Shown here piece by piece: positions 1-64,000 of a DNA stretch of 64,000 nt. The stretch's first letter is position 1; each line of letters begins with the position of its first letter. Source of the stretch: Promethearchaeota archaeon (GTDB taxonomy: Archaea; Asgardarchaeota; Lokiarchaeia; Sigyniarchaeales; SOKP01); contig JAFGGO010000085.1 of assembly GCA_016930515.1 (NCBI GenBank), positions 244 through 64,243 of the forward strand. The letters are read 5' to 3'. Made by a program: the position numbers and the translations under genes. Below the pieces are notes generated by a model, which saw only the letters and a list, made by a program, of their open reading frames with translations, was not told where the DNA came from and did not search any database.

Positions 1-2
1 CA

Positions 3-116
3 ACGGCACCTATTTTATCATACAATGCTTGGGATTTCGAAACGATTTCAGAGATTTGGATTTCTACTTTCCCTGTTCTTTCACGATTAAGTCAGCTCTT
101 CTGGAAAGCTAAATAA
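3..116 (+). CDS. Probable 3' end of a CDS entering from the left edge
   Basis: Open frame TAPILSYNAWDFETISEIWISTFPVLSRLSQLFWKAK ends at TAA 114-116 and converges on the next gene. Confidence 0.4.
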   Translation, partial: TAPILSYNAWDFETISEIWISTFPVLSRLSQLFWKAK

Positions 117-146
117 ATAATAAAAAAAATTGTATTAGAAGTTAAT

Positions 147-761
147 TTAGATCTTTCCAGATTTCTTTTTTTTTTTCATTTTCAAAGCCACGTATCTCTT
201 GAATAGCAAGGCTCCAATCGAAATAATGGTCATCGCAGTATATATTGTAAAAACCACTGGGTTTTGAAAATCCGTCCCAATGATGACACCGTGAATGTAA
301 GCAAAAATGAGGGCAATGTAGTTAAGGGCGTGAATGTATCTCCAGTAATTTTTGGCTTTTTTCCTAAGTGCTCCAGCTACTACCGAAATATATATTAAAA
401 TGAGCGCTGGTCTGCCAGCCAATCGCCAAAACTCGAACCACGGGTAAATCACGGGAATAAACACCGCTAAATCCATTTTGGAAATGGCAAATCCGATCGG
501 ATGGAGCGTCACGAGTACGAGTCCCATTATCGAATAAACATGGTGGATTTTTATAAAGGGTTTCCCGAACGCTTTATAGAGCTTTTTAATCAGCGCTGAT
601 AAGAGGGTTGCCATAAAAAGGCAAAAAAATCCTAAAAGTGCCCCAAATCTGATGATGAATTGAAGCAAATCTTCTGAAGTTAGTCCCACGAGAAGTCCAA
701 GAGCCAACGCAACCATCATAGTCGCGAATACGACGATGTAAAAGTTGATTTTTGTTGACAT
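147..761 (-). CDS. Ferric reductase-like transmembrane (MsrQ-like, heme b) membrane protein
   Basis: About 6 TM helices with His pairs (KIHH..TLHP, WRYIHALNY..YIHG) typical of the family. Confidence 0.75.
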   Translation of the reverse strand: MSTKINFYIVVFATMMVALALGLLVGLTSEDLLQFIIRFGALLGFFCLFMATLLSALIKKLYKAFGKPFIKIHHVYSIMGLVLVTLHPIGFAISKMDLAVFIPVIYPWFEFWRLAGRPALILIYISVVAGALRKKAKNYWRYIHALNYIALIFAYIHGVIIGTDFQNPVVFTIYTAMTIISIGALLFKRYVALKMKKKKKSGKI

Positions 762-1004
762 AGATAGAATATTTGGTTAAGCAAATATAAAAATTATTCT
801 ATAAAGAATAATTAAGATGTTTTCAATTATTCTAGAGGATTTTCTTCGAGATTAACAAATTCTAAATCAGGTATTGAAGAGCAACTTTAACGATTTTTTT
901 ACAAGGGAAATGCCATTTTTAGGGTAGAAAACTATATATTATCCTATACGATTATCAATAATAAAAAAAGGAGATTATGTCCCTTTCTTTCAAGGTGAAA
1001 TAAA

Positions 1005-1895
1005 ATTCTATTAGAAGAAGAACGCTTTTTTCTTGACTTATTAAAATTTAATCCTAACTCTAATATCGTTTCGAAATTTAACCAAGAAATATTGAAAGGG
1101 ACATTGAGCAAGTACACGCTACAAACCAAGGAAAGGTCTTTCTTTTTTTCTCCCTACCTCTGGAAAGCTTTAATAGCAGATTTATTGAAAACGATAAGCG
1201 ATCCTTTAGTTGTCAAAAGATTATATGAATTAAACGCAAATTTGGAAAAAATCACGCAAGAAGTTGCGAATGGCTTTAAAAAAGCGTTACCAATTGAAAG
1301 CCTGTATCTATACGATTGGCAGGTAAGCTTCTTGCCTGAAAGCATCGAGACGCTTACAGAGATAAAGGAATTAAGCATATATTCGGATGTGGACGACGAC
1401 AAGGAAATACCCCTTAAGGAGTTGCCGGAAAATCTTGATAAACTTGTTAACCTCGAAGAATTATTCGTTCAACACACTCAATTGGAAGAGTTTCCCGAAA
1501 GCGCCTGCGGTCTCAAAAATTTGAAAAGATTGGAGCTTAGTTTGAACCACATTTCCACCTTACCAGAAAGGATAGGAGAATTAAAAGAACTCGAATATTT
1601 AGACCTAACTCAAAACGCAATAGATATAATTCCTGAGACTATAGGTCGATTGAAATGCTTAAAGGAGCTAATCTTGGTCGACAACCAACTCGCAAACCTT
1701 CCAGAATCGATTGGAGGCCTTGATTCTCTTGAAGTCCTGGACTTAAGCGACAATTGCGAGTTGGAATGCTTACCTGATACTATCACTCGATTAAAAAACT
1801 TAAAAAGTGTCTCTCTATTAGGTTGTGATTCCTTATCACTAAGTTCGGAGCAAGAGAACTGGCTCTATAACTTGGACGGTGAACTGATGTTCTGA
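1005..1895 (+). CDS. Leucine-rich repeat protein; start uncertain (ATT 1005, TTG 1092, or frameshifted ATG 977)
   Basis: Repeated LxxLxLxxNxLxxLPExIGxL units; frame is open from 999. Confidence 0.85.
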   Translation: MLLEEERFFLDLLKFNPNSNIVSKFNQEILKGTLSKYTLQTKERSFFFSPYLWKALIADLLKTISDPLVVKRLYELNANLEKITQEVANGFKKALPIESLYLYDWQVSFLPESIETLTEIKELSIYSDVDDDKEIPLKELPENLDKLVNLEELFVQHTQLEEFPESACGLKNLKRLELSLNHISTLPERIGELKELEYLDLTQNAIDIIPETIGRLKCLKELILVDNQLANLPESIGGLDSLEVLDLSDNCELECLPDTITRLKNLKSVSLLGCDSLSLSSEQENWLYNLDGELMF

Positions 1896-2282
1896 ATCGT
1901 GTCTGGAAAAGCATTATTGATTAATATTCGTGCTTATATTTTTGAATGATTGAATGCTAATCCTTGTTTCAAATTTTGATTTCCACTCGTGAACAAGAAG
2001 CGATCTTGTTAGCCCGAGTTCAAGTATATCTTTTTTTCATCACAAGAAAGTATAAAAAATAAAGATAAAAGAAAGAAAAAGAAAAAAAGAAAAAATCTTG
2101 AGATTTATTCCTTGAACTTCTCTCTCTTTTAACGAAAAGAACACAATCGTTCTGATAATTAACTTTTAATAAACAAATAAAAAAAAATAAATAGGTAATA
2201 TTTTAAATTACTCATGTTCGTTCCTTCCTCGTGGTCATAGGTGAAAATCAAGTTATTTTTTGATTAGTCTATCGATTTCATC

Positions 2283-2306
2283 GCCCCTTGAAGACTTCAA
2301 GAGGGC
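2283..2306. terminator. GC-stem hairpin just downstream of katG
   Basis: GCCCCTTGAAGACTTCAAGAGGGC inverted repeat immediately after the katG stop; no U-tract on the katG strand. Confidence 0.4.
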
Positions 2307-2313
2307 TTTAATC

Positions 2314-4530
<2,217 letters not shown>

Positions 4531-4630
4531 TTATAATTTGAGATTTTTATCAATATATCTATAAAAAATTTAGATCATTGATTTGTTATTTCAGTGTAGT
4601 TTTAATCCTATCTATTATAACTTATTTAAT

Positions 4631-4679
4631 CAATAATCATTATCATATAGAATTGCTTACTAATCCATAATAATTATTA
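4631..4679. promoter_or_regulatory. Two Fur/PerR-type boxes between katG and the Fur-family gene
   Basis: CAATAATCATTATCA (4631-4645) and CCATAATAATTATTA (4665-4679), both with an ATAAT-N-ATTAT core. Confidence 0.55.
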
Positions 4680-4760
4680 AAAAAGCTTATCTTTATATTC
4701 TAAAAGTAATTTTAATATTAAGGATTATAAATTGAAATAAAACAAGATTAAGTGATCTTG

Positions 4761-5174
4761 ATGGAAAGCAAAGAGATAATAAAAATCCTTAGAGATAGGG
4801 GATTGAAAGTTACGGTTCAACGATTAGCGACTTGTAAATACGTGTTAGCAAGACAGGATCATCCTTCAGCAGATCAAATATATAGCGCTTTAAAAATTGA
4901 TTATCCTACCATTAGTTTAGGTACTATTTATAAGACTTTAAGTTTAATGAAAGACCTACATCTCGTTCAAGAATTAGGCTTTAAAGATGGAACGATTAGA
5001 TACGATCCCAACTTGAATCTTCACATTAATTTAGTATGTACAAGTTGCGGAAAAATTCACGACTATAAACCAGAAAATATTGAAGTTATTTGGAAAAAAC
5101 TGCTTTCAAATTTACATGTGAAACCTGAAGGTCAAAGAGTCGATATATATTATAAATGCTCGGACTGTTTGTAA
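4761..5174 (+). CDS. Fur-family transcriptional regulator, probably PerR-like
   Basis: TVQR, HPSADQIY, SLGTIYKTL, HINLVCTSCGKI and C-terminal CxxC; divergent from katG. Confidence 0.9.
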   Translation: MESKEIIKILRDRGLKVTVQRLATCKYVLARQDHPSADQIYSALKIDYPTISLGTIYKTLSLMKDLHLVQELGFKDGTIRYDPNLNLHINLVCTSCGKIHDYKPENIEVIWKKLLSNLHVKPEGQRVDIYYKCSDCL

Positions 5175-5357
5175 TATGAATAAGAACCAATAAAATTTTT
5201 AAATTCATTCTTAAGGACATTTCGTAATATATTCAGGATATTTATATATAAATCCATATTTGGACATGATATATTGATAACTATTTTCCTTTCGTGATTA
5301 TATTTTATTCCATTCCAAAAAATAAAAAAAAATTGATTGAAAAAAATATATTTAGAC

Positions 5358-5834
5358 CTAGAGGGTTTCAGCAAACAAGGTGGAGTCGTAAATTGTAGTT
5401 CCAGGATCGTCAGATACGCCCCATATTGTAATCACGTGAACTCCAGAAAGCGAAGCATTTATATATTGCATGGATATGGAGAACGTAACGATACCCCCAA
5501 CACTATCCGTTCTAGAAGCCGCAGCTTCAATTCCTGTATATACTCCATCAAGATACATGTGAAGATATATATAAAGACCATCAACTCTAGCCGTACAGGT
5601 GAATAGAACGCGTAGGGTCTTACCTGCTTTAACATTTACCGATAAAGAGATGTCGGTTATAGCCGTATACGAGGAATAATATACGCTTTTTGCATCTTCT
5701 TCCACGTCGTACCAAGTATCAGTGATTTGAGATTGTAAAGTTAGATTTTGATATAAAGTGTACCCCGCAAGACCTACTCCTACTATACCTATGATAATGC
5801 CAATCACGGCTGCGACATTATTACTTTTTCCCAT
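5358..5834 (-). CDS. Membrane-anchored hypothetical protein with a beta-rich extracellular domain
   Basis: N-terminal TM helix; SD GAGGT before ATG. Confidence 0.7.
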   Translation of the reverse strand: MGKSNNVAAVIGIIIGIVGVGLAGYTLYQNLTLQSQITDTWYDVEEDAKSVYYSSYTAITDISLSVNVKAGKTLRVLFTCTARVDGLYIYLHMYLDGVYTGIEAAASRTDSVGGIVTFSISMQYINASLSGVHVITIWGVSDDPGTTIYDSTLFAETL

Positions 5835-6119
5835 TATTTTTACCTCATTAAACTTGTTATAAAATAAAGAAATTGAATGAGGTAAGTATTGATGCTCAAT
5901 TATTTAAACTTTAAGGTTTTTGTATTTCTTTTCTGTCATATAATAATCTATTTTTTAGACTCACGTGGTTTTAGCGAATGTGAATTTAAAGTAAGCGAAA
6001 AAGTTATCATTTAATAGACTCCATTCTCTCATTGGCAATAACCGTTTTTTTCACTCAGGATTTGGAATTCGTTTAAGCCACTCGAGTAATTATAATGAGA
6101 TTATAAATAATATCTCGTA

Positions 6120-6611
6120 TTAGGTCGGTGAGCGACTTTCTGAAAATTTTCTTAATTCAGTAATGACGCCGTGAGCTGCCAAGAATAAATCCGAGAAGGC
6201 GTCATTTCCTTTTCCAAGTTTTTTTCCGGTTGATGCATATGAGAAGTTTCCATCAAATGTTAAAAAATAAAAGTTCACTGCGCCTTCAGAGGGTAAGGGG
6301 TATTTCGTCGTTTCTTGACCTTTTTCGTAAAAAACTTGCGCTCCCGTGAGAAGAATTTCCGAAGCTTTTCTAACATCCTCGTGCTCGCCGCCCCCAAGTA
6401 TTCCTCCTCCATTACTAAAATAGAGACTGGTGGTTCCGTCAATTAAAACGACAAGCGTGTACGAGGCACTTAAAATTCCGGTTTCCATGACGATTCCCCA
6501 AACTGGGAAATTACATGTCTCTTTGCTTATTCCTATATCCGTTGGATTCAAGCCAAAAACCATATTACGCAAACCTAAGAATACTTCTTTGTTGTCGTTT
6601 GACTTAGTCAT
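6120..6611 (-). CDS. Conserved-looking hypothetical protein
   Basis: 163-aa ORF with protein-like composition (DGTTSLYFSNGGGILGGG). Confidence 0.7.
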   Translation of the reverse strand: MTKSNDNKEVFLGLRNMVFGLNPTDIGISKETCNFPVWGIVMETGILSASYTLVVLIDGTTSLYFSNGGGILGGGEHEDVRKASEILLTGAQVFYEKGQETTKYPLPSEGAVNFYFLTFDGNFSYASTGKKLGKGNDAFSDLFLAAHGVITELRKFSESRSPT

Positions 6612-6704
6612 GGGTAATATAAAAATGCAAATGTAATAAAACTTCTAATTCGCATCCTATAAATTAAAGAACTTTAAAAGGTAATTATATAAGTTTTAAT
6701 AAAC

Positions 6705-6957
6705 TCACGTCTTTTTAATACGAAATATTAGGATTGAAGTGATAACTGAGACCGAGATAAACGCACAAATCAAATTGAAATCGCCAAAGGGGATTAAATT
6801 TCTCACTTTTTGATCGATAGAATTGTCATTATCGGCGATATAATTATCAAGCTCAACGGTATTTGGACCACCTTGCTCGACTGTTTCATCTGACCGCCAT
6901 CATTGGAATCAATACCATCTAACAAATAAACACCCACGATTGAATTATTACAGTGGT
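6705..6957 (-). pseudogene. C-terminal remnant of a surface protein with an IPFG-type (Loki-CTERM-like) anchor
   Basis: ...QKVRNLIPFGDFNLICAFISVSVITSILIFRIKKT*; frameshifted near 6895, no valid start. Confidence 0.6.
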
Positions 6958-7032
6958 AACTTTTTTAATTTCTATGTGGAAACTGGAGTAAAAACCAAAT
7001 ATATTAATCAAGATCAAATATAATTTACATGT

Positions 7033-7530
7033 ATGGAATCGTTTCACGATAGTATGGTTGAATACAGAAGCCAACTAAAGAAAGGCAAGATTCAGAGAGC
7101 GTATCGAGGATTAATGGATTATTATGGATCCTTGCGATCGCATTTTCAAAAGAACCATCCCGAACACGCCGTGCCGGGCAACACTTATTTTGGATACATG
7201 GATATGACCTATTTTGCCGTTAATCCGCTTTTATTGAAAGCTCGAAAATTAAGGATTGCTATCGTGTTCCTGCACGAGGAGTTCCGGTTTGAAGCGTGGT
7301 TGGGTGCTTACAATAAAACCATTCAGAAAGAATACTGGGACTTGGTAAGGCAAAAAAGTTGGGACAAATACCGGGTTCCCTCGAGTTTAGAAGGAGTTGA
7401 TTCCATCGTGGAATGTAATTTAGTTGAAAATCCAGACTTTCGGGATTTGGAAGCGTTAACCACGCAAATCGAGACGGGAACGATGAGATTCGTGAAGGAT
7501 GTAGAAGATTTCTTGTCTAAATTAATATAA
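7033..7530 (+). CDS. Conserved hypothetical protein (DUF7000-like)
   Basis: GKIQRAYRGLM, YFGYMDMTYF, LRIAIVFLH..RFEAWL motifs. Confidence 0.7.
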   Translation: MESFHDSMVEYRSQLKKGKIQRAYRGLMDYYGSLRSHFQKNHPEHAVPGNTYFGYMDMTYFAVNPLLLKARKLRIAIVFLHEEFRFEAWLGAYNKTIQKEYWDLVRQKSWDKYRVPSSLEGVDSIVECNLVENPDFRDLEALTTQIETGTMRFVKDVEDFLSKLI

Positions 7531-7672
7531 CTTGTCAAAATTTAAAAAATATGTTTTAGATTATAATTAAAAAAACTCAATAAGAATCCATAATTGTTGT
7601 ATAAACGGGGAGTTTATTCAAAATCACTTCTAACTTATTGTATTTAAGGATATTTTATTTAAGTTGTTTTAC

Positions 7673-7915
7673 TTAATAACGAAAAGATTTGTGTTGTCTT
7701 GGAGCGTGGTGAGTTACTACTACCTCGCTGGCTTGAGGTCCCTTGGCACCTTGTGATACTTCAAAAGTGACTTTATCTCCTTCGTTTATTGTCTTAAACT
7801 CGTCTTTATCGGCCTTGATTGAAGAGAAGTGAACAAATACATCAGTACCTTCTTCTGATTCTATAAATCCGAAGCCTTTTTTGTTGTTAAACCATTTTAC
7901 TGTTCCATTTACCAT
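7673..7915 (-). CDS. cspA: Cold-shock domain protein (CspA family)
   Basis: [29 protein letters not shown]; likely start ATG 7915. Confidence 0.93.
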
Positions 7916-8255
7916 ATTTAAAACCTTGTTAAATAAACAAGCATCGCCATCATGCAATTTGAATGCTTGTTAATTCTATTAAGCATTGATCTGTATTAAG
8001 TTTTTTGGTGGTTGGTTTGGGGTGATACTTTTTTTCTATTATTTTTAGTAGTAACAATATAGATAACGATTTTCATTGAATCTAGATTCGACTCGTAATA
8101 TTTTCTAATTAGAGACACAATTATGATCGGTTTAATATATATTTTTTTTCTAATTCGGTTTTATTTTGCTTGATATGGATGTGGCATTCGATAAATAAAA
8201 AAAACCTACATGATTACCTTATTATTATACAAATCTCATCTTTAAAATTACTATT

Positions 8256-9185
8256 ATGGCCGATGCGAATTATATTTTTTTATTATCGCTTTCAGTAATC
8301 CTGTTAGGATTTATATTGAAAAAATTAAAGATAATTTCCGAAGACAATGGAAAGGTAATCGTGAAAATTATTTTTAACGTCACCTTGCCCTCGTTAATTT
8401 TGAATGTCTTGAGTTCCGTCGTGTTTGACGTAACTCTCTTGTTATTGCCCATGATTCCACTTATGTTCAGTTCTATCGTCTTGATTGTTTGTTATTTCGT
8501 GTTTAGATCGCATCCGAAAGACATCAAGAGCATGATATTCATGACGGTCATAGGATTTAACATGGGTAATTTTGCGTATCCTTTAATAGAGAGTATATGG
8601 GGGGAAGCGGGCTTGAGATATATCGTATTTTTTGATATTGGAAACGCGCTTGTCATATTTATCGTGATAGGGTTTATTGCCTCGTTTTATTCTGAAAAAC
8701 AAGCCATTGAAGGCAACGAAACCGTGTATAAAACTACTTTTTTGCGCGTGGTTAAATCTCCGCCGTTAATTGCCGTTTTTATCGCCTTAATCGTTAATTT
8801 AAGCGGGTTGACAATTCCCTTATTCATTCAAGATTTTTTGGACATCCTTTCGAGAGCAAACATGGCGCTTACCTTGCTAAGTTTGGGCATTTTTTTAAAT
8901 TTTCGGTTTGAAAAAACCGAGTGGAAGACGATCGGAAAAATCTTGGTCATTCGCTATTCTTTTGGCTTAATGGCAGGTCTTTTCTTGTTCTTTATCTTGC
9001 CTTTTCCCTTGCTCTATCGCACGATCGTGCTCATAAGTTTGATTCTCCCGATGGCCATGGGCACGATTCTTTTCGCAGTCGAGTATGGTCATGACGAAAA
9101 AATCGCAGGAATGATAGGAAATATCACGTTAATCATCAGTTTCGTGATGATGTGGATCATTATTTTAATTATAGGGGTTATTTAA
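8256..9185 (+). CDS. AEC (auxin efflux carrier/malate permease) family transporter
   Basis: About 10 TM; NVTLPSLI, NMGNFAYPLI, KSPPLIA motifs. Confidence 0.85.
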   Translation: MADANYIFLLSLSVILLGFILKKLKIISEDNGKVIVKIIFNVTLPSLILNVLSSVVFDVTLLLLPMIPLMFSSIVLIVCYFVFRSHPKDIKSMIFMTVIGFNMGNFAYPLIESIWGEAGLRYIVFFDIGNALVIFIVIGFIASFYSEKQAIEGNETVYKTTFLRVVKSPPLIAVFIALIVNLSGLTIPLFIQDFLDILSRANMALTLLSLGIFLNFRFEKTEWKTIGKILVIRYSFGLMAGLFLFFILPFPLLYRTIVLISLILPMAMGTILFAVEYGHDEKIAGMIGNITLIISFVMMWIIILIIGVI

Positions 9186-9274
9186 CATTTAATTTTCAGG
9201 ATTTTGAACGACTTAAAACTTCATGTGAGTGATATATCATCTTTATAAAAAAAAATGATAAGAATAAATTTTCA

Positions 9275-9493
9275 TTATTTTAAATGACGCTTTTTAACGA
9301 TTACGATTGTTGCTGCTATTGAAATGCAGATAAAAATCAAGTAACCATCGCCAAACGGGATTCCATTTATTAGAACACCGATGGTTGTGCTCTCCAAGAT
9401 ATAAGTATATAACAATGAGCCATTAGCTAAGAAATATTCAACGCTAGATGCTATTCCGGCGGAATTATAGGTAATGACGATTTTATGATTATT
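9275..9493 (-). pseudogene. C-terminal remnant of a surface protein with an IPFG-type anchor
   Basis: HKIVITYNSAGIASSVEYFLANGSLLYTYILESTTIGVLINGIPFGDGYLIFICISIAATIVIVKKRHLK*; preceded by an in-frame stop, no start codon. Confidence 0.65.
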
Positions 9494-9583
9494 TTAATAA
9501 TTTTACTAGATGGATTTATTAAAGTCTATGAATTCATATGGGTCTACAAATATTTTAAAAACTATTTTTGGTTCATTTTCTTC

Positions 9584-10219
9584 ATGAGCATGAAAAGTGA
9601 TATAGGCGATTTTTTTAAATTAAACCCAGAACATGTTAAAATGGCTTGTAAAATAGCAGGAGACGCTTTCCAGGAGGATCCATTCACGAAGTTCGTGTAT
9701 CCTGACGAGAATGTCCGAAAGCAAAAACTACAACATGCTTTTTTAATGCCCTATACTTATGGTATAAGACATGGAATGACTTACGCCACCTCTTCTAATC
9801 TAGAAGGAGTGATAATTTGGTTGCCTCCCGGCAAGATTTATGCTTCTACTTGGACAATGATGAAATATGGTGGTTTTCGCACGATATTTAAAGTCGGATT
9901 TAATATCAAAGCATTGAAAAGAAGTATAGCTGTATTCGCTTATATGGAAGCAAGACATAAACACTTGGTCCCTTACGATCATTGGTATATCCAAAATTTA
10001 GCCGTCAAACCAAAGGAACAAGGAAAAGGACATGGAAGCTCGCTCATTCGGGCAATGTTTAAGAGAATCGATCCTGAAGGATTACCTATCTATTTAGAAA
10101 CAAATAACGAGAGAAATATATCGTTATATCGTAGACACGGATTTGAAATCCTCGAACATTCAATAATTCCTAATACCGACAATGTACCCCTTTGGTGCAT
10201 GCTGAGAAAACCAATATAA
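9584..10219 (+). CDS. GNAT family N-acetyltransferase
   Basis: HWYIQNLAVKPKEQGKGHGSSL, YLET..RNISLYRRHGF; likely start ATG 9584. Confidence 0.9.
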   Translation: MSMKSDIGDFFKLNPEHVKMACKIAGDAFQEDPFTKFVYPDENVRKQKLQHAFLMPYTYGIRHGMTYATSSNLEGVIIWLPPGKIYASTWTMMKYGGFRTIFKVGFNIKALKRSIAVFAYMEARHKHLVPYDHWYIQNLAVKPKEQGKGHGSSLIRAMFKRIDPEGLPIYLETNNERNISLYRRHGFEILEHSIIPNTDNVPLWCMLRKPI

Positions 10220-10316
10220 GCTCGTTAGCCAAGTCTAATGACAATTTTTGAGTACAATGATAACTTTATCAATTTCAAGGAAAAGCTGTTTAAATGTGAT
10301 TCTTTATAATTATAAG

Positions 10317-10580
10317 TTAAAAGAAATTTCTCGTCTTGATCCTGTATACTGAAAGCCCTATTGGAACGAATAATAAGCCAATGGCAAGATATAAACATAT
10401 ATCTATCAGCAAGGTTAGTGATGCGGCCGATCCGAAAAAATTAACTGTATTTGATGTGCCCCCTGCTCTTAAATAAGCCTGGATGGAAAATAAAAAATGT
10501 GCTGATAAAAACAACATTAAAGACACCACGACGCTAAAGACCTCAAAGATTGACGATATTACTCCGTTTTTTTTCATCAT
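10317..10580 (-). CDS. Small two-TM membrane protein
   Basis: Two hydrophobic segments and a basic tail. Confidence 0.55.
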   Translation of the reverse strand: MMKKNGVISSIFEVFSVVVSLMLFLSAHFLFSIQAYLRAGGTSNTVNFFGSAASLTLLIDICLYLAIGLLFVPIGLSVYRIKTRNFF

Positions 10581-11228
10581 GTTTTAATCCCTAATCCCCT
10601 ATTATTTCCATTTGTTGTTGAATCATTTAAGAATTGTATTAACAGTATACCCTTTTCGTTATAATAACAAAAGTCTCTAAAAAAATCATTGAGAAAGTTG
10701 GTTGGACGAATCACAGCAACGAACATTTTTTCGAAGAAATAAATAAAAGAGGGATTTTTTAGAGTGTATGTTTATAAAAGAAATACACACTAAAAACGGC
10801 AAGCTAAAAAGAGAGGAAACATATCATAATATTTTATTATCATTGGGTAGTATATAGAATTTTATAATTTAGATAGTATAAAATTTCCGAAAACATACAT
10901 TAATTAAATTTTCTTGAAATACTTCGATCTTCAATATAAACCATAATACTAAAAAACTGAATTGATTTTTTCATTTTACACTATTGTAAGTAAATAAGAT
11001 AATATTAAATAACTATTCAAAAGATTAATAAATATATTTCCTTAAAAGACAGTGGTTGTTATTAATGTTTTTATTTAAAAGGGGGAGAACGATTTTTTTA
11101 AAAATCTTTCAATAAGACGATTTTAATAGACTCCTTTGAGTAAAACCTAAATTTTTTAGGTCATTTTTTTAGTTTATATCCTAATTCAAGAAGGAATAAA
11201 GATAACAAATTTTAAGGTAATCAATATC

Positions 11229-11849
11229 GTGAAAGTATCGCCGATTAAGGCCATCGTCTTTGACTTGGGTGATGTCTTAATTGAACATTCTTTTACCCGA
11301 GCGTTCCTTAAGTGGTCTGAATTGACCCAGATTCCCCAGGATCTATTTCAAGAAGGATTTAAATACGAAGATCCCTTGATGGAGAGATTTGAGCGTGGGC
11401 AAATCTCCGCTGAAGATTTTTTTCAACATTTGACTCAAAAATTAAATATAAACTGGGCATTTTCCGAATTTAAACAGGGATGGCTTCACGCGATTGACGA
11501 GGTAAATCCTGAATCGTATACGCTTTTAGAAAAATTAAAAGCTCGTTTTGAATTACACGTCCTCTCAAATACTAACGAGTTACACGCTAAGGATATACTA
11601 GTGCGTTTTCCCAAGCTATTTGCGTATTTTAACCGGATTTTTTTTTCGAACGAATTATACGCGCGCAAGCCTGAGAAAGAAATTTATCGAAAAATGATTG
11701 AGCAACTTGATATGCCTCCCGAACAAATCTTATTTATTGACGATAACGAAAGAAACCTTATTGGAGCATCCGAGTTCGGGATTCAAACCGTTCAAATGCA
11801 ATCTTATTCTCAGTTATATATTTCCCTGAAAAATTTCGCAATCATTTAA
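11229..11849 (+). CDS. HAD-superfamily phosphatase (YihX-like)
   Basis: FDLGDV, LSNTN, KPEKEIY, FIDD motifs. Confidence 0.9.
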   Translation: MKVSPIKAIVFDLGDVLIEHSFTRAFLKWSELTQIPQDLFQEGFKYEDPLMERFERGQISAEDFFQHLTQKLNINWAFSEFKQGWLHAIDEVNPESYTLLEKLKARFELHVLSNTNELHAKDILVRFPKLFAYFNRIFFSNELYARKPEKEIYRKMIEQLDMPPEQILFIDDNERNLIGASEFGIQTVQMQSYSQLYISLKNFAII

Positions 11850-12869
11850 TTTATCGTTTTTGCGAACTCTTGAGAGCTCTATCGTTCCTAATAAAATAAG
11901 GACCATGCTAATCACGACAAAATGGAGATTGAAACAAGAAAGGAGTCGAACAGGAACAATTGGGCCATATACTGTAAAATAAATACCAAGGTAGAAGATT
12001 TGGGATAAGCATAATAGACAAGAACTCGCAATTCCTAAAATCAATTGCGTTTGTCTTTCGAGTGTTTGAAATTTTACGATAAGAAGGATCAAAAGGACCA
12101 GAGCAGCAATTATGGGTATTGTTTGAAGAAGGCTCAAGGGATCAAAACCAAAAAGATATGCGTTAGGTCCGTTGCTGGAAATTTCTACTCCTAAAAAGAT
12201 GTACGCGTAATATAAGAAAGGAGGATTTGTATAAAAATTAATGTATGCGAAAATAGGAAGGAAAAATTGTAATATTAATAATAAAGAAAGAACCATAAAT
12301 ATTCTACGAATGAGGATAATCGAAGGTTTAATTTTATCATCTCTTGATGATGCCCCCTCCAATTTGCGACTAGGGGATTTATCGATTTTTCTCGAAATGT
12401 GAATGGTTATTACGCTTGTTATTATGGCGTAAAAGACTATTATCAAAATACTTGTAAGATAAAAACGATTTAGGCAATTTACACAATATCTTAGGCACAT
12501 GAGCGGATATATGATCAAGGTTAACAAGAATAGAAAAGAAGCAACGAGACCGAGAATTAATTTCGCTTTTCGCTCGAGCTTATTGAGTTTTATTGTTAGT
12601 ACAAAAAATATCACGATGGCAGGAATCACTGGAATTGTATGATAAAGATCTCCCGTAAAAAACCACCAGTGAAATTTACCCGTGTTGTATTCGTAGAAGA
12701 AATGCAGTCCATAGAATCCAAACCAATAAAATCCCTCATAAAAAAACTCAAGATGAGTAGGAAGAAACAGCAATTGAACTATTAACGCGACTCCAAGAAT
12801 TAAAAGAACTTTTCTTGTATATGCATTTTCTCCCTTGAAGATTTTCGTCTTTTGGTTCAATTCGAGCAT
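11814..12869 (-). CDS. Integral membrane protein built from two tandem 4-TM repeats
   Basis: Internal duplication (TIPVIPAIV..KLNKLERKAKLILG / TIPIIAALV..KFQTLERQTQLILG). Confidence 0.75.
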   Translation of the reverse strand: MLELNQKTKIFKGENAYTRKVLLILGVALIVQLLFLPTHLEFFYEGFYWFGFYGLHFFYEYNTGKFHWWFFTGDLYHTIPVIPAIVIFFVLTIKLNKLERKAKLILGLVASFLFLLTLIIYPLMCLRYCVNCLNRFYLTSILIIVFYAIITSVITIHISRKIDKSPSRKLEGASSRDDKIKPSIILIRRIFMVLSLLLILQFFLPIFAYINFYTNPPFLYYAYIFLGVEISSNGPNAYLFGFDPLSLLQTIPIIAALVLLILLIVKFQTLERQTQLILGIASSCLLCLSQIFYLGIYFTVYGPIVPVRLLSCFNLHFVVISMVLILLGTIELSRVRKNDKLNDCEIFQGNI

Positions 12870-13133
12870 CTTTAATTGCCCTTCTCTTGTCCTATTATTA
12901 AGATGTAGTTCACTATTTATAAAGGCATGGGGGTAAAAAGTGAAGTACTGAGCAGATTTTCATCACATGAAACGCAATGCTTTCGTGGATGGATGAATTA
13001 TCCTAAGCATTTTTATTAAAATAATTCATTTTGTTGAATATCTCTTTTTTAGATGTTGGATCGTTCTGAAAATGTCCATTAATTCAAATTAAAATTTATC
13101 AAAATGAACCTCTCAAAAAATAGGTAAAATAAC

Positions 13134-15218
13134 TTAAATGCTCGTCGTGCTTATTGTTGCAAATAGCGCTGGGTGATCAGATTCATGTCCTCCCGTGTAA
13201 TGGATGCTGGTTAAGGAAGAGTTTAGATGAGACGAGACGAAGATATGGTCAATTCTTTCGGTTGGTATTTCTCGTTCTCCTGGAAGGTTGGAATCGACAA
13301 TTGCGTTAGCTGGATGAGTAGCAAGCACGATTTCCCAGGCGTCGTAGAGCTGAGCGACGGTAATATTATATTGCTCCGTTCTCGGTTCAAAATTAAAATC
13401 TCCCATTAATAACACATTTTCCTTCCCCTCAGTAATGGTTAGGATGTTCTGTTGTTGGACGAGTTGGGTCGTGTCACCTTCAGAAGAGTTTTCGTAATTC
13501 CCTAAATGAGTCACGAAAACGTTAAAGGTAGTCGTTCCAACGGTAATTTGCGCCCAAATGGTTGCTGTTTGTTCGCCAACGCATTTCATGTAAAAGGTGC
13601 GAGCGTGGTGGATGGGATACTTCGATAATAAGGCAATGCCAAAGGTATTAGTAACCGTTTTAGGCCCGTAATACGAGTAATATCCAATGGTGTTACTAAT
13701 GTATCTCACGAAATCAGTATTACCGTTCGCAATCCGAGCGGTATCGGACTCTTGCAATCCAATGATGTCGGGATTTAAATTTTGAATTACGGCACATTGA
13801 CCTTCAAAATTTACACTTCCACCATCGGATGCTCCCTGCTGAATATTGTATGTCAAAATAGAGAGTGTACCATCTTTTCCAGGCGGTTGTACGAATGGAA
13901 TCTCGAGAATGATTCCTCCTACGATCGTGCCAAGCATAATTATTAGGATAATACTAAACTTCTTTATCCTTAATGCAAGGTCTTCGAGCGAAGAACTTGG
14001 AAAGGTAAAAAATGGTTTTTTTACAACCAGAAAGGGTAATATCAATACTATTCCGCTGATTAAAAACACGAACCAAATCATGTCCTTGAATAACGGTCCA
14101 ATAACGGGGATATAATCCCAAACAGGAACAAAGACCGCAGAAAGGATTATGACTAGGATGAATAAGGCCGATAAAGAAAACGACCTTCCCATGTTTCGAA
14201 TTGAAGGCTTTTTTTTAAACAATTCTTGAACGAGAAGCGTGAAATCCACGAGGATGATTGGCGACAACAAGAGCATCGCGTATAAGACGCCTAAATTGAA
14301 GACCGTAGTCTCAGGCGGGAAATAAGGATATGTGGATACGAGGGCGAACGGAATTTGATTGAGCCCTATGGTAAGAACGAGCGTTAACACAAACGCACCG
14401 TTCCACAATAAAACCACGATCGGAGGGAGTTTATTGAAGAAATGAGGCTTCAAGTAGGCAACCGCGATAAAAATCGTAAATACCAAGGCGAGTACGGTCG
14501 TGATCGCGACGATATTTCCTTCCGACCACCTTGCAATTACCGTGGGACTACTGAAGGCAAAATAACACAGGATTAAAACGCTCGTTAAACCCAAGCAAAG
14601 AACCGAAAGTCTCGATTTCGTTTTTTTCTCTCCTTCATTAATCTTATTTTTGGGATTAGCGCTTATTTTATTTTCTTTTTCAAGACGGAGCAGATCCAAC
14701 GCCATTATCGAGGAATAAGCTGCGAGAATCCAGCCAATCCATTGGAACCAAAACGATAAAGTTAGATCGATCGAGGAACCAAGCGTTCGAAACAGTATTG
14801 ACAATATTAAACCAGCAGCCAAGGCAATTCCCAGCGTTAATGCGTTTTTTTCGCGTTTGCTTGAAGCTGTTTTTTGCAAGTATGCGGGTAGAAAAATCAA
14901 GAAACATCCCGTACCTAATCCCGTTAAAATCACTTTTATTTGCGTATCAAAAAATGGATATAAAATCCTACTAACAACCATTATTTCTACGAGAAGTACT
15001 GAGATTTTATCTGGAAAATCGTCCTTAAATGCAATGAGAACGATGGGGGCTAGCAGGAACAAGATTGCCGCAATACTTTCGTTTATATCCGTTTCAATGA
15101 GATTTAGTAAGTAAATTGATTCCACGAAATCCGTTAAATGCTGGAAAAAGAACAGAAACAGAATCCCTAATAAGACAATTTCAGAATAATACTTTTTGAT
15201 AAATTTGTCAAGAGCCAT
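13134..15218 (-). CDS. Multi-TM protein with a C-terminal EEP (endo/exonuclease/phosphatase) domain, Cwh43/PGAP2IP-like
   Basis: TYNI, DIIGLQESD, GIALLSKYPI, THL, MGDFN, IDHIF, SDH motifs after about 12 TM helices. Confidence 0.85.
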   Translation of the reverse strand: MALDKFIKKYYSEIVLLGILFLFFFQHLTDFVESIYLLNLIETDINESIAAILFLLAPIVLIAFKDDFPDKISVLLVEIMVVSRILYPFFDTQIKVILTGLGTGCFLIFLPAYLQKTASSKREKNALTLGIALAAGLILSILFRTLGSSIDLTLSFWFQWIGWILAAYSSIMALDLLRLEKENKISANPKNKINEGEKKTKSRLSVLCLGLTSVLILCYFAFSSPTVIARWSEGNIVAITTVLALVFTIFIAVAYLKPHFFNKLPPIVVLLWNGAFVLTLVLTIGLNQIPFALVSTYPYFPPETTVFNLGVLYAMLLLSPIILVDFTLLVQELFKKKPSIRNMGRSFSLSALFILVIILSAVFVPVWDYIPVIGPLFKDMIWFVFLISGIVLILPFLVVKKPFFTFPSSSLEDLALRIKKFSIILIIMLGTIVGGIILEIPFVQPPGKDGTLSILTYNIQQGASDGGSVNFEGQCAVIQNLNPDIIGLQESDTARIANGNTDFVRYISNTIGYYSYYGPKTVTNTFGIALLSKYPIHHARTFYMKCVGEQTATIWAQITVGTTTFNVFVTHLGNYENSSEGDTTQLVQQQNILTITEGKENVLLMGDFNFEPRTEQYNITVAQLYDAWEIVLATHPANAIVDSNLPGEREIPTERIDHIFVSSHLNSSLTSIHYTGGHESDHPALFATISTTSI

Positions 15219-15341
15219 GTTTATAATATATACCTAAGGCTATATATAAATCTTGGTTCTCGATCAATACAATGGTAAATCATATATCGAAAAAGGTCAT
15301 CATTGGAATGTTAACGCTTTTTATTCCCATGAGGATTTATT

Positions 15342-16088
15342 TCACCTTTTTTTTAATTCTAATATTGGAATATTATTCTTGTCTGATGCTTGAATTGGTT
15401 CGAGACGCGCCTTATCGAGGTCAAGCAAGGAATATTGGTTTGTATCCAAACAAATAGCGAAACCACCGAGAAACGAGCACCATTTACCCTCGCTTCGAAA
15501 GTCAAAAAATCCTTCTCTTAATGCGATGACGAATATGTCGTGAGAGACATGAATATTGATGGTACCTTTTTCCCCGTTATTGAGGGTCTCAATGGTTTTA
15601 TCGTAGACTTTTCTCGAATAATCTGCAAGGGAAACGATTTCTTCAGAAGAATAACACCCATCGCGCCAGCGTTTTATGAATTCAAAACCAGGATGTTTAA
15701 TCGCTTCAGACGCGATCAAATTCCCTGCTAATAACACCTCATTTAGAGGGCTATATGTTCCAATGACTGCGCTTTTACCGCCGATCTCTCTGAATCCCTC
15801 GTTTATCAGTTCAGCCGTTTCCACGCATCTCGGAGAAGGACTGTGATATGTGCGTATCCTTTTTTCCTTGGGAAGCAAGCTCCCGAATATCTTAGCAATC
15901 TCTCGACCCATTTCCGTGAGTCTTAAGGTTCTCAACTCCTTTGCGTCATTGGTTTCTTTTCTATGAGAGTGCCTTAAAAACAAGACGATCTTGGCGTTTT
16001 GAGGGGTCATTCTAAGTCCTTCGATAAGCTCTCTCGCTTGAAAGCTCCACTTTGATTCCTTCCAGATGGATTGATACTCCTTTTTCAT
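15342..16088 (-). CDS. Histidine phosphatase superfamily protein
   Basis: LFLRHS, LTEMG, SPSPRCVETA, VSHD motifs; SD GGAG before ATG 16088. Confidence 0.85.
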   Translation of the reverse strand: MKKEYQSIWKESKWSFQARELIEGLRMTPQNAKIVLFLRHSHRKETNDAKELRTLRLTEMGREIAKIFGSLLPKEKRIRTYHSPSPRCVETAELINEGFREIGGKSAVIGTYSPLNEVLLAGNLIASEAIKHPGFEFIKRWRDGCYSSEEIVSLADYSRKVYDKTIETLNNGEKGTINIHVSHDIFVIALREGFFDFRSEGKWCSFLGGFAICLDTNQYSLLDLDKARLEPIQASDKNNIPILELKKR

Positions 16089-16333
16089 AAAGCACTCCAT
16101 TTTATTAAATTTCTTGAAATTCAAATAGTTATTGTTTCATGGAATAAAATGTAGTCTAAGAGTGTAATATTGAAGCATTTTTAATTATAGTGAAATATTA
16201 ATCTCATTAATTATGAATATAATCAATCTTCAAAAGTCAATTTTATTATCGATATTTTTTTTTCCCTTTTATCGAGTGCATCAATCATTTAACGATTAAG
16301 AGACTTCAGAAAAGAAAACATCAGATAGACAAA

Positions 16334-16510
16334 TTAAAGGGTAATTTGTTCGCCACAATTACCGCAAAATTTTTTTCCATCTGAGATGAGTGTTTTTCCG
16401 CATTTAGGGCACGATATAATCGTGGAAAGAAATGCAATAAGGAGATCTAAGACTTGTTTAGCACTTTTTTTCCCAAATGTTGAGAGTTTATCAGCATCAA
16501 ATTGAATCGT
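16334..16510 (-). pseudogene. Zinc-ribbon-containing ORF fragment
   Basis: ...STIISCPKCGKTLISDGKKFCGNCGEQITL*; frame opens after a TAA, no canonical start. Confidence 0.55.
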
Positions 16511-16537
16511 TTAAAAATTTCTCGTCGCAACTTTAGA

Positions 16538-17464
16538 TTAATTACCAATAGATACCACTAAGCCAATACCTTCAATAATTTTCTTTAATTTAAGAATGTG
16601 TTCTTCATCAGGCGCTCTTTCGTCAGGACAACAATAAGATCTACCCAATTGTTCGCATTTCGTTTTTCCTCCTTCGTGATAAGGTAGCAGGGAAACTTTT
16701 TTCACACCTATATTCTTACCCAATATTGCAATCTCCTTTATATGAGATTCAGAATCGTTGAATCCAGAGATTAATGGGATCCTCAACCAGACCTGATTGC
16801 TTTTTGCTGTTTTCCGTAGGTTCTCCAATATAAGGTCGTTGTTAACGCCAGTTGTTTTTTGGTGTTTTACAGGGTCTAAGTGTTTGATGTCAAAGAGAAC
16901 TAGATCGACATGTATCAATACCTCTTGTAATTTTCTCCACGGTGCGTATCCCGTTGTTTCCAATGCCGTGTGAAGTCCTACTTTTTTGCATTCGGTTAAA
17001 ATTTCCTTTGCGAATATGTTCTGGGACAGTGGTTCTCCTCCTGATATCGTAACGCCGCCGCCCGAATTCTCGTAAAAGGGTAAGTCTTGTACGAATTCTT
17101 CCAAGACATCCCGAACTGTTGCTTGCCACCCGCATTTATTTAACGAGTGATAAAGGCAACTATCGACGCATATCAAGCACGAGTTGCATTTATTCCAATC
17201 GATTGTTCTCTTGTCCTGTCCTGATATAGAGATCGCTCCTTGTGGACAAACCTTTACGCAAGCACCGCAACTCTTACAGTTGATGTCCCGAACCATAAGA
17301 TTGATGGAAAAATCCTGTGATTCGGGATTTGAACACCATGGACACCGTAAAGGGCACCCTTTTAAAAATACGGTTGTTCTAATTCCTGGACCATCGTGCA
17401 CGCAGAACTTTTGAATGTTAAAAATTAACCCTTTTGGTTCTATCTCCGTCTTTGAATCCTGCAT
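16538..17464 (-). CDS. Glycyl-radical enzyme activating protein (radical SAM with ferredoxin insert)
   Basis: HDGPGIRTTVFLKGCPLRCPWCSNPE, two CxxCxxCxxxC clusters, GGVTISGGEPL. Confidence 0.95.
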   Translation of the reverse strand: MQDSKTEIEPKGLIFNIQKFCVHDGPGIRTTVFLKGCPLRCPWCSNPESQDFSINLMVRDINCKSCGACVKVCPQGAISISGQDKRTIDWNKCNSCLICVDSCLYHSLNKCGWQATVRDVLEEFVQDLPFYENSGGGVTISGGEPLSQNIFAKEILTECKKVGLHTALETTGYAPWRKLQEVLIHVDLVLFDIKHLDPVKHQKTTGVNNDLILENLRKTAKSNQVWLRIPLISGFNDSESHIKEIAILGKNIGVKKVSLLPYHEGGKTKCEQLGRSYCCPDERAPDEEHILKLKKIIEGIGLVVSIGN

Positions 17465-17535
17465 TGATAGATTTAGTCTCCTGTTTTCGTGCAATTCGAC
17501 TGTTATTCAAAAATGCTAAGCTTTTTAATCGTGTA

Positions 17536-19944
17536 TTACCTTAGACTTTGTTCTGTCCGGGCTATGATGTGATCCTGTAAACCTGACGATAAGTCTACGA
17601 AATAAGCGCTAAATCCTGCAACTCGCACGATGAGGTCGCTGTACTGTTCTGGTTGGGCCTTTGCTTGTAATAGGGTTTCTTTATCGACGATATTAAACTG
17701 GATGTGTGGGATGTTTAGCGCTTTCCATGTTTTTAGGTAGCTGAGAAACATTGGCTTCAAATCATCTTCCAAGAACTTGGGGAGGAACTTTTGATTGAGC
17801 AAGTGATTATATGTGTCCACGGTGCTAATCTTGGAAACTGACTTTAATACTGCTGTGGGGCCTTTCTTGTCTCTTCCTGGTGCTGGTGCTAAAGTAGAAT
17901 CTGCAAACGGCTCGCCATCGTATCGACCATCGGGGGTAGCTGGAGTGTCGTTGGCCAATCCGTATGTGGCAGATACAGCGCTCCCGTCGCCTCTATGCGA
18001 ATGTCCGAATGGATCTTTAACTAATTCCATGGCTGCTTCGCCTCGAGCTTGCACTTCTCGAGCGATTAAATCGGCGTAATCGTCGTCGTTACCGAATTTT
18101 GGAGCATCAAGACAAGCTTGTCGCACCTCTTCACGGCCTTCCCAATTGTTGTCTATGATCTTTATTAACTCAGGAAGGGTGACTTTCTTATCTTCAAAAA
18201 CAACTTTTCTAATAGCAGTGATGGCGTCTGCCACGTTCGTGCCTCCAATAACCTGTGAGAAATGGTGGATCATCGAGTCGTAAACCCACTTACGACATTC
18301 CTTCCCTTGCTCGATGCAACCGTCTAAAATTGCCGAATAAAAGGGCCGGGGGGCGTATTTTGCTAAGAGCTCGTTGTTGATTCGCTCGAGGTGTTCTATC
18401 TTGCCCATAAAGAAGTTCACCTGCTCGGCGTAGGCATCAAGCACGTCTTCCCACCTTTCGAAAGTTGCGGGATCTCGAGTTTTGGCTCCGTGTTGCTCGC
18501 CTGTTTCTGGATTAATTCCTTGATGAAGCGCCCACCACAAGCATTTCGGCAATACAAAATACCCTACCGATCGGCGAACGATATTCTTTCCGGGAATCTC
18601 GATGTAAACGCACCCAGATACTGCGTATTGCTTGGCATCGTGCGTTGGAACGCCCCATCGTTCGTAAAGGGGAATCAACGCCTCGTCGTTAAATAAAGAG
18701 GGATAACCAATACCAGTTTTAATGACCTCGATCGCCTTGGAATATACATCGTCGGGAGTTCCTTCGTGGATCCTCAATGCAATGCTCGGTTCTATAATTT
18801 TTAACGATTTAGCCGCTTCCATGGTCAAATAAGTCAGGTCGTTCGTCACATCGTTGCCATTTTCATCCGTTCCACCAATGGTAACTGCCTGCAAAGACGC
18901 CACGCCTCCATATACGGAACTTACAGTTGGAGAATACACCAAACCGAGTTCATTGAGTTTGATCCAAAGCAATTGCAGAATTCCTAGTGTCTCTTCCTTA
19001 GTGATGCGCCCTTCTTTCAAATCCATTTCGTAATAAGGTCCAAAAATTTTATCGATTCGGATACCGATCCCCAATGTGGAATATTCAAGATAACGCACGA
19101 GGTGAATGAAATAAAAAAATTGGACAGCTTCGATAAACGTCCTTGGTGGGTTGGCAGGAACCCTTTGGCAAGTCTCGGCAATCTCTTCGAGAACCCTTTT
19201 GCGTGGGCCATTTTCCTGCTGTTCAGAAGTCTTTTTAGCTAAAACAGCGTAGCGATTTGCAAAATAGATTACTGCTTCCAATGATATGATCGCTGCTTGG
19301 AGAAAATCTTTCTGTTCCATGTAATCCCCAGGGATTTCTTGGTCCAATTCGGATATCTTGTCTTTAATTTTTGAAATTAAACCATTTAATCCCAACTTGA
19401 ATAATTTTTCGTAATTTGGAATGCCCAACTCGGAAAGTTGACTCCAGAGAAAGGTTCCCTCGTAGATCCAATATTTTTTCAAATCCTCAGGTATTATTGC
19501 TTTATGGCGGTCGCTTATTGCTTTATCTTTCCAATACGCGCAAAGCTCGTCTAATTCTTTTCTTCCCTCTTCGTCAAGTAATGACTGTCCAGCTTCGCTG
19601 TTTACCAAGCGTTGTGGTGATTTCCAATTCTGTTCGATTGGATGAAAAATCCCGTTTGGGTCCGCTGTCTGATATCCAACGATTCTTTCGTATTCTCGGA
19701 TGAAGATGTCCATGTTGTTTAGGATATTGGCCAAGGCCTTAGCTCGTCGTAGAACCATTGACTCTCCTTCTGTTTCCTTGTAAGATTCTGTCATCAACCT
19801 TGATCTCTGTAAATCCAGACGAATCTCAGGTCGAAACATTCCGCGCTTAGAATCATCGTCAACATTACCTCGCTTAATGTTGCGAATGGCGCGGCTAACG
19901 ACCTTTTTCCGAAGCTCTTTGGGCGCTAGATTTTGCACTTGCAT
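17536..19944 (-). CDS. Glycyl radical enzyme (PFL-like family, substrate unknown)
   Basis: Cys loop AVSGCVY, Gly loop IVRVAGFSAYF, APKFGNDDDYAD, TPDGR. Confidence 0.93.
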   Translation of the reverse strand: MQVQNLAPKELRKKVVSRAIRNIKRGNVDDDSKRGMFRPEIRLDLQRSRLMTESYKETEGESMVLRRAKALANILNNMDIFIREYERIVGYQTADPNGIFHPIEQNWKSPQRLVNSEAGQSLLDEEGRKELDELCAYWKDKAISDRHKAIIPEDLKKYWIYEGTFLWSQLSELGIPNYEKLFKLGLNGLISKIKDKISELDQEIPGDYMEQKDFLQAAIISLEAVIYFANRYAVLAKKTSEQQENGPRKRVLEEIAETCQRVPANPPRTFIEAVQFFYFIHLVRYLEYSTLGIGIRIDKIFGPYYEMDLKEGRITKEETLGILQLLWIKLNELGLVYSPTVSSVYGGVASLQAVTIGGTDENGNDVTNDLTYLTMEAAKSLKIIEPSIALRIHEGTPDDVYSKAIEVIKTGIGYPSLFNDEALIPLYERWGVPTHDAKQYAVSGCVYIEIPGKNIVRRSVGYFVLPKCLWWALHQGINPETGEQHGAKTRDPATFERWEDVLDAYAEQVNFFMGKIEHLERINNELLAKYAPRPFYSAILDGCIEQGKECRKWVYDSMIHHFSQVIGGTNVADAITAIRKVVFEDKKVTLPELIKIIDNNWEGREEVRQACLDAPKFGNDDDYADLIAREVQARGEAAMELVKDPFGHSHRGDGSAVSATYGLANDTPATPDGRYDGEPFADSTLAPAPGRDKKGPTAVLKSVSKISTVDTYNHLLNQKFLPKFLEDDLKPMFLSYLKTWKALNIPHIQFNIVDKETLLQAKAQPEQYSDLIVRVAGFSAYFVDLSSGLQDHIIARTEQSLR

Positions 19945-20124
19945 AATATTAACCTCTGGATAGTATAAATCCCAATTGTTTTAAAATTTTTTTAACAGTG
20001 TTAACTTTGCATAATATGGTTCTAAGGAATGATTTATTATCCTGAATTATGAGAACATTTAAAAATTTATTTGAATATTAAAGCGCTATTTATCATTTTG
20101 GCTAAAATAATTAACTTAAATGAT

Positions 20125-20919
20125 TTAATCAGGTGGTACAGTATGATAAAGTATGACATTTCGCTGCCAATCCCGAATGACCAGTGCCCAGATTTCGGGC
20201 TCATTCACTTCATTCCCCTTTTTCAGTCGCCCTCGTTTTCTCCCTAGAGCCTCCGTGAATTCGTCGATGTTCGTAAAAGATACATCATATGCTTCTTTCA
20301 GTTTTTCAGGGGTTGCTCGGTTATAAATCTCCTCAAAGACTGCTTGTGAGTTCTTGATCTTGCTGACCTTGATGGCTCCCTTGAGCGCTAAGCTTATTTC
20401 GTCTTCTGTCTCGTCGTAGGGCACGACACCTGGTGTGTCAAGAAGGTAGGTGTTGCTCCATCCAGGAAGTTTTAAAAGTTGGAGTCCTCGCGTGGAACCC
20501 GCTTCGGATGATTTTTGGGCGGTTTTTTTCTGCTTGAGAAGCGCTGTAATGATGCTACTCTTGCCTGTATTTGGATATCCTACTACAAGGATTTTATTAA
20601 CTGATTCTGGATCTCTATAACGTAAGATCTGGGATTTGAGAAAATTAATGCCGTCTTTCTTGAGCGCGGAGGCGTAAAAACAGAGGAAACCACGCTTTTG
20701 GAAATAATGAAGCCAAGATTGAAGAATATCCGGAGTTATCAAGTCCGCTTTGTTGAGAACGAGGATAAATCTCTTGCTCGGGCATTTCTGACGAATATAC
20801 TCCTCTATCGCAAGGGGATATGTTCCCTCGGGATCGCGAGCGTCCAAAACCACGAGTACAATTGTTGCATGTGTCTTGATTGCATTAAAGATATCGCTCC
20901 AAGCTTTAGGGGTTTTCAT
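20125..20919 (-). CDS. Circularly permuted YlqF/YawG-family ribosome biogenesis GTPase
   Basis: DARDP, NKAD (G4) before GYPNTGKSS (G1), STRG (G2), DTPG (G3). Confidence 0.92.
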   Translation of the reverse strand: MKTPKAWSDIFNAIKTHATIVLVVLDARDPEGTYPLAIEEYIRQKCPSKRFILVLNKADLITPDILQSWLHYFQKRGFLCFYASALKKDGINFLKSQILRYRDPESVNKILVVGYPNTGKSSIITALLKQKKTAQKSSEAGSTRGLQLLKLPGWSNTYLLDTPGVVPYDETEDEISLALKGAIKVSKIKNSQAVFEEIYNRATPEKLKEAYDVSFTNIDEFTEALGRKRGRLKKGNEVNEPEIWALVIRDWQRNVILYHTVPPD

Positions 20920-21202
20920 GACAAATCGCTCGATTTAAATGAGTTCAATAAACGCGAGTTAATTGTAAGGAAGAACTCGCAAGATGGTTCACCAGAGAAA
21001 TTAAATTTGCCAAGAGCAAAAAAGTTTTCTAAGGAAAATATCAAATACTATGTAGAGATAACAAAAAGTTTAAATAATTATTGGTATTATATACACTACT
21101 AACCATCCAACTCTCAAGTTCCATGGTTAAGTTTTCCCAATTGAGTCGGAAGGTTATTTTATTAATTTTAAATCACATAGGATCAATTATGGTCATTCAA
21201 AA

Positions 21203-22642
21203 ATGAAAACACTGTTAATATATCCTCCCTTTCCCTACGGAAAAGGAATGGGATCGATAATCTGTAGCCCTCCATTGAATTTATTATTATTGGCAGGGGC
21301 TGTTCCCGAACATGAGGTAGATGTCCTTGATTTGAATGTGAATAAATCATATGGATTCAATAAGATGGAAGAAAAATTCGGAAATTACGATTTAATTGGT
21401 GTCACGTGCATGTCTTCCACTTTAAGATTAGTTTTACAGATCTGTAGTATTGCAAAGAAAAAAGGAATTCCCACTCTCGTAGGTGGATTTCATCCTTCAT
21501 TGGATCCACAAGTAATCGAAGATCACGATTGTATTGACATGATCGTCAGGGGAGAAGGCGAAGAAACCTTTAGAGAACTCTTAAATGGAAAACCAAAACC
21601 AGAAATATTAGGACTTTCTTATCGAGAAAACGGAACGGTACATCACAACCCCGATCGACCGTTCCTCAAGAATTTAAACGAATTACCGCTTTCCCGAAAC
21701 GAACTTATCAATCCGCAACCCTATCACTATTTATGGCTTCCGGCGTGGGTTATCGAGACATCAAGAGGGTGTTCTTTCCAATGCGATTTTTGTTGCGTCA
21801 ATCAATTTTACAATTGGACTTACCGAACCAAAACTCCAGAACGGGTTATTCAAGAATTATATCAAGTTCCCTCCGATGTTAAATTAATCTTCTTTGCGGA
21901 CGATAATTTCACCTTAAATAAAAAAAGAGTATTTCGCATCTGCGAACTAATTAAAAAAACCCGCCTCAATAAAAAATTTTTGTTTGTATGTCAAGCAAGG
22001 GTTGCAGATTTGGCAGATCACCCGGATATGGCTCGCGAAATGCACGAAAGCGGGTTTGTTTGCGTTTTTCTGGGTGTTGAAAGCCTGAAGCAAATGGCGT
22101 TAGATCGCATGAATAAAGGGTACTCTCTTGAAAAAATTATTAGCTGCGTTGATAACTGCCATAAAAACGGAATTTTAGTCTTCGGCTCGTTTATTATCGG
22201 GAATATTGGGGAAACGGAAAAAGATACCAGAAAAACTTTTAAAATGATGAAATTGCTTGATTTTGATTTTATCATGACGATGCCAATTACGCCTTTTCCC
22301 GGAACTAACCTAACGAAAGAAGCCATGGAAAAAGGTTGGATGGAAAAGGATTTCACATGGGCAGATAGAAAGATTGGCGAGTCAATACCAATCATGAAGA
22401 CGCCAGATCTAACGAGAAAAAAAATTCAAGAATTACTATCAGAGAGCTATCGATCTTTTTACAACGATATAAAATATTTCATCAAAAAATTCGCCTTTCC
22501 CAGCGGAACGATCAGCAGGAACTCAAAAAGTTTTAAATGGACGAGGAAATACGCCTTCAAATTTATTAAAAACGGACTTACTCGTTTCGTGTTTCGTTTG
22601 GAAACCATCGTGGACGAAGTGTACGAAAAAGCAGAAACATGA
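21203..22642 (+). CDS. B12-binding radical SAM protein
   Basis: PPLNLL, GGFHPS, RGEGE, ETSRGCSFQCDFC, FADDNF, LGVES. Confidence 0.92.
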   Translation: MKTLLIYPPFPYGKGMGSIICSPPLNLLLLAGAVPEHEVDVLDLNVNKSYGFNKMEEKFGNYDLIGVTCMSSTLRLVLQICSIAKKKGIPTLVGGFHPSLDPQVIEDHDCIDMIVRGEGEETFRELLNGKPKPEILGLSYRENGTVHHNPDRPFLKNLNELPLSRNELINPQPYHYLWLPAWVIETSRGCSFQCDFCCVNQFYNWTYRTKTPERVIQELYQVPSDVKLIFFADDNFTLNKKRVFRICELIKKTRLNKKFLFVCQARVADLADHPDMAREMHESGFVCVFLGVESLKQMALDRMNKGYSLEKIISCVDNCHKNGILVFGSFIIGNIGETEKDTRKTFKMMKLLDFDFIMTMPITPFPGTNLTKEAMEKGWMEKDFTWADRKIGESIPIMKTPDLTRKKIQELLSESYRSFYNDIKYFIKKFAFPSGTISRNSKSFKWTRKYAFKFIKNGLTRFVFRLETIVDEVYEKAET

Positions 22643-22809
22643 ATTTTTTTTTTTTAATTCTCTCATTATATTTAATATTTATATTCTCGTTTATTAAGCA
22701 TAAAACATATAGAAGAGAATAATAAAATAGAGTAAAATTTAATAATACAATTCGACAAAAATAGTTTTTGTAATATCACTCACTTTTGATGGAAATTGTT
22801 ATGATACAA

Positions 22810-23280
22810 TTATGATTTTAGAACATCGAAATAAATCATCAAATTAAATAGCATTCCTGCCACTATAGTGAACACATAAGATAATAATTCGATAAAGATA
22901 TTTCTCGAAATTGCGGCCGTAAGGGATCCAAGAGTAATTAAGATGGATTGCAAGAGGAACAAAATCTCATATTTCTAGTTTTTTTCGATCTTCGGTTTGC
23001 CTTCCTTTGACCCAAAATATCAAGCCAGTAATCATAAATGCAGATATCATGATCCGCTAAAATGAATGTATTAGCTATAGGAGCGTACGAAAAAAGCATT
23101 GCGAGTAAGAACCAGCTATAATAAGGGGTGAAACTTATAATTTTTATATCTATAAACAAGTAAAATTCCAATGCATATAAGCAAACTAACACTGATAATT
23201 CCAATTATAACTCTCGTTAAAAGAATAGGATCTGTCTTAATAATTACTATATTGTCTGGTTTTGAAACTTAGGAATCAAC
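22810..23280 (-). pseudogene. Degraded multi-TM membrane protein gene
   Basis: Hydrophobic segments spread over three frames with stops (RVIIGIISVSLLICIGILLVYRYK..., MISAFMITGLIFWVK..., LLSYVFTIVAGMLFNLMIYFDVLKS*). Confidence 0.5.
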
Positions 23281-23365
23281 TTTATTTTATATACATCCAT
23301 TGATAAATGTTAATATTTTGACTCATATTTCTACTAACGATAAATAATGGAAAAATATAATTCAA

Positions 23366-23800
23366 TCATGTGCCACTATATAAATCGTTATAAGCGCTCC
23401 CGTTTCCTAAAGCAACAAGGTTAAAGTAGTGCATCGCATCCTCTATTAATTTCTTTAACGCTTTAAGTTTATCCTTTGCAGGAGCATCAACAGTATACGA
23501 TCCGTAATCTGGAACTTTAATTCCTCCGCAATTGTAAACCCTTGCTTCGCTTTCCACCTTTCCAATACCATATTCTTCCCAGTTTTGAGTGTATCCCCTA
23601 AATGTGAGTTCGATTTTCTTCATGGCGTGAATTTCTTCGCACCTTGACACGAATAATGCCTTAACAGCTAAATCAGAAACGCATTTTTTGACGAATTTCA
23701 ACACGCTAAGATATAAGATTTCGTAGAGATCGTAATCAACATTATCAATCAAGTCGTTGCATTCCTCTAAATACTTTCTGGCTTCTTGTAGCTCTCTCAT
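23366..23800 (-). CDS. Hypothetical protein
   Basis: 144-aa ORF with ATG start and plausible composition. Confidence 0.6.
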   Translation of the reverse strand: MRELQEARKYLEECNDLIDNVDYDLYEILYLSVLKFVKKCVSDLAVKALFVSRCEEIHAMKKIELTFRGYTQNWEEYGIGKVESEARVYNCGGIKVPDYGSYTVDAPAKDKLKALKKLIEDAMHYFNLVALGNGSAYNDLYSGT

Positions 23801-24162
23801 CTCATTCCATTAAGTGAATATCGCATTTACCCTCGGTTATTATGATCATAATTTGTGTTTTGCATATATTAGTGTTTCGTAAAAGGAGTAAAAAAAAGAA
23901 TTTTATTAAGAGAATCTTTCAAGTTGATGCTAATCGTTAAGATCGATGCAAGGATTGTTTTTGTCTCGAAACTTATCTAAACAACTTTATTTCTCGATTT
24001 AGAGCTTTATTTCATACCAAGATTAAAAGAAATATCGTTCCGAGAGCAAAAAATAATTCCAAAAATTATTGATTAATAATATTTTAATGATTTATCTTGA
24101 ATGAAAAACATTTTTTTTGTTCAATTCTTTTCGATATAGAAACAGGATGTGATAATTTTAAC

Positions 24163-24900
24163 TTGACCATTCCAAGCTATATTGAAAAGGCTAATGTCAT
24201 GGATGTTAATATCTATCACATTTGGGAAGATTATATTGATTTAGAGGATCTCATTGGACCTGTAGAAAAAGAACTGATCGAACGAATTCAAAAACTCTCG
24301 AGAAGAGCGGCTTATTCCTTGCTTCTTGCATCCTCAGAATGGATCTTTCATCGCTTCGATCTTATTATCGACGACGCCCTGCCGCTCCACGCGATCGAGG
24401 TGAATTGGGCACAAGTCGTTGACAAGCACTACGCCATTCGATGGTATGCGTTTGAAAGAAAAGAAATGTTAGGTCCAGTGCGAGGTCCCTTATGGGATGC
24501 AATAATCATTGTAATGGATGAGGGAGATATACTTTGGTACGATCAAGACCAATCCTTTTATGTGGGTAGAATGCTCAAACTCGCAGAGCACGTGATTCCA
24601 AACAAGAAGATATTTATCGAATGGAGGAATGCTGTTATGAATCGCCTTTTGGTGTCATTTCCTCTCTCAAAGGAAGATCCGTTTGGTCCTCCCGTACCTC
24701 GTGAAGCTTTTGATCCGGAGCGAGCGTTCGATCTAAGTGAGATCGAATCCTTGATAAACAATTACCTGGAACAACTCGATCCTGAAGATAACGATTTTCT
24801 CAACACGCCTGATGAGATGATCCAAGCTGGATTTGAAGGAACGCCGTGTATTTTTAATTTAAAGCAAGATTTCGAATGGAGAACAAAATTAAATCTTTAA
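24163..24900 (+). CDS. Acidic alpha-helical hypothetical protein (start TTG 24163, 24097 or ATG 24199)
   Basis: Long open frame with W/P-rich conserved-looking motifs (GPVRGPL, GPPVPRE). Confidence 0.7.
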   Translation: MTIPSYIEKANVMDVNIYHIWEDYIDLEDLIGPVEKELIERIQKLSRRAAYSLLLASSEWIFHRFDLIIDDALPLHAIEVNWAQVVDKHYAIRWYAFERKEMLGPVRGPLWDAIIIVMDEGDILWYDQDQSFYVGRMLKLAEHVIPNKKIFIEWRNAVMNRLLVSFPLSKEDPFGPPVPREAFDPERAFDLSEIESLINNYLEQLDPEDNDFLNTPDEMIQAGFEGTPCIFNLKQDFEWRTKLNL

Positions 24901-25157
24901 GGTGCCTGTTACCATTGAAAATCGACTTACACGGATTGGAATTGATTGGAGCAAAAGAAGAACTTGCTCTTCAGCTTGAAGAATGCCAAGTTATGGGCGT
25001 GAAAGAAGTTATAATAATTCACGGATATCAACACGGTCAGATATTAAAAAATTACATTCGCTCGGAAAGATTTTTAGAAGAAATGCGAAAAGAAGGGTTG
25101 AAATTAAAAAGAAAAAGATTCGTAAATCTTGGAGAAACTGCTTTTTATTTGCTCTAA
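24876..25157 (+). CDS. Stand-alone Smr/MutS2 domain protein
   Basis: IDLHGL, IIHGYQHGQILK, NLGET motifs. Confidence 0.88.
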   Translation: MENKIKSLRCLLPLKIDLHGLELIGAKEELALQLEECQVMGVKEVIIIHGYQHGQILKNYIRSERFLEEMRKEGLKLKRKRFVNLGETAFYLL

Positions 25158-25162
25158 AGGTG

Positions 25163-26053
25163 CTAATTTTTTTTATGTTGGTTCACTGGAGTATTGTCTT
25201 CTCTCTCGTTTTTATTATTTTGAGTAAAAATGGGAATTATGTTGTCAATTTTTAGCGTGGAGAAAATTGCTTGATTGTTAGCGTGGCTTGAATCGATGAC
25301 TCGTTTGTGCTCTTGGTAAAATTGGTAAGTAGCATCTCGAAGTTTCTTGCGTAACTCGATGGAATTGTAATCGCATATGAGTATACCCGTGATACCTTTA
25401 TAGGTCTCGAGTAAAATGGAGCGCTTGTCTTTTTGGATGTTACGCATTTTACCGGATCTTTTTATGACCTCGTTAGTCATCATTGAGATGGTGGTTAAAG
25501 CTCCTCCGTAGATGTCAATTAAGTCGCGATCGATCTTGTCATTTAAATTCTCGCGAAACACGTGACGTGAAATGATGGTGCTGTTGTAATTGTCCATGAA
25601 CAATATTATCTGAGGTTTTGCTTTTCTGAAATACGTGTTGTTCCACATCATTACGTCCCTAGTGGATATGACTCCTGCGGGTTTTCCCTTGCTTTCGATG
25701 AGTACTCGCTTGTACTTTCGTTCTGTCATAAACCTGATAACATTGTCAACTGTTTCCTCCTCATTTATCGTTTCAACAGGACCTCTCATCACATCGGTAA
25801 CCGAAACATCAGCAAGATTGCCTTGATTCAATCCTTTTTTGTAAAGAAACCGTACGATATCGGCTTGTGATACTATATAATATTGTCCCTTGTTTCTTTC
25901 CGCTATAAAAACCGCTGAAATATCGTTTTCATAGATTAAAGCTACTACGTCTTTGAGTAGCGCATTGGTATCAACCATTATCACGTGAGGGGTCATAATT
26001 TCCCGTGCAATTGCCGAATCGCTATTATTTTCTCTAATAAAAAATCCACTCAA
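25163..26053 (-). CDS. CBS-pair protein fused to a longin/roadblock-like C-terminal domain
   Basis: AREIMT, VTDVM, GVISTRDV; C-terminal DLIDIYGGALTTISMMTNEV..SILLE..GILICD..LRKKL pattern. Confidence 0.85.
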   Translation of the reverse strand: MSGFFIRENNSDSAIAREIMTPHVIMVDTNALLKDVVALIYENDISAVFIAERNKGQYYIVSQADIVRFLYKKGLNQGNLADVSVTDVMRGPVETINEEETVDNVIRFMTERKYKRVLIESKGKPAGVISTRDVMMWNNTYFRKAKPQIILFMDNYNSTIISRHVFRENLNDKIDRDLIDIYGGALTTISMMTNEVIKRSGKMRNIQKDKRSILLETYKGITGILICDYNSIELRKKLRDATYQFYQEHKRVIDSSHANNQAIFSTLKIDNIIPIFTQNNKNEREDNTPVNQHKKN

Positions 26054-26295
26054 ATTGAGTTCATTTTTTTAATATTTCAATTAATAAAATCGTCCTTAAT
26101 TAAAAAGATGCTCGTAAATTTCTGATGATCTTATCGAGCAGACTTGAAGTGAAAAATAACGCAAAATAACGATAAGTCTTGATATCTATTAGTATTTGAA
26201 TGGTTTTAAATCACTTTAAATTATGGCTAATCATAAAACCTGCATCCACATGTAATGCTTTACATTTAATTGGCGAAATATTTTTTAAATCAAGG

Positions 26296-27609
26296 ATGCT
26301 ACAACTATATAACATGAACCCGATTGCGATAATTGTTATTTTGGTCTTATTTTCAATCGTGATGGTGTTTTTTTCGCAAAAAAAAGTAGATTATTTCCCC
26401 ATTGCGCTCGTCGTAGGTGCTGTGATAATTATATATCTATCCATGCTTGACGTTAGCGAGCAAGATATCCTTGGTTTTATTAGTTTTAAGACCTTAATCT
26501 TCATTTTTGCGATGCAAATAGTTGTTTATTACGCAACGAAAGATCATGTTTTAGATTACATTACTATCAAGTTGATTCACGTAACGAAAGGAAATAATCG
26601 GCTCATGTTTTATGTGATCTGTCTTTTTACGGCTTTTATTGTTGCTTTTATCGAAGACTTGACTTTATCTTTGATAATGATACCCTTGATCTATCGGGCT
26701 TGTCGCATATTAGACATTCCCGCTGGTACTTACATGATGGGTATGACAATCACGATTAACATCGGTGCTATCCTGACACCAGTGTCGAGCCTGAAAAACT
26801 TGATAATCGGCGAGGAGTTCGGATGGGGTTTTGGCGAATATTTTGCAAATATGGGCTTATTGTTCCTGATAACTCTCGTTGCCACGCTCGTGCTCTTGGA
26901 TGTTTTCGTGTTGAAAAAAGAAGAAAAACCAACCAATTACAACAAACAGTTATTACTTTCAATGATTGACCCAAAAATGGTAATCCAAGACAAAAAATAT
27001 TTCTCAACAACCATAGTTGTCTTGATTTTAACTTTCGGGCTTTTATTAGTTGGAATCGAGCCCGCTCTCGTGGCTGTTCTCGCTGCGGGCATTCTCCTAC
27101 TTGTTCACTATAAAGACGGTGATTATTCCGATCTTAACGAGAATATCAGCTGGAAAATCATCATCGTGTTTGCTATCCTTTTTATTCTTTCAAACTCTTT
27201 GAGCTATTTTGGGTTTTCGGGACTGATTTCTTCTGGGCTCGTAGAGCTGTCCAACAACAATATATACTTGGCCGTACTCATCACGCTCTGTGTTTCCACG
27301 CTATTGTCCGCATTTTTAGCTGGAACCCCCGTAACAATCATTTTACTCCCAATTGTATCGTCCATCGTGGTTACTGGTGGTTTTTTTCCCAATCCCATTA
27401 TTATAGCTTTCGTGAGTGGAGTGAACATGGCAGGAAACTTCCTCCCGCAGGGTTCTGCCTGCGATCTACTCACGCTCACGCTCGCAAAAAAATATGGTGT
27501 GAAGAACTTGGACTATCGGAGATTATTAAAGACGGGATCCTTATTCGCAACGCTTCATTTCTTAATAATTTTAATATATACAATGCTTTACACGCTTATT
27601 TTATTATGA
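26296..27609 (+). CDS. SLC13/ArsB/NhaD-family ion permease (start ATG 26296 or 26314)
   Basis: About 12 TM; NIGAILTPVSSLKNLII and NMAGNFLPQGSACDL repeats. Confidence 0.85.
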   Translation: MLQLYNMNPIAIIVILVLFSIVMVFFSQKKVDYFPIALVVGAVIIIYLSMLDVSEQDILGFISFKTLIFIFAMQIVVYYATKDHVLDYITIKLIHVTKGNNRLMFYVICLFTAFIVAFIEDLTLSLIMIPLIYRACRILDIPAGTYMMGMTITINIGAILTPVSSLKNLIIGEEFGWGFGEYFANMGLLFLITLVATLVLLDVFVLKKEEKPTNYNKQLLLSMIDPKMVIQDKKYFSTTIVVLILTFGLLLVGIEPALVAVLAAGILLLVHYKDGDYSDLNENISWKIIIVFAILFILSNSLSYFGFSGLISSGLVELSNNNIYLAVLITLCVSTLLSAFLAGTPVTIILLPIVSSIVVTGGFFPNPIIIAFVSGVNMAGNFLPQGSACDLLTLTLAKKYGVKNLDYRRLLKTGSLFATLHFLIILIYTMLYTLILL

Positions 27610-27641
27610 TAAATGCATCACCCTTATCGAAGTGATTAACA

Positions 27642-28130
27642 TTATTCTTCGGGATTAAAAAACATCCTCCTTCCAGAATGAGCGTATTTGAAATGATCCA
27701 TGTATTTATTAATTTCGGGATGAATCTCCTTCAAATCGTCGTTCTTCAACATGTTATTAAAAATATTTTTTATCGTAATGTAAAGTTTGGGAACGAAAGT
27801 GTCTATTTGGGAAAGTTGGTAGGCAAGCTCTCTAACAGAAGAGTAATCCATGTTCAGGTTTATTTTTTTAATTTTAATTTTTTCTATGATTTTCCTTTCT
27901 AATTTCCTTCTTGAAATATTACTCCACACCAATTCATAAATGAAATAATTAACGCTCTGAACTGCTTCTGTTAATAATGCTATACCCGTAGCTAATGCGA
28001 TGCTTCCAGTAAGTGCGTATGTAGTTATTGTTCCAAGTCCAATTGTTATAGATCTATAGATCACGCTCTTGACTAAACTCTGTTTCCATTCGATTGGTTT
28101 CTCTTGCTTTTTCTTATTTATATGACTCAT
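27642..28130 (-). CDS. DUF2061-type small membrane domain protein with a C-terminal extension
   Basis: SLVKSVIYRSI..TGSIALATGI..YFIYELVWSNI. Confidence 0.75.
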   Translation of the reverse strand: MSHINKKKQEKPIEWKQSLVKSVIYRSITIGLGTITTYALTGSIALATGIALLTEAVQSVNYFIYELVWSNISRRKLERKIIEKIKIKKINLNMDYSSVRELAYQLSQIDTFVPKLYITIKNIFNNMLKNDDLKEIHPEINKYMDHFKYAHSGRRMFFNPEE

Positions 28131-28259
28131 TAAAACTTCATTTTCCGTGTTTCAAAGGGATAGTAAACTCAATTTTATTTGATTAGATAATTTATAATTT
28201 TTTAGTTTTTATCTTGATATTTAATCCTTTTTTAAAAATTAATTAATTCATAATTCGTT

Positions 28260-28917
28260 TATTGCTCCTGACCATTAGATTTTTTTTCATTACTAAAATC
28301 TGCTATGAAAGAAAGTTCTCACTCACTATAGTCGTTAATAAACCATCCATCTCCCTCTGAACTCTTGCTATCAAAATAATTCTGCCACTTAATTAACTAT
28401 TACCGCCCAGTTTTCGCTTTTTCCAACCGCCCATGCCCTCAAATTCTTCTCCCTTGCTCAAGATTGGGATAACGCTTCTCTCTGAGTCTTTCCAAGAGAG
28501 TGGGACTCTTGTAGGGTTTACCATATTCCGCGTGAATAACATTCATCAATTCCTTTAGTTACCCCCTTTTAATCGATTGGATTGAGGATGGAAAGACGAT
28601 AAATGTCAATATCACCTACAACCAGCTCGTATTTTGACAGGCATATCAATATGTTTTGCCCTTGGCAGTTTATGAGGTTTAAACATAGGTTCACTTTATT
28701 TTACCATAAGTATTCTACTTTGCTCCTAATCGAACTGTAGACTTCTCATACGGTTCATTGTTTCCGAAGCTTGGAACGATTCATTACTGATAACTTTCCT
28801 TCGTGTAAGTACATTCGTCCATCTTGAAGCTGATTTTTGAATCGATAGTTTTTCATATCAAACCATTTGGTTATAATTCAAGTCTCGTATTTATTCACAT
28901 AGCTTTATATATCACAC
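28260..28917 (-). mobile_element. 5' half (domains I to about III/IV) of a group II intron, IIB/chloroplast-like type; RT ORF and domains V-VI absent
   Basis: GTGTG 5' end at 28917, then TCGTTCCAAGC..CGGAAACAATGAACCGTATGAG, GAGCAAAGTAG, GTGAACCT, GGTAAACCC, GGTTGGAAAAAGCGAA..GTAAT; these match remembered IIB domain I motifs; no long ORF. Confidence 0.7.
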
Positions 28918-29077
28918 GACACCGGCAGTCTTATTTGTATTTGAGATCTCATCCAATTTGCAGAGGAACAAAATTATTTGCTAACACAAATGCCTTATAT
29001 TAACTAATTATAACTAAGGAAAGATAATATAAAAAGGTTAAAATTGAAATGAAAAAAAGATTTATTAATTTTTAAAT

Positions 29078-29255
29078 CTAATCTGGCTCGTTATGTTCAT
29101 TGTCTTCCGGTTCGTCGTCAAGAACATCAGAAAATTCCTCTAGCTCTTGTTTATCGTGGAAATAATACCTACCCTTATTAAATAGTAGTTTTTCGTTTTC
29201 AACTTCTTCTATATGTTTTCGAAGTGTTCTTATTGCGTTCAGATTCGTTTTTCAT
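29078..29255 (-). CDS. Small acidic protein of about 57 aa (non-canonical ACG start or frameshifted ATG)
   Basis: TNLNAIRTLRKHIEEVENEKLLFNKGRLLFHDKQELEEFSDVLDDEPEDNEHNEPD* after SD AAGGTGA. Confidence 0.5.
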
Positions 29256-29603
29256 CACCTTCTTGATATTCACCATATATAGTTTAAACGAAGTATTTAA
29301 TAGTTCTTCAAATAATTTAGAATCGCTTAATCGTTAAGCATGAAAATTTCTAAGTCTAACGAGCGTTATACTTTAAAAAATAAAGAAGTGAAATCATGAC
29401 TAAAAATAAGATTTTCGACAGTCTAAAGCTCCCAAAGCACGACTAATCGTTTTTCATGATTTTTCTATTGATCTCCTTCTTTATCATCATTACCTTGGAC
29501 CCGAAATTTCTCTCTTAAGATCTATAATAGTGGAATACTTAAGTAAGATATACCTAAACTCTAACAATGATATAAAAATTACCTTTTATTACATTTGAAA
29601 AAA

Positions 29604-31127
29604 ATGCTTGAAAAACCAATACAATCTGTAGAAGATTATAAGCAAAGCTTGCGGAACAGAAAGCTTAAAGTGTATTTTTTCGGAGAATTAGTTAAGAATA
29701 TCGTCGATCACCCCGTAATTGCTCCTTCTATAAACGCCGTTTCTAAGACTTACGAGTTGGCTTTCGAAGACGAGGAGCTCGCAACAGCATATTCGTCTAT
29801 TTCGGATAAAAAAATTAATCGTTTTTTGCATGTGGCCGAAAAACCAGAAGATTTGGTATTTCAGAATAAGATGCAAAGACGCCTAGGACAGCTCACGGGT
29901 ACTTGTTTCCAGAGATGCGTTGGCATGGATGCCATCAACTCCCTTCATTCCATCACCTACGAAATTGATGAGAAATACGGTACTAATTATCACAAAAATT
30001 TTCTTTCGTTTCTAAAAATGGCACAAGAATTAAACATCGTCATTGGAGGTGCGATGACAGACCCAAAGGGCGATAGAAGTAAGAAACCATTTGAACAGGA
30101 AGATCCCGATCTGCATGTTCATGTCGTCGATAGAGACGAGAAGGGAGTATTCATTTCTGGAGCAAAAGCACATCAAACTGGTTGCCTTAACTCACATTGG
30201 CTTCTCGTAATGCCCAATGGAAGTTTAACGGAGCAAGATAAGGATTTTGCCTTTTCAGGCGCCGTTCCCGTTGACGATCCAAATATTACTTACATATATG
30301 GTCGCCAATCAAATGATTTGCGCCACTTAGACGGTTCGGAAATCGATACGGGGAATTTTTCATATTCTGGTCAGGAAGCCTTAATAGTCTTCGATCGCGT
30401 GTTCGTACCCTGTGAGCGTGTGTTTTTAGACGGTCAATACGAGTTTGCAGGAACGCTCGTAGAACGATTTACCAATTATCACCGAAGAAGTTACGTTTGT
30501 AAAAGCGGTCTTGGGGACGTGCTTATTGGTGCGACAGCAACCGCAGCAGATTATAATGGTGTGCCGAACGCTTCCCATATTAAGGATAAACTCGTTGAAA
30601 TGACCCATCTTAACGAAACGATATATGGCACGGGGATCTCTTCTTCGAATCAAGCGTATCGATTGAAATCGGGAGCTTGGATGTGTGATGATGTGCTAGC
30701 AAATGTGTGCAAGCAACATGTGACAAGATTTCCATATGAGATGGGTCGATTAGCCCAAGATATTGCCGGAGGTCTAATGGTCACCCTCCCCTCCGAAAAG
30801 GATTTTAATCACGATGTAGCTGGGCCCCTACTAGAAAAATACTTTAAAGGCAGGAAAGGCGTGCCTGTGAAACATAGGGCAAGAATCTTCCGCTTGATCG
30901 AGAACATGACTCTTGGAAGGAACGCCGTTGCGTATCTTACAGAATCAATGCATGGTGCTGGATCACCTCAAGCTCAGCGGATAGTTCTTTTCAGGAAGAT
31001 GGATATTGCTTACAAGAAACTCTTGTCGCAAAATCTAGCAGGCATTCCAATAGATCGAAAAGAGTTGGTTAAATTTCCGGAATATTACAAGAGGGTCTTT
31101 AATAAGTCCATGAGAGATGAAAAATAA
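29604..31127 (+). CDS. abfD: 4-hydroxybutyryl-CoA dehydratase/vinylacetyl-CoA isomerase
   Basis: GTCFQRCVGMD and HRRSYVCK Fe-S ligands, GAMTDPKGDRS, ESMHGAGSPQAQ. Confidence 0.9.
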   Translation: MLEKPIQSVEDYKQSLRNRKLKVYFFGELVKNIVDHPVIAPSINAVSKTYELAFEDEELATAYSSISDKKINRFLHVAEKPEDLVFQNKMQRRLGQLTGTCFQRCVGMDAINSLHSITYEIDEKYGTNYHKNFLSFLKMAQELNIVIGGAMTDPKGDRSKKPFEQEDPDLHVHVVDRDEKGVFISGAKAHQTGCLNSHWLLVMPNGSLTEQDKDFAFSGAVPVDDPNITYIYGRQSNDLRHLDGSEIDTGNFSYSGQEALIVFDRVFVPCERVFLDGQYEFAGTLVERFTNYHRRSYVCKSGLGDVLIGATATAADYNGVPNASHIKDKLVEMTHLNETIYGTGISSSNQAYRLKSGAWMCDDVLANVCKQHVTRFPYEMGRLAQDIAGGLMVTLPSEKDFNHDVAGPLLEKYFKGRKGVPVKHRARIFRLIENMTLGRNAVAYLTESMHGAGSPQAQRIVLFRKMDIAYKKLLSQNLAGIPIDRKELVKFPEYYKRVFNKSMRDEK

Positions 31128-31282
31128 TCAAGTTATGGGTTTGCACCAAATTTTAGCGTTCAGAATTAGACGAGAGAAATTTTTACTTGGAGAAAACCAC
31201 AAGATTAAAAAATCACGCGCTTCTTTAGAAGTAAACCAAATATATCAAATTAATTTTTAAACTTGAGCGTTGGTGATGGAAA

Positions 31283-32794
31283 ACGACTCAAATAACCGTG
31301 TATGATGGATTAGACAGTGTTGGGGGAAACAAGATTTACCTGGAAGAAAAGGGTAAAGGAGTATTTCTTGATTTTGGGCTCAATTTCAAGGCTTATAATC
31401 AGTTTTATAAGAATTTCCTAAGCGAACGGGCAATAAGAGGTGTACACGATCTTTACATGCTCGACCTGATTCCTAAAATCGATAATTACAGGTCTGACTT
31501 GATTCCTAGGGATCTTAACCTTAGCAGGCACCCAAAATTAAATGTAAAAGCCGTTTTCATTTCGCACGCTCATAAGGATCATTACGGAAATCTGGGATTG
31601 CTCGATGTAAATATTCCTGTCATTGGGTCCTCCGAGACCTTGGCACTTTTGAAGGGTCTTTCGGATGCCTCCACGCCTCAGTTAGGCTCTGATGTCGTGT
31701 ATTATGCTGAACGGAGCGCAATACGAGAAAACGCATCACTCATAAGTGCTCGTAAGAACTTCAAGCAACGTTCGCTTGTATGTACCAAAAGATCCTCTCA
31801 ACTCTATGAGTTCCTCTCATTGAAAAGCAAGCATTCAAAAAACATCGAAGAGGGCCGAATAATTTCTCTCGACTCTTTTTCGCTTCCCTTTGAGGTACGC
31901 GCTTACGAAGTGGATCATTCAATATACGGATCAACGGCATTCCTCCTCGAAGGAGATACCACCGTTGCTTATACGGGAGATTTCAGGGTTCATGGAAAAC
32001 ATGCTAAAAAAAGCGAAGACTTTTTTTCAGAAGCTCGAAGAGCAAGCGTGCTTGTAATAGAAGGGACGAGGGCAAATAGCTCAGAACGGACTGACACGGA
32101 AGAAGACATCTTTCACAATTGTCTTGACAAATGCGAACAATCAAAAGGTTTGGTCGTCGCAAATTTTTCCTCAAATAACCTTGAAAGATTAGAGATTTTC
32201 CGTGAAGTGGCAAATTCTGTTGACCGTCAACTCGTAGTTTCACCAAAGGAAGCATATTTACTGAAGGCTCTTGAGCAAGCGGACGATATTGATCGAGCAA
32301 GAGGTGTTGCCGTTTACGATGCCATACGTTCAAAAACACCGTATTGGGAGGCTAATTACCTTGATGACCTTGAAAAAGTTGATAAAAATCAAATCCACGC
32401 AAATCCTGAATCATATATCGCTTGCTTTTCCTATTGGGCTCTCAACAACCTCCTTGATATTAATGTACGCCACGGTACTTATATCTATTCCTCGGTACGA
32501 GCTTACGAAGAAGAATCGGAATACGATTTCTTGCGCCTGTATAAGTGGATGAGGGGTGTTTTTGGATTCGAAATCGTGGGATTTGATGTAATCAAGCGTC
32601 AAGGGAGGAATGTCCCTTGCTTTTCAAAGGGATATCACGCTTCAGGACACGCAGGAACGGAAGATTTGCTAAAAGCAATTGAAATCGTGGATCCAGATGT
32701 TTTGATTCCGGTTCATACGGAAAATCGAGTTTGGTTCGAAAAATCGTTTGATAATGTTGCTCCTTGCGAAAAAGGAAAACCATTGATTTTATAA
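31283..32794 (+). CDS. Beta-CASP metallo-beta-lactamase-fold ribonuclease (RNase J-like)
   Basis: QITVYDG..VGGNKI, SHAHKDH, VDHS, YTGDFR, EGT, HASGH, PVHTE; start uncertain (31276-31298). Confidence 0.88.
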   Translation, partial: TTQITVYDGLDSVGGNKIYLEEKGKGVFLDFGLNFKAYNQFYKNFLSERAIRGVHDLYMLDLIPKIDNYRSDLIPRDLNLSRHPKLNVKAVFISHAHKDHYGNLGLLDVNIPVIGSSETLALLKGLSDASTPQLGSDVVYYAERSAIRENASLISARKNFKQRSLVCTKRSSQLYEFLSLKSKHSKNIEEGRIISLDSFSLPFEVRAYEVDHSIYGSTAFLLEGDTTVAYTGDFRVHGKHAKKSEDFFSEARRASVLVIEGTRANSSERTDTEEDIFHNCLDKCEQSKGLVVANFSSNNLERLEIFREVANSVDRQLVVSPKEAYLLKALEQADDIDRARGVAVYDAIRSKTPYWEANYLDDLEKVDKNQIHANPESYIACFSYWALNNLLDINVRHGTYIYSSVRAYEEESEYDFLRLYKWMRGVFGFEIVGFDVIKRQGRNVPCFSKGYHASGHAGTEDLLKAIEIVDPDVLIPVHTENRVWFEKSFDNVAPCEKGKPLIL

Positions 32795-32972
32795 ATAATA
32801 TTTAAAAGAATTGAGAACTCTTATTAGATAATTTTAAATATTTAATAACGAGCTTAGATAGTACTAATTCTATCAAAATTAAAAATATGAAGGTTTAAAT
32901 TTAGGGGTTTTGATTATAACAGTATTAATTAGGATTAAAGCTCGGTAAAAATTAGAAAAGAATGAGGAGATC

Positions 32973-34145
32973 GTGTCGGAATTTATCGTTTTAAGTGCAA
33001 TGTCTTCGGTTCTCGATATGGGTTCTGTCGTGATATTTGCATTTGTTTCTAAAAAACTTCCTATCTTGAGATCTTGGTTTATAGCAAGCATTTTTTATGG
33101 AATAGCTTCTATTTTTAATCAAATTGAAAATTTTTTTCCTCAGATTGGTGATATTTCGACAATAGTATATTTATTTTATTTCCTTGCCGTCGTCGCGATA
33201 TCTTTGGGAGTTTTCTGGGATTATTATAATACTTTTTTAAGACAGAAAAAAGAACATATGCACCAATCTCCTAAATATGTTGCTTCAATGGTGGGTATAA
33301 TTCCAATCGTCTTTTTTTTAGAACTATTCATGCTCGTGCTTCTTTTAATAACAATTTCCTTATTATTCAAGCTTTATCTCAAGCGGAGAACTCCTACTCA
33401 AGCATTTTTATGCCTTTCGCTCGGTGGAGCCTTGTTAGTATTAATTTCAATTATCCTCCAATCGTTCGATGTCGTGAACGCCAATCAATTCGCTATAGGA
33501 ATTAATTTAATGTATTCTCTCTTAATCCTAATCACGGGTATCGTAGCTTTCCTGGAAAAAGGAATGATTGAATCTAATAAAAACTTAAAAAAGACTAAGA
33601 GTACATTGGAGAAGACTGCAAATACGTTAATGGGGGTTTTAGGCGCAGCGTCTAGTGCAAGTCTTCATGCCGTAAACATCGCTTCTGAATTGGCTTCTAC
33701 AACTTCTGGCGTGAACGCTGAAGCAGAAGAAATATCGAGATCAGTCCACAAGGTTTTGAATTTGACCGACAATGTAGTGGGAAATTCAATGCAAATTAAA
33801 AAACTCCTGACAATTCTAAAGACGATTGCGGGTCGAACGAATCTATTAGCCTTAAACGCCAGCATAGAAGCTGGTAAGGCGGGAAAACACGGTATGGGGT
33901 TTGGAATTGTTGCAGATGAGGTAAGCAAGTTAGCAGAAGAATCAGGAAACGCCGTAGAAAGTTCTAGCACGATTGTCGAAGATATTTTGAACAAAATAGA
34001 AGAAACGAACAAAGCGATGAAGGGTATATTCACTTCTACCGAACAACAATCGATTTCTTTAGAAGAAATCTTGAATACGGCCCGTCGTTTGGAAAAATTG
34101 GCAGAAAATTTAAAATTAACCTTAAGCGTGAAGGATTCGATCTAG
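32973..34145 (+). CDS. Methyl-accepting chemotaxis-type protein with a 6-7 TM N-terminal sensor
   Basis: [40 protein letters not shown] signalling hairpin. Confidence 0.9.
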
Positions 34146-34326
34146 TTAAGTATTATAATTCAAAGACCTTCTATAACTCTTATTTTTTATAAAATAAAAC
34201 AATTAGCGACTATTCTTTATTTTAAATGTTCTATGATGAAAACTTGTATTTTATAAACGCAGGATATTTAATTCAATTTAGGTTCTTTTCACATAAAGAA
34301 GATTATCATTAGAGGAGTCTATTAAA

Positions 34327-34776
34327 GTGTTAAAAGAAGGAGATGTGGCACCACAAAATATCGAACTACAGGATCAAGACGGAAACCTCGTAAAATTAAC
34401 CAATTTCAAGGGCAAGAAGGTAATAATGTATTTTTATCCTAAAGATAATACTCCGGGCTGTACTACCGAAGCTAAAAATTTTCGCGACTCCATCAAGGAC
34501 TACGAGGGAAAGGATATAGTCATTATTGGAGTAAGTGCTGATTCAGTGAAATCACACAAGAATTTCCAAACGAAATACGCACTTCCATTCACTCTACTTT
34601 CCGATCCTGACAAGATTGCTGCGAAAGCGTTTGGAGCGCTAGATGGGGGAACGGTTAAGAGACGAACTTGGTTGATCGATGAACAATGGAAGATTGAAAA
34701 GGCGTTCGAGACGGTCTCGCCCTCGAAACACAACGCAGAATTGTGTACTTATTACGGCATTAAGCCTCCAGCTTGA
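34327..34776 (+). CDS. bcp: Peroxiredoxin Bcp/PrxQ
   Basis: YFYPKDNTPGCTTEA, GVSADS, LLSDPD. Confidence 0.93.
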   Translation: MLKEGDVAPQNIELQDQDGNLVKLTNFKGKKVIMYFYPKDNTPGCTTEAKNFRDSIKDYEGKDIVIIGVSADSVKSHKNFQTKYALPFTLLSDPDKIAAKAFGALDGGTVKRRTWLIDEQWKIEKAFETVSPSKHNAELCTYYGIKPPA

Positions 34777-34798
34777 AATCTTCAATTTTTTGGATTTT

Positions 34799-35100
34799 AT
34801 GTCAATCAACCAATATTGTGATATAACATTAAAAACAATCACACAATTAAATAGAACGGTTTGATTGGATCTATTTCTGAGGAACAATATGAAAAAACTT
34901 TAACTATCGAAAATAAGCGAGGCAAGGTTGAAAATATCACTTGGTGCTTCATGATGCACTTGTTCAACCATCAAACGCATCACATGGGTGGTCTCGCCGT
35001 CATTCTTGATCAGATGGGTGTAAAAAACGATTTTTCCAACCTGCTATGGAAGGAATCTTTTTCACTACTTGAATATTCGTTTACTATTTATTATATTTAA
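34799..35100 (+). pseudogene. Truncated/frameshifted DinB-family gene
   Basis: HLFNHQTHHMGG motif present; N-terminal half missing. Confidence 0.65.
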
Positions 35101-35296
35101 GATGCGATTTATAATTCAATACGAATATCCTGATTTTTATTATATTAATAGAAGAGACCTCTATATACAAACCCTTGAGACGACAATTATCCAAAGCAGC
35201 ATATCTGCATATTTTTTATTCTCAAAAATAAAAAGAACAATAATGGGCATGGTATCGTTTTGGTGGGACTAAAGAACAAAGAAAAATCTAATATGT

Positions 35297-36799
35297 TTAA
35301 AGTATATTTCGTTTTTGGAATTTGTAAACACTTACTTTCTTTCCGATAATAAAAAACATTTCTTTAGAATCGTGCTTCTTTATAACTTGTAAACCCGCCT
35401 TTTTTATTAATGCTTTGAGCTTTCTCATGGGAGGCAATCGGTCTTCTGAAGTTATGGACTCAACATTCTTGTGAACTGAATTGATTTTCTTGCGCGATTG
35501 AGAGTGCGCAACCATGAGGTGTCCATCTGGTTTTAAAGCCTTGACAAGGATATTTAATGTTTTTTCTTGGTCTAAAAAATGTGGAAAGCACGAATAACAC
35601 AATATCGCGTCGAATTCACCTTCGTACAAAATGTCGTTCACGTCTCCAACGACAAATTCTACATTTGAATGTTTTTCTCCGTATTTTTTTTTGGCTATGG
35701 ATATCATGGTTTCTGAAATATCCATTGCCACGATTTTACCGCCATTGGTAATGTGCTTGCCTATAAATGGTAAGGTGATACCCGTTCCCGTCCCCACATC
35801 TAAAATACATGCGCTATGTTGAAGTTTTAATTCCTTAACAATGGAATTTACTTTTCTAGGATCGTGATATACTTGTTCGTCCCATCCCTGAGCGTGTTCG
35901 TTAAAATACATTCTTACTTTATTGAGGCTTCGCTCTACTGGTTCTTTATCCTGTTTTTTTAAAATTCTTTTTTTTCTCTTGGGAGATATAATCACGGATA
36001 TGGCAAATGTTCCCGACGAAAATATGATGATCGAAGAAGATATGGGAAAATCCACCGTTAAGGACAAAAAAATTCCTCCAATGATGGTTAAAACACCAAT
36101 TATTGGAGATACAATGAATAATTTCTTAGTATCGTAGATGTATTGGTGCGCAGTAGAACTGGGATTGACGATCATTGCGTAGACCAAGAAGGCACCGATG
36201 ATGTTAATAGAAAACGAAACGGCTATAGCCGTGGCAAGTAATACCAGAAACTTGAAAAAATTTACAGGTATGCCTGCTGCTTGAGCCACTTTCTCGTTCA
36301 ACATGATACTCATGAATTCCTTGAAAAAAAGAATTAAAATCACGATTACGACGATATTAAGTACAATGAGTACTATCATTTCTTGTTCGTTTAAACCAAA
36401 TAAGCTTCCCCATATGATATTCATGGCACTTCGTCCAGTGACACCTTCGGGCATTTGACTAATGAATATAAATCCTAAAGCGATCATTAAAGAAAACATG
36501 ATTCCAAGAATGATGTTCGAATCTAACTTGGTCTTGTTTGATAACGGTCCGAGTAGAAACGCAATGAGTATTGTAAAAACAGATGCCACGTGTACGGGAT
36601 CTATCGGGCTTCCGTAAGACGCTAGCAATAAGCCTAAGGCTGCTCCGGCAAACGCCGTGTGACTCATGGTAAATCCTACCGATGTTATTTTCATATGCAC
36701 GACGAACGTGCCAATGAGGCTCAAGGCAAATCCCGCCAATACGGCGCTCAAGATTATTTTTATCATGATGCTAGTTGGTAAGATAACAAAATATAGCAT
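35297..36799 (-). CDS. Metal ABC transporter permease (ZnuB/TroC type) fused to a class I SAM methyltransferase
   Basis: MSHTAFAG, IIWGSL, AQAAGI, IIGAFLVYAMIV, followed by ILDVGTGTG, AMDISETMI, YSCFPHF, LKPDG. Confidence 0.88.
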   Translation of the reverse strand: MLYFVILPTSIMIKIILSAVLAGFALSLIGTFVVHMKITSVGFTMSHTAFAGAALGLLLASYGSPIDPVHVASVFTILIAFLLGPLSNKTKLDSNIILGIMFSLMIALGFIFISQMPEGVTGRSAMNIIWGSLFGLNEQEMIVLIVLNIVVIVILILFFKEFMSIMLNEKVAQAAGIPVNFFKFLVLLATAIAVSFSINIIGAFLVYAMIVNPSSTAHQYIYDTKKLFIVSPIIGVLTIIGGIFLSLTVDFPISSSIIIFSSGTFAISVIISPKRKKRILKKQDKEPVERSLNKVRMYFNEHAQGWDEQVYHDPRKVNSIVKELKLQHSACILDVGTGTGITLPFIGKHITNGGKIVAMDISETMISIAKKKYGEKHSNVEFVVGDVNDILYEGEFDAILCYSCFPHFLDQEKTLNILVKALKPDGHLMVAHSQSRKKINSVHKNVESITSEDRLPPMRKLKALIKKAGLQVIKKHDSKEMFFIIGKKVSVYKFQKRNIL

Positions 36800-36878
36800 T
36801 ATTTTTTCTCCTTTTACATTGTTCTACTTTTTATTTTATTGAAATATTTTTTACCATATCATTAATTTTTCGTTTGAA

Positions 36879-37727
36879 TCATTCAACATCAACCATGAAA
36901 TGGCAATAAGCTTTAAATTTCTCCGATTTAATTGCTTCTTCGGTTTTATTGTCCAAGACTATCCTACCTTTTTGAATCATTATTACCCTATCTACTTCTT
37001 TTGGAACTGTCGTTCCATGAGATACGCAAAGTACTGTTACATTAGCAAGTTTGTTCAATCTCGATAGCATTGCGAATATTTCGTGTCGTGATTTCACGTC
37101 TAAATTCGAAAACGGTTCATCTAACAGAAGGATGTTAGGTTCTGCTGCAAGCACGCTTGCAAGCAATACTTTTTGTTGCATGCCTCCCGAAAGCTTTCCT
37201 ATAGGCCGATCCCAATAGTCGGCTATTTCTTCTTTGTTCCTCAAAGCATCGAAGCAATACCGCACGATCTTCCAATCCGCTTTTGATGGAAACCTGAGCA
37301 AACCCATCCGTCCTGAACGAGCCGTCATGAGGGCGTTTTTTACTAAAAAGGGCGTTTGTGGGTCAAACTCCACTCCCTGAATGAGATAGCCAATTTCTCT
37401 TCTTAATTGACGCCCTTTTTTGATTGCAGAGACCCCCTTTACTTCCAGGATTCCTTTTTCTACAGGGAGCAATCCCAGTATGGTTTCTAACAATGTTGTT
37501 TTTCCAGAACCGTTCGGACCCATAATAAATATGAATTCTCCCTCGTTTATTTCTAAATTGATATCGTAAAGTGTTGGGAATTTTTCTCCTTCGTAAACGG
37601 TATTTACCCCTCGCAACCTAATTAATGGTGTCTTTTTGCGATTGATAGGTTTTTTTAGAGGTTTTTTGCTTTCAATTGTAACCTGTAGGGCTTCGAGAAA
37701 ATCTGGATTGTAACTTTTTTCAAACAT
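36879..37727 (-). CDS. Metal ABC transporter ATP-binding protein
   Basis: GPNGSGKTT, LSGGMQQ, LLLDEP, VSH. Confidence 0.93.
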   Translation of the reverse strand: MFEKSYNPDFLEALQVTIESKKPLKKPINRKKTPLIRLRGVNTVYEGEKFPTLYDINLEINEGEFIFIMGPNGSGKTTLLETILGLLPVEKGILEVKGVSAIKKGRQLRREIGYLIQGVEFDPQTPFLVKNALMTARSGRMGLLRFPSKADWKIVRYCFDALRNKEEIADYWDRPIGKLSGGMQQKVLLASVLAAEPNILLLDEPFSNLDVKSRHEIFAMLSRLNKLANVTVLCVSHGTTVPKEVDRVIMIQKGRIVLDNKTEEAIKSEKFKAYCHFMVDVE

Positions 37728-37773
37728 GATATTTATAAAAAAAAAAATTTACATGTAAATAAATAAATATATT

Positions 37774-38781
37774 TTATACTTTTTTTGCTTTTCTACGATA
37801 GAGTACGATTGATATGGCTACTCCAATGAAAATAACGGCAAATAAGGGAAGCGATAACTCCGACCCGATTGATCCACTTGATGGTCTCGGGTCTGGACCG
37901 TCGTTCATTGCCCAATGTAGCAATGCCGCGTTAAAATCCAATTGTTCCAAGTACGAAGTCACGCTGTAAACTCCTGGAAAATTGAGCAAGGCAACGCTTG
38001 GAATGCCAAGCTCTTTAGCGGCTTCAGCACCCTGCTCCGTGCCCGATTGGTAATTCATTATTATGACTTCTGCATTAGTTTGATCGGCCTCGTTTATTAT
38101 ATCACTAAATTGTGATAGCGTCATGCTGTTATCGTCAACGTTCCAAGAACCAGTAATGCTAAATCCTAACCATGTCAAGAAGGCCGTTTGATGGTTCATA
38201 ATGTAAGCCTTGGTACCCGTGAAATTGTAGATGTTCAGGTTGAGTGTTTCCAACTCTATTTTTTTAGCCATAATCTGTTGCTTAAACGATGCGCAGTTTT
38301 CGTTAAAGGTCTGATTTAAAATTGGATAAGTGGTGTTAAGATGGGCACAAATAGCATCAACAAAAAGAAGTGCATTTGCTGGTGCACCCCATTGGGTATA
38401 ACCGAGACCTGCGTCAAAACTCAACGAATAAGCGGCATCTAAATTTTCTGCGGCGCTTAATAATTGGTAAAGGAAGGTAGCGTTCTCAAAACCGTGATAA
38501 AACACGATATCGGCAGTGTTTACCAGATTAATATCGCTTGGACTGTAATCGTAATGTCCAGGACACGATCCGCCTTCGATGATTACAGTGACGGTGCCCT
38601 TATCCCCAATTATTTGTTGGGCAAAATCTCTTAGAATCGTCGTTGTTGCGACTACTCTTACTTCGGGATCTGCGGCGAATCTCAAAGTTGGTTTTTCGTT
38701 GATAATATTATCCTGACTTGCAAATCCAATCATTAAAGCGAAGATCAACATAGTAAAGATTAATTTCAAATTTTTCTTCAT
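37774..38781 (-). CDS. Metal ABC transporter substrate-binding protein (TroA/ZnuA fold) with a C-terminal membrane anchor
   Basis: Signal peptide, VVATTTIL, CPGHYDYSPSD, ADIVFYHG, C-terminal TM plus RRK. Confidence 0.88.
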   Translation of the reverse strand: MKKNLKLIFTMLIFALMIGFASQDNIINEKPTLRFAADPEVRVVATTTILRDFAQQIIGDKGTVTVIIEGGSCPGHYDYSPSDINLVNTADIVFYHGFENATFLYQLLSAAENLDAAYSLSFDAGLGYTQWGAPANALLFVDAICAHLNTTYPILNQTFNENCASFKQQIMAKKIELETLNLNIYNFTGTKAYIMNHQTAFLTWLGFSITGSWNVDDNSMTLSQFSDIINEADQTNAEVIIMNYQSGTEQGAEAAKELGIPSVALLNFPGVYSVTSYLEQLDFNAALLHWAMNDGPDPRPSSGSIGSELSLPLFAVIFIGVAISIVLYRRKAKKV

Positions 38782-38805
38782 TGTTTTACATTAAAATGTT
38801 TATAA

Positions 38806-38866
38806 TAATACTCTTTCGTAATTTAATAATACTTTTAAGTATTACTTTTTCATAATAAAGTATTAC
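38806..38866. promoter_or_regulatory. Tandem NikR-like operator(s) upstream of the metal ABC operon
   Basis: GTATTA-N16-TATTAC at 38839-38866; further half-sites GTAATTT at 38818 and TAATAC at 38806 and 38827, with 21-bp periodicity. Confidence 0.6.
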
Positions 38867-38919
38867 TATATATGAAAACTTTATTCGTTTTAAAGCTAAA
38901 TAGAAAAATGTTTTTGGTT

Positions 38920-39966
38920 TTATCTTGCCTTGATACCCTTGGAAAGTTCTAGCTTTCTCTTTTTTCGCTTGATCATTTCCGTAAAGCTTTCGATTCTCGT
39001 GAGCAATCCCGCCTCTCCCGAGTGTTCGTCCATGATGATGTCAAGGAACGGTAATCCAACTACTTTCATGTCTCTCATGATAAGCTCGGAAATGATGCTG
39101 TCCGGACCGCACGCAAAACTAATGAGAAAAATTACGCCGTCGATCTCGTCCCGACCTTCGATTAGAAAATATCTGATAGCTTGCATGATCTCCTCTTCGT
39201 GTCGCCAATAGTTCCTGAGTTTATTATTCACGATGACTGGGATCTTGAACAGCTTTTCAGGTAGATTTTCGAGCGTGATGACCTCAACTCCTTGGTCTTC
39301 AAGCTTTTTTTGGAAATCGAGGTTGATATATGTATCAAACACATTATAACTATGTCCTAATAATAAAAATCTGATATCGCTCTTTTTTGTTCTTTTTGGA
39401 AGCGTAAAGGGTCTATCTCGTACAACGAGCCGCAGGGCGTGTATGACTGAAGCACCTTTTCTCAAGAATTTGTGGTATTCTTCGAAATAACTTTTTGCCG
39501 CAGCGTACGCCTCCAAGGATGTCGTCTGGCTTTTGCCTAATTGCTTACCAAGTTCGATAACCGAGGTTGATAACGGAAATTCTTTCACGTTCACTTCGAA
39601 ATTTAAAAGTTTTGGACAATCGGGAAGAATTTTTATGATGTCTGGTAGTGACAAGAATTTCGGACAGAAATAAGTATCTTTTACTTCGCTTACATAGCGT
39701 GGAACGAATATATAATCGAGGTCGGGATGCTCTCGAATGAGCTGAAACACGTGTCCGTAGTAAATCTTGATGGGAATGCAAAGCTCTCCGAATCCATGTC
39801 TGACGCCTTCCTCTACGATTTTCTTATTCGTGGGCGTGGTAAGTACGATTTCGACATTGAGTTTCTCCAAAAGCCTTTTCCAAAACGGGAAATAGCGGAA
39901 GTAATGTAGTGCTCTTGGGATGCCCACTTTTGGTTTTGGCAGCTGATTTTTTTCGAACAGTTCCAG
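38920..39966 (-). CDS. Acyl-CoA dehydratase activase-related protein (DUF2229-type)
   Basis: VGIPRAL, LCIPIKIYYGH, CPKFLSLPD, LLGHSYN, SFACGPD, DEHSGEAGLLTRIESF; probable CTG start at 39966 (ORF track GTG 39927). Confidence 0.85.
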   Translation of the reverse strand: MELFEKNQLPKPKVGIPRALHYFRYFPFWKRLLEKLNVEIVLTTPTNKKIVEEGVRHGFGELCIPIKIYYGHVFQLIREHPDLDYIFVPRYVSEVKDTYFCPKFLSLPDIIKILPDCPKLLNFEVNVKEFPLSTSVIELGKQLGKSQTTSLEAYAAAKSYFEEYHKFLRKGASVIHALRLVVRDRPFTLPKRTKKSDIRFLLLGHSYNVFDTYINLDFQKKLEDQGVEVITLENLPEKLFKIPVIVNNKLRNYWRHEEEIMQAIRYFLIEGRDEIDGVIFLISFACGPDSIISELIMRDMKVVGLPFLDIIMDEHSGEAGLLTRIESFTEMIKRKKRKLELSKGIKAR

Positions 39967-40039
39967 TGCGAGTTCTCCTCGTGTGTATTAATATTTTCTT
40001 GGAAATTAAAGTAATATTAAAATGAGTAATAAATAAAGT

Positions 40040-41734
40040 TTAAATTTTGGGGTCGTCATAGACTAAAAGCTCCTTGATTCGTTCCATCAAGGAATCGGTG
40101 AGCCTCTTTAGCTCGTCGTAATCGGGTATGGGCTTGTCAAAATATTCAAAATGTTCTGTAAAAGGAGGTCCCATCTTGAACACGCTCATTTTTCCGAATG
40201 TTAACATTTTAGCGTTTTTTGGGAATGTGTTTTCCGTGCCCGTGATGCCTACCGGAATAATAGGTACCTTTGTCTCGATCGCTAAGCGCATTGCTCCCGT
40301 GTGCCCTTCTAAAACTTCGGGACCTCCAACTGTCGTTCCTTCTGGATAAACCATGACGAGTTCGCCCTCCTTCAATCGTTCTCGAGCGAACCAATAGGAT
40401 CCTTCGTCGTGTTCTCCCCTCATGAGGGGAAACGCTAAGTGGGTTCTGATCCAGGCGTTTACTATGGGCATTTGGAATAAAGATTCTTTAGCCATCTGGT
40501 ATAACCTTCTCCCCTCTTGTTGACAAGCTACTGCGTTAATGATAACATCCCATTCGGAATTGTGGTTCGAGCACAAGACGGCAGCGCCAGTTTTTGGGAG
40601 GTATTTATCGTAATCAATTCTTTCATAGGGCATGAACGAGTCGCACATGACTCTCTGGATGAAATTACCGTTAAATTGCCAGCTAAGAAGCTCGAATTGC
40701 CTCCTTATACCAAACACATCGGCCGTTTTTATCAGAGACATCCAAGTGTCGTCAATTAATTGAAGATAGCTCTTCCAGTAATGTTTAGCAATTTGCATGA
40801 AGCCAGTTTTTGTCTCCTCGGCATCAAGTGGTGAGCCAATAGAAAGACCCTTTTGTTGTTTTTTAGCTTTTTTGGCGTATTCTGAAACAGAATAAGCATA
40901 CTCGTGCTTACCTTCTAGCAAGTCAATAACCTCTTGTCGCAGCTCATCGGATAACTTTCGTATCATGTCGTAGGTAATTTCGTCTGGATCGCATTGGTTA
41001 TAAAAGATGGGTTTGCCAACTCGGACGGTGACTTTCGCTGGTTTTACCCAAATGCTTCCCTTTGGAAGGACTTTTCTCGAACCAATCACTGCTGCGGGTA
41101 CGATAGGCACACCACATTCTATAGCCAACCTTACCGCACCCGTCTTGAATTGACCGATGGTTCCATCCACATTTCGTGTTGCTTCGGGAAAAACTCCGAT
41201 CCATTGACCACTTTCGAGAATTTTTTTTGATTTTTCCCAGGTTTCTTCCAAGTTATCCTTATTATGCTCGTAAGCGCCTAAATTAGTAAATAAGGTCTTT
41301 ACAAGTGGTGTGCGGAAGTTATCTCGCTTGCTCATCCACTGGATTCGGATGTTTTCGGTCGCAGAGCCAACGAAAAAAGGATCGAAGTGACTTTCGTGAT
41401 TAGAGATTAAAATCCCTCCCTTTCCAGCGTTATTTCCGTATTGTGGAAAGATATGACCTTCAACATTTTGTACATCAATTCTCCAAATAAATCTCGTTGC
41501 GGCGTGTATGTATATGTTAGCACCCCACCATTGGAGTTCCTTTTCTTGCTCGTCAAAATTAAGGAGGTTAATAAGATTTCTATAAAGCTTGTTTAAAGGA
41601 TCAATTGGGTTATACTTGAGAACCTGGTTCACGATTTCGTTCGTGGGCTTCTCGAAATGTAGTTCATCGTCGGCACGGGGCTTTTCTTCCTGTTCCCATT
41701 GCAAGAGGCTCTTGCTTTTTTTTGTTTCTTCCAT
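40040..41734 (-). CDS. Lysophospholipid acyltransferase with two tandem PlsC domains
   Basis: SNHESHFD..FPEATR..FKTGAVRLA and SNHNSEWD..YPEGT..HTGAMRLA. Confidence 0.9.
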   Translation of the reverse strand: MEETKKSKSLLQWEQEEKPRADDELHFEKPTNEIVNQVLKYNPIDPLNKLYRNLINLLNFDEQEKELQWWGANIYIHAATRFIWRIDVQNVEGHIFPQYGNNAGKGGILISNHESHFDPFFVGSATENIRIQWMSKRDNFRTPLVKTLFTNLGAYEHNKDNLEETWEKSKKILESGQWIGVFPEATRNVDGTIGQFKTGAVRLAIECGVPIVPAAVIGSRKVLPKGSIWVKPAKVTVRVGKPIFYNQCDPDEITYDMIRKLSDELRQEVIDLLEGKHEYAYSVSEYAKKAKKQQKGLSIGSPLDAEETKTGFMQIAKHYWKSYLQLIDDTWMSLIKTADVFGIRRQFELLSWQFNGNFIQRVMCDSFMPYERIDYDKYLPKTGAAVLCSNHNSEWDVIINAVACQQEGRRLYQMAKESLFQMPIVNAWIRTHLAFPLMRGEHDEGSYWFARERLKEGELVMVYPEGTTVGGPEVLEGHTGAMRLAIETKVPIIPVGITGTENTFPKNAKMLTFGKMSVFKMGPPFTEHFEYFDKPIPDYDELKRLTDSLMERIKELLVYDDPKI

Positions 41735-41964
41735 TTTTTCTCCCTTCTCGAGTTTATTAAAAATATGGAAAAATATTAATAAAAACTAGTTTAATTGTAT
41801 AAACATTTGTTTGATAGAAGTAGTAGTACGCTAATGAATTTAAATTTTTACACCATAGTTCTATAGTGGATTAAAGAAGGAAGAAAAGCAGGATTATTAA
41901 AGAATTTAACAAAAAAATCCATAAGTATAGCATCGCTCTTATCTATAGGATCTATAACTGATGT

Positions 41965-43143
41965 CTACAATTTTATTGCGTAAAGCGGAAGTAAGGAAAA
42001 AAGTTCAAGCACGCCCGCCAAGAGCACGATAAACTCTCCTGAAATAGAATTAAATAAAAAAAGTCCTAAGGGTGCTAGAACGATCTTGGATAAAATAGTC
42101 GCCGAAGCCATTACTTGGAACAAAAGAACTTTACCTTCGGAAAGTTCCATCATCATTGCAAGCAAGGCTATCAAAAAAAATCCAGAGGTAAGTTGAATAA
42201 TAGAAATGAGAACGAAAAACAAAATAATCCCTGTAAGTGGGGCAATTGTTGTTAATGCACCGCTTAATAAAACGGTAAAAAGTAATAATTTTTTTTTATC
42301 GAATCTTTTAGCATACTTGCCAGCAAAAACGAGACTGATCGCATCGAGAATGATGAATATTATCATGATAGTTGGAAATAAACCCTTAGGTTCAGTGGAT
42401 ATGCTTGCAAGCTTTTCAATCGCCCAAGGTTCTAAGACCCACTCGTAAATATTAATTCCGTAAACCAAAAAGAGGAAGAAGCACATTTTTGCAATGATTC
42501 CATGATTGGGTTTTACTTGCTCTCGAGTGATAGATTCTGGGGTAATATTTTGCGTGATACCCGTATCTTTCAAAATAAAAAAGACAGGAACGATGCAAAC
42601 TAGTGAAAGGGTTCCAACAACGAATAAAGTATTCCATGAGGTTAAATTTGTAGGTCTTACAATGAAGAAATAGATGTTTGAAACGATGGCTCCGATCATT
42701 CCTCCTAATTGCATGAAGAACGCATTTTTTTTTCTAATATTATCGGTATTTGATCTTTGTATGATAATTTTATCAATGATTACATCCATAAAAGCAATAA
42801 ATAAAAAATTTAATCCGAGAAAAACGCTAAATACGATCAGGAAACTCAAGTTGAAAATAAATAATGCAAATGTTATTACGGTTCCAACACCAGCAATGAT
42901 AAGAACTTTTTTCTGAGTTGAAAAATGCGTTTCTTTTCCTTCCTTGTTAAGGTAAATGGAAAAAAGCGGTTTAGCAAGCATGAAAGAATAAGAGGTGTAT
43001 AAGACCAGTCCAAGGTCGAGACCACTAATGGAAAAGATCTCGTTGAAGTAAATGGGTAAAAAAGCGTTTATGTAAATGTAAATCATTTGAGCTAAAAAAT
43101 ATGCTGCAAAAAACACTAATTGATTTTGATTATGTATTCTCAT
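41965..43143 (-). CDS. MFS-type transporter
   Basis: About 12 TM in two halves; AGKYAKRFDKKK loop motif. Confidence 0.75.
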   Translation of the reverse strand: MRIHNQNQLVFFAAYFLAQMIYIYINAFLPIYFNEIFSISGLDLGLVLYTSYSFMLAKPLFSIYLNKEGKETHFSTQKKVLIIAGVGTVITFALFIFNLSFLIVFSVFLGLNFLFIAFMDVIIDKIIIQRSNTDNIRKKNAFFMQLGGMIGAIVSNIYFFIVRPTNLTSWNTLFVVGTLSLVCIVPVFFILKDTGITQNITPESITREQVKPNHGIIAKMCFFLFLVYGINIYEWVLEPWAIEKLASISTEPKGLFPTIMIIFIILDAISLVFAGKYAKRFDKKKLLLFTVLLSGALTTIAPLTGIILFFVLISIIQLTSGFFLIALLAMMMELSEGKVLLFQVMASATILSKIVLAPLGLFLFNSISGEFIVLLAGVLELFSLLPLYAIKL

Positions 43144-43259
43144 CCTAAATCTCGTATTATTTTTAGTATTGCATTAACGACTTAATTATTATTGATTTTG
43201 TTTTATATAAATAAAAAAGTTTATCCGTAAATGAAGAAGAACAATAAAAGCATTTTTTT

Positions 43260-43739
43260 TTAGAAATTCAGTGGGGATAAGAATATGGATAAAGCAATAA
43301 AAGCCATTGTCGTTCCCAAAATAACGCAGAAAAAATTTGCCATCAGATCGTCGTAGGGAATTCTGGCTATTCGCACTCGTTTATTTGGGAAGACGGGTAC
43401 TCCCGAGCAATTTAACGCGTCCAAGAAAATGTGCCCTAAAAAGATAAGATAAACAGAAATGAAAACAAAAAAACCTAAAGAAGGAGTTACTATCGAAAAT
43501 GGTGATCCGATCATTATAGCAATAAATAATAGAAGGGGTGAAAATGGCGAATGGGTCAGAAACCTTCGTTCGTGCTTGAAATATATTTCATGATCGAGCC
43601 AATCGTTAGCTTTTCCGGCAAAGTATAACACTGCTAAAATTAACAATAAAAAAAACCCTAGCGGGTGGAATATGTTATATGTGACGGTTAAAAGGGATCC
43701 GAAACCTAACGAGAATGCAATATGGGCGTATTGCTTCAT
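43260..43739 (-). CDS. Membrane metal-dependent hydrolase (YdjM/DUF457 family)
   Basis: AH, NDWLDH, HERRFLTHS, GHIFLDAL..SGVP motifs. Confidence 0.85.
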   Translation of the reverse strand: MKQYAHIAFSLGFGSLLTVTYNIFHPLGFFLLLILAVLYFAGKANDWLDHEIYFKHERRFLTHSPFSPLLLFIAIMIGSPFSIVTPSLGFFVFISVYLIFLGHIFLDALNCSGVPVFPNKRVRIARIPYDDLMANFFCVILGTTMAFIALSIFLSPLNF

Positions 43740-43742
43740 GAT

Positions 43743-44081
43743 TCAAATGGCTCCTAACCTTTCCTCGATTCTTTTTAATCGAACACTCGCCTGTTTTAGA
43801 AGATCGTCTTTTTCCCTTAATTCGCTCATTAGCTGTTCCATTTTCTCACTTTTTTCAGTTGCATTTTTTGGGTTATATTTTACAACCTCGTTCAAATAGA
43901 ACGGAAAAAGGTCGCATAATTCTTTATATAAGCTTGCAAGGACTTCGATCGCTTGTTTTTTGGCTCTCCTAACTTCGATGTTTCCAGAATTGAGCTGATT
44001 TAAAGCATTCATCAATTTCGCAATGTATTCCTCCTTAAAGACCGTTTTTTCTAGAATTTCTTTAAATAATTCGTCGTTCAA
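43743..44081 (-). CDS. Small coiled-coil protein
   Basis: SD GGAGG, heptad-rich sequence, operonic spacing. Confidence 0.75.
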   Translation of the reverse strand: MNDELFKEILEKTVFKEEYIAKLMNALNQLNSGNIEVRRAKKQAIEVLASLYKELCDLFPFYLNEVVKYNPKNATEKSEKMEQLMSELREKDDLLKQASVRLKRIEERLGAI

Positions 44082-44094
44082 ATCATATTCCTCC

Positions 44095-47000
44095 TTAACT
44101 AGTGCTCTTGTTTTTTTCTATAATAACTTGTAAATAACTATGTAATTCTTTAATATTATCGTAAATTAAAATAACATCATCACTATTTGGGTCCTCCTTA
44201 GTTTCAATTAAGCGACATTTGTTCAATATATCAATCGCTAAAAGCGCCCAATCAATGTTTAAAATTACTCCTAGATACTCAAATAACGATTCCAAAGCTT
44301 TATTGTTGAAATCCTTTTCTTTATCACCTTGTGCAATATTAGTCATGAAATTAAGAATTGCTTTTTTTTCTTGCTCAAGAGCATCTTTATAATTTCTAGT
44401 ATTTATTGAACGATAGATCGTAAAAATATCTTGCAAGAACAAAGATATTGAATTCTTAGCCCGGTTCATGTAAATATTGCGTTTTTCTCTTTTTTCATGA
44501 TTTTGATCGCGTTCTCGTGGATAAATAATCTCAGGTTCTCTATCCTTAGATTCAAACGATATAACCTCTGGGATTTCTAACAAGGCCGATTCTTTCGCTT
44601 CAAAATAATCCTTCAACGCTCTTTCGAATTTTTCTCCAACAGAATAGGAAGAACGTAAAGATTCTGCTCCACTAGCCTCTAAAGGATGTTGTTCTACTAA
44701 ATAATCGTGCTGAACTAATATTGAAAACAAATCGTCCCTAATCTTGTTTATTTTGTGCTTAAATTTTCTTTTTTTGACAATTTTTGACGCTTTATTATAT
44801 ATATACTTCATGAGTTCTTCCTTAACTCTTCTTTCACTTAAATTTCCTACCTTATGAATAGTTTTCAGTCCATTGAGAAATTTAACGATGTCTTCAACGA
44901 AGCCTGAATAAATTTCAAAATCTTTCTCAAACAATGTTTTATTGGCTTGTCGAGCAATTTCCTTTTCTGCAAATTCCATATCGTATCCTTGATTCTTCAT
45001 GAAAGCAACAATCTCTTTTTGGCTTGGGACTCGCAGGTCTTTTAATTCATCGAGATCTAGCTGAACTGGAAAAGGTTGATCAATATCTGAACGCTTCACA
45101 ACTATTTCTGCGGGTGTCATCGTAGATAAGTAGTTAATCTGGAAAGTTTCGTTCCTGCTGGAACTGTAAATACCAGATCCATGAAGCTTCCTGAAATTCA
45201 TTGAATATCCAATATAAGAAGCGTCGCACTTATTAAATATTCGAAAGGTTGCTAAATTCTTGAAAAACGAAAATGCGTGTTCGTGTAAATATCTGGCTTT
45301 ATTAGCCGAAGCAATCACACCAAAACCAAGGTTAAAAAGACTTCCTAAAAATTTATCAATTTTGCCATAATTACCCATTTTATTCAAGTATGATTCTTCA
45401 AAAAAAGCATCGATGTGAGGGATGACGAGGATCTTTTCTCGCACGCTTTGTCCAACTGAACTCAAGATATCGGAGTGACGTGAAATGTGAATTATTTTCG
45501 CTGCTATTAAAAAAGAAGCAAAAACTTTTCTTCTTATATCGTTCAAAATCGATAAATCAATAATAATCGTAGAATCGTCGTTAATGAAATCTAAGGTAGT
45601 GATTGCACTTGTACCTTGCTCCGAACTTACAAAAAAAGCCATTTCTTGACCTGTAAGATCTTCAAACAATGTCCTCAAGGAATCGGTTGCTGGATTAGTG
45701 TTCCATTCGGGATTAGTTTCAATATCTAATTTTATCGAATTTATGTCAAAATCTTTTTCGAGTTTTGAAATGGATCTTTTAAAAGCCTCCATGATTCGTT
45801 CGTCCTTACGGAAGGATATTGAGTATGCATCAGCAACAAAATCCAAGTACGAAGGATTTTCTGTATCGTACGGTAAGTCAGATCTTATCAAATCGATGGT
45901 GTAGGATTTTCCAAGCTTGAAAAAAGCCAGATTTTCCTCGTATCTCGAGTTCTTGAAATGCTTTAGCAATTTAGACCATTCTCCGGTGTGATCGAAGACG
46001 ATACACGGCACGCTATTTTTAACGAGCTGAATTACGGTTTTCATCATTGCTTTTTCTTTCATGCCGTCAAACCCATTCAGAAATAATAAGTTTTGTACTT
46101 GTTCGAATGTAAATCCGGCTTGAACTTCAGATTCCAAGACTTCGGTGTTAATGGTATTTCCCAAAACAACGAAATTTTCGAGATATAAAGGCGTGTTAAA
46201 CTCGGAAGCAATTTTGACTTCGAGACCCTTTTTGAGTTGTGGAAACAGATCAATGAGGTTTGTTAATGTTTTACCCTGTTGTAATAAATAAACCAGGTTT
46301 GAGCCATTCGTGCGGAAAAACTTATTTTTTAAGAGAGTTAACAAGCATGCAGATAATAGGGTTTCATGCTGGGTAAGAGTTATTCTATAATTTGGCAAGC
46401 TAGTTTGATATGAATTAATAAGCTCTCTCGCAACTTCGCTTAAAGATACTTCTAATTCAAGAGCGTTTCTCACGTTCATCTCCGTTACGTGCTTATATTC
46501 GCTCGTTGATAAAGTAAAAATGCACCTCCAAATCCCTCCTCTCATGTTCATGAATGTTTCTCGTTCCATCAATGTTCTTAACGAATTTAAGCTTGTTTGG
46601 GTTTTTTGGTTTAATAATTTCCGTGCCTCGCTTTCGAAGCTCTGAAATAGCATTGGAGCAACCGTTCCTGTATATGTGAAAGGAATCCTTAAGGGAATGA
46701 TCGATTGAAAAAAACTATCTGGACGCGCTAAGGGTCTATTCTGGAACCCAAAAAAAGGGGGATTGGCGCGAGCCATATTAAAGAATTTCGTCCCAATGAG
46801 GAGTTTTTTGTTCACCAAAGAATAAAGAGTGCTGGGCGTTCCCGATAACCAATAAAAAAACACATCTTGAAAGGGATTTATGATAGTCATGGAACTATCT
46901 TGAAAATTTGAAAGCATAACTTTGAAAAAAATCGACTTCCAAAATAAAATGATATGAATAAATGCTACTAACGCCCCCGTTGCGATAGATAAATGAAATC

Positions 47001-47958
47001 CCGCTCCAATCTTCCACATGAACAAGGTTAGAACTGTAAAAACTAAAATTAAATACGTGATTTTCGAGCTATATTCTACTATCAAGCGTCCATAGTCTTG
47101 TTTCACATCTTTCGCTGGTGGAACATCAGTTCCTAAGAAGAATGTCCTAAGGGCGTTTATCAGCTCGAGACCTTTCAATTCGATAATTCTGAAATGATGG
47201 AAATTCGCTTTAAATCCCGATTTAGCCGTTGAGATGTATTCATCTAATGTATTCATTAAATATCTTAACTTGCGAGCGTTTAACATGCCTTTAAAATCGT
47301 AATAAAAACAGAAATAAATTGAAGTTTTCATTGAAGAAATTGAGCTTGATATCGAAGTATTCTTTGAGGTCGTTGCATTTACCACTGGAAAATTAATCAG
47401 TGGTGCTTGAATTACTTGATAAGTAAAAGGCACATTTTGGGAATTGAGATATTTAAAAAAGCTGTTCATGTTGGGATTCACATTTTCTGGTACAATGGAA
47501 ATCTTAAATATTTTTAATCCAACGGAAATCAAGTCCTTGTGATTACTATAGAAGACCACATCAGATCGAGTTTTTAGTTGCCAAAATCTGAAGTTTTTAA
47601 AAGGATTAAGTTTGGTAACGCTGCGTAATCTGAAGGTTGAAAAAAAGGCAAGCTTGAATATTTCGTCTTTAAAAGCGATTAAAAACAATATCAGACTAAA
47701 CGAAACAAGTACTAATGTTAGTAATAAATCGTTAAATTCAAGCCAGATATAAACGCTTAAAAGCGCTAATACTGCGATCACTAATCCACTTTTTATATAA
47801 ATTATTCTAAGATTCGAATCCTTAAAACAGGGACTAGTTTTCCAAATGTTATAAAAATTGGTTGGTTCTTCTACTACGCTCTCGTCCTTGAACTTTTTTC
47901 TTAAAACATCGTTAGAACCAAGGGTTTCGTGACCTCTCCCAAGAATTCTATAACTCAA
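44095..47958 (-). CDS. Large membrane-anchored VirB4/HerA(DUF87)-like protein with degenerate P-loop motifs
   Basis: Two repeated 2TM-plus-soluble modules, then NLLFLNGFDGMKEK / IVFDHTGEW / TIIIDLS / KILVIPHID; TTG start overlaps the upstream stop and follows GGAGG. Confidence 0.7.
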   Translation of the reverse strand: MSYRILGRGHETLGSNDVLRKKFKDESVVEEPTNFYNIWKTSPCFKDSNLRIIYIKSGLVIAVLALLSVYIWLEFNDLLLTLVLVSFSLILFLIAFKDEIFKLAFFSTFRLRSVTKLNPFKNFRFWQLKTRSDVVFYSNHKDLISVGLKIFKISIVPENVNPNMNSFFKYLNSQNVPFTYQVIQAPLINFPVVNATTSKNTSISSSISSMKTSIYFCFYYDFKGMLNARKLRYLMNTLDEYISTAKSGFKANFHHFRIIELKGLELINALRTFFLGTDVPPAKDVKQDYGRLIVEYSSKITYLILVFTVLTLFMWKIGAGFHLSIATGALVAFIHIILFWKSIFFKVMLSNFQDSSMTIINPFQDVFFYWLSGTPSTLYSLVNKKLLIGTKFFNMARANPPFFGFQNRPLARPDSFFQSIIPLRIPFTYTGTVAPMLFQSFESEARKLLNQKTQTSLNSLRTLMERETFMNMRGGIWRCIFTLSTSEYKHVTEMNVRNALELEVSLSEVARELINSYQTSLPNYRITLTQHETLLSACLLTLLKNKFFRTNGSNLVYLLQQGKTLTNLIDLFPQLKKGLEVKIASEFNTPLYLENFVVLGNTINTEVLESEVQAGFTFEQVQNLLFLNGFDGMKEKAMMKTVIQLVKNSVPCIVFDHTGEWSKLLKHFKNSRYEENLAFFKLGKSYTIDLIRSDLPYDTENPSYLDFVADAYSISFRKDERIMEAFKRSISKLEKDFDINSIKLDIETNPEWNTNPATDSLRTLFEDLTGQEMAFFVSSEQGTSAITTLDFINDDSTIIIDLSILNDIRRKVFASFLIAAKIIHISRHSDILSSVGQSVREKILVIPHIDAFFEESYLNKMGNYGKIDKFLGSLFNLGFGVIASANKARYLHEHAFSFFKNLATFRIFNKCDASYIGYSMNFRKLHGSGIYSSSRNETFQINYLSTMTPAEIVVKRSDIDQPFPVQLDLDELKDLRVPSQKEIVAFMKNQGYDMEFAEKEIARQANKTLFEKDFEIYSGFVEDIVKFLNGLKTIHKVGNLSERRVKEELMKYIYNKASKIVKKRKFKHKINKIRDDLFSILVQHDYLVEQHPLEASGAESLRSSYSVGEKFERALKDYFEAKESALLEIPEVISFESKDREPEIIYPRERDQNHEKREKRNIYMNRAKNSISLFLQDIFTIYRSINTRNYKDALEQEKKAILNFMTNIAQGDKEKDFNNKALESLFEYLGVILNIDWALLAIDILNKCRLIETKEDPNSDDVILIYDNIKELHSYLQVIIEKNKSTS

Positions 47959-48851
47959 GAGTGTCCCTCCTTCAGATAAATAAACCAATAGATTGCCAAA
48001 GTGAATAATATTAGTACAAAAAATAACAAGCTCATTCCATAACACGCTTCGCTAATTTCGGGATGTAAGATGTTTTGAATCAATAATAGGATGAAAAACA
48101 AAATCGATGCGATTGAAGTCCCTAAGAGAAAATAACCCGGTATTTCTTGGGTACTTCTCTTGTAAAAGATATTTGAAGATATATTTCCTGCGCATTTAAT
48201 TTTATTGTTATTGTTGTTTTTAAGATTTTCTTCACATGATTTAAGTTGGTACAACTCTTCGAATTGGTTTTTATCATAACGCTTGTTCAATGAATTTTCC
48301 AGGTTTGCTTGTTTTTGTTTAATTTCCCTCAAGAGGAGATTTTTGACTATGTCCGTCCGTTCTTTTTTAAACGAGAAAATAGAATTCCTATTCTGAGGGA
48401 GGGTTAATGAGTTGAATATGAGCATATTATCTGATTTATTTTTTTGAAAAGACTCACTTTTTACATGTGAAAAATTTGGCGCTTCTATTTTCCGTAAATC
48501 GTAATAAAGGCCGATAAGTTCTGGAATATTTTTAATCGGTATCGACTGACCAGCTTTTTCGAATACTTTCTCGAGTTTTTTTGTTTTTTCTATCATGTCT
48601 GTTTTGAATATACCCTTTCCAAGCTTCTTTTCGATCGAGTCATTAATCATTTCCATGCAAATCCACGCATTTTTCCCTTGCTCTTCGATGATTTGGGAAA
48701 ATCCCATTCTAATTCCCGTTTCTCTAACATGATTTATTATCAAATTAATAAAAACAATCGATAATTTCTTATTGTTATTTGTTTCTAAACATAATTGTAC
48801 CAAGTGTCTCAATTTGGCGTCTAATACTCCGTATTTAGGTGTCAGGCTCAT
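47955..48851 (-). CDS. Hypothetical protein with two C-terminal TM helices
   Basis: 298-aa ORF with operonic coupling on both sides. Confidence 0.8.
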   Translation of the reverse strand: MSLTPKYGVLDAKLRHLVQLCLETNNNKKLSIVFINLIINHVRETGIRMGFSQIIEEQGKNAWICMEMINDSIEKKLGKGIFKTDMIEKTKKLEKVFEKAGQSIPIKNIPELIGLYYDLRKIEAPNFSHVKSESFQKNKSDNMLIFNSLTLPQNRNSIFSFKKERTDIVKNLLLREIKQKQANLENSLNKRYDKNQFEELYQLKSCEENLKNNNNNKIKCAGNISSNIFYKRSTQEIPGYFLLGTSIASILFFILLLIQNILHPEISEACYGMSLLFFVLILFTLAIYWFIYLKEGHS

Positions 48852-48853
48852 TA

Positions 48854-49591
48854 TTATCTCCTTCTCTTGTTAAATTTATATAGAATATTAGTAGCCAAAT
48901 CGTTTTTCTGAGTTGCACCTATAGCTATTTCTTCTTCAACAATATATTTATCGATTGGAACGACTTCTTGATGCTTGAGAATTGCCTTTTCTATTGTAGC
49001 CTTTAAAGTTTCCTCATCCGTGTCAAATCTTTTTAAAGTTTGAACTGTAAACACGGTATGTGGAAACAATGCAACAAAGGCCAAGATTTGGAGCCCATAA
49101 CCATAGCTAATGGTGTAGTTTAATTTAAGGTTGTTTTCTAAATCAACAATTTTGAGGAAAGGAAAATATAAATCATCTGAAAGGACATATTGATAAGGTA
49201 ATATTACCAAAAAATACCCATTCAATATTATTAATAATAAATTACAATACGCAAATGGTTGTGATTGTCTTGTTGAGTTAGTTTTTTCGATTGTCTTAAA
49301 CGCAACACCATAAACACAAATGAAAATAAGTACTATTACAATAACGCTTATTATAAAACCTTCTTGGAGAGATTTTGGATGATAACTTTCGTTAGGCGGA
49401 TCGGCTTTTGAAATACTTGTATTCCATCCAATAAATAGGTTTAGTGTCCAGTCTACCATGAGCAATCCATCAGCAGAGTAAGCTTGAAATCGATACCATT
49501 CAAAAAAAAAGGAAACAAATAAGATTGCCGTTCCTATTAGGAACATCCATTTGGAAAAGTCTGCATTACTGCTTTCGGAATTTGTTCCCAA
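48854..49591 (-). CDS. Four-TM membrane protein
   Basis: Four hydrophobic helices with extracellular beta loops; 2- and 7-nt gaps to neighbours. Confidence 0.8.
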   Translation of the reverse strand: MGTNSESSNADFSKWMFLIGTAILFVSFFFEWYRFQAYSADGLLMVDWTLNLFIGWNTSISKADPPNESYHPKSLQEGFIISVIVIVLIFICVYGVAFKTIEKTNSTRQSQPFAYCNLLLIILNGYFLVILPYQYVLSDDLYFPFLKIVDLENNLKLNYTISYGYGLQILAFVALFPHTVFTVQTLKRFDTDEETLKATIEKAILKHQEVVPIDKYIVEEEIAIGATQKNDLATNILYKFNKRRR

Positions 49592-49598
49592 TGATAAA

Positions 49599-51638
49599 TC
49601 AATCCTCCAGGAATTTACTATATTTTCGGACCAAATTCTCGTTTAAATCGTTAAGGAGTTGATTTTTATACGAAGTGAATTCTAATTGTTCGGCTTTTAC
49701 CTCACTTGCTTTCAGCGTATTTTTTATTTCCAAGTCAGATAGTAACTTAAACTTAACGGGATTCAAACCGTGCTCGTAAACAAATTGATCAAGGAAAGGA
49801 CCTTCTAAACGATCGGCTATTAGAATTAAATCAGAATCGTCAATCTCTAAAGCACGTCCATATTCTCCGTCATCCTGTTGCTTTTTTAAATTTCGTTGAC
49901 TTTGAAAAAATGAATATGAAATAAAGGATAGTCCCGAAATCATCAAAATCATCATTCCAAAACTCACCATCAGAATGGGAAAAGTCATTGAACGATTAAC
50001 CACGGTAAATAATAGCAATCCAATACCAAATAAGGAAAATGGAATTGAAAATATTGTTGCTTTTTTTAAAGTTTTATCGCAGCTATTAATATATTCCTCA
50101 AGAAAAGTCTCGTTCTTTACAAGCGAATTTGTAATGAAGTGTTTTTTTTCCAAATAATCTAATAAATCAGAGAGTTGGGATTCGCTAACCACATGCATAT
50201 TTTTCTTTTTCTGATAGGCAAAAGGAACTTTCAATGCTTCGAGAAATCTAACATCTCCTTTTGAAACGAGTATTGGTGTAATTATAGTTTTTATAACTAG
50301 TTCTTTTGTTTTTAATATCCTTGTATTACCAGAGAAAGGTTTTTGAACGGATAAATCCTCTTGAAAATATTTAGATAGATAAGAAAGAACGGATCCTGCC
50401 TTATCGATGTTAGATAACAATTTCTGAGTAGTTATTTTTAAAGCCTTAATTCCAGATTCTACGAGCAAGCGTTCCTTGTAAGGATTTAACGAATCTATTC
50501 CTGCTTTGGGATGATATTTGATCTCTTCTTCTCCGATTTTCAGATCTCCCGTGGTTTTGGCGAGCTTAATTGGCACGATGAGAACAATCTCCATCAAATC
50601 AGACACTTGGACGCTTTTAATCCCAATTGCATCTACTTGTTGGAATAATTCTATATACATTGTTTTTCTTGAAGGAAGTAATGAGAAACCTCCAGAATGA
50701 AGAAAATTCTCAATTTTTCTGATCAAACTAGAAGATTCTTTCCAATCCAATAGTTCATCCTCAAGCTCTGCTCTATTTTCGCTCTGGTTTTCTTGAAACA
50801 TAGAATTTTTTAGAATTTTTTTTTGAAGAGTGCAATTAGTAACTTGTTGGTTTTTATCTTCTTCAAAATCCTCAATGTTGAAATCAGGAAGATTCTCCTC
50901 TACAGATTCAGTTTCTATCAAATCATATATTTCTTCAATATCTAGTCTATTCTTAAGAGAATCATCTATATCTCCCAAAGTTTCAATTTGCTCTAAACTT
51001 TTAATCGATGCATTATCAGCATTTAAGGTTAATTTTATATCTATTGATTTTGCATCTTTTTCTTCAAATTTAGACTTTACAGGAACGAAGTTTTTCAAGC
51101 TTTCTTGCTGCATTTGATATTTAGCTGCTCTAATATATTTCTCAGCGGATTTTGCTGCAATTCCTTTTATCGAGCATAATTGACCGATATTTTTGGACGC
51201 TAAATCTTGAAGGGTATGAATTCCTGCTTGTCTAAATAAATTGGCAGTTGTCACACCAATTCCGTTTATTTGACTAATATCTGTCGTTCCTTTCTTTACG
51301 CTCGCCACGAAAGGCTTACTAGTATCTTCTTTAGAATTAACTTCTTTGACGACCATTTCTTGTTCTCCTTTAGGTGTTATAATATCAGCAACGTCCGCGA
51401 TAGCTTGCTTCTTGTCCGTATCTGAAATTATAATTTTAACTTCCGATAAAATACTTCGAAATAAATTTATCCACTTTTTACTCTGAATTTTTTCGGATAT
51501 TTCGATTCCTTTTCGAATTAAAACGAGCGCTTGTTCGTAATCGAGAGTTTCAATGGCTTGATTTACGCTATCTTCAAGAATCGTGAGATCCCATTCTACT
51601 TCGAGGTCTTGTTCGTCAATTTGATCGATTGTAGTCAT
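49599..51638 (-). CDS. Helix-hairpin-helix DNA-binding protein with an acidic linker, a possible degenerate PD-(D/E)XK fold and two TM helices
   Basis: ISQINGIGVTTANLFRQAGI and LCSIKGIAAKSAEKYI HhH pair; TM pair near the C-terminus. Confidence 0.8.
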   Translation of the reverse strand: MTTIDQIDEQDLEVEWDLTILEDSVNQAIETLDYEQALVLIRKGIEISEKIQSKKWINLFRSILSEVKIIISDTDKKQAIADVADIITPKGEQEMVVKEVNSKEDTSKPFVASVKKGTTDISQINGIGVTTANLFRQAGIHTLQDLASKNIGQLCSIKGIAAKSAEKYIRAAKYQMQQESLKNFVPVKSKFEEKDAKSIDIKLTLNADNASIKSLEQIETLGDIDDSLKNRLDIEEIYDLIETESVEENLPDFNIEDFEEDKNQQVTNCTLQKKILKNSMFQENQSENRAELEDELLDWKESSSLIRKIENFLHSGGFSLLPSRKTMYIELFQQVDAIGIKSVQVSDLMEIVLIVPIKLAKTTGDLKIGEEEIKYHPKAGIDSLNPYKERLLVESGIKALKITTQKLLSNIDKAGSVLSYLSKYFQEDLSVQKPFSGNTRILKTKELVIKTIITPILVSKGDVRFLEALKVPFAYQKKKNMHVVSESQLSDLLDYLEKKHFITNSLVKNETFLEEYINSCDKTLKKATIFSIPFSLFGIGLLLFTVVNRSMTFPILMVSFGMMILMISGLSFISYSFFQSQRNLKKQQDDGEYGRALEIDDSDLILIADRLEGPFLDQFVYEHGLNPVKFKLLSDLEIKNTLKASEVKAEQLEFTSYKNQLLNDLNENLVRKYSKFLED

Positions 51639-51669
51639 GTATAGATCGCCTTACAAATACAACCGTTAT

Positions 51670-51684
51670 ATTTAAAGAAAAAAA
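51670..51684 (-). promoter_or_regulatory. T-tract-C-TATA promoter element of the six-gene operon
   Basis: Minus strand TTTTTTTCTTTAAAT about 32-46 nt upstream of ATG; recurs at 60679, 63844, 63902 and 56891. Confidence 0.55.
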
Positions 51685-51801
51685 GGAAAAAATGGAAAAA
51701 TGAAGTAAGGTGTTGAAATTTAGATAAAATTATACTCTTTTGAACTTAAGATAATACTATAAACAAAATCATCGATAGAAAAATTAATTAATCTGTAATA
51801 T

Positions 51802-53790
51802 TTAACGATTGAATTCTATATTATAATTTTCTGTCTCCATATATACTTTCACACCTGCGTCTTTTAAGGTGTCGAGAATTTTAAAAGATTCAATGTCACC
51901 TTGTTCGATAAAGGGGTTGTTTATCAACCACACTTCTTCGAGTGAATTTAAGGAAGAAAACGAATTGGGAAGCGATATCAAAAGGTTGTTATGCAGGTAC
52001 AATTTTCGAAGAGATGAAAGGTTGCCAATCGATTCGGGTAGCGTTTCTAGGGCGTTATTTTGGAGGGAAAGGATTTCAAGAGATGAGAGGTTTCCAATGG
52101 TTTCTGGTAGCTTTTTTAACCTGTTCCACGAGAGATTTAACTCTTCAAGGCTTGCAAGATTCCCAATTGAGTCAGGAAGTTCACTCAAGCGGTTATCGTA
52201 AATTAGTAACTTTTTAAGTGAATTGAGTTTACCTATAGTTTCGGGTAAAGAAGTCAAGATATTTCTTTCCAGAGAAAGCCCTTGGAGCATTACAAGGTTT
52301 CCGATTGATGTTGGAAGCGTGGAGAGTTGATTGTCATGAATCCATATTTCTCTCACTAGTTCAAGATTTCCCATGGATTCAGGGAGTTTATGTAATTGAT
52401 TTGATTGGAGGAAAAGGAACCTGAGTGATGCGAGGTTTCCAATTGATTCAGGAAGTTCCCTTAATTTATTAGTGAATAACCACAGTTGTTGGAGTGAAGT
52501 GAGATTCCCAATAGTTTCTGGAAGATATTCTATTTCATTTTTTTGCAGGTATAATATTTTAAGGGATAAAAGATATCCAATTGATTCTGGAAGCTCCTTG
52601 AGCATGTTCGCTTCTAAATCTAAAGTGAGTAGGTTATGGATGTTTCCAATAGATTTTGGAACTCTCAATAACCGATTATTTGAGGCTAAAATAACTTGTA
52701 ATGAAGTAAGATTAGAGATCGTCTCGGGAAATGATTCAAGTAAATTATTTGATATATAGATTTTTTCTAAGCAAGAAAGATCACCAAGAGACTCTGGAAG
52801 TTCCTTTAATAAATTATTTTGCAGATAAATCCTTTTAAGAGAGCTTGATTTGCCAATATTTTCTGGGAGCGAAGAAATCCTGTTAAATTGAGCCTCCAAC
52901 GCTTGAAGCGAATAGAGTTTCTCAATATTGTTAGGCAAAGATTCGAGTTTATTATTACCTATTGACAAAGATTTTAACGAAGACAAGTTGCCAAGAGATT
53001 CTGGAAGGTAAATTAAATTATTTTCGCTAAGATCCAAGATTCGCAATTTTTCAAGGTTACCGAGAGAATCAGGAACTTCAATCAACTTATTACGCCTTAT
53101 ATTTAATTCTCTGAGCGTTTTAAGGTTGCCCATCCATTCAGGAAGCGTTTTTAATCGATTGTGTGTCAACCATAACTTTTTGATGGTAAGGTGATTTTTT
53201 AATCCCTTAAGAAGATTGAGATCGGTAATGTACTTTTGTCGAAGGTCTAAAATGTTCTTGACCGTGGGGATTGATTTGAAGTAATGTTGAATGGATTTTG
53301 ATACAACTTCGATTTCCTCCTCATTGAAATAGCTTAGATAAGCTTGCTCTAAAAGGTATTTAACAACCGAGGGATAACCACTCGATATTCGCTTGGCGAT
53401 TTCATCTTTAAAGATCTTTTTAGCTAGGGGATCCCCAACTTCTGACAGTTTTTTAAGCAAGGGAAAAGAAAGATTGCTGTGAAGCAAACGCGTGTCGTAA
53501 TTATTTTCATTCCAGGTTTGAAGGTTTGAACAATGTCCCCAGAATTCTTGAATTGGTGTAATATCGTGAATTCCCCCCTCGTATATTCGATTATTATGTA
53601 AGGTTTTGAAAATTTCAGATGCTTGATCGATGGTATCTATTTGGTCGTATTCGGATGCTTGATCCTTAAAAATTTTCAGGACAAGTCTCATGCATTGTAA
53701 GAACTTTTCTCCGTTAATGTATATGAAAGTTTTATCGTCTTCAAGTCTTAGCTTTATGTAGGCATTGACCGTAAATTCCATGGAATCCAT
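51802..53790 (-). CDS. Leucine-rich repeat protein with a Lokiarchaeia-type N-terminal domain
   Basis: FTVNAYIKLRLE..FWGHCSNLQTW..YDTRLLHSNLSFPLLKKL..GDPLAK, then about 19 23-aa LRRs. Confidence 0.93.
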   Translation of the reverse strand: MDSMEFTVNAYIKLRLEDDKTFIYINGEKFLQCMRLVLKIFKDQASEYDQIDTIDQASEIFKTLHNNRIYEGGIHDITPIQEFWGHCSNLQTWNENNYDTRLLHSNLSFPLLKKLSEVGDPLAKKIFKDEIAKRISSGYPSVVKYLLEQAYLSYFNEEEIEVVSKSIQHYFKSIPTVKNILDLRQKYITDLNLLKGLKNHLTIKKLWLTHNRLKTLPEWMGNLKTLRELNIRRNKLIEVPDSLGNLEKLRILDLSENNLIYLPESLGNLSSLKSLSIGNNKLESLPNNIEKLYSLQALEAQFNRISSLPENIGKSSSLKRIYLQNNLLKELPESLGDLSCLEKIYISNNLLESFPETISNLTSLQVILASNNRLLRVPKSIGNIHNLLTLDLEANMLKELPESIGYLLSLKILYLQKNEIEYLPETIGNLTSLQQLWLFTNKLRELPESIGNLASLRFLFLQSNQLHKLPESMGNLELVREIWIHDNQLSTLPTSIGNLVMLQGLSLERNILTSLPETIGKLNSLKKLLIYDNRLSELPDSIGNLASLEELNLSWNRLKKLPETIGNLSSLEILSLQNNALETLPESIGNLSSLRKLYLHNNLLISLPNSFSSLNSLEEVWLINNPFIEQGDIESFKILDTLKDAGVKVYMETENYNIEFNR

Positions 53791-53986
53791 CCTTACCCAA
53801 TTTTAAAATTAATGAACTTAATAATATTTAAATAATCCCTTAAAAGAAATTGCTATCGAATTTGCGTGTTCAATTCTTTAAAAATCTAATGGCAATATTG
53901 GTTCAAAAATATTTCTTTTTTTTGTTTATATATACTGATAACACATACAAATCAATGTATTTATCAATAAAACGAGGTATTATAAA

Positions 53987-54298
53987 ATGGTAATAACAGA
54001 AAAGAATCTTAAAGATATCGTAAAGTACAAGCAAAACACGAAAAATGCTCATAAATGCCCATTTTGTAAGAAAAAGATAGAAATTGGAATTGAATATGAA
54101 ATGTTGAGCAAGTTGAAAGAAGAAAACCGCTTTCCATACCCTCACGTGGTATTACACGGTAATCCTCTTCATGCAATGGTGTGCTATATAGATAGTAATT
54201 TAACTGTAAGAAATGTGAGCGTCATCAAGAGTGTTGAAATATCTCGCGATTCAGAAACATTTGCACAATTGATGAATAAATGGGCAAATCCGTATTAA
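53987..54298 (+). CDS. Small putative metal-binding protein (CPFC, HG..H)
   Basis: SD GAGGT; 14 nt before the helicase gene. Confidence 0.75.
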   Translation: MVITEKNLKDIVKYKQNTKNAHKCPFCKKKIEIGIEYEMLSKLKEENRFPYPHVVLHGNPLHAMVCYIDSNLTVRNVSVIKSVEISRDSETFAQLMNKWANPY

Positions 54299-54312
54299 TT
54301 CGGTGAAAAGCC

Positions 54313-56832
54313 GTGGATTTAATCGATTTTGCAAGCGAGACGAAAAAATCGCAACTTTTAAAGGACAAGAAGGACGAAATTTTTGCCTATATATCTGACG
54401 AAAGAATTTTAAGGGCCCTCTTCGAATCAAAAATTTTTAGATTGAGGAATATTCAGAAGGAAACTATAGAAAAAGGTCTTTTTTTTGGGAAATCATTTTT
54501 AATATGTGCTCCGTCTGGGAGTGGAAAAACGCTAATTGGAGAGTTGTGCGCCGTGAACACGGCACTTCAATGCTTAGGCAAGGCGGTATATCTTGTTCCT
54601 TTTAAAGCTCTTGCTACTGAAAAATATGTTCACTTTAAAAAAACTTATGAAAAATATGGCTTGAAAGTGATACTTTCCATTGGAGATTACGACGCTGAAG
54701 ATTCGGAATTGGCTAGGGCAGACGTGATAGTGACAACATACGAAAAATTGGATTCCTTGGTCCGAAACTTCCATTATAAGGAATGGATTTTCGAAATTAC
54801 GAGTATTATTATCGATGAGATTCATATTATTGGCGAAGGCGATCGCGGCCCTCGTTTGGAGTCCTTGATCGTGAGACTCAACGATTTTTTAAACCACCCC
54901 CAGATCGTAGGCCTCTCCGCAACTATTGCGAATCCAGAAACGTTTAATTCTTGGCTATCTTCACTCGGAAATATATCTACTCTTATTTATTCAGATCATC
55001 GACCTGTGCCTTTGCATTACAACATACTTCGCACTCAAAACAAGGAATCAACTATCAAGAAATTAACGAGCAAGACATTGGAAGAAGGAGGTCAAGTTGT
55101 GGTTTTTTTAAACACGAGAAAAAATACAAGGGAACAGGCCTTTAACTTGAAAGAAACCGTAAAACGCTTTATCATAGAAGAAGATCGCCAAAAACTCGTT
55201 AAGATAGCTAATGACTTGAAAGAAGTGAAGGGTTTTAATCAAGATTTAAAGAAGATACTCCTCAATGGTGTAGCATTCCATCACGCAGGGCTCTTACCAA
55301 AGGAACGAAAGCTCGTGGAGGATAACTATCGACAAAAGCTAATCAAGGTACTTTGCTGTACAACCACGCTTTCGGCAGGTGTAAACATACCTGCTCGAGT
55401 CGTCATTTTAAAGAACTTTAAAAAATATGTAACCTCTGGAAAAAGGATTGGTAATTTCGAGGGTTTTCACGAGAATAGTGATGGATTTACCTACTTTAAA
55501 GCGTTTACATCAAATGAGGTCTTTCAAATGCTTGGAAGAGCAGGAAGACCGGGCTTAGATAGCGTAGGAAGAGGATATATCTTAGTAAAAGATCTTGAAG
55601 AGAAAGAATGGGTGGAGGAATATTACTTTAAATCGCTTGATATTCAATCGCTTGAATTGATACCTCGATATAACGACCTGCTTTCCTCTCTGAACAATAT
55701 GAATACTCTCATGGAACAAACCTTATTGAGAGTATATGAAGAAGAAAAAGTTACTCTCGAAAGAATTGTTTCTTTTTTTGAAAAAACCTATTTTTGGTAT
55801 AATACCAAGGAAAATGATAGGATGCGTCAAATTCCAATTGAGGAACTATTGATGATTCGCGAGATCTCAGCATTGAATGTGCTTAAATTGCATTCCCATC
55901 CAAATAAAGTAGAGGAATTAAAGAAAAGAGACAATGGTGTAAAAATCACGGGTTTAACAAAATCGACGATTAATGGATATGTCAAATCGGAATTTGGCGT
56001 TTTCTCCTGCCAGTTCGACATAAATACGGGTGTTCGATGTAGTTGCGGGTTTGAGAATGGGATTTCAGATAATTTTGCAAAACAAGAATTTTCGTTTGAA
56101 TTTTGCGACCATATAACCTTGTTTCTAATGCACCTCCTCAAGCGAGATCAAGGCAATTTCTTAAAACACATTAATGATATCGTTCCTAAATCCGTCAAAA
56201 ATCAATATGTGCTCAATTACTTGTTCGACAAGGGTCTTTTACTTAAGATTGCAGGAGAAAACATATGTTGTTCAAGATTTGGTCGTTTGATCGTTTCTCT
56301 TTATTTATATCCCATGTCCGGAGTGTTAATAAGACATCGTCTTGAAAATATCGAAATAAAGACATATAAGGACCTCATCACGGAAGCTTACGGCATACTT
56401 AAAGCGGAAAAAAAGGTTCGAGACAACAAGATGCTCCTTCCTGTTGTAGAATACGCCGACGAGGTACCATTGGATCAAATCATTGAAGATCACGGAATAT
56501 TTGCCGGGGATTTATACGCGGTTAAGAATAACATGGAACGCGTCATGGTATTCATAAAAGAAATTGCCAGACATTTGAGCGAAACCGATCCTTCTCTCGT
56601 TGAGGTAACTGAAATGGCCGAAACCTTAACTATAAGATTAAAGCACGGAATTAAAGAGGAGTTATTTGACTTGGTATTGAGGCTTCCAAATGTAGGAAGG
56701 TCGAGGGCTCGAATTCTTTACGACGCTGGCTTCCACACAGTAGAACAAGTAAGAAAGCAGAACTACTACTTGCTTCACAGAAAAACGGGATTAGGCGTTC
56801 GAACTTGTAAGAAATTAGTCGCCAAGGAATAA
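54313..56832 (+). CDS. Ski2/Hel308-like DExH helicase with an inserted SWIM zinc finger and C-terminal HhH
   Basis: APSGSGKT, DEIH, LSAT, FHHAGL, TTTLSAGVN, QMLGRAGRPG; RCSC..FCDH; LPNVGRSRARILYDAG. Confidence 0.9.
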   Translation: MDLIDFASETKKSQLLKDKKDEIFAYISDERILRALFESKIFRLRNIQKETIEKGLFFGKSFLICAPSGSGKTLIGELCAVNTALQCLGKAVYLVPFKALATEKYVHFKKTYEKYGLKVILSIGDYDAEDSELARADVIVTTYEKLDSLVRNFHYKEWIFEITSIIIDEIHIIGEGDRGPRLESLIVRLNDFLNHPQIVGLSATIANPETFNSWLSSLGNISTLIYSDHRPVPLHYNILRTQNKESTIKKLTSKTLEEGGQVVVFLNTRKNTREQAFNLKETVKRFIIEEDRQKLVKIANDLKEVKGFNQDLKKILLNGVAFHHAGLLPKERKLVEDNYRQKLIKVLCCTTTLSAGVNIPARVVILKNFKKYVTSGKRIGNFEGFHENSDGFTYFKAFTSNEVFQMLGRAGRPGLDSVGRGYILVKDLEEKEWVEEYYFKSLDIQSLELIPRYNDLLSSLNNMNTLMEQTLLRVYEEEKVTLERIVSFFEKTYFWYNTKENDRMRQIPIEELLMIREISALNVLKLHSHPNKVEELKKRDNGVKITGLTKSTINGYVKSEFGVFSCQFDINTGVRCSCGFENGISDNFAKQEFSFEFCDHITLFLMHLLKRDQGNFLKHINDIVPKSVKNQYVLNYLFDKGLLLKIAGENICCSRFGRLIVSLYLYPMSGVLIRHRLENIEIKTYKDLITEAYGILKAEKKVRDNKMLLPVVEYADEVPLDQIIEDHGIFAGDLYAVKNNMERVMVFIKEIARHLSETDPSLVEVTEMAETLTIRLKHGIKEELFDLVLRLPNVGRSRARILYDAGFHTVEQVRKQNYYLLHRKTGLGVRTCKKLVAKE

Positions 56833-56957
56833 AAAATTCTTTATTCCAAACCCCTCTAGTTCTTTTGATAACCCTCACTTTGAATATAGATTTTTTTCTT
56901 TATATGTATCAATTGTAATATCATTGTAAAAAATTTATCCTAAGATAAGCGATTCTC

Positions 56958-57260
56958 GTGATTGGCAATTCAACTGAAAAAAAAAAAGATGCCAAATCGG
57001 ATAATCCAAATATGTCATTACCAGAAGGAAAGGACTTAGTAAAAGAATGCTCTGAATCAAGCATTCAAAGGATCAAAAAGAATCTTGTTAAAAAACTAAA
57101 TATTGAATTGAGCGAAAACTTATCGATAATCGCTCAAATTAACGATTTATTACTTACTTCGAATTTAATGCCAGAGGAAAAAAAGCTTGAATATTGCAAA
57201 GGTCAGCGCCATTTTATGAAGCAATATTTAAAGTATATTTCGCTAAAATATGGATTATGA
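56958..57260 (+). CDS. Hypothetical protein
   Basis: 100-aa ORF preceded by the TTTTTTTCTTTATAT element. Confidence 0.55.
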   Translation: MIGNSTEKKKDAKSDNPNMSLPEGKDLVKECSESSIQRIKKNLVKKLNIELSENLSIIAQINDLLLTSNLMPEEKKLEYCKGQRHFMKQYLKYISLKYGL

Positions 57261-57318
57261 AATCGAAATTGGATATTGTTTGTGCTAAAAATCCCTCAAT
57301 GTTATTTTTTTTGTTCCT

Positions 57319-57834
57319 TTATTTCTGGATATAAAATAAATCTTCTTGCGTCTTTTTCAAAAAACCTTCTCGAAAACAGATATCTATAAATCTTTTAACT
57401 TTTTCTTTTGAAATTCCGTGATCTTCGGCAAGCATGTAAATGACATGTTCCGGAAATCGTTTAAATCTTTGATCGAGTTTTCTTAAAACCATTTTGAAAA
57501 AATCGTATTTAGTAAGTTCTTTGTTGCTATAAATATTATCAAAATTACTCGAATTAGAAATACTATAATCTCCATCTGCTGAAAAATCTGGAAGTCTACC
57601 TGTTTCTTTTAAGGACAAGCTATTTTGCAGTTCAATTAATCTTTTTCTTGCGGCAGTTGCTCCCTTTATTACTTCTGAAGTCGATTCTAATTGAGTAACT
57701 ATGTGAAAATGCCCGCATCTCAAGCATTTTTTACGTTTTTGAGTCGTCTTCACAAGCGAATAATTATTACACTTGAAACAACAAAATACGAAATAGGGAG
57801 TTACGTCTTTTTTCCATCCCCTTTCTTTCATCAA
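57319..57834 (-). CDS. DUF1922-like zinc-ribbon protein with a C-terminal winged-helix-like domain
   Basis: YFVFCCFKC..KKCLRCGH; overlaps the helicase stop (ATGA). Confidence 0.8.
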   Translation of the reverse strand: MMKERGWKKDVTPYFVFCCFKCNNYSLVKTTQKRKKCLRCGHFHIVTQLESTSEVIKGATAARKRLIELQNSLSLKETGRLPDFSADGDYSISNSSNFDNIYSNKELTKYDFFKMVLRKLDQRFKRFPEHVIYMLAEDHGISKEKVKRFIDICFREGFLKKTQEDLFYIQK

Positions 57835-60083
57835 TCCTTCTCCTCATCGTTAATCTTTTGTTCGTGCACATTTCTCAAGATAAAAAACAGTTCTTCGTGA
57901 TCGTCAACGCATATGATTCTTAAATCACTCTTTTCTGAAAATTCTATAGCGGCTCTCTTGAGTGATCTTTTGTGCCCCTCATATTTTTCCTTAAATTCAG
58001 AAAAATCAAGAATATTTAATACTAACTCGTATTTTTCGTTGGAAACTTCGTTGAATTTTTCGACATCAAATAGTTCAATATCCTCGGCTGGATAGATCTG
58101 AACAAGTACGTTTTTGCCAATAACCACATGTTCCTGAGATTCAACAAAAATATGTGTCATGTTCCATTCACCCAATTTTTTCCTCAAACCCCATCTCATG
58201 GGGAGGTTCTTGCTTATTGTAAAATCAGCTTGTAACATTATAGGATTCTTATTGATGGCTTTGATTGTGAAATCTTCTAAGCTAAATTGTTTTGATCCTT
58301 TTAATCCCTTAATGTTATTCTTGGAGATATCAGTATTGGTCCCAATATCTAAGTATTTATGAATTTTAGCCCGCACATTACCCTGCCCCTCTGATATGTT
58401 TGATTCCCCAGAAATATTGACTAAAGAACTCGCATTAAAATCAATTTGGTTCTGGCTACTAGTACCAATGGATTCGTTAAGTATTCGATTCGAGTTCTTG
58501 AGATTGTAATTCATCTTCTTAAGTCTATTGAGTGCAATGTTCAGATAAATTTCGTCTTTAGAATTCTTTGTATATAGTATGAGGACTCTACCCTTTCGAT
58601 GACGAGCCGTGCGTCCTTTCCTTTGTATCAACCGAATTTCTGAGGCGACTACATCGTAGAATATAACGAGATCGCATTCAACAATATCCAATCCCTCTTC
58701 TGCCACATTTGTAGCTACTAGAATGTTATATTTTCCTCGTTTGAAATCATCAAGGATCTGAATTTGTGTTTTCTGGGATAAACCCGTGTCTTTTTTTGAT
58801 TTAGTAGCTTGACCGACGAATCTTGCGGCTTTAATAGATTGTATCTTGTTTAATTTTTCTACAATATTTAATACTGAATTTCGGAGCTTAACGAATACTA
58901 AAATTTTTAATTCAGGGCTTGATTGAAGCTCCTTTCTCAAATAATTTTCAAGCACGTGATATTTAGGATGTATTAACTTTTCTGGTGTGAAATCCTCACA
59001 TTTTTGAAGATCAATGAAAATTCTTCTTATCTGCTGGTTAGAAGCCAGGATTTTTACTGCCTTGGAACTATTTTTTTTCCGAGCGTCACTCCGTAACTTT
59101 TCAAGGTATTCTAATAACACATCAAGCCCCTGTTGCTCGACAAGTTCTATCATGTGATATAAAATCAACGCTTGAGCGTTAACGGATATTGCTCCATAAG
59201 AGCCCGTCTTTTCACCTTCACCCCTGAGTATATCAATTAAGTCAGAGTTAAGCTTTACAAGGTCCTTCCTTAAGACTTTCTTTGTTAATGGGCTGGATTC
59301 CTTCGATATAAATCCATTTTGGGCGAGATAAATCAACCTTTCTTCTAGGATCTGTTCTATTGCCTCAACGGAATCTTCCATCAACTGAGTTCTTTCTACT
59401 CCGATCTTGAATATATCCATTGGTTTGAGATACGACTTCACATCATTATCTTTTCTCGAACGGATGTGAATGTTTTCCACGGGCACATGCAAGCTCTCGC
59501 ATAAAGTTAAAATCTTCTCTTTCGTGGATCCAGGAGATGCAGTTAAGGCTAAAATAAATCCGTCTGAATTCTGCTCAAGAAATTTATCCGCAATCAAGAT
59601 GTACGGATAATCTCCAGAGGCGTGGTGTGCCTCGTCTATTACTAACAAGCAAACTTTCTTTAAAGCGTATCTATTGCTAACCAGATCGTTTCTTAGGGTT
59701 TGGGGGGTGTAAAACAACACCTGTCGGTTCTTAAATATTTCTAACCTTTTTTCAGGAGGAATTTTTCCCGTGAGGATTCCAAACCTATCTTCGGGAACTT
59801 GAAGCTTATATGAGAAAGATTCGTAATGCTGATTGATTAACGGCCGAGTAGGGGCCAATATTATAATTTTACTTCCCGCAGGCACCATTGTTAATGTTTT
59901 TAACGCTACTAACACGGCAATAACGGTTTTTCCAAGTCCTGTGGGCAACACTACTAAAGAATTTTTACCCGCACACTTGTCTGCGATTTCAACTTGGTAT
60001 TTTCTATATTCTATTAATTGATTTTTAGTGTTTTTTTTTTCGAGAGTTTTTTCTTCTTGAATATCGTTTTTAATATCACTCAT
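57831..60083 (-). CDS. hef: Hef/FANCM(Mph1)-family helicase with a degenerate C-terminal domain
   Basis: YRKYQ, LPTGLGKT, APTRPLINQH, DEAHH, LTASPGS, RFVGQ, ATNVAEEGLDI, IQRKGRTAR. Confidence 0.9.
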   Translation of the reverse strand: MSDIKNDIQEEKTLEKKNTKNQLIEYRKYQVEIADKCAGKNSLVVLPTGLGKTVIAVLVALKTLTMVPAGSKIIILAPTRPLINQHYESFSYKLQVPEDRFGILTGKIPPEKRLEIFKNRQVLFYTPQTLRNDLVSNRYALKKVCLLVIDEAHHASGDYPYILIADKFLEQNSDGFILALTASPGSTKEKILTLCESLHVPVENIHIRSRKDNDVKSYLKPMDIFKIGVERTQLMEDSVEAIEQILEERLIYLAQNGFISKESSPLTKKVLRKDLVKLNSDLIDILRGEGEKTGSYGAISVNAQALILYHMIELVEQQGLDVLLEYLEKLRSDARKKNSSKAVKILASNQQIRRIFIDLQKCEDFTPEKLIHPKYHVLENYLRKELQSSPELKILVFVKLRNSVLNIVEKLNKIQSIKAARFVGQATKSKKDTGLSQKTQIQILDDFKRGKYNILVATNVAEEGLDIVECDLVIFYDVVASEIRLIQRKGRTARHRKGRVLILYTKNSKDEIYLNIALNRLKKMNYNLKNSNRILNESIGTSSQNQIDFNASSLVNISGESNISEGQGNVRAKIHKYLDIGTNTDISKNNIKGLKGSKQFSLEDFTIKAINKNPIMLQADFTISKNLPMRWGLRKKLGEWNMTHIFVESQEHVVIGKNVLVQIYPAEDIELFDVEKFNEVSNEKYELVLNILDFSEFKEKYEGHKRSLKRAAIEFSEKSDLRIICVDDHEELFFILRNVHEQKINDEEKD

Positions 60084-60658
60084 TATTGCTCAACTTTTAC
60101 CTCATAGCGATCGACTTTTAAGTTAAACACGGGTTTGTTAAGTCTTTTATAAGAGAGAATGATGCGACCTAGTTCTAATCCAAGCCTTGAGGGATATATA
60201 AGATCGTTTCCGTTCTTGTAAAAAAAATATGGATGATGGTTCTTTACTGCTTGGACCATGGCTGATAATTTTGATGAGGTATCTTTAAGGTCAAAACCTT
60301 TTCCTCGTTTAATCTCTAAAAAAGCATAAGTCAAATCTCCCAGCTTTTCAGCGTGATCTTTTTCAAGCGTGATGATATCCGGAATTTTATCTAGAAAACT
60401 TTCGGTCCTCAAATATATAATACCGTTTTCCACGCTCTTTTCTAAAATATGGTTTTTAAAAGTCGAACGCATTGTTTTTTGCGTTTCTAAGATCAAATCA
60501 ATTGCTAAATGCGTTTCTTGAGGATTTAAACCGAAGTACCTTGCAAGTTCCGTGAAATTAAATTTTTTTTCGTATTTTCCCTCAAAAGAGTTCAAAATTT
60601 TTACGATATCTTTAATCTTTTCAATAAGCGAGTAATTTAGATCTGATCTCATTGTCAC
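60083..60658 (-). CDS. Hypothetical protein with probable winged-helix domains
   Basis: FNFTELARYFGL HTH-like segment; stop overlaps the hef start. Confidence 0.7.
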   Translation of the reverse strand: MTMRSDLNYSLIEKIKDIVKILNSFEGKYEKKFNFTELARYFGLNPQETHLAIDLILETQKTMRSTFKNHILEKSVENGIIYLRTESFLDKIPDIITLEKDHAEKLGDLTYAFLEIKRGKGFDLKDTSSKLSAMVQAVKNHHPYFFYKNGNDLIYPSRLGLELGRIILSYKRLNKPVFNLKVDRYEVKVEQ

Positions 60659-60678
60659 ATTCGTTATTGCTTGAAATT

Positions 60679-60693
60679 ATTTAAAGAAAAAAA
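60679..60693 (-). promoter_or_regulatory. T-tract-C-TATA promoter element of the hef operon
   Basis: TTTTTTTCTTTAAAT on the minus strand, identical 15-mer to 51670-51684. Confidence 0.55.
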
Positions 60694-60824
60694 CTTATTG
60701 AATGGTCATCTATAGAAAAATTTCAGAAGATTTTTGAATAGAAAAAAATATCACTTATAAAGTGGGGTTCAAATAACTGCATTAATCTATTTATAAAATA
60801 CAAAATAAAGATACAAAAAAAAAA

Positions 60825-63800
60825 TTAGGTTTTAATCTTGGATTTAAAGGATTTTTTGAATTTATGAGGAAATCTTTTTCGTAAATCTCCCTTAACCTTA
60901 AGAAATATGCCTCCAATGACGAAAGGAGCGATAAGAAAACCCAGTGAAAGCGTTGAGGCTAAGACCACTTGTTTTTTCTCTTCTTCCTGTCCCTTCAATG
61001 CTCCCGATGGTTCAGAATACAATGAAGAAGTCCATGTATGGACTAATTCCGGATGGTCTAAAAATGGGTCCTCATAGAACATTTCATAGTAATAATCTCC
61101 GTATTCAGTTGGAATATATTTCAGGAAATAATTTGTCTGATTAGCATTCTCTGTTTTAGTCTCGTTTAAGTAAATGCGTTCGATAAAATCGTCGTTTAAA
61201 TACACATCCACAAAAAATCGGTATCCATAAGGCCCCGATGCCAAGCTTCCGTTCTCAACAATTATTTTTGACGATGCTCTAAATTCCACACTTCCGTCGG
61301 ATATCGTCAGGGCGTTGAAGGACTCAATCGACTCGCAAAATGTTGTAAAGGAGATCGGAAAGCTCAAGATAACCGTCCCACCTTCGTAAACTTCGATCTT
61401 GCCCTCCACGCTCGGATAATTATCGATTGTGATTGGAACGACGATTTGTTGCCAGAAATAATTTTCACTTGCACTTAATGAAAACGATCCTAATTGCTCG
61501 CTTTCGAAGATAGCCGTATAGTCCGTGGCTATTACATCGTAAATTAATTCACTTAATGACACGCTCACATTAACGGTATTACCCAAGGCTATGGTGGCTT
61601 CGCACGACACTTCTCCGCGTATCCATTCTGAATTAGCCATTTCACAAATCCAGAAGAGTGCTTCTTGTTCGATTTCCATTTTTTCCGTGGACAAGTAAAA
61701 ATCATTGATGTCTTCGAAATATATTTGTTGGACTAAATCCTGAATTAAAGAAGTGTCAAAATCGTAATCTTTACCAAGGAGATCAAATATCTTGAAGCAA
61801 TAATAGACACTAGCAATGCTCGAATAATCAAGGCTTTGAATGGCGAAAGATAATATCTTTTGGTCGTCCAAGGTGTATGTCTCCAATATTTTTAACAATT
61901 CCAATGCAAAATAAGTATTTTTTAACACCTCGATCTTATCATCCGTGTAGCGAGGTTGGAAATACGCAATTCCCCCTTCTTCAACAATGTTTCTATATAA
62001 GAACTCCGTGAGCGAATCACAATCGATACCCGAGTCGCTTAAAGAACCCAGATTCAGGTAATTATAAATTAAGATTAACGACTTGATTCCGTAATAGGTG
62101 TATTCGAGAAAAACATTCTCGTCTCTCACATCTGCGGGGGCCCATATTAAGCCTCCGTTAGGAAGAAATCCCCCGTTTCCATCATATCCTGGCTCTAAGA
62201 ATTGACAATCAACGATCGATTGAAGGAACCCTAGCAAAGAATACAAATTGTCTAAGTCATCCAACTTGAATGTGTTTTTCAGGATCTCCAAGGCGAAATA
62301 TGTGGCTTTATGTGAATAAGGCATACCTATTGCTTGAAAAATTTTTCTATTACCATAACTATTTGTTTCGGTAGGAAATGTTTTGAAATACATGCAATCG
62401 AGAGCTATATTCACTTGAGAACCGAACATCGACTCTGGGAAGTAATTTAACATACAAGCGTTGGTGATTTGGTTGAAAATAGCCTCTTTTTCTAATAAAG
62501 CAAGATTGTTGTACTTGTTCTCCATTTTAAGGCTTTTAACAATGGAATTGAGAGATTTTATGGAGGTGTAATCTTTCGAAACAATAGAATAGCCTCCTAT
62601 TGGGTTCTTGTAAAGATTGAACGAGTTAGCAATTTCATCTAGCTCTAAAGTTGGAATCATTGATAGAGATCCCGTGTTATACAAAGATCTTAAGATCGCG
62701 TAAGTGAACCAAATGTCGTGGTTGTTTCTGGTGGTTCCGTCGTCCCAATTACCGCGCTCGTTCCTATGAGATATCACATATTGAATAGTCGCTGTCCTGT
62801 CGTAGCTAGAAAACCAAGTCAAATCTGATAATTCCACGGCCATTGCGCTCGCAACCAAGTTCATTTCCTCTTCTAATCCAATGAACTCTCTCATGGCGAA
62901 AAAATGCTCACTCGTCTGATAAGTACTATCCATATATTCCCAAAAATCGCTTAATCCCATGCTTGCCACGCTTCCAAATATTTCTAAGACTTTAACGCAA
63001 TAATAAGAAGAAATCGTGCTTTTATCGCTTGGACAAGTTGTATAAATCGATGAAAATTTATCGTTTTTAAAACAACCGTTACTCCCGTGAAGAGAATTTA
63101 TGAATAAGATGATATCGTCCACTTCATCCCCATAGGTTAACCAATCGCTTAAGAGAAGATCCAAGGTCATGACTGCGTGGAATGTATTTTCTGCCGTTGG
63201 AATTAGAAATTCGCTGGCTAACGAAGGATCGTAAGGCCTGCCCATGAATCCGTGTTCCAGGGGATTGTAACAGCTCCAAATGAAATTAATAGTGTCTTGC
63301 GTGTCGATTAGAGATAAATTTCCCAATAAGTAAAGGATTATCGTTGCGTAACAATTAACTTCCAGAAGAGACGTAAGTGGGTAGTAGATGCTGAGAAAAT
63401 CGGTGTCTAAATATCGATCGGAATAAATGTCGCTAAAGAGGTGAGTAGTTGCATTGTAATGCGCCATGATAAAGTTCACGACATTGTCCTTGTCGATTGC
63501 TATTTCTTTACCCAAATACATCAAACTCTGAACGGCGTAGTAAGTGGCGTGGATGGATGGATGGTAATATTCCGAAAAATATCCGTCCTGACGGAATTCT
63601 TCAATCTTGGCGTCAAGTACTTGTTCCATTATTTGCTGGGTACTAAGACTATGTTTGATATAATGCAGATCTTGGTTTGGGTCGCTTTTATAAGCGTTAA
63701 TCGGGGACATGTTCCAAAACGAAGCAATAATGCCCGTTATAACCAGCACTAAACCAGTTAATTTTAATTTTCGTGTTATATTTACATTCCTTGTTCTCAT
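60825..63800 (-). CDS. Large secreted, C-terminally anchored protein with prenyltransferase/squalene-oxidase (alpha/alpha barrel) repeats
   Basis: Signal/TM segment; repeated TYYAVQSL, TFHAVMTL, SYYCVKVL, TYAILRSL, TYFALEIL units with GGF motifs; C-terminal TM and Lys tail; likely ATG 63800. Confidence 0.8.
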   Translation of the reverse strand: MRTRNVNITRKLKLTGLVLVITGIIASFWNMSPINAYKSDPNQDLHYIKHSLSTQQIMEQVLDAKIEEFRQDGYFSEYYHPSIHATYYAVQSLMYLGKEIAIDKDNVVNFIMAHYNATTHLFSDIYSDRYLDTDFLSIYYPLTSLLEVNCYATIILYLLGNLSLIDTQDTINFIWSCYNPLEHGFMGRPYDPSLASEFLIPTAENTFHAVMTLDLLLSDWLTYGDEVDDIILFINSLHGSNGCFKNDKFSSIYTTCPSDKSTISSYYCVKVLEIFGSVASMGLSDFWEYMDSTYQTSEHFFAMREFIGLEEEMNLVASAMAVELSDLTWFSSYDRTATIQYVISHRNERGNWDDGTTRNNHDIWFTYAILRSLYNTGSLSMIPTLELDEIANSFNLYKNPIGGYSIVSKDYTSIKSLNSIVKSLKMENKYNNLALLEKEAIFNQITNACMLNYFPESMFGSQVNIALDCMYFKTFPTETNSYGNRKIFQAIGMPYSHKATYFALEILKNTFKLDDLDNLYSLLGFLQSIVDCQFLEPGYDGNGGFLPNGGLIWAPADVRDENVFLEYTYYGIKSLILIYNYLNLGSLSDSGIDCDSLTEFLYRNIVEEGGIAYFQPRYTDDKIEVLKNTYFALELLKILETYTLDDQKILSFAIQSLDYSSIASVYYCFKIFDLLGKDYDFDTSLIQDLVQQIYFEDINDFYLSTEKMEIEQEALFWICEMANSEWIRGEVSCEATIALGNTVNVSVSLSELIYDVIATDYTAIFESEQLGSFSLSASENYFWQQIVVPITIDNYPSVEGKIEVYEGGTVILSFPISFTTFCESIESFNALTISDGSVEFRASSKIIVENGSLASGPYGYRFFVDVYLNDDFIERIYLNETKTENANQTNYFLKYIPTEYGDYYYEMFYEDPFLDHPELVHTWTSSLYSEPSGALKGQEEEKKQVVLASTLSLGFLIAPFVIGGIFLKVKGDLRKRFPHKFKKSFKSKIKT

Positions 63801-64000
63801 TATTAACACAATTTTTAATTTAACGCTTGAATATCCTCGATCCATTTAAAGAAAAAACTTGAAACCTATTTCATTTCTTCTTGAAGAATAGAATCATATT
63901 GTTTAAAGAAAAAACGAAAATTATAATGAAAAAAAAAGGTTAAAATTTATAACAGGATTAATGTCTTCGTTTGTTTACAACAACCCCTACCAATAAGACG

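Follow-up and report, generated by a model that had tools for sequence, protein, structure and literature searches.

[quoted passage not shown] Several variations on this scheme are described, to the extent that the cited accounts cover them. At the haloarchaeal hsp5 promoter, BRE and TATA alone confer regulation, and TFBb/TFB2 bind it (PMC2396416). In Sulfolobus, the A(N)TTTC hexamer is located at -44 to -39, upstream of BRE and TATA (PMC5817253), and TFB3 of the Sulfolobales is a truncated protein without an HTH that acts as a co-activator with TFB1 (PMC6101594). TFB2 of Sulfolobus acidocaldarius is a full-length paralogue, associated with a gar1-tfb pair, that drives a cell-cycle gene wave (bioRxiv 10.64898/2026.09.06.749720), and Asgard viruses and enigmatic elements of the Loki type encode a TFB of their own, along with zinc-finger proteins and genes for replication or repair (bioRxiv 10.1101/2021.07.29.453957).

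We analysed a 64-kb window, that is, the whole stretch of Promethearchaeota DNA under study, together with its host genome and related genomes. The original prediction had placed six copies of an element, T6-8-S-TTTAWA (hereafter the T-run element), ahead of transcription units in this window. All six were found at the positions given and they are the sole copies, since direct reading and a pattern search for TTTTTTSTTTAWA gave six matches and none further (Table 1). When the window was shuffled 100 times with preservation of dinucleotides, the mean number of matches was 0.24 and none of the 100 shuffles reached six. The genome has 42 copies in 4.0 Mb; at the rate of its remainder, 0.11 copies would be expected in the 12.3 kb that hold these six (Poisson P(>=6) = 2.4e-9). 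The excess of the motif over a reversed control is just about 1.4- to 1.7-fold genome-wide, and therefore most of the isolated copies are attributed to chance.

Judged from their position and geometry, the T-run copies are promoters of the archaeal core type and not terminators, with start sites that are predicted. No RNA run that contains this DNA was found listed. All six window copies are oriented towards a gene, and 64 of the 89 matches pooled from 262.5 kb of island contigs in seven genomes are at promoter position, with 15 in ORFs and 10 elsewhere. Counting the first T of the TATA box as the reference for numbering, the composite element consists of T5-10, C (rarely G or CC), TTTAWATA, pyrimidines at +10/+11, a purine at +13 and T-A at +28/+29. 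In the logo of the 64 promoter-position copies, T occupies -7 to -2 in 84-100% and C occupies -1 in 91%; of the 64, 49 have a pyrimidine at +10, 50 have one at +11 and 61 have a purine at +13. The TTTAWATA box is located about 22-24 nt before the predicted start, the T-A at +28/+29 is initiator-like (A at +29 in 29 of 35 leadered copies), and start codons follow the TATA hexamer at two preferred distances, 23-27 and 44-58 nt.

The spacing of TTTAWATA and the directional flanking elements resemble the canonical core promoter, whereas the BRE position differs. As had been predicted, the pyrimidine tract takes the place of the BRE: T-run and C sit exactly at this position, at about -36 to -30 relative to the predicted start, and abut the TATA box, and no purine- or A-rich BRE directly upstream of TATA was found at the T-run copies. 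On the host average this position is enriched in A and purines; at non-island sites with leaderless geometry (n = 143), A accounts for 40-48% at -7 to -3 and T5-S was seen in 1 of the 143. An A-rich BRE had also been ascribed to the other promoters of the window, and the example AAAAAGTTTAAATA near 21063 is present, but the A-richness is a modest average tendency with no sharp motif.

Table 1. T-run promoters and genes of the window, with the positions matched by the TTTTTTSTTTAWA pattern. Positions given for the T-run copies include the full T run.
Feature	Position	Strand	Pattern match	Remarks
Weaker copy TTTTTTATTTATATA (T6-A-TTTATATA) before MFS gene	43204..43218	-		Outside the conserved island
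Putative operon: HhH protein of 679 aa, then proteins of 245, 298, 1316, 112 and 159 aa	43260..51638	-		Mostly without known family (Pfam); gene gaps 0-13 nt or overlapping
T7-C-TTTAAA(TA), promoter of HhH-protein operon	51671..51684	-	51671-51683	TATA hexamer 51676..51671; predicted start ~51647-51646 (geometry from the 64-copy logo); ATG 51638; orthologous T-run promoters before HhH-protein homologues in G015, G006, G018
LRR protein gene	51802..53790	-		Within island, outside regulon
T8-G-TTTATATA, promoter of 103-aa + Hel308-like operon (T8-G-TTTATA at 53916-53930)	53916..53932	+	53918-53930	Upstream neighbour divergent; predicted start ~53954; GAGGT precedes ATG 53987
103-aa protein	53987-54298	+		Cys pairs; no Pfam match
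Hel308-like helicase, 839 aa	54313-56832	+		Pfam DEAD, Helicase_C, archaeal helicase domain 4, HhH
T7-C-TTTATAT promoter ahead of 100-aa ORF (T7-C-TTTATA at 56891-56904)	56891..56906	+	56892-56904	
100-aa ORF	56958..57260	+		No family match; weak homologues in G015 and G018 islands
Operon: 191-aa protein, Hef-type helicase of 750 aa, DUF5817 protein of 171 aa	57319..60658	-		Families from Pfam
T7-C-TTTAAATA (T7-C-TTTAAA), promoter of 191-aa/Hef-like helicase/DUF5817 operon	60680..60693	-	60680-60692	In-frame GTG 60658 at +27, ATG 60652 at +33 from the first T of TATA
1006-aa protein	60825..63845	-		Prenyltransferase-like alpha-alpha toroid domain (Pfam)
T6-C-TTTAAA, P2 of 1006-aa gene	63845..63857	-	63845-63857	Its final A also opens the annotated ATG
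T6-C-TTTAAA, P1 of 1006-aa gene	63902..63914	-	63902-63914	56 nt before ATG 63845

The island of which these genes are part is, as far as gene content and synteny tell, a conserved accessory module with a second, divergent set of proteins for recombination and repair. It comprises diverged paralogues of RadA, RadB, RPA, FEN1, Hel308 and a Hef helicase, HhH proteins and many proteins without known family, extends onto further contigs and is syntenic across genera. The 839-aa helicase scores 350-412 bits against NCBIfam Hel308-type models with cut-offs of 887-1216, and is therefore regarded as a diverged paralogue. The 750-aa Hef-type protein scores 541.7 bits against NCBIfam Hef (cut-off 610), with a match confined to the helicase part (model positions 4-526 of 781), and the canonical, full-length Hef is encoded on contig C126. 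Its operon has orthologues in the islands of five relatives, and homologues of the 679-, 245-, 298- and 1316-aa proteins are present in relatives' islands as well. Because of the positions of its GTG and ATG, the transcript of the Hef-type operon is predicted to be leaderless or nearly so. At the 1006-aa gene, the spacing of P1 is kept, with the T-run 50-56 nt upstream of the orthologues in three relatives (G015, G018, G007), and P2 is followed after 44 nt by the second Met (residue 16, 63800), so that a shorter form may arise.

In accordance with the prediction that the element marks a discrete gene set, it precedes conserved transcription units, namely 9 of 21 in the island, whereas of the 2962 other units of the genome 18 have it (Fisher p = 2.5e-14, with counts that rest on rough in-house gene calls). 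The island of one relative (G018) has it in 13 of 18. Six more copies are found on contig C116, before a RadA paralogue, a FEN1-like gene and their neighbours, and the off-island matches on C164 and C58 precede genes with homologues inside relatives' islands. The original prediction proposed conservation in orthologous promoters as a check, and the T-run does recur there across genera, also where gene order differs. All eight assessable island RadA loci of family f1 have it upstream of the gene (two with one extra T), and in eight orthologous upstream regions of the Hel308 operon it is the sole conserved block, present in 7 of 8 assessable relatives together with one near-match. A general regulon of radA, rpa and repair genes, also suggested, was not borne out: the element stands only before the diverged paralogues of the island, was found in 0 of 17 upstream regions of canonical RadA, and none of the genome-wide promoter-position matches precedes a placed canonical Hef, FEN1 or RadA gene. 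Likewise, none of six orthologues of an off-island control gene on C47 has a T-run. Within the island, the LRR gene has an ordinary TTTAAATA and no T-run in its upstream region and no counterpart in relatives' islands. The weaker copy before the MFS gene exists as described, but it is not a member of the set, because A replaces C/G and the MFS gene has no homologue in relatives' islands.

An alternative TFB or activator had been proposed to read the element. A candidate was found in the island itself, a TFB with a rewritten HTH recognition helix, whose reading of the T-run we infer. This gene, iTFB, is located just outside the window (67068-68024(-) in window-scale coordinates), and in relatives a divergent TFB gene lies just upstream of the 1006-aa homologue (tblastn, maps). 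According to sequence comparison and a predicted structure, iTFB is a very divergent full-length TFB paralogue with zinc ribbon, linker, two cyclin repeats and HTH. Its identity to TFB/TFIIB chains of solved structure is about 16-19%, it has no match to Pfam TFIIB (PF00382) at E <= 0.01, and hhalign relates it to six canonical TFBs of the host genome at 98.7% (E 3e-16, 250 columns). In Foldseek, its AlphaFold model (pLDDT 77.5) matched 7o4i_M, a yeast TFIIB chain, with E 1.2e-6, and its core superposes on 1d3u_B, P. woesei TFBc, with a TM of 0.81 and an rmsd of 3.4. All of 15 orthologues keep the zinc-ribbon residues C20, C23, C37 and C40, and the Pfam Zn_Ribbon_TF match is weak (E 8.7e-5, 22.4 bits versus a cut-off of 29). 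The canonical recognition helix GVTEVTVRNR, in which T, T, R and R are invariant in host TFBs, aligns to GIRMSTIQSQ of iTFB, whose I, M, S and T do not vary among the 15 orthologues. Thus iTFB lacks the BRE-reading helix V-T-E-V-T-x-R-x-R, keeping one Thr of the residues invariant in the canonical TFBs and none else.

The gene of iTFB is on one contig with island genes in seven relatives. Within f1 its distribution is patchy, with 90 of 126 genomes positive and several copies in some; in 24 genomes from six other families it was not found. Over the reversed control, the 91 f1 genomes with iTFB have a mean motif excess of 11.1 sites and the 36 without it one of 3.5, and three genomes of 97-99% completeness (G009, G010, G058) have neither a detected iTFB nor a dense T-run cluster. 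Four iTFB-negative genomes have a motif excess of 15-20 sites, and T-run clusters or island genes occur without a detected iTFB in G105 (94% complete, 510 contigs), G004 (90%) and G003 (83%). The T-run was never found before the iTFB gene, whose own promoter is a canonical BRE-TATA, ACCGTAA..TTTAAAAG plus a C-rich block, kept in 12 of 14 copies. The two iTFB copies of the host genome are both a short form of 318 aa; the C-terminal extension of about 100 aa that most orthologues have is absent from them, and no separate copy of it was found.

The reading that we favour, with a probability of roughly 0.58, is that the island T-run promoters are core promoters read by iTFB with TBP. iTFB would join TBP at the island TATA boxes and read both flanks, its rewritten HTH contacting the upstream T-run/C and its first cyclin repeat reading the downstream bases. 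An element that flanks TATA on both sides fits this proposal, because the HTH and first repeat of TFB contact both flanks in the account of PMC4581349. The iTFB gene itself would be transcribed from its canonical promoter with the conserved C-rich block, and since iTFB is on such a promoter and the island on T-run promoters, we propose that production of iTFB would turn on the whole island together. Bacterial alternative sigma factors are encoded beside their regulons and use private promoters, while the factor gene is under a housekeeping-type promoter. The likeness lies in a dedicated initiation factor with a private promoter and in the cascade, and the difference in the TBP/TFB machinery; homology of TFB and sigma is no more than argued in PMC4581349.

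Several observations count against reading by iTFB. The host genome encodes nine canonical TFB paralogues and three TBPs, any of which could serve the island promoters. The T-run is low in information and an unusual target for major-groove reading by an HTH. In addition, the co-occurrence of iTFB and T-run is imperfect, p-values are overstated because related genomes are not independent, the host iTFB is short, and just 9-11 of about 21-23 island units of the host have a T-run.

An unlikely alternative to iTFB reading is that T-run/C is the site of a dedicated activator or repressor other than a TFB, perhaps a zinc-ribbon protein of the island, with a canonical TFB initiating and iTFB having its role elsewhere. 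The island does retain DUF5817 and other small proteins with Cys pairs or zinc ribbons, namely the one of 103 aa encoded ahead of Hel308 and one of 105 aa that weakly matches a topoisomerase zinc ribbon. The T-run clusters of the three fragmented genomes without detected iTFB are compatible with this reading, and archaeal regulation is, according to PMC6101594, mostly by such factors at or beside BRE and TATA. However, the element is fused to TATA in a fixed register, as the C at -1 illustrates, and has a second conserved feature downstream of TATA, which is the footprint expected of TBP and TFB and not of a separate operator. It is also neither palindromic nor repeated, and among the island proteins iTFB alone combines an altered DNA-reading helix with conservation of that helix.

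It is rather improbable that the T-run is a factor-independent structure, a rigid dA:dT tract that excludes histones or aids bending by TBP and thereby gives strong constitutive promoters for the housekeeping TFB. TTTTTTC is indeed the top single 7-mer before forward TTTAWATA upstream of genes genome-wide (5/444), and a few isolated copies precede unrelated genes, for example an RpoK-like gene on C126. Nevertheless, a generic strength element would not be expected to be confined to the island, to be absent from canonical RadA promoters or to be lost at the orthologues of an off-island copy, and the near-invariant C at -1 and purine at +13 would be left unexplained.

That the T-runs are poly-T terminators of upstream co-oriented genes, abutting the next TATA by chance, is hardly credible, for although the upstream gene is co-oriented in 36 of the 64 promoter-position copies and in five of the six window copies, the upstream neighbour is divergent in 27 of the 64 across the seven genomes, several copies form back-to-back pairs with T-runs facing each other (e.g. 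C116 28363(-)/28407(+), G006 12725(-)/12749(+)), the register to TATA is fixed and the run is kept despite differing gene order. The caveat that several window copies might be terminators is set aside by these divergent copies, and the 53916 copy, exempted from it at the outset, is no terminator because its upstream neighbour is divergent. At the 36 co-oriented copies, where the run could also stop the upstream transcript, the element could have a dual role as promoter and terminator.

Compared with the described paralogue systems, within what the cited accounts cover, the island shares with hsp5/TFB2 a paralogue-specific core promoter logic. There, a single stress promoter and ordinary TFB paralogues are involved (PMC2396416), whereas the island, from sequence alone, has a distinct promoter class of about 10-18 units and an outlier factor that the island itself encodes. 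The suggested resemblance to A(N)TTTC of Sulfolobus is limited to a TFB paralogue linked to a DNA damage and exchange regulon and a T-rich non-palindromic motif; it fails in position and factor, as the T-run replaces the BRE instead of lying upstream of it (PMC5817253) and iTFB is full length with an HTH, unlike TFB3 (PMC6101594). TFB2 of S. acidocaldarius shows that archaeal TFB paralogues can own regulons, but its promoters are similar in BRE and TATA and differ only in spacing (bioRxiv 10.64898/2026.09.06.749720), whereas in the island the BRE sequence itself differs and the regulon is clustered. Asgard mobile elements resemble the island in having their own TFB with such genes (bioRxiv 10.1101/2021.07.29.453957), and the patchy, in some genomes multi-copy, iTFB recalls them. 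No iTFB relative was found in a viral contig collection, 28 island proteins gave PHROGs matches limited to helicases and recombinases, no integrase was seen in the island parts scanned, and the island is syntenic.

So far it is poorly resolved whether additional TFB copies genuinely select promoters by means of a DNA element of their own, and the known cases involve a slightly altered distance between BRE and TATA or a co-activator that has no DNA-binding domain. In the island, a sharp conserved element at the BRE position, about 10-18 target units per genome and one outlier TFB with a rewritten reading helix encoded alongside were obtained, and the question therefore becomes testable with two proteins and short DNA probes. 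Asgard archaea are the lineage closest to eukaryotes, and archaeal and eukaryotic transcription both use TBP and TFB/TFIIB. In the literature searched, no publication was found that describes the T-run/iTFB island system. We see the odds as about even that it is an orthogonal initiation system of one Loki-type family, in which a private TFB/BRE pair would insulate an accessory recombination module, possibly a domesticated mobile element; T-run/C would act as an 'anti-BRE' that housekeeping TFBs read poorly or not at all, and the module would fire only when iTFB is made. The island also draws attention to a conserved second set of recombination proteins, and the orthogonal system, if true, would be the first clear-cut archaeal alternative BRE with a dedicated, sigma-like general factor.

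The original prediction had placed six copies of the T-run element, T6-8-C/G-TTTAWA fused to the TATA box, in the window, and direct reading together with a pattern search (TTTTTTSTTTAWA) located all six, every one within 51671-63914 and pointing toward a gene. Dinucleotide-preserving shuffles of the window (n = 100) gave 0.24 matches on average and six in none, and at the density seen in the rest of the genome this 12.3-kb stretch should contain 0.11 copies (P = 2.4e-9). The window lies on contig C137 of an assembly of 4.0 Mb and 35% GC; one of its proteins has closest homologues labelled Promethearchaeota or Lokiarchaeota. Across the assembly 42 copies were found, 18 inside ORFs, 14 in promoter position and 10 elsewhere; the genes were rough ORF-based calls, 3534 in number, with the first start codon taken. 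When a T was demanded after the hexamer, 23 copies remained genome-wide, 12 of them in promoter position, and of the 69 matches of the control pattern T6-S-TTTAW[CGT] just 3 were so placed. In the genome-wide motif scan, a check proposed with the original prediction, the element stood at 9 of the 21 transcription units of the accessory recombination and repair gene island versus 18 of 2962 elsewhere in this genome (Fisher p = 2.5e-14). Two of the "off-island" promoter matches (contigs C164 and C58) precede genes with homologues in the islands of relatives. Two candidates were dropped as members of the element. The weaker copy at 43204 is present as had been claimed, but lies outside the island ahead of an MFS gene without homologue in relatives' islands, and the off-island strict copy on contig C47 was carried by 0/6 orthologues.

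The island is not confined to this contig. Contig C116 has six further copies within 9 kb. They stand before a RadA paralogue, before a FEN1-like gene, where CC follows the T-run, before an RPA-like operon, with T5-CC, and before genes for small membrane or zinc-ribbon proteins. Relatives have the genes for the Hel308-like protein, the RadA paralogue and the divergent TFB together on one contig (G006:C26, G007:C13, G012:C35), so C116 and C137 are parts of one island. The MFS and acyltransferase genes to the left of 43260 had no homologues in relatives' islands, and the left edge is therefore placed near this position. An LRR gene inside the island has an ordinary promoter, and its counterpart was looked for in relatives' islands and not found; it is probably a recent insertion. 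The share of island transcription units with the element was 13/18 in G018, 10/28 in G006, 8/26 in G007, 8/23 in G015, 4/15 in G005 and, with flanks included, 7/49 in G012.

Sequence scores mark the proteins of the island as second copies that have diverged. Against the NCBIfam cut-offs, the Hel308-like protein scored 350-412 bits (cut-offs 887-1216), the helicase part of Hef 542 (610), the FEN1-like protein 267 (352) and the island RadA 325 (259); RadB-like and RPA-like proteins are also encoded. Canonical FEN1 and Hef are on contig C126, and two RadA genes with higher scores on C161 and C83. A comparison of the island proteins with PHROGs gave helicase and recombinase matches only. The island RadA paralogue has an HhH at the N-terminus and an extra C-terminal HhH at residues 353-400. 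The gene for the 1006-aa protein has tandem T-run promoters 57 nt apart (63845-63914), of which the one nearer the gene overlaps the annotated ATG and has the right spacing for the second Met, at residue 16, where a predicted membrane anchor starts; two protein forms are possible.

Coordinates of the T-run copies, genes and loci
Feature	Window coordinates	Other coordinates	Strand	Gene faced or description
T-run	51671-84			679-aa HhH protein and five more closely packed genes
T-run	53916-30			103-aa protein and Hel308-like helicase
T-run	56891-904			100-aa ORF
T-run	60680-93			191-aa protein, Hef-type helicase and DUF5817 protein
T-runs	63902-14 and 63845-57			1006-aa protein with prenyltransferase-like toroid
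LRR gene	51802-53790			662 aa
iTFB gene	67068-68024	C137 67311-68267	-	318 aa, just past window end
iTFB promoter locus L074	about 68025-68260	C137 68268-68500		
Second iTFB copy		C58 39515-40465		318 aa
Island RadA paralogue		C116 30002-31237 (L022 6003-7238)		411 aa
iTFB copies of relative G072		C9 370-410 kb, C9 530-570 kb, C6 665-705 kb		

For the promoter geometry, the island pieces of this genome were pooled with the island contigs of six relatives (262.5 kb) and searched with a relaxed pattern, T5+ [CG]1-2 T3-4 AWA. Among the 89 matches, 64 were in promoter position (intergenic and facing a co-oriented gene no more than 200 nt away), 15 within ORFs and 10 in other intergenic places, and some of the last precede small ORFs that the rough gene calling did not pick up. 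Counting from the first T of TATA, the 64 copies had T at +6 in 80% and A at +7 in 88%, positions that lie outside the search pattern, which extends the box to TTTAWATA. Pyrimidines were found at +10 in 49 and at +11 in 50 copies, and a purine at +13 in 61; further downstream, position +28 had T and position +29 had A, the latter in 29 of the 35 copies with a start codon 40-90 nt downstream. Start codons followed the TATA hexamer at distances that clustered at 23-27 nt, as in leaderless genes, and at 44-58 nt. An archaeal promoter with TATA centred near -26 relative to the predicted start has this layout, which would put the T-run at about -36 to -31 and the C at -30, at the position of the BRE. 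Starts are predicted at +29/+30 from the first T of TATA, for instance near window positions 51647, 53954, 56928, 60656, 63821 and 63878. By this arrangement the window copies and the pooled copies are predicted to be promoters. The original prediction had cautioned that copies lying downstream of a co-oriented gene could be terminators; this reading is excluded in its pure form, because the upstream neighbour is divergent at 27 of the 64 copies, and several are back-to-back pairs with T-runs facing each other. A repeat or mobile element as source of the motif is ruled out, conservation being absent beyond -7 to +13.

Conservation in orthologous promoters, suggested earlier as a check, was found before both the Hel308 operon and the island RadA gene. 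For the Hel308 operon, the T-run was upstream in 7/8 assessable relatives, together with one near-match (TTTTTATC), a count that left out two incomplete loci and a masked one, and when eight upstream regions were aligned no other block was conserved. In the masked locus (L009 ~895-930, G016:C287) the N run falls exactly at the expected T-run place, directly before TGTTTAAATA. For the island RadA, the T-run was 70-100 nt upstream in 8/8 assessable loci of the host family, f1 (two with one extra T; one incomplete locus was left out), and was absent from both assessable loci of other families. The expected enrichment before radA, rpa and repair genes thus holds for the island RadA, FEN1-like and RPA-like genes and not for the canonical RadA paralogues, where the T-run was absent from 17/17 upstream regions, at least four of these being probably still coding since the first ATG of the frame was used. 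Six of these 17 regions (L055, L058, L068, L069, L070, L073) have a different conserved promoter in common, roughly CTCTATTTC.TTTAAAATA, whose TATTTC immediately before TATA recalls the Sulfolobus A(N)TTTC hexamer, although its position differs. We consider the T-run promoter class and its confinement to the island well supported, with a probability of roughly 0.9.

As routes to the ordinary promoter of this genome, TTTAWA hexamers were uninformative at 35% GC, as were tRNA upstream regions (only 12 tRNAs were found, by a search that did not include introns), and anchoring on the octamer and leaderless geometry gave modest success. Compared with the reverse orientation, forward TTTAWATA upstream of genes (n = 444) was preceded by enriched A at -7, -5, -3 and -1 and by depleted T, and a separate octamer set (n = 33) agreed with this A tendency. 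At the non-island sites with leaderless geometry (n = 143), A accounted for 40-48% at -7 to -3 and C for 12% at -1, and T5-S was directly upstream of TATA in one. The A-rich BRE that had been ascribed to ordinary promoters is present in the example near 21063 and persists as an average A excess, but not as a sharp motif.

The candidate reader of the T-run is iTFB, a very divergent full-length TFB paralogue encoded in the island. Its family matches were weak only (Zn_Ribbon_TF, cyclin and NCBIfam TFIIB, the last at 27 bits), a direct PDB sequence search yielded E values of only about 0.4-0.9, and the BLASTP matches to a canonical TFB were all short and weak. Since direct searches barely detect TFB, profile and fold comparison were required. 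The AlphaFold model, built on an alignment of 15 orthologues (pLDDT 77.5), had TFIIB/TFB as top fold matches (7o4i_M, E 1.2e-6; 1d3u_B, TM 0.81, rmsd 3.4, 210 columns), and the iTFB profile matched six canonical TFBs of this genome (98.7%, E 3e-16). All four zinc-ribbon cysteines are invariant in the 15 orthologues. In the canonical C-terminal HTH helix, GVTEVTVRNR, the residues T, T, R and R are invariant in the six TFBs; in the aligned iTFB helix, GIRMSTIQSQ, the 15 orthologues have I, M, S and T without exception and Q with few. These altered yet invariant residues indicate that the reading helix of iTFB is rewritten but constrained. Canonical TFB paralogues, with two PF00382 repeats apiece, number nine in this genome and TBPs three; none is in the island, and the set is large for an archaeon. 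Its two iTFB copies are 51% identical, and both are without the C-terminal extension of ~100 aa (ending in KGPP) of most orthologues (405-445 aa), for which no separate gene was found in this genome by tblastn; another assembly has a 317-aa form (74% identity). Database entries of the family (363 proteins, E <= 1e-10) are named hypothetical or TFIIB/Brf1.

The original prediction had likened the T-run to the ANTTTC element of Sulfolobus. This likeness fails, because the A(N)TTTC hexamer is described at -44 to -39, upstream of a normal BRE (PMC5817253), and TFB3 as having no HTH (PMC6101594), whereas the T-run is at the BRE position itself and iTFB has an HTH. More similar cases are the haloarchaeal hsp5 core promoter, reported to be bound by particular TFB paralogues (PMC2396416), and the Sulfolobus TFB2 promoters, reported to differ in BRE-TATA spacing only (bioRxiv 10.64898/2026.09.06.749720). 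A full-text literature search found no description of the T-run promoter class or of the iTFB family. TFBs encoded by Asgard viruses and mobile elements have been reported (bioRxiv 10.1101/2021.07.29.453957), and the patchy distribution of iTFB and its multiple copies in some genomes make a mobile-element origin possible; the viral contig collection, in which no iTFB relative was found, counts against it. Some family members (G060, G072, G122, G149) carry 3-5 copies of iTFB. Those of G072 comprise one in a full but rearranged island, a second whose locus also has RadA and the 103-aa gene, and a third alone, an arrangement that may reflect a duplicated or mobile module.

The distribution of iTFB was compared with that of the T-run. 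iTFB was found in 90/126 f1 genomes and in 0/24 genomes drawn from six further families in the class, and in seven relatives it is on the same contig as island genes. Among f1 genomes, TTTTTTSTTTAWAT exceeded its reversed control by an average of 11.1 with iTFB (n = 91) versus 3.5 without (n = 36), and in genomes at least 90% complete by 11.9 (n = 68) versus 5.2 (n = 19; p = 0.006, which is overstated since related genomes are not independent). In G009, G010 and G058, which are 97-99% complete, neither iTFB nor a dense T-run cluster was found. Several observations count against the link: in G105 (94% complete, 510 contigs) two clear clusters were seen and iTFB was not detected, G004 and G003 have island genes with iTFB not found, four iTFB-negative genomes have an excess of 15-20 sites, and both iTFB copies of the present genome are the short form. 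A TFB is described to contact the upstream BRE by the HTH of repeat 2 and the downstream BRE by repeat 1 (PMC4581349), and such contacts on both TATA flanks match an element conserved on both sides of TATA. Taken together, iTFB as the reader of the T-run is the best explanation, and we infer that the balance tips modestly in its favor.

The T-run itself was never found upstream of the iTFB gene. Instead, 12 of the 14 iTFB upstream regions (loci L074 and L075-L093) have ACCGTAA..TTTAAAAG, a C-rich block (ACTCCyMCCC) and then ATATAG.TCTTAG, and in this genome the C-rich block occurs before the two iTFB genes and nowhere else. The upstream block looks like an operator or leader element that would control iTFB. 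An iTFB gene without the T-run but with a conserved promoter of its own fits a cascade.
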